24,609 nucleotides of DNA, taken from the IMG/VR virus record IMGVR_UViG_3300017909_001287, positions 1 to 24,609 of that record. One strand, written 5' to 3'. The notes beneath the pieces are model-generated. The model worked only from the letters and a program-made list of their open reading frames with translations. It was not told where the DNA came from and searched no databases. Numbering within the stretch: position 1 is the first letter of the stretch; each line of letters begins with the position of its first letter. The DNA comes from a virus (Duplodnaviria > Caudoviricetes). Below are positions 1 to 24,609 of the stretch, piece by piece. Made by a program: the position numbers and the translations under genes.

Positions 1-93
1 TGCTTCCCTCTCCTCCGGTGTGCGAGGATCGTCGGGGTAACGATCCTCCAGAGGGTTGGTCAGGTACTCCTCGTACTCTGCCGTGTTACGCAA
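1..93 (-). CDS. Hypothetical protein, truncated by window edge (MRNTAEYEEYLTNPLEDRYPDD...)
   Basis: Not in the ORF track. AGGAGG RBS followed by TTG at 93; frame open to position 1; overlaps the stop of the upstream gene. Confidence 0.6.
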   Translation of the reverse strand, partial: MRNTAEYEEYLTNPLEDRYPDDPRTPEEREA

Positions 94-529
94 CAGTGCT
101 CCTCCTATCTTCCTTGATACCGAATGTATCATACTTGTAAGCGAAGATGTGCTTGCCGATAACCCAGGCGTGATGGGCCTGATAGATCGGTGACTCGTCG
201 TGCTTGAGCACAAACGACTCGTACTGATACGGGTTGTAAGTGACCTCCTGGTAGCCGTCGTGCTTGCGGAAGGTATCCACGCTGACCGCACTGTCAACGC
301 CGTCGTAAGGGTGCGCCCTCACACGGTGGTCACCCCAGGTCACTAGTTCTCCACGCACAAAAGCGTGGACGTTCTTCCTCTGTTCTTCCAGTACCCTCTG
401 CCGACCGGCAGGTTGCACGGCGAACTGTGCTTCCGACAGGCAGAGGAACTGATAGTGGTTGACACGGCCACCGATGGGCCGTGCCGACAGGCATTGCCTG
501 TGCAGGTTGTAGTAAGCCTCGTACCTCAT
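86..529 (-). CDS. Conserved phage hypothetical protein (YYNLH...GRQRVLEEQRKNVHAFVRG...VTYNPY motif family)
   Basis: 147-aa ORF with AGGAG RBS. The motif pattern is familiar from phage hypothetical proteins; function unknown. Confidence 0.8.
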   Translation of the reverse strand: MRYEAYYNLHRQCLSARPIGGRVNHYQFLCLSEAQFAVQPAGRQRVLEEQRKNVHAFVRGELVTWGDHRVRAHPYDGVDSAVSVDTFRKHDGYQEVTYNPYQYESFVLKHDESPIYQAHHAWVIGKHIFAYKYDTFGIKEDRRSTVA

Positions 530-531
530 GG

Positions 532-684
532 CTAACTCCTATCGGCTATGGCCTGCGCCACCCTGGCGAGCAGTTGGCACACCTGGTCGGTCAGTTCCAT
601 AATGTGGGAGTCAATGTCGCCGAGTGTTGCGAGACGCAGGTTGATCTCGTTCAGTTGGTGCTCGATCTCGGATACGTCAGTCAT
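532..684 (-). CDS. Small 50-aa helical/coiled-coil protein (MTDVSEIEHQLNEINLRLATLGDIDSHIMELTDQVCQLLARVAQAIADRS)
   Basis: Not in the ORF track. AGGAGG RBS 5 nt before the ATG; fills the gap between neighbouring minus-strand genes exactly; heptad-like Leu/Ile spacing. Confidence 0.8.
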   Translation of the reverse strand: MTDVSEIEHQLNEINLRLATLGDIDSHIMELTDQVCQLLARVAQAIADRS

Positions 685-693
685 TACGACCTC

Positions 694-1539
694 CTAGTTA
701 TTCTTGATGACGGATACGGCGATGTCGGTGGCACGAGCCAAGTCCTCCTCGGCCCACCCACCTACGGTCCATTGCGTAGCCTGCTTGCCCTGGTAGCACA
801 GGCACAGGCCGAAGTCCTCCCCGCAGTCGAGGCAAGACTCGCAGGTGTAGCAGTAGCCGAACACCATTGCCTCGTCGTAACTCAGTATGCTGCCGCAGGA
901 GCGGCACGCCTCGGGAGTGGCCTCGTAGTCATCTTCCTTGGCGATGACGGTGTGAGCAGAGTACGCACGAGCCAGGCTTGCGTAGGTGTAGATGGACTTG
1001 TACGAGTCGTTGCTCCACCAGATACCGTCCACCCACTCGCCGTCTTGCTCGTTGAGAATGTAAATGCCGTACTTGAGTGACTTCTCAGTGGTGAACAGCA
1101 CCACCTTGGACGACAGCCACTTCTCCAACTTGTCCCACTTGTTAGGCTTGTCGAGTATCTGCAAGCCACGGCGGGGCAACTCGACCTCGGCGAACCAGCG
1201 GGTATCGCTGCGGTCTTTCTCCAATGGGGCCTTCGGCATGACGCCGTTGTGTGCGAGGACTGTGCCGCCCTCACCGACGGTGAATGGGTGGCAGTTGGCT
1301 AGGTCAATCGTGCCGTGGGTGGCATAGCGAGCGTGATACATGGACGCTGAGCCAGGGTGCTCCTTGAGTGCCTCCTCGTAGGACTCGATAGCAACCGAGG
1401 CTTCCATGCTGTGCGCTTGGATAATGCGGTCTCCGAGGTGGACTGCCCACCCGAAGCCGTCGGGATTGTTGATACTTGCATTCCACAGGCCCTCGTAGTC
1501 GGGAGTAGCCTCGTGGTCACAGTAAGCGAGTAAACACAT
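694..1539 (-). CDS. Class II (Ntn) glutamine amidotransferase with C-terminal Cys-rich domain
   Basis: N-terminal Met-Cys nucleophile; NPDGFG, HARYATHG, NCHPF, HNG and SDT motifs; AGGAG RBS; C-terminal CRSC, CYTCESCLDC, CLC. Confidence 0.9.
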   Translation of the reverse strand: MCLLAYCDHEATPDYEGLWNASINNPDGFGWAVHLGDRIIQAHSMEASVAIESYEEALKEHPGSASMYHARYATHGTIDLANCHPFTVGEGGTVLAHNGVMPKAPLEKDRSDTRWFAEVELPRRGLQILDKPNKWDKLEKWLSSKVVLFTTEKSLKYGIYILNEQDGEWVDGIWWSNDSYKSIYTYASLARAYSAHTVIAKEDDYEATPEACRSCGSILSYDEAMVFGYCYTCESCLDCGEDFGLCLCYQGKQATQWTVGGWAEEDLARATDIAVSVIKNN

Positions 1540-1552
1540 GATGTGCTCCTAT

Positions 1553-2677
1553 CTAGGCCGAAGCCATATCGAACTTGTCGGCAAGCATTGCCGCCAAGTG
1601 TGGGTACTTGTCGCGCTGCATGAGCGCGTCGTGTGCGAACACGTCAAACTTGAGTGCACCAGCGAACGCTTGGCGCGTGGTCATGGTGCGGGTGTATTCG
1701 ATCAAGGCGTGGAGGAACTCGATGTTGGCGAGCAGTCGCTCGGGCTTGAGGCTGCCACGGAACATGCGCACCTCCACGGTGTTGCGGTTTTGCAGGTTGA
1801 TCCACATGTACCGATCACCGGCAGACATACCCCGCTTGTGTCGCTTGACGTTGTGGGCCAGGTATGTCTTGCGATCCCAACGGTCGAAGCAGTGCGAGTA
1901 GTCCACGTCACCACGTCCCGCTAGTCGAGACATCGCTGCCTCGTTGCGGTAGATGAACTGAGCGAAGCGGTACAGGTGCGCACTGCTCTCGCCGAAGGCA
2001 CGCGAGTCAATGTGAATGTGTATCCCGCAGGTGCTGGTATTCCACGAGCGCATACCAACATCACGGGCATACTGCATACTGTCGATCAGTCGTGGCAGTA
2101 TCTCGTGCCACGAGTCGAGAGTGCGTGGGTGGCTCACCATCTCGATAGCGTCCGCGGAGTAGAGCGAACCGTCACCCTTGTAGTAGAACTCGGTATGGCG
2201 GAACGTGTCGCGGAAGTTGTCGAGCGCGTCCTGCCCGTTGCCGTGCTCACTCTCCATCTCGATCTCCACGCCGAAGTGACGGTGCTTCCTGTCGTCACCG
2301 TGGAAGATGGGTTCGGGCTTGTACGAGTAATCTTCCAAGCCGGACAACTCGCCATTGCACGAGCCGTTGTCCTCGAAGTGGTATTCGCAGCACTCGTCGC
2401 ACCATACGGCGATATGGTCATGGCAAGGCTCGCACAAGTCTTGCGTCGTTTGCCAGCCGGTAGGGTCAGACACCGTTAGCAGCGGGTAGTCGGCTCGATC
2501 GCAACTATCCCCACACTCGTCGCAAAAGTGGACGACCGTGGAGTAGCACGAGTGGCACAAGTCGCGGCTACCTCTGTCGGCACACCGGACTTGATGGACT
2601 GAGCGACCGCAACGATCGCAGTCGTACATCGGAGGCTCGAAAGCCTCGTCGGTTTCTTCCATTGTTGTTTCAGGCAT
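1553..2677 (-). CDS. Putative amidoligase (COOH-NH2 ligase, glutamine synthetase/glutamate-cysteine ligase-like fold) with N-terminal CxxC zinc ribbons
   Basis: FGVEIE, DGSL, EMVSHP, TCGIHIH, RY..INL and TVEVRMFRGSL motifs. Start moved from 2704 to the ATG at 2677 (AGGAGA RBS). Confidence 0.88.
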   Translation of the reverse strand: MPETTMEETDEAFEPPMYDCDRCGRSVHQVRCADRGSRDLCHSCYSTVVHFCDECGDSCDRADYPLLTVSDPTGWQTTQDLCEPCHDHIAVWCDECCEYHFEDNGSCNGELSGLEDYSYKPEPIFHGDDRKHRHFGVEIEMESEHGNGQDALDNFRDTFRHTEFYYKGDGSLYSADAIEMVSHPRTLDSWHEILPRLIDSMQYARDVGMRSWNTSTCGIHIHIDSRAFGESSAHLYRFAQFIYRNEAAMSRLAGRGDVDYSHCFDRWDRKTYLAHNVKRHKRGMSAGDRYMWINLQNRNTVEVRMFRGSLKPERLLANIEFLHALIEYTRTMTTRQAFAGALKFDVFAHDALMQRDKYPHLAAMLADKFDMASA

Positions 2678-2933
2678 TGCTATTCTCCTTCTCCCATTGT
2701 TCATCTAGCCTCTGCCATTCTTCCCATTCGGCAGTGGTATGTGGTGCGTAGCAGCAGCGCAGACAGCGAAAGCAATGAACGCAATCCCATTGCTGCTCGA
2801 TTGAGCCATCTTTCTCCGCCTCGAAGAAAGTGTGGCAGTAGTCATAGATCGGGACGGGTGCAGATTTCCCGCACATATCGCAAGGCTTGAGGTCATGCTC
2901 GTCAAGCGTCATACCGAACTTGTTGATTATCAT
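2670..2933 (-). CDS. Small Cys-rich (zinc-binding) hypothetical protein
   Basis: CDMC, CVHC and CLRCC motifs. The ATG at 2933 overlaps the upstream stop (ATGA coupling). Confidence 0.7.
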   Translation of the reverse strand: MIINKFGMTLDEHDLKPCDMCGKSAPVPIYDYCHTFFEAEKDGSIEQQWDCVHCFRCLRCCYAPHTTAEWEEWQRLDEQWEKENSNA

Positions 2934-3250
2934 TTGCAGTCGCAATCCATGTTGTTCATGCAACGCATGAAGTCCGCGAAAGCGGCTTGGTCAATATTGC
3001 GCTCGAAGTAGAGCCACTGCGTATCGTTGAGAACGCCGTCCTCCAAATAGTCATCGAGCGTCCAATGGGTGATGTACCAATCGACGTCGTGCATGTCGTC
3101 GGGGTCGGGCTCCAACCCCTCGACCTGCTCGATCATCGCTTTGGCTTGGAGAACGATGTCCTCCCAATCGTCGCGACGCATAAGCACGTCGAGCAGTTCG
3201 CCGTGCGCTGTGCGCGTCACGACGCGCGCACTCTGTGCGATGACGGTCAC
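2930..3250 (-). CDS. Acidic hypothetical protein, first gene of the leftward operon
   Basis: The ORF track start (3304) lies only 2 nt after the -10 box. GTG at 3250 (or 3259) follows GAAAGG/GGTGG and is more plausible. Confidence 0.65.
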   Translation of the reverse strand: MTVIAQSARVVTRTAHGELLDVLMRRDDWEDIVLQAKAMIEQVEGLEPDPDDMHDVDWYITHWTLDDYLEDGVLNDTQWLYFERNIDQAAFADFMRCMNNMDCDCK

Positions 3251-3306
3251 TGTGACCACCAGCCTTTCATGTAATCCATCGTCCGGTCTTTCCGTCCGAT
3301 ACATCT

Positions 3307-3332
3307 ATTCTAACATATCGCGTACATACGCG
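3307..3332 (-). promoter_or_regulatory. Extended -10 promoter (TGnTAGAAT) for the leftward operon with adjacent palindrome CGCGTA-n2-TACGCG
   Basis: Minus strand reads TGTTAGAAT at 3315-3307; the palindrome is at 3319-3332; no canonical -35 is visible. Confidence 0.55.
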
Positions 3333-3339
3333 GGTTAGA

Positions 3340-3762
3340 GTTAGCATGTGCCAGCCATCAGACGGACAGTCGGCCTCGGCCTCCCCATCGGGTACGGCGA
3401 CGTGCGCGCGGTGGCGCGCGACGGGCGACGGGCGTGCTGTGGACAATGCAAGCGTTGCACGCGCGGGCGAGGGCCACCCCCCCGCTGACCTGGGGTTTGT
3501 AAAGGTGGCCCCCACCCCCCACACCCCCTGTCCTGAGAAAAATTTTTGCCTATTTCTGGGGCATTCTGGGCATCTTGAAAAAAAAGTTTGGCTTGGGGGG
3601 TTGAAATCACCCCCTTTTCAAGCCCTCTTCTTTTATAGGGATGAAAAAAACGTTGAGGCGCTTCGCGCCGAGACGTTCGTATTTTTTTTTGTGGATAAGT
3701 GGGTGAGGTCTATCCAGCGGCCCCCCTGGATTTTTGCCCCTGTTGTCCCCCTGTGGAGTGTT
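3340..3762. other. Non-coding divergence region, candidate packaging/terminal (pac/cos/DTR) region
   Basis: Lies between divergent operons just upstream of terminase. Contains C7/C5/C6/C5 tracts, A/T tracts and several inverted repeats. Confidence 0.5.
3644..3690. terminator. Bidirectional terminator-like hairpin
   Basis: A7 tract, interrupted stem AACGT..GGCG-cttcg-CGCC..ACGTT, then T9. Confidence 0.35.
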
Positions 3763-5667
3763 ATGTCTGAGGATGCTTCGTCTCGTAGGCGGGTTAGTGC
3801 TGACGAGGCTCGTAAAGAACTGATTGACTTGGTGCGGCAGGGCCGCACTATCTCTGATGGCCTGAAAGTTGTTGGCCGCTCGCGGTCGTGGTACGACGCG
3901 CAGCGGCGTGCGGTTGAGGGTTTTTCTGTGATGGTGGATGGTGTCCGCCTGCGGCAGTCTGATGCTGCCTCGGCGGCCCGTAAATCGGATATTGGTTTCT
4001 CGGAGTTTTCGCAGCGTTACTTGGATACTCGCGTGTGGCCGCACATGCAGAATGTGGTGGACTTGCTGGAGGGTCGGGAGCCTGAGTGGCTGCCTGAGCA
4101 GATGATCTACGAGCCGGGTACTGCTGGCTTGTCTCGGCTGATGGTGAACGTCCCGCCGAATCATGCGAAGTCGATGACGATTACCATCAATTACATCACG
4201 TATCGGATCGCGAAAGACCCGAACATCAATGTCTTGATTGTGTCGAAGACTCAGGAGCAGGCGAAGAAGTTCCTGTACGCGATCAAGCAGCGGTTGACGC
4301 ACCCGAAGTACGCGGACTTGCAGGTGGCTTTCGGCCCGGCGGATGGTTACCGGGCGACTGCCGACCAGTGGGCGGCGAACAGGATCTATTTGGGTGGGGA
4401 TGCCCGGGACTCCGGCGAGAAGGATCCGACCGTTGAGGCTCTCGGGATGGGCGGTCAGATCTATGGTTCGCGTGCGTCGCTGATTGTGTGCGACGACGTG
4501 GTGACCTTGGCTAACGCTGGGGAGTGGCCTAAGCAGATGGACTGGTTGCGCCAGGAGGTAGCCTCGCGGCTCCCACCGGGGGGCGGTCAACTGCTGGTGG
4601 TGGGTACTCGCGTTGCCCCGATTGATCTTTACAAGGAACTGCGGAACCCGGAGCATTACACGGACGGGAATATTCCGTGGACATATCTTGCAATGCCTGC
4701 CGTGCTGGACTACAAACCTGACACGGCTGATTGGGCGACGTTGTGGCCCAAGAGTGAGCAACCTTTGGCGGATAGCGATACGCCGGACGCTGATGGGTTG
4801 TTTGAGAGGTGGAGCGGGCCGCGTCTGAATGCGGTTCGCAACGAGGTTGGGCCAGGTAAATGGTCGCTGGTGTACCAAAACCTCGATGTCGCAGAAGACG
4901 CCATTTTCGACCCGGTATGCGTCAGAGGCGCAGTGAATGGAATGAGGAAGCCGGGGGCACTGGTGTCTGGCGCGACAGGCCACCCCGCCGATTCAGCGAA
5001 TTTTTATCGAGTAATCGGCATTGACCCAGCGATGACTGGAGATACTGCGGCTGTTGCTTACGCCGTGGATCGGAGAACAAACAAGCGGTACGTCATGGAT
5101 GTCTACGTAATGACATCGCCGACCCCTGCCGCTATCCGTGACCTGATCCGAGAGTGGGCGGATGCGTACAAGCCGCATACGGTGATCGTGGAGTCGAACG
5201 CCTTCCAGTTATTCCTGACACAGGACGAGGAAATCAGGACGTTCCTGTCCAGCCGTGGGATTGCCTACCGTCCGCATCACACGAGCACCAATAAAACAGA
5301 CCCCGAGTTTGGTGTCGCATCCTTGGCCCCCCTGTTTGGCACAAAGACCAAGCGAGAAGGCCAGGAGGCCACTAAGCACGCAGGCGACAACCTAATCGAG
5401 TTGCCTGACGCCTCCCGCAGCGAGCACATGAAGAAAATGATCGAGCAGTTGGTCACATGGCAGCCGGGGGTGCGCGGCAAGAAACTAAAAATGGACACAG
5501 TGATGGCGCTGTGGTTCTGCGAGATTGTCGCTCGCGAAGTTCTAGCACAATCCTCGGGGGTTTCGAGGTTCGTAAAGAACGAGTTCGCCACGAAAGCGGA
5601 CATTGAGTCTCGTTACGTCATAAATCTTGATGATCTTGCTGCTTCGCAGCAATTCGCCCGAATCTAG
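3763..5667 (+). CDS. terL: Terminase large subunit with N-terminal HTH
   Basis: Walker A variant VPPNHAKS, Walker B LIVCDD, coupling motif VGTR, RNase H-like IGIDPA, VESNAFQ and C-terminal DTVMALW. Start reassigned to ATG 3763 (GGAG RBS); the upstream part of the 773-aa ORF is tract-rich non-coding DNA. Confidence 0.93.
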   Translation: MSEDASSRRRVSADEARKELIDLVRQGRTISDGLKVVGRSRSWYDAQRRAVEGFSVMVDGVRLRQSDAASAARKSDIGFSEFSQRYLDTRVWPHMQNVVDLLEGREPEWLPEQMIYEPGTAGLSRLMVNVPPNHAKSMTITINYITYRIAKDPNINVLIVSKTQEQAKKFLYAIKQRLTHPKYADLQVAFGPADGYRATADQWAANRIYLGGDARDSGEKDPTVEALGMGGQIYGSRASLIVCDDVVTLANAGEWPKQMDWLRQEVASRLPPGGGQLLVVGTRVAPIDLYKELRNPEHYTDGNIPWTYLAMPAVLDYKPDTADWATLWPKSEQPLADSDTPDADGLFERWSGPRLNAVRNEVGPGKWSLVYQNLDVAEDAIFDPVCVRGAVNGMRKPGALVSGATGHPADSANFYRVIGIDPAMTGDTAAVAYAVDRRTNKRYVMDVYVMTSPTPAAIRDLIREWADAYKPHTVIVESNAFQLFLTQDEEIRTFLSSRGIAYRPHHTSTNKTDPEFGVASLAPLFGTKTKREGQEATKHAGDNLIELPDASRSEHMKKMIEQLVTWQPGVRGKKLKMDTVMALWFCEIVAREVLAQSSGVSRFVKNEFATKADIESRYVINLDDLAASQQFARI

Positions 5668-5678
5668 GAGGTACGCGG

Positions 5679-7433
5679 GTGACCGATTACGCTCAACGCT
5701 TTGACGCAATCCGTAAAAGGAACGGAGAGCGCGATCAGCGTATGCGTGAAGTTGCTATGGTTCGCGCTGGCGAAGCCGGGCACGTGTTTCCTGGGCTATT
5801 TCCCGAGGGCATGTGGTCAAAGCCGATCATTGCCAACCTGATTGACGTTGTAGCCAAGGACTTGTCTGAGCAAATCGGCGTCGTCCCGTCTGTCAGCGCA
5901 TCCGGCGACTCGTCTCTTGATGATTCGTCCCGAACAAAGGCAGACAAGCGCACAAAAATCGCTAACTACTACCTCTCTTCCTCCCGTTTGGGCGTAAACC
6001 TAATCCGCGCAGCCGATCAACTCGTCACCTACGGCTTTGTGCCGTTCCGTGTTGAGCCTAACTTCACGGAAACCCGCCCCCACATTCACGTGGAGTCGTG
6101 CGAAGGTGCCTACTACGACATAGATCGGTTTGGGAGCGTCCTCGCGTACGCCCACCTGTTCCGCCGAAGGGCAGGTGACCTGGCCGCGATGTTCCCTGAG
6201 TACGCGGACAAGATCATGACGCGGGGAATGTACGGTTCCACCGACGAATCCTCGATGATGGAGGTCGTTCGCTTCTATGACGAGAACGAGAGCGTCATGT
6301 TTCTGCCGGAACGCGAAGGACTGGTGCTGGCAAAGACCCCGAACCCCTTGGGGCGCGTCCCTATCGCTATCGCGCAGCGGCCTAGCCTCGACGGAGAGAC
6401 CCGTGGGCAGTTCGATGACGTGCTCCCGGTGTACGCCGCGAAGGCGCGGCTCGCTCTGCTGATGATGGAGGCCACACAGAAGTCTGTGGAGGCACCACTC
6501 GCATTGCCGCAGGACGTTACGCAGTTGTCCATCGGGCCTGACGCGGTTATTCGATCCAATAGTCCAGAAAAAGTCCGGCGAATCCCATTAGACATCCCAC
6601 AGTACACTTTCGCTGAGAACAACCTGCTGTCAGACGAGTTGAAGTTTGGCACAAGGTTCCCCGAGGCCCGCACAGGCCAAATGGACTCTTCCATTGTTAC
6701 GGGTCAGGGCGTCAAGGCCCTCATGGCCGGGTTCGACGGGCAGGTAAAGACCGCACAATCAATTTTGGGCGACGCCTTGGGCGAAGCCCTGTCCCTGGCG
6801 TACGCCATTGACGATGCCTACTTCGGAGACATCCAGCGTGAGGTTTCCGGCAGCGCAAACGGCGTCCCGTACAAGTTGAAGTACCGGCCATCGACCGATA
6901 TTGACGGAAATTACGGAATCAACATCGAGTACGGCCTGATGGCTGGGCTTGACCCCAACCGAGCCCTGGTGTTTGCGTTGCAGGCACGCGGCGACAAGTT
7001 GATCTCTCGCAATTTCACGCGACGGAACCTGCCGATCACGATGAACGCGGCAGAAGAAGAACGCGCCATTGATATGGAAGAGATGCGCGACGCATTGAAG
7101 GCAGGGGTTGCCTCGCTGGCTGCGGCAGTCCCACAGATGGTTACGCAGGGTCAAAACCCACTAGAAATCATCGAGAAGATGGCTACGGTCATCGGCGAAC
7201 GCAAGAAAGGCACCCCCCTTGAGGATGCGGTTGCCAGGGCGTTCGAGCAACCAGAGGAAGAAGAGCAGGAGCAAGATCCAATGCAGCCTGCCATGCAACC
7301 TGGTATGCAACCTGGCGGCGATATGCCTGCAATGGAGCAAGGCCCGCCGCCAATGCAACAGTTACTTGCCGGACTCACAGGGTCAGGCAATCCCGTACTT
7401 GCTGGCCGAGTGGTTCGGCAAGTTCCCGCGTAG
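5679..7433 (+). CDS. Portal (head-tail connector) protein
   Basis: 584 aa immediately after terL; GGAGG RBS with GTG start; helical portal-like organisation; low-complexity Q/P/M/E C-terminal tail. Confidence 0.85.
   Translation: MTDYAQRFDAIRKRNGERDQRMREVAMVRAGEAGHVFPGLFPEGMWSKPIIANLIDVVAKDLSEQIGVVPSVSASGDSSLDDSSRTKADKRTKIANYYLSSSRLGVNLIRAADQLVTYGFVPFRVEPNFTETRPHIHVESCEGAYYDIDRFGSVLAYAHLFRRRAGDLAAMFPEYADKIMTRGMYGSTDESSMMEVVRFYDENESVMFLPEREGLVLAKTPNPLGRVPIAIAQRPSLDGETRGQFDDVLPVYAAKARLALLMMEATQKSVEAPLALPQDVTQLSIGPDAVIRSNSPEKVRRIPLDIPQYTFAENNLLSDELKFGTRFPEARTGQMDSSIVTGQGVKALMAGFDGQVKTAQSILGDALGEALSLAYAIDDAYFGDIQREVSGSANGVPYKLKYRPSTDIDGNYGINIEYGLMAGLDPNRALVFALQARGDKLISRNFTRRNLPITMNAAEEERAIDMEEMRDALKAGVASLAAAVPQMVTQGQNPLEIIEKMATVIGERKKGTPLEDAVARAFEQPEEEEQEQDPMQPAMQPGMQPGGDMPAMEQGPPPMQQLLAGLTGSGNPVLAGRVVRQVPA
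7281..7316 (+). repeat. 12-bp tandem repeat x3 (ATGCARCCTGSY) encoding MQPA/MQPG/MQPG
   Basis: Read directly in the portal C-terminal tail. Confidence 0.8.
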
Positions 7434-7444
7434 AGGAGAAGGAA

Positions 7445-7597
7445 ATGATCGGAAAGCAAGGCGGAATCGGTAAGGCCCCCACGGGTGGAGGCGTTATTCA
7501 GCCGAAGAGCATGGGTGGCGGCGTCGTTGGTGGCGGCAATGTTGCTAAAGGCTCGAACCCGAAGGGCATTTCGGGTAACAACAACAAACTCAAGTAG
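7445..7597 (+). CDS. Small 50-aa Gly/Lys-rich protein (MIGKQGGIGKAPTGGG...)
   Basis: Not in the ORF track. AGGAGAAGGA RBS; fills the gap between the portal and the 7600 gene. Confidence 0.75.
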   Translation: MIGKQGGIGKAPTGGGVIQPKSMGGGVVGGGNVAKGSNPKGISGNNNKLK

Positions 7598-7599
7598 TC

Positions 7600-7902
7600 G
7601 TGCCAACCGTCAAGGGGAAAAAGTACCCCTACACGAAGAAGGGCATGATGGACGCCAAGAAGGCCATCAACGAGGACGACGCACGAGGGTTTCGCGCGCG
7701 TGTAGCGAAAGCGAAGCGCATCAAGGGCGAAACGGTGGCACCTAAAAAGGCTAAAATCAAGGGCAAGGTTCGCAAGCCTGGACTAAGCAAGGGCGAGCCA
7801 CCGAACAAGAAGTACCCGTTTGGCCCCGGTAACGCGAGAAACAAGGACTACCCGGGCCTCCTCCGGCCCGGCGGGAAGCGAAAGAAGAAGACCGAGAAGT
7901 AG
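7600..7902 (+). CDS. Small Lys-rich basic protein (MPTVKGKKYPYTKKG motif)
   Basis: 100-aa ORF in tight operon spacing; very basic composition. Confidence 0.75.
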   Translation: MPTVKGKKYPYTKKGMMDAKKAINEDDARGFRARVAKAKRIKGETVAPKKAKIKGKVRKPGLSKGEPPNKKYPFGPGNARNKDYPGLLRPGGKRKKKTEK

Positions 7903-7912
7903 TTAGGAAGAC

Positions 7913-10591
7913 ATGGCTAGGGGAGAACCACCCGGCAGGCAGTTTACCAAGAGCCGCCCGACTGCAACGACTCTCAAAAGCAGGGACACCAGTGGGCTGA
8001 GTGGCCGAGAGCGTGCGGCTATTCAGCGAGCGAACAACGCCGCGAGAATTAGCAGCGGGCGGAATCTTGAAACCATTGCCAACGACTTACTCAACTTTAT
8101 TGGTGATCGCGACCTAATCAAGGCCGCGATGGACGGCGAAATCAACCCAGCACTTGCTGGTGGGCTGATCGCCGCAGGCATGGTTCCCATTCCGGGACCG
8201 AAGGCCGCCACCAAGGCTGTCGGCAAGACCGTCAGTAAGGCTAAGAAGGGTAAGAAGGCACCAGTACCCGAAAGTGGTCTGACTCAGACTATCGGTGACG
8301 CTGTTGGTGAGTCCGGTCAAAAGGCTGCCAATGAGGCCGTGGGTCGTAAGACCCCCAAGACGGCGACAGGCTCCAAGGAAGTCAGGGCACCCAAGGAGAA
8401 GCCATCTCCTAACCCGCCGCGTCGTGAGGATTACGCTCACGCCTCCTCCCATTCGCGTGCCGTATCCAACTGGCAGAAGAAAGTTGATGCGTGGAACAAG
8501 TCCAACCCCGAGAATCAGGTTGCTCAGGCGACGCCAGACCGCTTGACTCCGGGTCGGGGTAAGGCTGCGACAGACACTGAACGCCAGGTCAAGAAGGCGG
8601 AGGCGGACAAGTCCTCTGAAGAGAAGGCGGTCGTAGCGCGAGGAGAGCGCGACGCAAGTAAGGCCCGCCGCGAACAGCAAGTGGCAGAGGCTCGGGAAGA
8701 TACTGGAGTCGCTGACGTTACCCGCGAAGAGGTTAGTAGATTCGTCGATAAGCGTGCGGACCGCATGGGGGTACGTCAAGCAGGCGGAGGCAAAGCGCCA
8801 AACAGAGAAACAAAGACTGACGATCTTTTAGCAACGATGCGTAAGCAGTTGGATGCTCGTGACCGAACCCCCGGCGCTCCCGACACCATCAGGCTTGACG
8901 AATCCGGGATGCTAACTCCGTATTCCGATCCTGGTCGCTTCACTCGCCCAACCATGATTGAGCAGCAAAGGGCTGAAATGCAAGCGGCACGCTACGAGGC
9001 TGCAACCGGGCGATCTTTCCCTCCCAGCGATGATCGCATTCGTCGTGAAGGCCCGAAACCCGCCGAAGGTTTCGCTAGGCCTGCTGCCGGTTCAACAGAA
9101 CGTAAACTTCAGGATCAAGCGAAAGCGGAAGACCTACGAGCCGACGCAGCCAGAGGGCGCGCCGAAGAGTTGATGGACTCTAATCGACCAACTGGTGAGC
9201 CCGGCTCAACCCAGCGTGCACCTGATTACCAGAAGGGGCCAGATGAAGGCCCGAAGTCTCCCGTACCCGATTCTGCTTATGCTGGTTACTCTCGACCACA
9301 ACCAGGCCGAGCAACCACACCAGCGCAGGCTGAACAAAATGTGCGCATCGGTCGCGCAGAAGGAACAGTGGTTCCGGGCCGCATGACGACACCGCAACCA
9401 GACTTTAGTGGGATGCCACGCGGTGCGCCTGTAATGGGTAGGGGAGAACGCGGCTCTCAGCCGATGCGGACATACGAGCCAATGACTGACGATGATTACG
9501 CAGCCCAGGGCCTCTTCCCGGTTGAGCGAATGCAACTTGATGACAACGGCAACCCTGTAATTTACACTGAGTACTTGAGGGTAGACCCGGATGTCTACAT
9601 CGGCGGGCCAGGCACGCCGCCGTCCCTAAAGACGTCTCGGCCCGGTTATCAAGGCTTTGGTCAAGGTGGGCCTGCCACCACGAGAGTCGTACCCGAAAAA
9701 ATCGCTACACCGCAAGCACCGGACGGGGGTGACCCGGGGTTATTCGTTACGAAGGAGGACCTTGAGGCTCGTACGCCAACACCCGGTGCGGAGGGGCCGA
9801 AGAAGGGCAAGCAACAGCAGCAACAGCAGCAACAGCCGCCGCAATCTGGTGACCAATCACCCGAGGCCCGCCGTGCCCGAATGTACGAGGGTTACCGCAA
9901 CTTAGAACGCCAAGGGCTTCTGCAACCTGGCGACGCTGACCGGATTATGTCCGGCGGCAAGGGTGCCAAAAAGGTCTTTGAGGAAACACCAACTGGTGAG
10001 CAGCGCAGCAGGGGCGTAAAGCCTGGGAGAGCCACCAGGAAAGACGACGAGCGGAAAGCGCGAGAGGCCGCCATCGCAGCCGGTGATCCACTTCCAGTCA
10101 GCAGAGGTAGACGTTTTAGGAACTTGGGCTTGGGTGGTGGTGCTGCTGCACTTGGCACAACAGCCGCCATTGCGGGAATTGGCCTCTCGATGGATCCACA
10201 GACTAACGACCGTCCGGTTATTATCCCCGGCGAGGCGTACGATTCTAAGAATGCTTTCCGGCCAGCGTCCCGTACGCCAACATCCGGTACGCAAGATAGG
10301 CCCAAGCAGGGTTTCTTGAGGGACAAGTACGGTCGTCGCATCACTCGTGAGGAGTTTGAGCGGCGCAAGGCATTCCGTGCGAAGCGTGAGCGCCTGAAGG
10401 GTCAGGTTCCCGGTGAAATTCTTCGGCAAATAACCGAGAAAGAAATGAAGCGTCGTAAGCGTTTCCGAAGCAACTTCGGAGATCGCAGCGCGTACAACGT
10501 CGCTACCCGAAACATCGGTGCTGGCGGTACGCAAACTCGCATTCTTGACACCGATGCGCGTAAGAGACTGAGTGGAGCGTTCCGTGGCTAA
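7913..10591 (+). CDS. Large low-complexity protein, putative internal virion/ejection protein
   Basis: 892 aa, rich in P/G/R/A/E with no Cys; two hydrophobic Gly/Ala segments; lies in the morphogenesis operon. Confidence 0.65.
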   Translation: MARGEPPGRQFTKSRPTATTLKSRDTSGLSGRERAAIQRANNAARISSGRNLETIANDLLNFIGDRDLIKAAMDGEINPALAGGLIAAGMVPIPGPKAATKAVGKTVSKAKKGKKAPVPESGLTQTIGDAVGESGQKAANEAVGRKTPKTATGSKEVRAPKEKPSPNPPRREDYAHASSHSRAVSNWQKKVDAWNKSNPENQVAQATPDRLTPGRGKAATDTERQVKKAEADKSSEEKAVVARGERDASKARREQQVAEAREDTGVADVTREEVSRFVDKRADRMGVRQAGGGKAPNRETKTDDLLATMRKQLDARDRTPGAPDTIRLDESGMLTPYSDPGRFTRPTMIEQQRAEMQAARYEAATGRSFPPSDDRIRREGPKPAEGFARPAAGSTERKLQDQAKAEDLRADAARGRAEELMDSNRPTGEPGSTQRAPDYQKGPDEGPKSPVPDSAYAGYSRPQPGRATTPAQAEQNVRIGRAEGTVVPGRMTTPQPDFSGMPRGAPVMGRGERGSQPMRTYEPMTDDDYAAQGLFPVERMQLDDNGNPVIYTEYLRVDPDVYIGGPGTPPSLKTSRPGYQGFGQGGPATTRVVPEKIATPQAPDGGDPGLFVTKEDLEARTPTPGAEGPKKGKQQQQQQQQPPQSGDQSPEARRARMYEGYRNLERQGLLQPGDADRIMSGGKGAKKVFEETPTGEQRSRGVKPGRATRKDDERKAREAAIAAGDPLPVSRGRRFRNLGLGGGAAALGTTAAIAGIGLSMDPQTNDRPVIIPGEAYDSKNAFRPASRTPTSGTQDRPKQGFLRDKYGRRITREEFERRKAFRAKRERLKGQVPGEILRQITEKEMKRRKRFRSNFGDRSAYNVATRNIGAGGTQTRILDTDARKRLSGAFRG
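9812..9835 (+). repeat. 9-bp tandem repeat (CAACAGCAG) x2.7 encoding Q8
   Basis: Read directly. Confidence 0.85.
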
Positions 10592-11012
10592 ACGAAAAGG
10601 CGGATATCGCGCCCCGAGCACGCCCGCTCCAGTTAGCGGGCCGGGTCCGATGTCTAAGCGAACTGACGGAACCCCTCAAGGTGCGAAGCCGATTCCCGAC
10701 GCCGCCTACGGCGAGCAAAAAGATTTTATGGGAATCCAGAAGGGTGCGCCAATGGCCGGATCGGCCAAGGCGATGCCCAAGATTACGCCGTTAGACGCAC
10801 CAACTCAGCGTCCAGAGGAGCCGGTGACTGCCGGTGCACCCTCTGGCCCCGGTGGTGGCCTGGAGCAGTTGGGCGTGGGGCAGAAGTCAATGCTTGAAGA
10901 CTTCGCGGCGTTGCGTGCGTACCTGCCATTGATGCAAATGTACGCAGACTCAGAAGCATCGTCAGGAACGATGCGTGCCTTTGTTCGATACTTGAAGGGT
11001 GTTTCGGCCTAA
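10584..11012 (+). CDS. Conserved actinophage-type virion-associated protein (GGYRAP..PAPVSGPGPMSKRTDG motif)
   Basis: GGAG RBS with GTG at 10584 overlapping the previous stop. The N-terminal motif is recalled from actinophage post-portal proteins. Confidence 0.75.
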   Translation: MAKRKGGYRAPSTPAPVSGPGPMSKRTDGTPQGAKPIPDAAYGEQKDFMGIQKGAPMAGSAKAMPKITPLDAPTQRPEEPVTAGAPSGPGGGLEQLGVGQKSMLEDFAALRAYLPLMQMYADSEASSGTMRAFVRYLKGVSA

Positions 11013-11182
11013 TGATTTTCTTGCGCTACTTCGAGGAGAACCTTGAGGCGTTGGGATTTGATTTGGCTCCTCTGGCTTGGGATCTTTCTAAGATTCCGTA
11101 CGCCAACGAGTCGGAGCGTCGTCAAGTATTGAACGACATCATTCGGAGGGGTGACGCTAGTGGCGATAACGCTGCCGGATAG
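11012..11182 (+). CDS. Small 56-aa protein (MIFLRYFEENLEALGFDLAPLAWDLSKIPYANESERRQVLNDIIRRGDASGDNAAG)
   Basis: Not in the ORF track. TAATG coupling with the previous gene; fills the gap. Confidence 0.7.
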   Translation: MIFLRYFEENLEALGFDLAPLAWDLSKIPYANESERRQVLNDIIRRGDASGDNAAG

Positions 11183-14100
11183 CCCCGATGTCCCGGCGGG
11201 GCCTGCGCAAAAGCCAAGCATCGCAGAAAGTTTCAAGCCTAGTGTGCAGCCAATACCGCAGGCTAGGACTGCCGTTGATCGAGCCGAAGAAGCCATTGGC
11301 CGACCCATTCAGTCCGCACTCAACAGCCCTCTCGGTATTGTTCTCAACCCGGCGATGCAAGGCATCAACGCCGTGTACAAGAGGACATTTGAGCCTGCAT
11401 TCGAGACATTATCGGGGTACGCGCTTGAACCCGAAGTCGCTCGACGGTACCCCGAACTAAATTTTGAGCAGGTTCGGAAGGTCTCCCGTGACTACGCGAA
11501 CGAGATCTCCGTAGGCCAGTCGTTTGCTCGCCTTCCCTTCGAGTACATGAATCTCACTTCGGACGCTCTTCCCGAGTTTATGCAGGAAGACTTCGACATT
11601 CTCGATCAGGAAGATCGCGACATTGCGTACAAGAGCCAGTTTGCTGGCTGGGCCGCCTCCTCCGCACTCGACATTGGCAAGATAGTTGTAGCCGAAAAAG
11701 GCTTTGGCCCCGTGTGGCGTGGCGGCAAGGGCATGGTCCTGGGCCGCAACACGATCAGGAACAAAAAAGATTTAGAGAAGTACATGCTTCGCCTCGACAA
11801 GGCGGAGGACTACTTCAAGAATGGGAACAGGGGGCCGCGTAGCGGTGACGTTCGACTGATCCAGCAGTTAGTCGAGTCAAAAGACCCGTTGAAGATTGCC
11901 AGGAATCCGCTCATGGCAAATGGCAGCGTGGCAAACCCTGATCGGGCTATCGCGATTGTCTCCAACCTTGATGATGCAACATCGGTCATAAACTACCTCC
12001 GCGCAGAGCGCGGAAACCGTCAAGCGTTGAAGGATCTGTGGAAGGCGCAGCCCCTTGCGGCTGATGCCGTGGACGACTTCGGGGTTCGCTTCACTCCGCT
12101 TGATGATATGTCACAGATTCACGCGCTACCAAGCGTGCAGCGTTCTAAAAAATTGCAGGCTGTCTATGCGGACTGGACGAAGAAGAACCCTCAGTTCGCT
12201 CGCGCCATTGATGACTTCATCACCGAGGTGGAGTCGGGTGCTGGTATTTCGACGTACACCACCAGGCGGTCAATATTTGGTGGTGCCTTCGATTCCCTCG
12301 CAGATCGAGCAACGGTGCCCCGTGGAATGCGCAAGACTGCGACTCAGTTTGGTTTCGTTGAGAATGACGGGGTTTTCGCTCGACTGTTCGAGAACGGGCC
12401 TTTCCAGCGTGCAGTGCGTGTAATTTACGCACCATCTCGTGCTCGCCGCAGGGCCGAAATCAATATCTCTAATCCTCGCCAGATGGAAACCGCTTGGCAG
12501 ATTGCTAGCGAGTTGAACCGGGTTCGCGCCCTGGGGACGCCAGAAGGCACGCGGTTCAAGCAAAACGCTATCCGTCGCTACATGCGTGCAGCAACAGACA
12601 CTGAGCGTCAAAGAGTATTCGAAAAAATCGAGCAGGGCACATTGTTGCGGATCGCCCGGGCCTACGGCGTTGAGGGAATGACCGGCTCCACTAGATCAGA
12701 TAAACTTATCACGCAGATGGACGCCATCTACAAAAGCATCGACACGCGCCGCACCAACATTCAAAAGTGGGCGGAAGAGCCCGGCGTGTGGCCCGACGCC
12801 GATGGCACCTTGAATGTGACGGTTGGGCCGAAGTTGCGATCAACTGAGCCCTCCTCAGTCGTCATGCTTGATCTTGCGGGACTTGAGCGAGCAACAATCA
12901 GGAATGTTCGTGACGCATACAAGCGTTCACGAGAGGGTGGATGGACAGGTAAGACTCGGCCTTCCGCAGGAACTGCCGCGCGCGCACGCATGGGCGATTT
13001 TAGTTACGGTGCTGGTCAGTTCTTCGATATGGTAAACATTTTCTTCTCCAACAACGTTTTGCTCCGTGTCGCCTACATTCCACCGAACGTAATTATCGAC
13101 CCGATTCTTCGCGCAACGATGGATACCGAGTCGCTGTTCATGACCCGAAACGTGTTCCCGGGGCTGGCAAACTCAGTCTACAACAACACGCAGCGCGTCG
13201 TAAACGGGGTGTACCGCGCTCGCACGTACCGCTCTAGGAAGGAAGCAAAAAAACAGTTTGAGGGGCATGCCGAAGAGCAAAGAAAAAAGCAAGAAGCAAT
13301 AGCCGAACTTGAGGGAAAACTAGAAGAAGCGCGCAAAAACGGCGAAGACGTTACCAAGAAAGAAGAGCGCCTAATAAAGAAGCGTGCGGAGTTGGTTCGG
13401 TTTGAGAAGCGGACCGAGAAAGCCCGCAAGGAATATTTACGGTACACCACGGAACGTGGCCGCAGAAAGAAAAATCGCGCAGCGATTGGTACTGGTCGCC
13501 AAGCAGTTATTCGCCGTCGCGACGGAAGCCCCTTCCCTCGGTTAGTAGCCGAAGATCGTCGCTGGGAGTTCGAGGTTGACGGCCAGAAGTTTGACGTGCT
13601 TGATGTTGAGGATCCCAGTGTCAAGGGAGTTCGCCCGTACCAACAGGAATACGACGCCTACAACAGTTTCCTCGCCGCCTCCAGAACATCTGAGGCCCGT
13701 GACCGCTTGCGGTTGCGACAGGGAGAATTAGACGAGATTGCACCCGAACCGGGGAGTTGGCAGGCTTACGTTGACGCGGTGACGCGCTTGGCAAACCGTA
13801 ACTTCCGTAACGAGTTGGACGAGGTTGGCGGTCTGATCTTGCGAGGCGCAAGCGCCGAAGACATCCTTCGTTACCTTGACAGCCCTGATGGCGCTGAGTA
13901 TCGAGTTCGCATTCTTGACATGCTCAGGAAGGAAAAAGAAACACCTGACGGTAGGGTTCTCACCCCCCGAGAACGACTCGCTGAGTGGGTAGACGACACT
14001 ATCGAACAGGCCGACCTGCTGTTCCCCGACCCGGCGATGCGGAAGACCATACTTGATCGCGACATAACCGTCGAGGAGGTCAGCAACTACCTTCAAGGTC

Positions 14101-16133
14101 GCGACAGGTTGCCGAAAGTCATGGGCAGAAAACTAGAGTTGCAGACGAAAAACTGGCGCGATTACACGTACCGATTTGCTGGGAACGTGCAAGATGCGGT
14201 CTGGAAAGGGTTTGGCGCACTAGAGACACGCATTTCCCGCAGCCCACTTTTCCGCTACTACGTGCGCGAAGAAATGAAGTTGCAAATCGCTGCCGCTAAA
14301 CGCGCTGGCGTGAAGGTGGATAACAGCGTCGTTCACGACCGTATTCGCCAGATCGCCTACCGCCGCTCGTTGGCTCGCGTCGAGAACACCATGTACTCGG
14401 TGCGGAACTTGACCAACGCTGGCTACATGGCTCGCTACCTGATGGCGTTCCCGCAGGCGTTCTTCAACAGCCAAATTGTTGCGGCTCGACTGCTGTGGAA
14501 GAACCCAGCAAACGCCCTGTACTACCAGAGCGTGTTCGATATGTGGGACGGATTCAATCCGATCATTGACGATCAGGGTAACGAGTACGAAAACATATCT
14601 GACGTTCCCAACGATGTTGCGGTGAAGATCGCGTTCCCAATGCAGGACACTGCTGGCCCTATTGGTGCGATGGGTGGGGCTTTTGGCAAACTTGTTGCTG
14701 GCGCGGAAGACCAGTGGTACGACAAAGACGGGATTGGTGGCACGTACATCAACCCGCGCATGATGGAGTTCATGGTTGGAGATCCGTCGATCTCGTGGTT
14801 TGCCAACATTGGGTTGTCGCAAATCGTATCGCAGATCAAGGAGTACCCGTTCATCAAAAAGAACGGCCCTGAGATCGCTGCTTGGATGCGCGAGAACTTG
14901 GGTGACGACGTTTACGAGCGCAGCATTTTCTACGGTGGGGAACCCCTAGACACAAAAAATCCTATTGACACCGCCAAGAGGGCGCTAACTTCTGGATACC
15001 AATTATCATTGGCAAACACGGCATCAATGTTCGCGGGAGCCACGGAGCAAGGTCTTTTCACGGCTCCAAACTATGCCGCTCGGGTCAGTGCTGTGATAAA
15101 GATGGACGCAGAAGACGCCATTCGGCAGGGCCGAGACATCTCCACACCAGAACAGGTGGTCAAGGCCGCAGTATTTTCAGAGTTCATTCGCTCTGTCATG
15201 CAGTTTGGTTGGTATCCAAACATTATCGTAGATACGCGCACATCAGCGATGATGCGCCTTTACGGCAACTTGTTGGAGCAGTACGATGACGGAGATCAGG
15301 CAGAGCGCGAACTGATTCGCTTGGTTGGCGTACCTGGACTCGCCCAACTGGCTTCCACATACGACAAGACTGCTGGTACGCCAAGTTCAATGAAGAGCGT
15401 AACGCTCGTCAAGGAAGAAGAACAAGTTCTAAGAGAAATATTCCAGGCTACGCAGGATGTCCAGTACGCAGGCTTCATGTTCCAGAGTTACGGGGAAGAG
15501 GAAGACGAGTACGTCGGAGAGGCGCGAGCGGCACTACGTTCTGGAAAATATCCTGGAACTAATGAGCCTTTCTTGGAGCGCCGCGACGGTGTGGAGATTC
15601 AGCAAGCGGCAATGACTCGCGTTGGATGGGCGGAGTTTGACGCACTGAGGAACTGGCAAGCGGGGAAGATGGCTGAGTACGGCATCACCTCGACGCAAAA
15701 AAAGCGGTACGTGACGAGTGGCTTGAAAGAGGAGTACAACCGAAGGTTCGAGAAACTCCGCGAAAACCGTCCGTGGAGTAACGCATACAACCAGCGGCGA
15801 GAAGATTTTTGGGATCAGACGGTCAAGGCGATGACAATTGCCGTGGAGGATGACGGGTTCATGCGTCGGCAGAGAGACCGAATCCCCATTCTGCCGGAGT
15901 TGCGCACGTGGCTGGATAACATGATTTTGCTAAAAAATTATTACGAAGGAACGAAAATCACAGCGTCCACTAAAGACAACACGCGGGCGAAAGACGCGAT
16001 GCTTGAGTGGCACTACACCTTCGTGAACAACGCCTCTCCTGAGTTCCAGGAGTTTTCCTCTCGGTGGCTGACGATGCCCGAGGAGGACGATCAAGTGACG
16101 CAAGAGGTGGCTGAATTGATGGGAGTGGGATAG
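11160..16133 (+). CDS. Very large putative internal virion (DNA ejection) protein
   Basis: About 1657 aa, helical and charged, no Cys, central K/E coiled coil. GGAGG at 11145-11149 favours GTG 11160 over 11151. Confidence 0.7.
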   Translation: MAITLPDSPDVPAGPAQKPSIAESFKPSVQPIPQARTAVDRAEEAIGRPIQSALNSPLGIVLNPAMQGINAVYKRTFEPAFETLSGYALEPEVARRYPELNFEQVRKVSRDYANEISVGQSFARLPFEYMNLTSDALPEFMQEDFDILDQEDRDIAYKSQFAGWAASSALDIGKIVVAEKGFGPVWRGGKGMVLGRNTIRNKKDLEKYMLRLDKAEDYFKNGNRGPRSGDVRLIQQLVESKDPLKIARNPLMANGSVANPDRAIAIVSNLDDATSVINYLRAERGNRQALKDLWKAQPLAADAVDDFGVRFTPLDDMSQIHALPSVQRSKKLQAVYADWTKKNPQFARAIDDFITEVESGAGISTYTTRRSIFGGAFDSLADRATVPRGMRKTATQFGFVENDGVFARLFENGPFQRAVRVIYAPSRARRRAEINISNPRQMETAWQIASELNRVRALGTPEGTRFKQNAIRRYMRAATDTERQRVFEKIEQGTLLRIARAYGVEGMTGSTRSDKLITQMDAIYKSIDTRRTNIQKWAEEPGVWPDADGTLNVTVGPKLRSTEPSSVVMLDLAGLERATIRNVRDAYKRSREGGWTGKTRPSAGTAARARMGDFSYGAGQFFDMVNIFFSNNVLLRVAYIPPNVIIDPILRATMDTESLFMTRNVFPGLANSVYNNTQRVVNGVYRARTYRSRKEAKKQFEGHAEEQRKKQEAIAELEGKLEEARKNGEDVTKKEERLIKKRAELVRFEKRTEKARKEYLRYTTERGRRKKNRAAIGTGRQAVIRRRDGSPFPRLVAEDRRWEFEVDGQKFDVLDVEDPSVKGVRPYQQEYDAYNSFLAASRTSEARDRLRLRQGELDEIAPEPGSWQAYVDAVTRLANRNFRNELDEVGGLILRGASAEDILRYLDSPDGAEYRVRILDMLRKEKETPDGRVLTPRERLAEWVDDTIEQADLLFPDPAMRKTILDRDITVEEVSNYLQGRDRLPKVMGRKLELQTKNWRDYTYRFAGNVQDAVWKGFGALETRISRSPLFRYYVREEMKLQIAAAKRAGVKVDNSVVHDRIRQIAYRRSLARVENTMYSVRNLTNAGYMARYLMAFPQAFFNSQIVAARLLWKNPANALYYQSVFDMWDGFNPIIDDQGNEYENISDVPNDVAVKIAFPMQDTAGPIGAMGGAFGKLVAGAEDQWYDKDGIGGTYINPRMMEFMVGDPSISWFANIGLSQIVSQIKEYPFIKKNGPEIAAWMRENLGDDVYERSIFYGGEPLDTKNPIDTAKRALTSGYQLSLANTASMFAGATEQGLFTAPNYAARVSAVIKMDAEDAIRQGRDISTPEQVVKAAVFSEFIRSVMQFGWYPNIIVDTRTSAMMRLYGNLLEQYDDGDQAERELIRLVGVPGLAQLASTYDKTAGTPSSMKSVTLVKEEEQVLREIFQATQDVQYAGFMFQSYGEEEDEYVGEARAALRSGKYPGTNEPFLERRDGVEIQQAAMTRVGWAEFDALRNWQAGKMAEYGITSTQKKRYVTSGLKEEYNRRFEKLRENRPWSNAYNQRREDFWDQTVKAMTIAVEDDGFMRRQRDRIPILPELRTWLDNMILLKNYYEGTKITASTKDNTRAKDAMLEWHYTFVNNASPEFQEFSSRWLTMPEEDDQVTQEVAELMGVG

Positions 16134-16135
16134 TC

Positions 16136-17032
16136 GTGGCCCCAGGTACACCTGACCATATTGGCCCGGGCAGTCCCGTGGCACTTGGCCCGACGAGGGG
16201 CCTGACCCAAACCCCTGAAGGAGGTTACCGTCAGGGAGATTTCATCGTGTATTACGATGAAACGGGTCAAATCACTGGCTACATGAATGTCAATGACGAA
16301 AAACTCAAACTCCCCCTAGTCTGGACGGTCGATAAGACAACTGGTCAACCGAACGCTATGGGGCCTGGTGGGCTTGCTGACCCTGATGTTGCCAAGCAGG
16401 AACTCCAGATTTGGTACGAGAACGACACTCCTCAGTGGAAAATAATCCGCAAAGACTACCTTGAGATGGGTGTTACCGGCAGGACTCCCGAAGAGGTTGA
16501 CGCAAAAATCTATCGGCTAGTTTCGGACGGCATTGACTTTACTCAAGTTCCTGGCTCTGGCATTACTGACCCGTACGACTACACGAACACTAAAAGCGGC
16601 ATGGAAATCATGGAGGGCTCTAGCCGTGGTGGTGGTGGTGGTGGCTCTTACGGCCCTTACAGTTACGAGTCAACGGACGTTGCCCTGTCTAGCGATTCCG
16701 GGGCAATGGAGATCTTGGATCAGGCATACCAGCAGTACCTGGGTCGCGTCGCGACGACTGAGGAGAGTCAGGCGTTCAAGCAAGCCTTGAACATGATGGA
16801 GCAGATGAACCCCTCAAGGAGCGTTATCGAGGGTGTCTCCGGCAAGGGCACTGATACTCGAACGCAGACTACGGAGGGCGGCTTCAACCCGAGAATATTC
16901 GCTCGGGATTACGCGATGGCTACGCCTGAGTACGCGAACACGTTCGCAGCAAATACATTTATGACTGCGCTCAACTCGTTCTTGGAAGAACCGAATGCGA
17001 TTGAGCAGAGGATCGAGGGGATCAACGCATGA
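16136..17032 (+). CDS. Putative internal virion protein
   Basis: 298 aa, operon-coupled, acidic, with a Gly6 linker from (GGT)5GGC. Confidence 0.6.
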   Translation: MAPGTPDHIGPGSPVALGPTRGLTQTPEGGYRQGDFIVYYDETGQITGYMNVNDEKLKLPLVWTVDKTTGQPNAMGPGGLADPDVAKQELQIWYENDTPQWKIIRKDYLEMGVTGRTPEEVDAKIYRLVSDGIDFTQVPGSGITDPYDYTNTKSGMEIMEGSSRGGGGGGSYGPYSYESTDVALSSDSGAMEILDQAYQQYLGRVATTEESQAFKQALNMMEQMNPSRSVIEGVSGKGTDTRTQTTEGGFNPRIFARDYAMATPEYANTFAANTFMTALNSFLEEPNAIEQRIEGINA

Positions 17033-18072
17033 GCATGGGCGTTCCGAACCCCATTGATACCGACGGTGATGGCACTACTAGCCAAGAGGAACTGCAAGCG
17101 TACCTGAACACTCCGTTCGAGCAGCGAGTCGCTAGCCCCGATTTTGAGGCTATGGCTGAGATGTACGGCTTCGCTTCCGGTTACCTCAGTCAAACCCGTG
17201 CCCTGCAGGAACTGCTAGATATTGCTCTTCAGCGTGGCATGACCGACGTCACGATGATAAAAAACTTCATCGCAAACAGCGATTGGGGTTTGCGCTACAC
17301 AAGCACATACAACGAAGCAGAGCAACTGCGCCTGGGCGCACCAGAGGTGTGGCAGGCAACTGTCAATCGCACAGCGACGGAGATCAAGCAGCGTGCGCAG
17401 AACATGGGTGCCGACATCTCCGATGCGGAGGCCTTGGATTACGCACAGAAGTTCTTGCTGACGTCGAGCGGCGACAAGACGAGCCCCAACTACGAAGAGT
17501 TTGATGAAGATTGGCTTGATCGCGTCCTGTCGGGAAGCATTGACTTCAGCAAAACAAAGACTCTGAATGGTGTTACGTTCTACGACCTGTCGGGCACTGC
17601 GGAAAATCAGGCAGAAACCTTGTACCAGTTGGCGTACGAGTACGGCATGGACACGTCAATGTCCAATGCTGCATTTACCGGGTGGTTTGAGAACTCGGTG
17701 AAACGACTTGCGGGTCGTCAGACAACCACTGAGGATCTTGACGACGAGGTTGTCAACTATGCGATGTCTCGGTTCCCGGGATTGCAGCAGCAGTTGGCTC
17801 GTGGTCTTACGTTGAGGCAGGCGGCTGACCCGTACATGAAGGCGATCAGTGAGGTTCTGGAGTTCGATCCGAACACTCTGTCGTTTGATGACAACCTTGT
17901 TCAGCAGGTGCTAAACAGCGTTGACGAGCAAGGCAACTTCAAGCCAATGAGTTTGTACGACGCCAAGTTGGCTGCTCGACGGGATGATCGTTGGCAGTAC
18001 ACCAGCACGGCAAAGAACGAGTACACGACGCTCGCAAGCACCATTCTAAAAGACTTCGGGTTTTTGGGGTAG
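17029..18072 (+). CDS. Putative internal virion protein with N-terminal EF-hand-like loop
   Basis: 347 aa; ATGA overlap; DTDGDGTTSQEE near the N-terminus. Confidence 0.6.
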   Translation: MSMGVPNPIDTDGDGTTSQEELQAYLNTPFEQRVASPDFEAMAEMYGFASGYLSQTRALQELLDIALQRGMTDVTMIKNFIANSDWGLRYTSTYNEAEQLRLGAPEVWQATVNRTATEIKQRAQNMGADISDAEALDYAQKFLLTSSGDKTSPNYEEFDEDWLDRVLSGSIDFSKTKTLNGVTFYDLSGTAENQAETLYQLAYEYGMDTSMSNAAFTGWFENSVKRLAGRQTTTEDLDDEVVNYAMSRFPGLQQQLARGLTLRQAADPYMKAISEVLEFDPNTLSFDDNLVQQVLNSVDEQGNFKPMSLYDAKLAARRDDRWQYTSTAKNEYTTLASTILKDFGFLG

Positions 18073-18075
18073 CGG

Positions 18076-19326
18076 ATGCCTAATCATTATGAGCAGGAAT
18101 TTCGGGACTTGGGCTTCGGCTCCATCATGGATTTCTTGCGTGACCCAACACCGATTGATCTTGAGGGGTCAACAACCGAACCTGGGTTCGTTGATTACGG
18201 TCAGGCACCGAGCGTTACGTTCCCGGCTGGAGGCGGCCCAGGGACTTTTACGCCTGGTGACTATGACCCTCCTCCCGGATTTTTCGAGGCAAACAACATT
18301 GCTCCCCCTGCACCGCCTCGCACGCTGACCTCAACGCAAACCAAGCGCACCTACGGTGGCGTTGTCCAGGTTATTGCGTACTACTCTGACGGCTCACAAG
18401 AAGTCATTGACTCGTACACAGATAGGTCTGCTGGGGAAGAAGCGGCATCCATATTCCGTAACGCCGGACTCGATCCCGCGTTTGTTGATCGTCTGATGGC
18501 AACGATTGACCAAGTGTACGCCACTAACATTGACCCTTCTGAGGGTCAGATCTTGAACGTGATTTACAACTCGGATGCGTACAAGCAGCGGTTCAAGGCA
18601 AACGAGGCTATCCGTCAACGTATTGCTGACGGTCAAGGGCGTCCTGGCGACCGCATGTTGTCGCCAAAAGAGTACATAGACCTGGAGAACACGTACCGAA
18701 CCGCCCTCCAGCAACGCTCGATGCCGGAAGGTTTCTACGACTCGCCGGATGATTTTACAAACCTGATTGCCAACAGCATCAGCGCAGCAGAGTTTTCTTC
18801 ACGTGTGGACACCGCTGCTTCTGCTCTGAATCAGGCAGACCCGTCCGTCGTGAGCAGTCTTCAGAATTTTTACAACTTGACCAAGAGTGATCTGGTTGCT
18901 TATCTGCTCGACCCAACTCGGGCAGAGCCAATCTTGAACGCTCGCGCTTCTCAGAGTCCGTTTGGCTTGAACAGCGCGGACGAGTTGCAGCGGATCTACT
19001 CCACCGCCGAGGTTGGTGGTATGGCTGGACGTCAGGGCCTAGGGGTCGGTCGGGAACTGGCTGAAGAGATTGTTGACTTGGGTAAAGCAGATCGTGCTGA
19101 TGAGGCGTTCCAGATGGCTGGAGCGGTAGAGCCGGATCTGCAAAGACTCGGGTCTCTTTACGGTGAGCCTTTAGATTTCAAGGATCTAGTGAAAGAAACT
19201 TTGAATTTGTCGGGCGGCGTTGAGTCTGGTCGTCGCCGTCGCAAGTTTGCCTCTCGTGAGCGTGCGGCATTCAGTGAGCAATCTGCGCTGGATAGTCGTT
19301 CATTGAGGCGTATGCAGGACGTCTAG
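18076..19326 (+). CDS. Putative internal virion protein
   Basis: 416 aa; Pro-rich N-terminus, helical body and basic C-terminus; directly precedes the scaffold region. Confidence 0.6.
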   Translation: MPNHYEQEFRDLGFGSIMDFLRDPTPIDLEGSTTEPGFVDYGQAPSVTFPAGGGPGTFTPGDYDPPPGFFEANNIAPPAPPRTLTSTQTKRTYGGVVQVIAYYSDGSQEVIDSYTDRSAGEEAASIFRNAGLDPAFVDRLMATIDQVYATNIDPSEGQILNVIYNSDAYKQRFKANEAIRQRIADGQGRPGDRMLSPKEYIDLENTYRTALQQRSMPEGFYDSPDDFTNLIANSISAAEFSSRVDTAASALNQADPSVVSSLQNFYNLTKSDLVAYLLDPTRAEPILNARASQSPFGLNSADELQRIYSTAEVGGMAGRQGLGVGRELAEEIVDLGKADRADEAFQMAGAVEPDLQRLGSLYGEPLDFKDLVKETLNLSGGVESGRRRRKFASRERAAFSEQSALDSRSLRRMQDV

Positions 19327-19333
19327 TTCTGTC

Positions 19334-19410
19334 GGGTGTGACAGGTCAGAGGTGACGAGCAACCAGAGGGTTGCCCACCTAACCCCGGTTCAATTCCGGG
19401 CACATCCACC
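19334..19410 (+). ncRNA. Mini tRNA-like RNA resembling the tmRNA tRNA-like domain only (Ala identity, no anticodon, no tag ORF)
   Basis: Acceptor GGGTGTG/CACATCC with G3-U70; discriminator A then CC; T-arm CCCGG-TTCAATT-CCGGG; stemless D-loop ACAGGTCAG; helix AGGTG/CACCT capped by GCAACC-agag-GGTTGC; 3-nt AAC connector. Confidence 0.8.
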
Positions 19411-19539
19411 CCTAGCCGGATCGGTCGGCCCCGGCGGGCGTACAAGTCCGACAGTCATTCTCAGCCATTCCTGGTGCCCCTTGCCAGGCGTGAGGGAGAG
19501 TGCGACCCGAGATGGGCCATACGAGAAAAGGGAGTTGAA
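19411..19539 (+). promoter_or_regulatory. Structured 5' leader of the scaffold-capsid genes (H-type pseudoknot plus long hairpin with anti-SD loop)
   Basis: Pairings GCCGG/CCGGC, GTCGG/CCGAC, CATTCTC/GAGAGTG and CCTGGTG/TGCCAGG. Apical CCCTT is complementary to AAGGG in the RBS. Confidence 0.6.
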
Positions 19540-19980
19540 ATGGCCGAATACGACGAGTTCGATTACGACGAAGATCAGGGAACTGATCTGGTCAAAGACC
19601 TGCGGAAGCAGGTGAAAGAACTCTCCGCTGCAGTAAAGGAGCGCGACGAGTACCTCAACGAGTTCTTAGCCGTAACCCGCGAGGAGGAGATCGGCGAAGC
19701 GTTGCAAGAAATGGGTGTCAACCCAAGGGTTGCTGCGTTTGTCCCCGATGAAGTCGAGGACATGGATGATCTCGAAGCGTGGATCGGTGAGTACGGGGAG
19801 GTGTTCGGCGTTGAGGCCACGGGCGACGAGGGCAAAGAAAAGCCTGAGTCCGTTCAAGCCGCCGAACTGATGTCAGCCGTAGAGGAAGGCGGCATCGACC
19901 CCACCGTGGGTCAAAGTCTGGAAGCAAAAATCCAGGCTGCCTCGACTCCAGAGGAGTTGCAGGCGATCCTGAAGGGCTGA
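19540..19980 (+). CDS. Capsid scaffolding protein
   Basis: 146 aa, very acidic, N-terminal coiled coil (LVKDLRKQVKEL), C-terminal helix-turn-helix-like AASTPEELQAIL; directly before the capsid gene; AAGGGAG RBS. Confidence 0.8.
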   Translation: MAEYDEFDYDEDQGTDLVKDLRKQVKELSAAVKERDEYLNEFLAVTREEEIGEALQEMGVNPRVAAFVPDEVEDMDDLEAWIGEYGEVFGVEATGDEGKEKPESVQAAELMSAVEEGGIDPTVGQSLEAKIQAASTPEELQAILKG

Positions 19981-20016
19981 CAGTCCTATCAACACTAGTA
20001 GAAAGGGTTAGCCAAA

Positions 20017-21183
20017 ATGGCTGACACGTCAACTAGTACGCTGACTAATCTAATTCAGACAGCGTACGACAAGTATGTGCAGTTCAATCTGCGCAGCGAG
20101 CCGATGTTCCGCAAGTTTGCGGACGTCCGCCCGGTTGACGTCACCAACCCCGGTGCCACTGTTGTGTTCCAACTCCACAACGACCTATCTCGGATTACAG
20201 ATCCTCTGACCGAGACTTCGGACGTTAGTGCTGTTGCTCTCAACAACACAAACCGGGTTCAGGTAACCGTCAACGAATACGGTAACGCCGTTACCACAAC
20301 TGAGCGTCTCGCACTTGAGTCGCTCTCTGCAATCGACCCCGCAGTGGCGGATCTGCTCAGTTACAACATGAGGGATTCGTTCGACGCACTGGTCTACAAG
20401 ACCCTCGTTGGTCTTGCGACTGGTCGTTTTGCGGGAACGGTCGCTGACGACGAAACCACCGTGAACGGTGTGGATAAGACCACAGCGTCCACGACCACTC
20501 TGCAGGCTGCGGATGTCCGCAAGGCTGTGGCTAAGTTGCGTGGCGCGAATGTGCAGCCTCGCGACGGTGGTTTCTACATCGGTATGTTGCACCCGGACAC
20601 CTCGTACGACCTTCGCACGGAGGCTGCGACTTCGGGAGCAAACGTCTGGCGTGAGCCGCACACCTACACCGAAGCCGGTGTGGGCAACATCTGGAACGGT
20701 GAGGTTGGTGTCTACGAAGGCGTCAAGTTCATCGAGTCTGCTCGCGTTGAGCAGGCGTCCGATGGCATCACGCGCACCATCAGCAACAAGGCTCTGACGA
20801 GCAACGTTGCGACCCTGACCACCTCTGCCGCTCACGGCTTTGAGGTTGGGGAGACCGTGACCGTCGCTGGTGTGGACGCAACCTTCAACGGTTCGTTCAC
20901 CGTCGCGTCGGTCCCGACGACGACCACGTTCACCTACGCAAAAACTGCGTCGAACGTGTCGTCCACGTCAGCGACAGGTACTGCTACCTCGCTCGATCAC
21001 AAGGTGATCGTCATGGGTAAGCAGGCCCTGCTGGAAGCGGTTTCGTACGAACCGAAGACAGTGATCTCGCCCATCACCGATAAGTTGATGCGCTTCCGCT
21101 CAGTCGGATACAAGGGATTGCTCGGCTGGAACGTTTACCGGCCCGAGGCTCGCTACGTTATCAACTGCACGTCCAGCATCTAG
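20017..21183 (+). CDS. Major capsid protein (HK97 fold, N4-gp56-like) with inserted beta-rich domain
   Basis: Motifs TVNEYGNAV, DVRKAVAKLRGANV, MLHPDTSYDLR, GEVGVYEGVKFIES, GKQALLEA and DKLMRFRSVGYK; follows the scaffold gene. Confidence 0.92.
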   Translation: MADTSTSTLTNLIQTAYDKYVQFNLRSEPMFRKFADVRPVDVTNPGATVVFQLHNDLSRITDPLTETSDVSAVALNNTNRVQVTVNEYGNAVTTTERLALESLSAIDPAVADLLSYNMRDSFDALVYKTLVGLATGRFAGTVADDETTVNGVDKTTASTTTLQAADVRKAVAKLRGANVQPRDGGFYIGMLHPDTSYDLRTEAATSGANVWREPHTYTEAGVGNIWNGEVGVYEGVKFIESARVEQASDGITRTISNKALTSNVATLTTSAAHGFEVGETVTVAGVDATFNGSFTVASVPTTTTFTYAKTASNVSSTSATGTATSLDHKVIVMGKQALLEAVSYEPKTVISPITDKLMRFRSVGYKGLLGWNVYRPEARYVINCTSSI

Positions 21184-21200
21184 TAAATCGCTAGATCGAA

Positions 21201-21235
21201 GTGGGAGGGGGCTGCCACGAGCGGCCCTCTCCCGC
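21201..21235 (+). terminator. 15-bp GC-rich hairpin after the capsid gene (terminator or mRNA stabiliser without U-tract)
   Basis: GTGGGAGGGGGCTGC-cacga-GCGGCCCTCTCCCGC, fully paired with three G-U pairs, which fixes the plus-strand orientation. Confidence 0.7.
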
Positions 21236-21250
21236 ACTAGAAGGAGAATT

Positions 21251-21409
21251 ATGTGCGCCTCATGTGGTTGCAAAGACGTAAATGACGTGATGATCCCGGG
21301 AAACAACGCCAAGAACGGCAACATCCCGAATCAGAAGGTTGAACACAGGACTGATATGTCCTACAAGTACAAGGCAGTTCCGATGGAAAAGGCCCCGAAC
21401 AAGAAGTAG
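21251..21409 (+). CDS. Small 52-aa protein with N-terminal MCASCGC motif
   Basis: Not in the ORF track. AAGGAG RBS; fills the gap to the next RBS. Confidence 0.8.
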   Translation: MCASCGCKDVNDVMIPGNNAKNGNIPNQKVEHRTDMSYKYKAVPMEKAPNKK

Positions 21410-21417
21410 GAGCATTC

Positions 21418-21807
21418 GTGTCTGCTTACACGGATAACGCTAAACGCGAGCGAATCAAGAAGCGGATCATGGCTGGCTCCGATGGGGGTCGTCCCGGTCA
21501 ATGGACTGCCCGTAAAGCGCAACGACTGGCCCAGGAGTACAAGAAGGCTGGCGGTGGGTACACAGGGCCGAAGACTAAGAAGCAAAGATCCTTGTCAAAG
21601 TGGACGAAGCAAAACTGGCGCACGTCTGACGGCTCTAAGTCGGAAGGCAAGAAGCGGTACCTGCCCGACAAGGCTTGGAAGAACCTGACCGCCGCTGAAA
21701 AGCGGGCGACCAATAGGGCCAAGGCCAAAGGTAATCGTGAGGGCAAGCAGTTCGTTGCTCAACCCAAGAAGATTGCGAAGAAGACCAAGAGGTACAGAAG
21801 TGGCTAA
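21418..21807 (+). CDS. Basic protein, DUF5872-like (GGRPGQWTARKAQRLAQEYKKAGGGY)
   Basis: AGGAG RBS with GTG start. The motif pattern, including SLSKWTKQNW and RYLPDKAW, is recalled as DUF5872. Confidence 0.75.
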   Translation: MSAYTDNAKRERIKKRIMAGSDGGRPGQWTARKAQRLAQEYKKAGGGYTGPKTKKQRSLSKWTKQNWRTSDGSKSEGKKRYLPDKAWKNLTAAEKRATNRAKAKGNREGKQFVAQPKKIAKKTKRYRSG

Positions 21808-22054
21808 GTTGTGGCGAGGCCCGACGCTTGAGATAAAGCGTGGCAGGCCGGATCCATTGTGGTGGACTTCAATCTTTGACGCAAAAACCGTTGTCAAGAA
21901 AGATGGCACCTGGCGGACAATAATGACGCCGCAGGGTGACTTTCTCGCGCAGTGTGACGTTGTGCTGCGTGGGGGTTTTGACATTGAAATCACTGACGAA
22001 CTGGCGACCGAACTGACGGCTGCCGGGTTCGCGGAATACATCTCGGAGTTGTGA
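21800..22054 (+). CDS. Small virion-associated hypothetical protein (MAKLWRGPT...)
   Basis: GAGG RBS with GTG at 21800 overlapping the previous stop; coupled to the next gene. Confidence 0.7.
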   Translation: MAKLWRGPTLEIKRGRPDPLWWTSIFDAKTVVKKDGTWRTIMTPQGDFLAQCDVVLRGGFDIEITDELATELTAAGFAEYISEL

Positions 22055-22293
22055 TGCCGTTACATCGTGTGCTGAAGCACCCGGAGTACGTCGAGGGTTG
22101 CTTTGGTTGCAAGGCTTCTACGCTGTCGTATCAAAACATGCACATCGCCATGGTGTCTCGCGCCCAAGAAAAAGAGTTGAACGCCTATCGCGATGCGCGT
22201 AAATACGGGATTCAACCTAAGACTACAAAATTGAAGGACATTGATGCAGCCGTCAAGGCTTCAGACACTCTCGGCAGGGCGGTAAAAGCGTGA
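22054..22293 (+). CDS. Small hypothetical protein with H..HPEYVEGCFGCK metal-binding motif
   Basis: TGATG coupling; GGAG RBS. Confidence 0.75.
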   Translation: MPLHRVLKHPEYVEGCFGCKASTLSYQNMHIAMVSRAQEKELNAYRDARKYGIQPKTTKLKDIDAAVKASDTLGRAVKA

Positions 22294-23183
22294 GCACATT
22301 TGCGGAAATCGTTGAGGACACTCTTGCAGAGGTGTCTTCGTACGTCAAAAACCAGGAAGCAATTACGGTGCTGACGCAGACTGCGACCGACTCGGACACG
22401 ACCCTGACCGTGGATGATGCGAACAGCCTGAGTCGCGGCATCGTGGAGATCGGTAACGAACTTGTTTACGTCAAGTCTGTGAATGCGACTGCTGGCACCG
22501 TCACGATTTTACCGGGCGGTCGAGGCTGGCGCGGAACAACTGCCGCCGCACATGGCCTCAACACGATTCTGCGAAACAATCCGACGTTTCCCCGCGACCA
22601 GATCCGTCGAGCAATCAACGACACTATTCGGGGAATCGACCTGCGTGCGCTTTCTTCTCACGAGTTTGAGTTCGATGGAACTACGTACGCTTACGCAATG
22701 CCCACAGATTTCCAGGATGTCACGGGCGTCGCCTGGAACTCACCTGATTCAACTGAGGTTTGGCCTCTTATCAAGAGGTATCGAGTTGATCGCAACTTCC
22801 GAGTAACGGGTGATACCTCGACGGTTCGCGCTGCTATCGTCTTGATGGAATACCCGACGCCTGGACGGAACATTCGCGTCCAGTACGCGAAGTACCCCAC
22901 CGCATTGTCTGCGGACACTGATGAATTTGCCACAACCACAGGGCTACCTGCCTCTGCCGAGGATGTTATTCGCTTGGGTGCCATGTGGCGTTTGGTCTCT
23001 ACTATTGACCCGGGCAAGGTTATTGCAGTGACCCCATCTGCCGATGTGGTGGATGCTCCGGTGCGCCCAGGTGATTCGACGTCCGTTGCTCGATACTTGT
23101 ACCAGTTGTTCAATGTTCGCCTGGCGGAAGAAAAAGCGAAGCAGCAAGACAACTACCTATCAATCATTCAATACGCGAGGTAA
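22290..23183 (+). CDS. Head-tail adaptor / tail tubular protein A-like
   Basis: 297 aa. Helix (IRRAINDTI), beta core (YAYAMPTDF), then LP...EDVIRLGAMWRL helix; position after the capsid gene. Confidence 0.6.
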   Translation: MSTFAEIVEDTLAEVSSYVKNQEAITVLTQTATDSDTTLTVDDANSLSRGIVEIGNELVYVKSVNATAGTVTILPGGRGWRGTTAAAHGLNTILRNNPTFPRDQIRRAINDTIRGIDLRALSSHEFEFDGTTYAYAMPTDFQDVTGVAWNSPDSTEVWPLIKRYRVDRNFRVTGDTSTVRAAIVLMEYPTPGRNIRVQYAKYPTALSADTDEFATTTGLPASAEDVIRLGAMWRLVSTIDPGKVIAVTPSADVVDAPVRPGDSTSVARYLYQLFNVRLAEEKAKQQDNYLSIIQYAR

Positions 23184-23186
23184 CGC

Positions 23187-24272
23187 ATGGGAACTCCTGT
23201 TCGGTATTATTCATCTACGGCGGTAACCACCACCCTTTCGTCGTCAATCGGTTCGTCGGATACAGCATTGACGGTGGCCTCGTCCAGCGGCTTCCCGTCC
23301 AGTTATCCCTACACCCTGATCCTAGAGAAAGACAGTGCCAATGAAGAAATTGTCACAGTCACGTCTCTTGTCGGAAGCAACTTTCAAATTACTCGTGGCG
23401 TGGACGGCACTTCGGCTCGTACGCACTCGGCTGGTACGGCGGTTGAGCACGGTGTCTCCGCTCTGGACTTCACGGATTTTCGCAGCCATCAGGCTGCCGC
23501 AGCCAATGTTCACGACATCGGTTCGTCGGCAAGCGTTGTTGGAACTGACACTTCGCAGACGCTGACCAACAAGACTCTGACAAGCCCGACGATCAACGCT
23601 GCGACTTTGAGTGGCACGCTGTCGGGTGGGGCAACCTTGTCGGGCCAGACAATCACAAGCGCCACTTTGGGTGGCGATCTGGCGGCAGGGTCAAACAAGA
23701 TCACGGGATTGGCTGATCCTGCCTCGGCGCAGGACGCAAGCACCAAGGCTTACGTTGACTCGGTTATTGCGACAGGCGCATCGAACGCTGCTGCTGCTGC
23801 TACGTCGGCTACTGCTGCTGCAACGTCTGCGACTGCTGCGGCTACGTCTGCTACGGGTGCAGCGTCTAGTGCGACAGCGGCAGCGTCAAGCGCAACGTCG
23901 GCAGCGGCATCGTATGACTCGTTTGATGATCGTTACCTTGGGGCCAAGTCGTCCGATCCAAGTGTTGACAACGATGGCGACGCTTTGGTTACCGGAGCCC
24001 TCGTGTTCAATACCACATCAAACGAGATGAAGGTGTGGAACGGATCTGCTTGGCAACTTGTTGACAGTTCTTCTGGTATCGCAGAGACGCTGATTGATGC
24101 TAAGGGTGACCTGATTGTTGGGTCTGCCGACAACACGGCTGCTCGTTTAGCGGTCGGTACTGACACGTTCGTGCTCACTGCTGACTCGACGCAGGCGACT
24201 GGCGTGAAATGGGCTGCGTCTACGGGTGGCGGGGCTGGCTTGCAAGATATCTTCTTTTTGATGGGAGCGTAA
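23187..24272 (+). CDS. Tail fibre-like structural protein
   Basis: S/T/A/G-rich. Motifs QTLTNKTLTSP, KITGLADPASAQDASTKAYVD, DRYLGAKSSDP..DNDGDAL and AKGDLIVG are typical of phage fibre shafts. Confidence 0.75.
   Translation: MGTPVRYYSSTAVTTTLSSSIGSSDTALTVASSSGFPSSYPYTLILEKDSANEEIVTVTSLVGSNFQITRGVDGTSARTHSAGTAVEHGVSALDFTDFRSHQAAAANVHDIGSSASVVGTDTSQTLTNKTLTSPTINAATLSGTLSGGATLSGQTITSATLGGDLAAGSNKITGLADPASAQDASTKAYVDSVIATGASNAAAAATSATAAATSATAAATSATGAASSATAAASSATSAAASYDSFDDRYLGAKSSDPSVDNDGDALVTGALVFNTTSNEMKVWNGSAWQLVDSSSGIAETLIDAKGDLIVGSADNTAARLAVGTDTFVLTADSTQATGVKWAASTGGGAGLQDIFFLMGA
23793..23912 (+). repeat. Degenerate 21-bp repeat x5.7 encoding AAATSAT-type heptads
   Basis: Read directly: AAATSAT AAATSAT AAATSAT GAASSAT AAASSAT SAAAS. 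Confidence 0.85.
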
Positions 24273-24276
24273 GACA

Positions 24277-24609
24277 ATGGCGACAGCCTACAAATATGCA
24301 CAAGTTCAGGGCACGGCCTCTACGGGAACATTTGCCACCCTGTACACGACCCCCGCTTCTACTGAGGCGGTCATCTCGTCCCTCGTGATCTGTAATCAGT
24401 CGTCGTCGGCTATCACGGTTCGCGTCGGCTTGGATACAGCGGCTGGCACGCCGGGTGCTGACGAGTTTCTCGTGTATGACGCGAGCGTTGCCGGTAATGA
24501 CACGGTGGCGTTGACGCTGGGTATCACGATGGATGCGTCTAAGTACCTGCGGGTGTCTAGTTCAGCGAACACGATTTCGTTCTCGGCGTTCCTTTCGGAG
24601 ATTTCATAA
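24277..24609 (+). CDS. Small beta-rich tail-associated structural protein
   Basis: 110 aa; GGAG RBS; LYTTP...VISSLVICN...SFSAFLSEIS pattern; stop codon at the window end. Confidence 0.7.
   Translation: MATAYKYAQVQGTASTGTFATLYTTPASTEAVISSLVICNQSSSAITVRVGLDTAAGTPGADEFLVYDASVAGNDTVALTLGITMDASKYLRVSSSANTISFSAFLSEIS

Follow-up and report, generated by a model that had tools for sequence, protein, structure and literature searches.

Genomic context

The sequence analyzed here (the window) is a 24,609-nt viral record from an aquatic phage that is about 59% complete and includes terminase, portal, head, and tail genes. Between a gene for a 416-aa protein and the probable scaffold gene, itself followed by the major head gene, lies a small tRNA-like element, here referred to as the mini-tmRNA. 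The features of the region are as follows.

18076 to 19326, plus strand: gene preceding the mini-tmRNA, with a 416-aa product (phrog_8424) and 32% identity to the gene that precedes the tRNA cluster of Manuel
19334 to 19408, plus strand: mini-tmRNA (tRNA-like domain [TLD] only), from G1 to discriminator A73; 75 nt, CCA not encoded
19334 to 19340, plus strand: acceptor stem, 5′ strand, with G19336 as G3; G·U in 17 of 17 aligned sequences
19341 to 19349, plus strand: stemless D-loop, 9 nt, with a conserved GG and a conserved G 4 to 5 nt further on
19350 to 19380, plus strand: closing helix with a hairpin cap where standard tmRNA has pseudoknots and a tag frame; variable among relatives in both length and sequence
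19381 to 19383, plus strand: 3-nt connector; middle A invariant in 17 of 17 aligned sequences
19384 to 19400, plus strand: T-arm, 5 bp with a 7-nt loop; 100% of cells paired in the alignment
19401 to 19408, plus strand: acceptor stem, 3′ strand, with U70 (19405), and A73 (19408)
19415 to 19539, plus strand: conserved structured leader of the scaffold-capsid genes, separate from the mini-tmRNA; strong covariation, no Rfam family
19540 to 19980, plus strand: acidic protein of 146 aa (phrog_7813), by its position the probable capsid scaffold
20017 to 21183, plus strand: major head protein (phrog_1357)

The nearest named cultured capsids are those of Streptomyces phages (about 42 to 44% identity) and WhiB is encoded in five of five related genomes, on which grounds the host is probably an actinobacterium. 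In the Streptomyces podophage Manuel, the equivalent slot is filled by 19 tRNA genes; model R2 detected no mini-tmRNA in this cluster or in L067. A promoter scan of the window found no sigma-70-like site, and the accompanying terminator scan gave no more than expected by chance, with two terminator-like sites on the minus strand. Elsewhere in the window, an amidoligase and a glutamine amidotransferase gene form a pair on the minus strand (694 to 2704), and the 773-aa terminase large subunit (3346 to 5667) has only partial matches to shorter families, its N-terminal 140 residues being unmatched; an insertion or fusion is possible.

Structure of the mini-tmRNA

The architecture described in the initial annotation, i.e., a 7-bp acceptor with G3-U70 and A73, a stemless D-loop, a connector, a hairpin, and a T-arm, was confirmed base by base. 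The acceptor strands (19334 to 19340 and 19401 to 19407) form seven of seven pairs, including G19336·U19405 (G3·U70), with A19408 as the discriminator. The D-loop has one base fewer between the GG and the later G than the Rfam tmRNA consensus. The 5-bp closing helix (19350 to 19354 with 19376 to 19380) encloses 21 nt, within which 19359 to 19364 and 19369 to 19374 form a 6-bp hairpin with a 4-nt loop. The bases 3′ of the discriminator are C-C-C (ACCC), and CCA would therefore need to be added after trimming.

The minimum free energy of the fold is −32.3 kcal/mol (z-score, −2.75), with 3 of 200 shuffles folding equally well. The combination of paired acceptor, T-arm, G3·U70, and A73 occurs only once in the window, and it was found by chance in 1 of 300 random 24.6-kb sequences generated under the same dinucleotide model. 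The element scores 75.4 bits with model R2, the training set of which included this sequence.

A tmRNA head rather than a tRNA or a coding sequence

ARAGORN made no call over the whole window, and an Rfam scan of the whole window (E ≤ 5) missed the mini-tmRNA. When 226 nt were scanned against Rfam, the best match was to tmRNA (RF00023) at positions 19334 to 19411, with an E value of 3.6e-7 and a score of 21.5 bits, which falls short of the gathering score (47); lower-scoring matches of the same clan were left aside. Both ends of the model are matched in the alignment, with 37 nt standing in place of 326 deleted model positions. The RNA is in one piece and holds neither the tag frame nor the pseudoknot ring; with these features absent and the score under 47, it falls outside the full standard RF00023 form. 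Consistent with the tmRNA affinity, the best BLASTN matches in cultured phages are tmRNA 3′ ends.

Three other identities were considered and rejected. In a permuted two-piece tmRNA (RF04321) the acceptor 5′ strand would not be expected upstream, where it lies here and forms seven of seven pairs; a downstream RF04321 match (E value, only 0.16) is the Shine-Dalgarno site. A tRNA-Ala would have a D-stem and an anticodon arm with a 7-nt loop, both of which are lacking, and the inner arm varies freely among relatives. Coding on either strand, including an overlapping 87-aa open reading frame (ORF), was dismissed because the lengths of the orthologs differ by non-multiples of three.

Conservation in orthologous capsid-gene slots

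Capsid-anchored searches yielded 81 loci in which the slot is complete. Among these, a strict finder with no requirement for G·U detected 21 copies (14 distinct), and model R2, applied to 69 slots (the other 12 of the 81 being already positive), added four more (L424, L432, L441, and L444). The mini-tmRNA is present in 25 of the 81 orthologous slots and absent from 56, two of which contain remnants, a distribution that is patchy even among close relatives and identifies the element as accessory. All 25 protein-anchored copies keep G3·U70 and A73, with nothing imposed.

In an alignment of 17 sequences (13 protein-anchored, including the window and L009, and 3 from the pattern scan; L427 is partly misaligned), 92.9% of cells were paired and 37 cells had changed on both sides. 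None of 500 shuffles reached the covariation score of this alignment, a control that is inflated by kinship. The inner arm, in turn, changes freely in length and sequence. The compensatory changes disfavor the decaying ordinary tRNA that the initial annotation had allowed for and, together with the RF00023 match, bear out its claim of a tmRNA tRNA-like domain without a message. The mini-tmRNA is a TLD-only (coding sequence [CDS]-less) tmRNA of the type found in mycobacteriophage DS6A, real and under selection.

Inspection by eye of the two slots with remnants revealed a bare minihelix with G3·U70 in L375 (about 3301 to 3342) and a tRNA-like remnant with A3-U70 and no G·U in L430 (about 3287 to 3335). 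D-loop or T-loop features have been lost in L375 and L424. The T-loop variant of L424 (2435 to 2517), the L375 minihelix, and the L430 remnant form a reduction series in one slot. Another tRNA is present in 16 of 70 longer loci, and tRNAs occupy the slot in Manuel and L400. In L400 (2994 to 3074; contig of L013), an odd tRNA-Ile-like gene and a repeated sequence separate the mini-tmRNA from the leader.

A wider viral family with a strong G3·U70 preference

A loose pattern with few fixed bases and U70 matched about 1,600 IMG/VR stretches, as estimated from 5 of 64 parts of the collection. In 109 of 120 sampled stretches (101 distinct), every one of the free positions, four in the acceptor and four in the T-stem, was paired, from which we estimate that about 1,450 IMG/VR stretches carry the tag-less form, counted as stretches and neither as genomes nor as independent events. 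Each free acceptor pair formed in 104 to 106 of 112 distinct unfiltered sequences, compared to shuffle maxima of 65 to 88, and a closing helix of at least 5 bp was found in 81 of the 101 distinct members versus 26% in shuffles. CCA is encoded in 27 of the 101. ARAGORN misses 97 of them and overlaps the other four with some call, L376 being a member that it calls a tRNA.

The C70 version of the pattern matched 63 stretches in the whole IMG/VR collection; 22 were fully paired, 15 of these were tRNAs according to ARAGORN, and 7 remained. The ratio of G3·U70 to G3-C70 is about 200:1, counted in scans that fixed G3 and so placed A3-U70 and other 3-70 replacements outside the counts. Three of the seven remaining C70 stretches (L195, L199, and L235, which are syntenic) are one sequence of the window phage's own lineage. 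As this G3-C70 lineage and the remnants illustrate, the G3·U70 constraint can lapse. With L054, which has G3·U70, the three contigs represent both forms in a single lineage and so offer a naturally occurring control on whether charging is needed.

Complete, unannotated copies lie among the tRNA genes of the cultured Streptomyces phages LuckySocke, BRock, and Shaeky, the last of which encodes both a tRNA-Ala and a mini-tmRNA. No phage SmpB was found in 49 carrier records, nor in the 16 near-complete ones. About 7,300 stretches in bacterial genomes match the pattern; none of 120 sampled was a clean mini-tmRNA, most, including both fully paired ones, being tRNA-Tyr-like, with L343 as a 6/7 candidate. 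The bacterial scan is swamped by tRNA-like matches and says little about prophages.

Several other arrangements were observed among the carriers. L033 and L446 (LuckySocke), two different phage records, share a near-identical, structured-looking stretch directly 3′ of the mini-tmRNA that could be another small RNA or a 3′-processing element. In another phage group (L034, L043, L056, L060, and L061), a conserved leader of a different kind lies between the mini-tmRNA and an unrelated gene. In L041 (about 1492 to 1700), a tmRNA-like 3′ end is closely followed by a second tmRNA-like 5′ start, which suggests tandem or permuted genes.

The downstream pseudoknot leader

The leader contains an H-type pseudoknot (19416 to 19419 with 19431 to 19434, and 19424 to 19428 with 19448 to 19452), a long stem with a C-rich loop (19454 to 19501), and a Shine-Dalgarno-like GGGAG (19530 to 19534). 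It was recognized in 53 of the 81 slots with a strict regular expression and by eye also in printed slots without a mini-tmRNA; it was seen in L372 to L444, L010, and L011, with or without the element. Across 21 sequences, 91.3% of cells were paired and 16 of 21 pairs changed on both sides, compared to 23 to 42% in slid controls; the alignment used for this assessment had also served to derive the structure, and these figures lean toward pairing. The leader had no match in Rfam. It is possibly an undescribed cis-regulatory RNA that likely regulates or protects the scaffold-capsid mRNA; pairing between the C-rich loop and the Shine-Dalgarno site is conceivable.

The initial annotation had also proposed that the small RNA reroutes trans-translation. 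We found no support for this in the region, the inner arm pairing with its own leader no better than with the leaders of relatives: among 11 cognate pairs there was no consistent advantage over noncognate ones.

Part of the region is contained in 20 listed sequencing runs, 14 of them on record as RNA, and eight were compared, all as contigs. Contigs start at 19415 in X1 and X11 (one sample), at 19419 in X2 and X3, at 19433 in X4, and at 19557 in X14; X5 spans the mini-tmRNA, and X15 (type unknown) breaks at 19412 to 19417. These starts weakly hint at an mRNA end just 3′ of the mini-tmRNA, from two campaigns at most. The small RNA itself was not isolated in any of the eight contig-only runs. 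At position 19452, four of four runs (one run set) have T for C, with the pseudoknot pair kept as G·U.

Tag-less rescue as a possible function

Our preferred interpretation, which we hold at about even odds, is that the phage TLD, charged with alanine, joins host SmpB in stalled ribosomes, where it contributes alanine and no tag. The mini-tmRNA would likely be cut out of the late transcript, after which host enzymes would add CCA and charge it with alanine. As no phage SmpB was found in the carrier records, that of the host would be used: the charged RNA, with host SmpB and EF-Tu, would probably enter the stalled ribosome in competition with host tmRNA and there accept the nascent chain, i.e., perform the first half of trans-translation, adding its alanine but having no degradation tag to give. 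The likely benefit to the phage would be less tagging and proteolysis of its proteins; ribosomes might be either freed or blocked.

Published work (cited by PMC accession, from the portions available) provides elements of such a pathway. AlaRS has G3·U70 as its determinant, and the contacts of SmpB are with the D-loop and A334 (PMC8363625); in vitro, a TLD fragment with SmpB accepts peptidyl transfer (PMC3895274) and supports template-free polyalanine synthesis (PMC3929946).

In a rival explanation, the RNA binds host SmpB and lowers trans-translation with no ribosome entry, the alanine serving only to stabilize it or to add EF-Tu binding. According to the available text of PMC4131195, tmRNA is inhibited by a similar molecule, chargeable or not, perhaps through titration of SmpB, and that of PMC11915505 reports that the DS6A form inhibits tmRNA in Escherichia coli; both cite Mao et al. 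2009 and disagree on the molecule tested. The lack of a phage SmpB and the persistence of the G3-C70 lineage in three contigs fit passive binding. However, inhibition without alanylation leaves the roughly 200-fold preference for U70 in excess of need, and in vitro a charged TLD, together with SmpB, can take part in peptidyl transfer (PMC3895274, PMC3929946). We therefore favor the alanine-charged RNA as the simplest reading, at a middling level of confidence, and consider a passive SmpB sponge rather unlikely.

Also improbable, in our estimation, is that the tRNA-like fold serves to direct host tRNA-processing nucleases to the late transcript, whose cleavage would yield a scaffold-capsid mRNA with its start at the pseudoknot leader. 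The RNA contigs that begin at 19415 to 19419 in four of the eight runs are a weak hint in this direction, and degenerate remnants (L375 and L430) or tRNAs (Manuel and L400) retained in the slot would fit. Such a signal does not need G3·U70, however; the leader is present without the mini-tmRNA in most relatives, copies in other phages lie within tRNA clusters far from capsid genes, and among the contigs X5 runs across the junction, X4 and X14 begin at later positions, and X15, of unknown type, is likewise broken there. Processing of the transcript at the mini-tmRNA may be a by-product.

We attach a similarly small likelihood to a decoy that absorbs anti-phage enzymes attacking tRNA or tmRNA, or to a nuclease-proof stand-in that sustains rescue after cleavage of the host tmRNA message, a conjectural link to defense. 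Occupation of tRNA slots (another tRNA lies in 16 of the 70 longer loci) and the patchy presence, as in a host-specific conflict, agree with these possibilities, but the RNA has no anticodon loop to bait anticodon nucleases, and in a pure decoy the SmpB-type features would be superfluous.

Finally, a functionless decaying tRNA-Ala or integration-site remnant, to which the occasional ARAGORN tRNA call and the 3′-only BLASTN matches might point (phage attachment sites carry tmRNA 3′ ends), can be set aside given that both ends are present and covary, that the closing helix is retained well above shuffles, and that tRNA-Ala and mini-tmRNA coexist in Shaeky.

To return to tag-less rescue, a bolder generalization, which we put forward tentatively and regard as doubtful at present, is that phages widely encode such a system of their own: an alanine-charged mini-tmRNA would borrow SmpB, eject the damaged mRNA, and take the place of host tagging while infection lasts, leaving untemplated alanines on stalled chains. 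If true, phages would commonly carry RNA genes of a class that annotation overlooks and that acts on the quality control of translation. The strength of G3·U70 selection is a constraint that the published sponge model did not predict, and the LuckySocke, BRock, and Shaeky copies make sponge and active tag-less rescue testable against each other in laboratory strains.

Comparison with known systems

This kind of element is already known, hardly studied, and much more frequent than the published lists would indicate. The tmRNA collection curated in 2025 (PMC11915505), with viruses drawn from RefSeq, has 97,179 sequences, including 79 phage tmRNAs and 9 standard CDS-less ones; against those 9, we estimate about 1,450 stretches, which turns a class published for one phage into a widespread one. 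A literature search, with subscription journals mostly outside its coverage, found no paper on a broad phage mini-tmRNA family. Six contig identifiers were absent from the six supplements searched of an IMG/VR structured-RNA survey (PMC10690425), which may contain the motifs.

Compared to the standard one-piece tmRNA (RF00023), the window RNA matches both ends and is without the pseudoknots and tag frame. A full two-piece tmRNA is on record in a phage (PMC9004378). The CDS-less mitochondrial and plastid tmRNAs, as presented in the available text of PMC11915505, are likewise tag-less TLDs, thought to partner SmpB on incomplete mRNAs; they are, however, the organelle's own, and the mitochondrial ones are usually permuted, whereas the window RNA is a phage gene beside a host system assumed to be intact, in a host placed only as a probable actinobacterium. 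Alanine tailing by RqcH/RqcP has an end product that the mini-tmRNA might also leave, namely stalled chains with untemplated alanines at the C terminus, but in the accounts available it is protein driven and acts on split 50S subunits with ordinary tRNA-Ala, making it an analogy only.

The closest counterpart is that of DS6A, classed as "TLD only" in Table 2 of PMC4131195, and the mycobacteriophage precedent mentioned in the initial annotation proved real. We located it at positions 28478 to 28560 of JN698994.1 (36.4 bits, model R2). The two RNAs share the G3·U70 acceptor, A73, stemless D-loop, 3-nt connector, and T-arm, a short hairpin-capped closing helix, no tag frame, and a CCA that is not encoded. 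The window RNA differs in its shorter D-loop, in an unrelated inner arm, and in its setting, ahead of the scaffold and capsid genes in a podovirus-like phage with a probably actinobacterial host, and with the pseudoknot leader after it.
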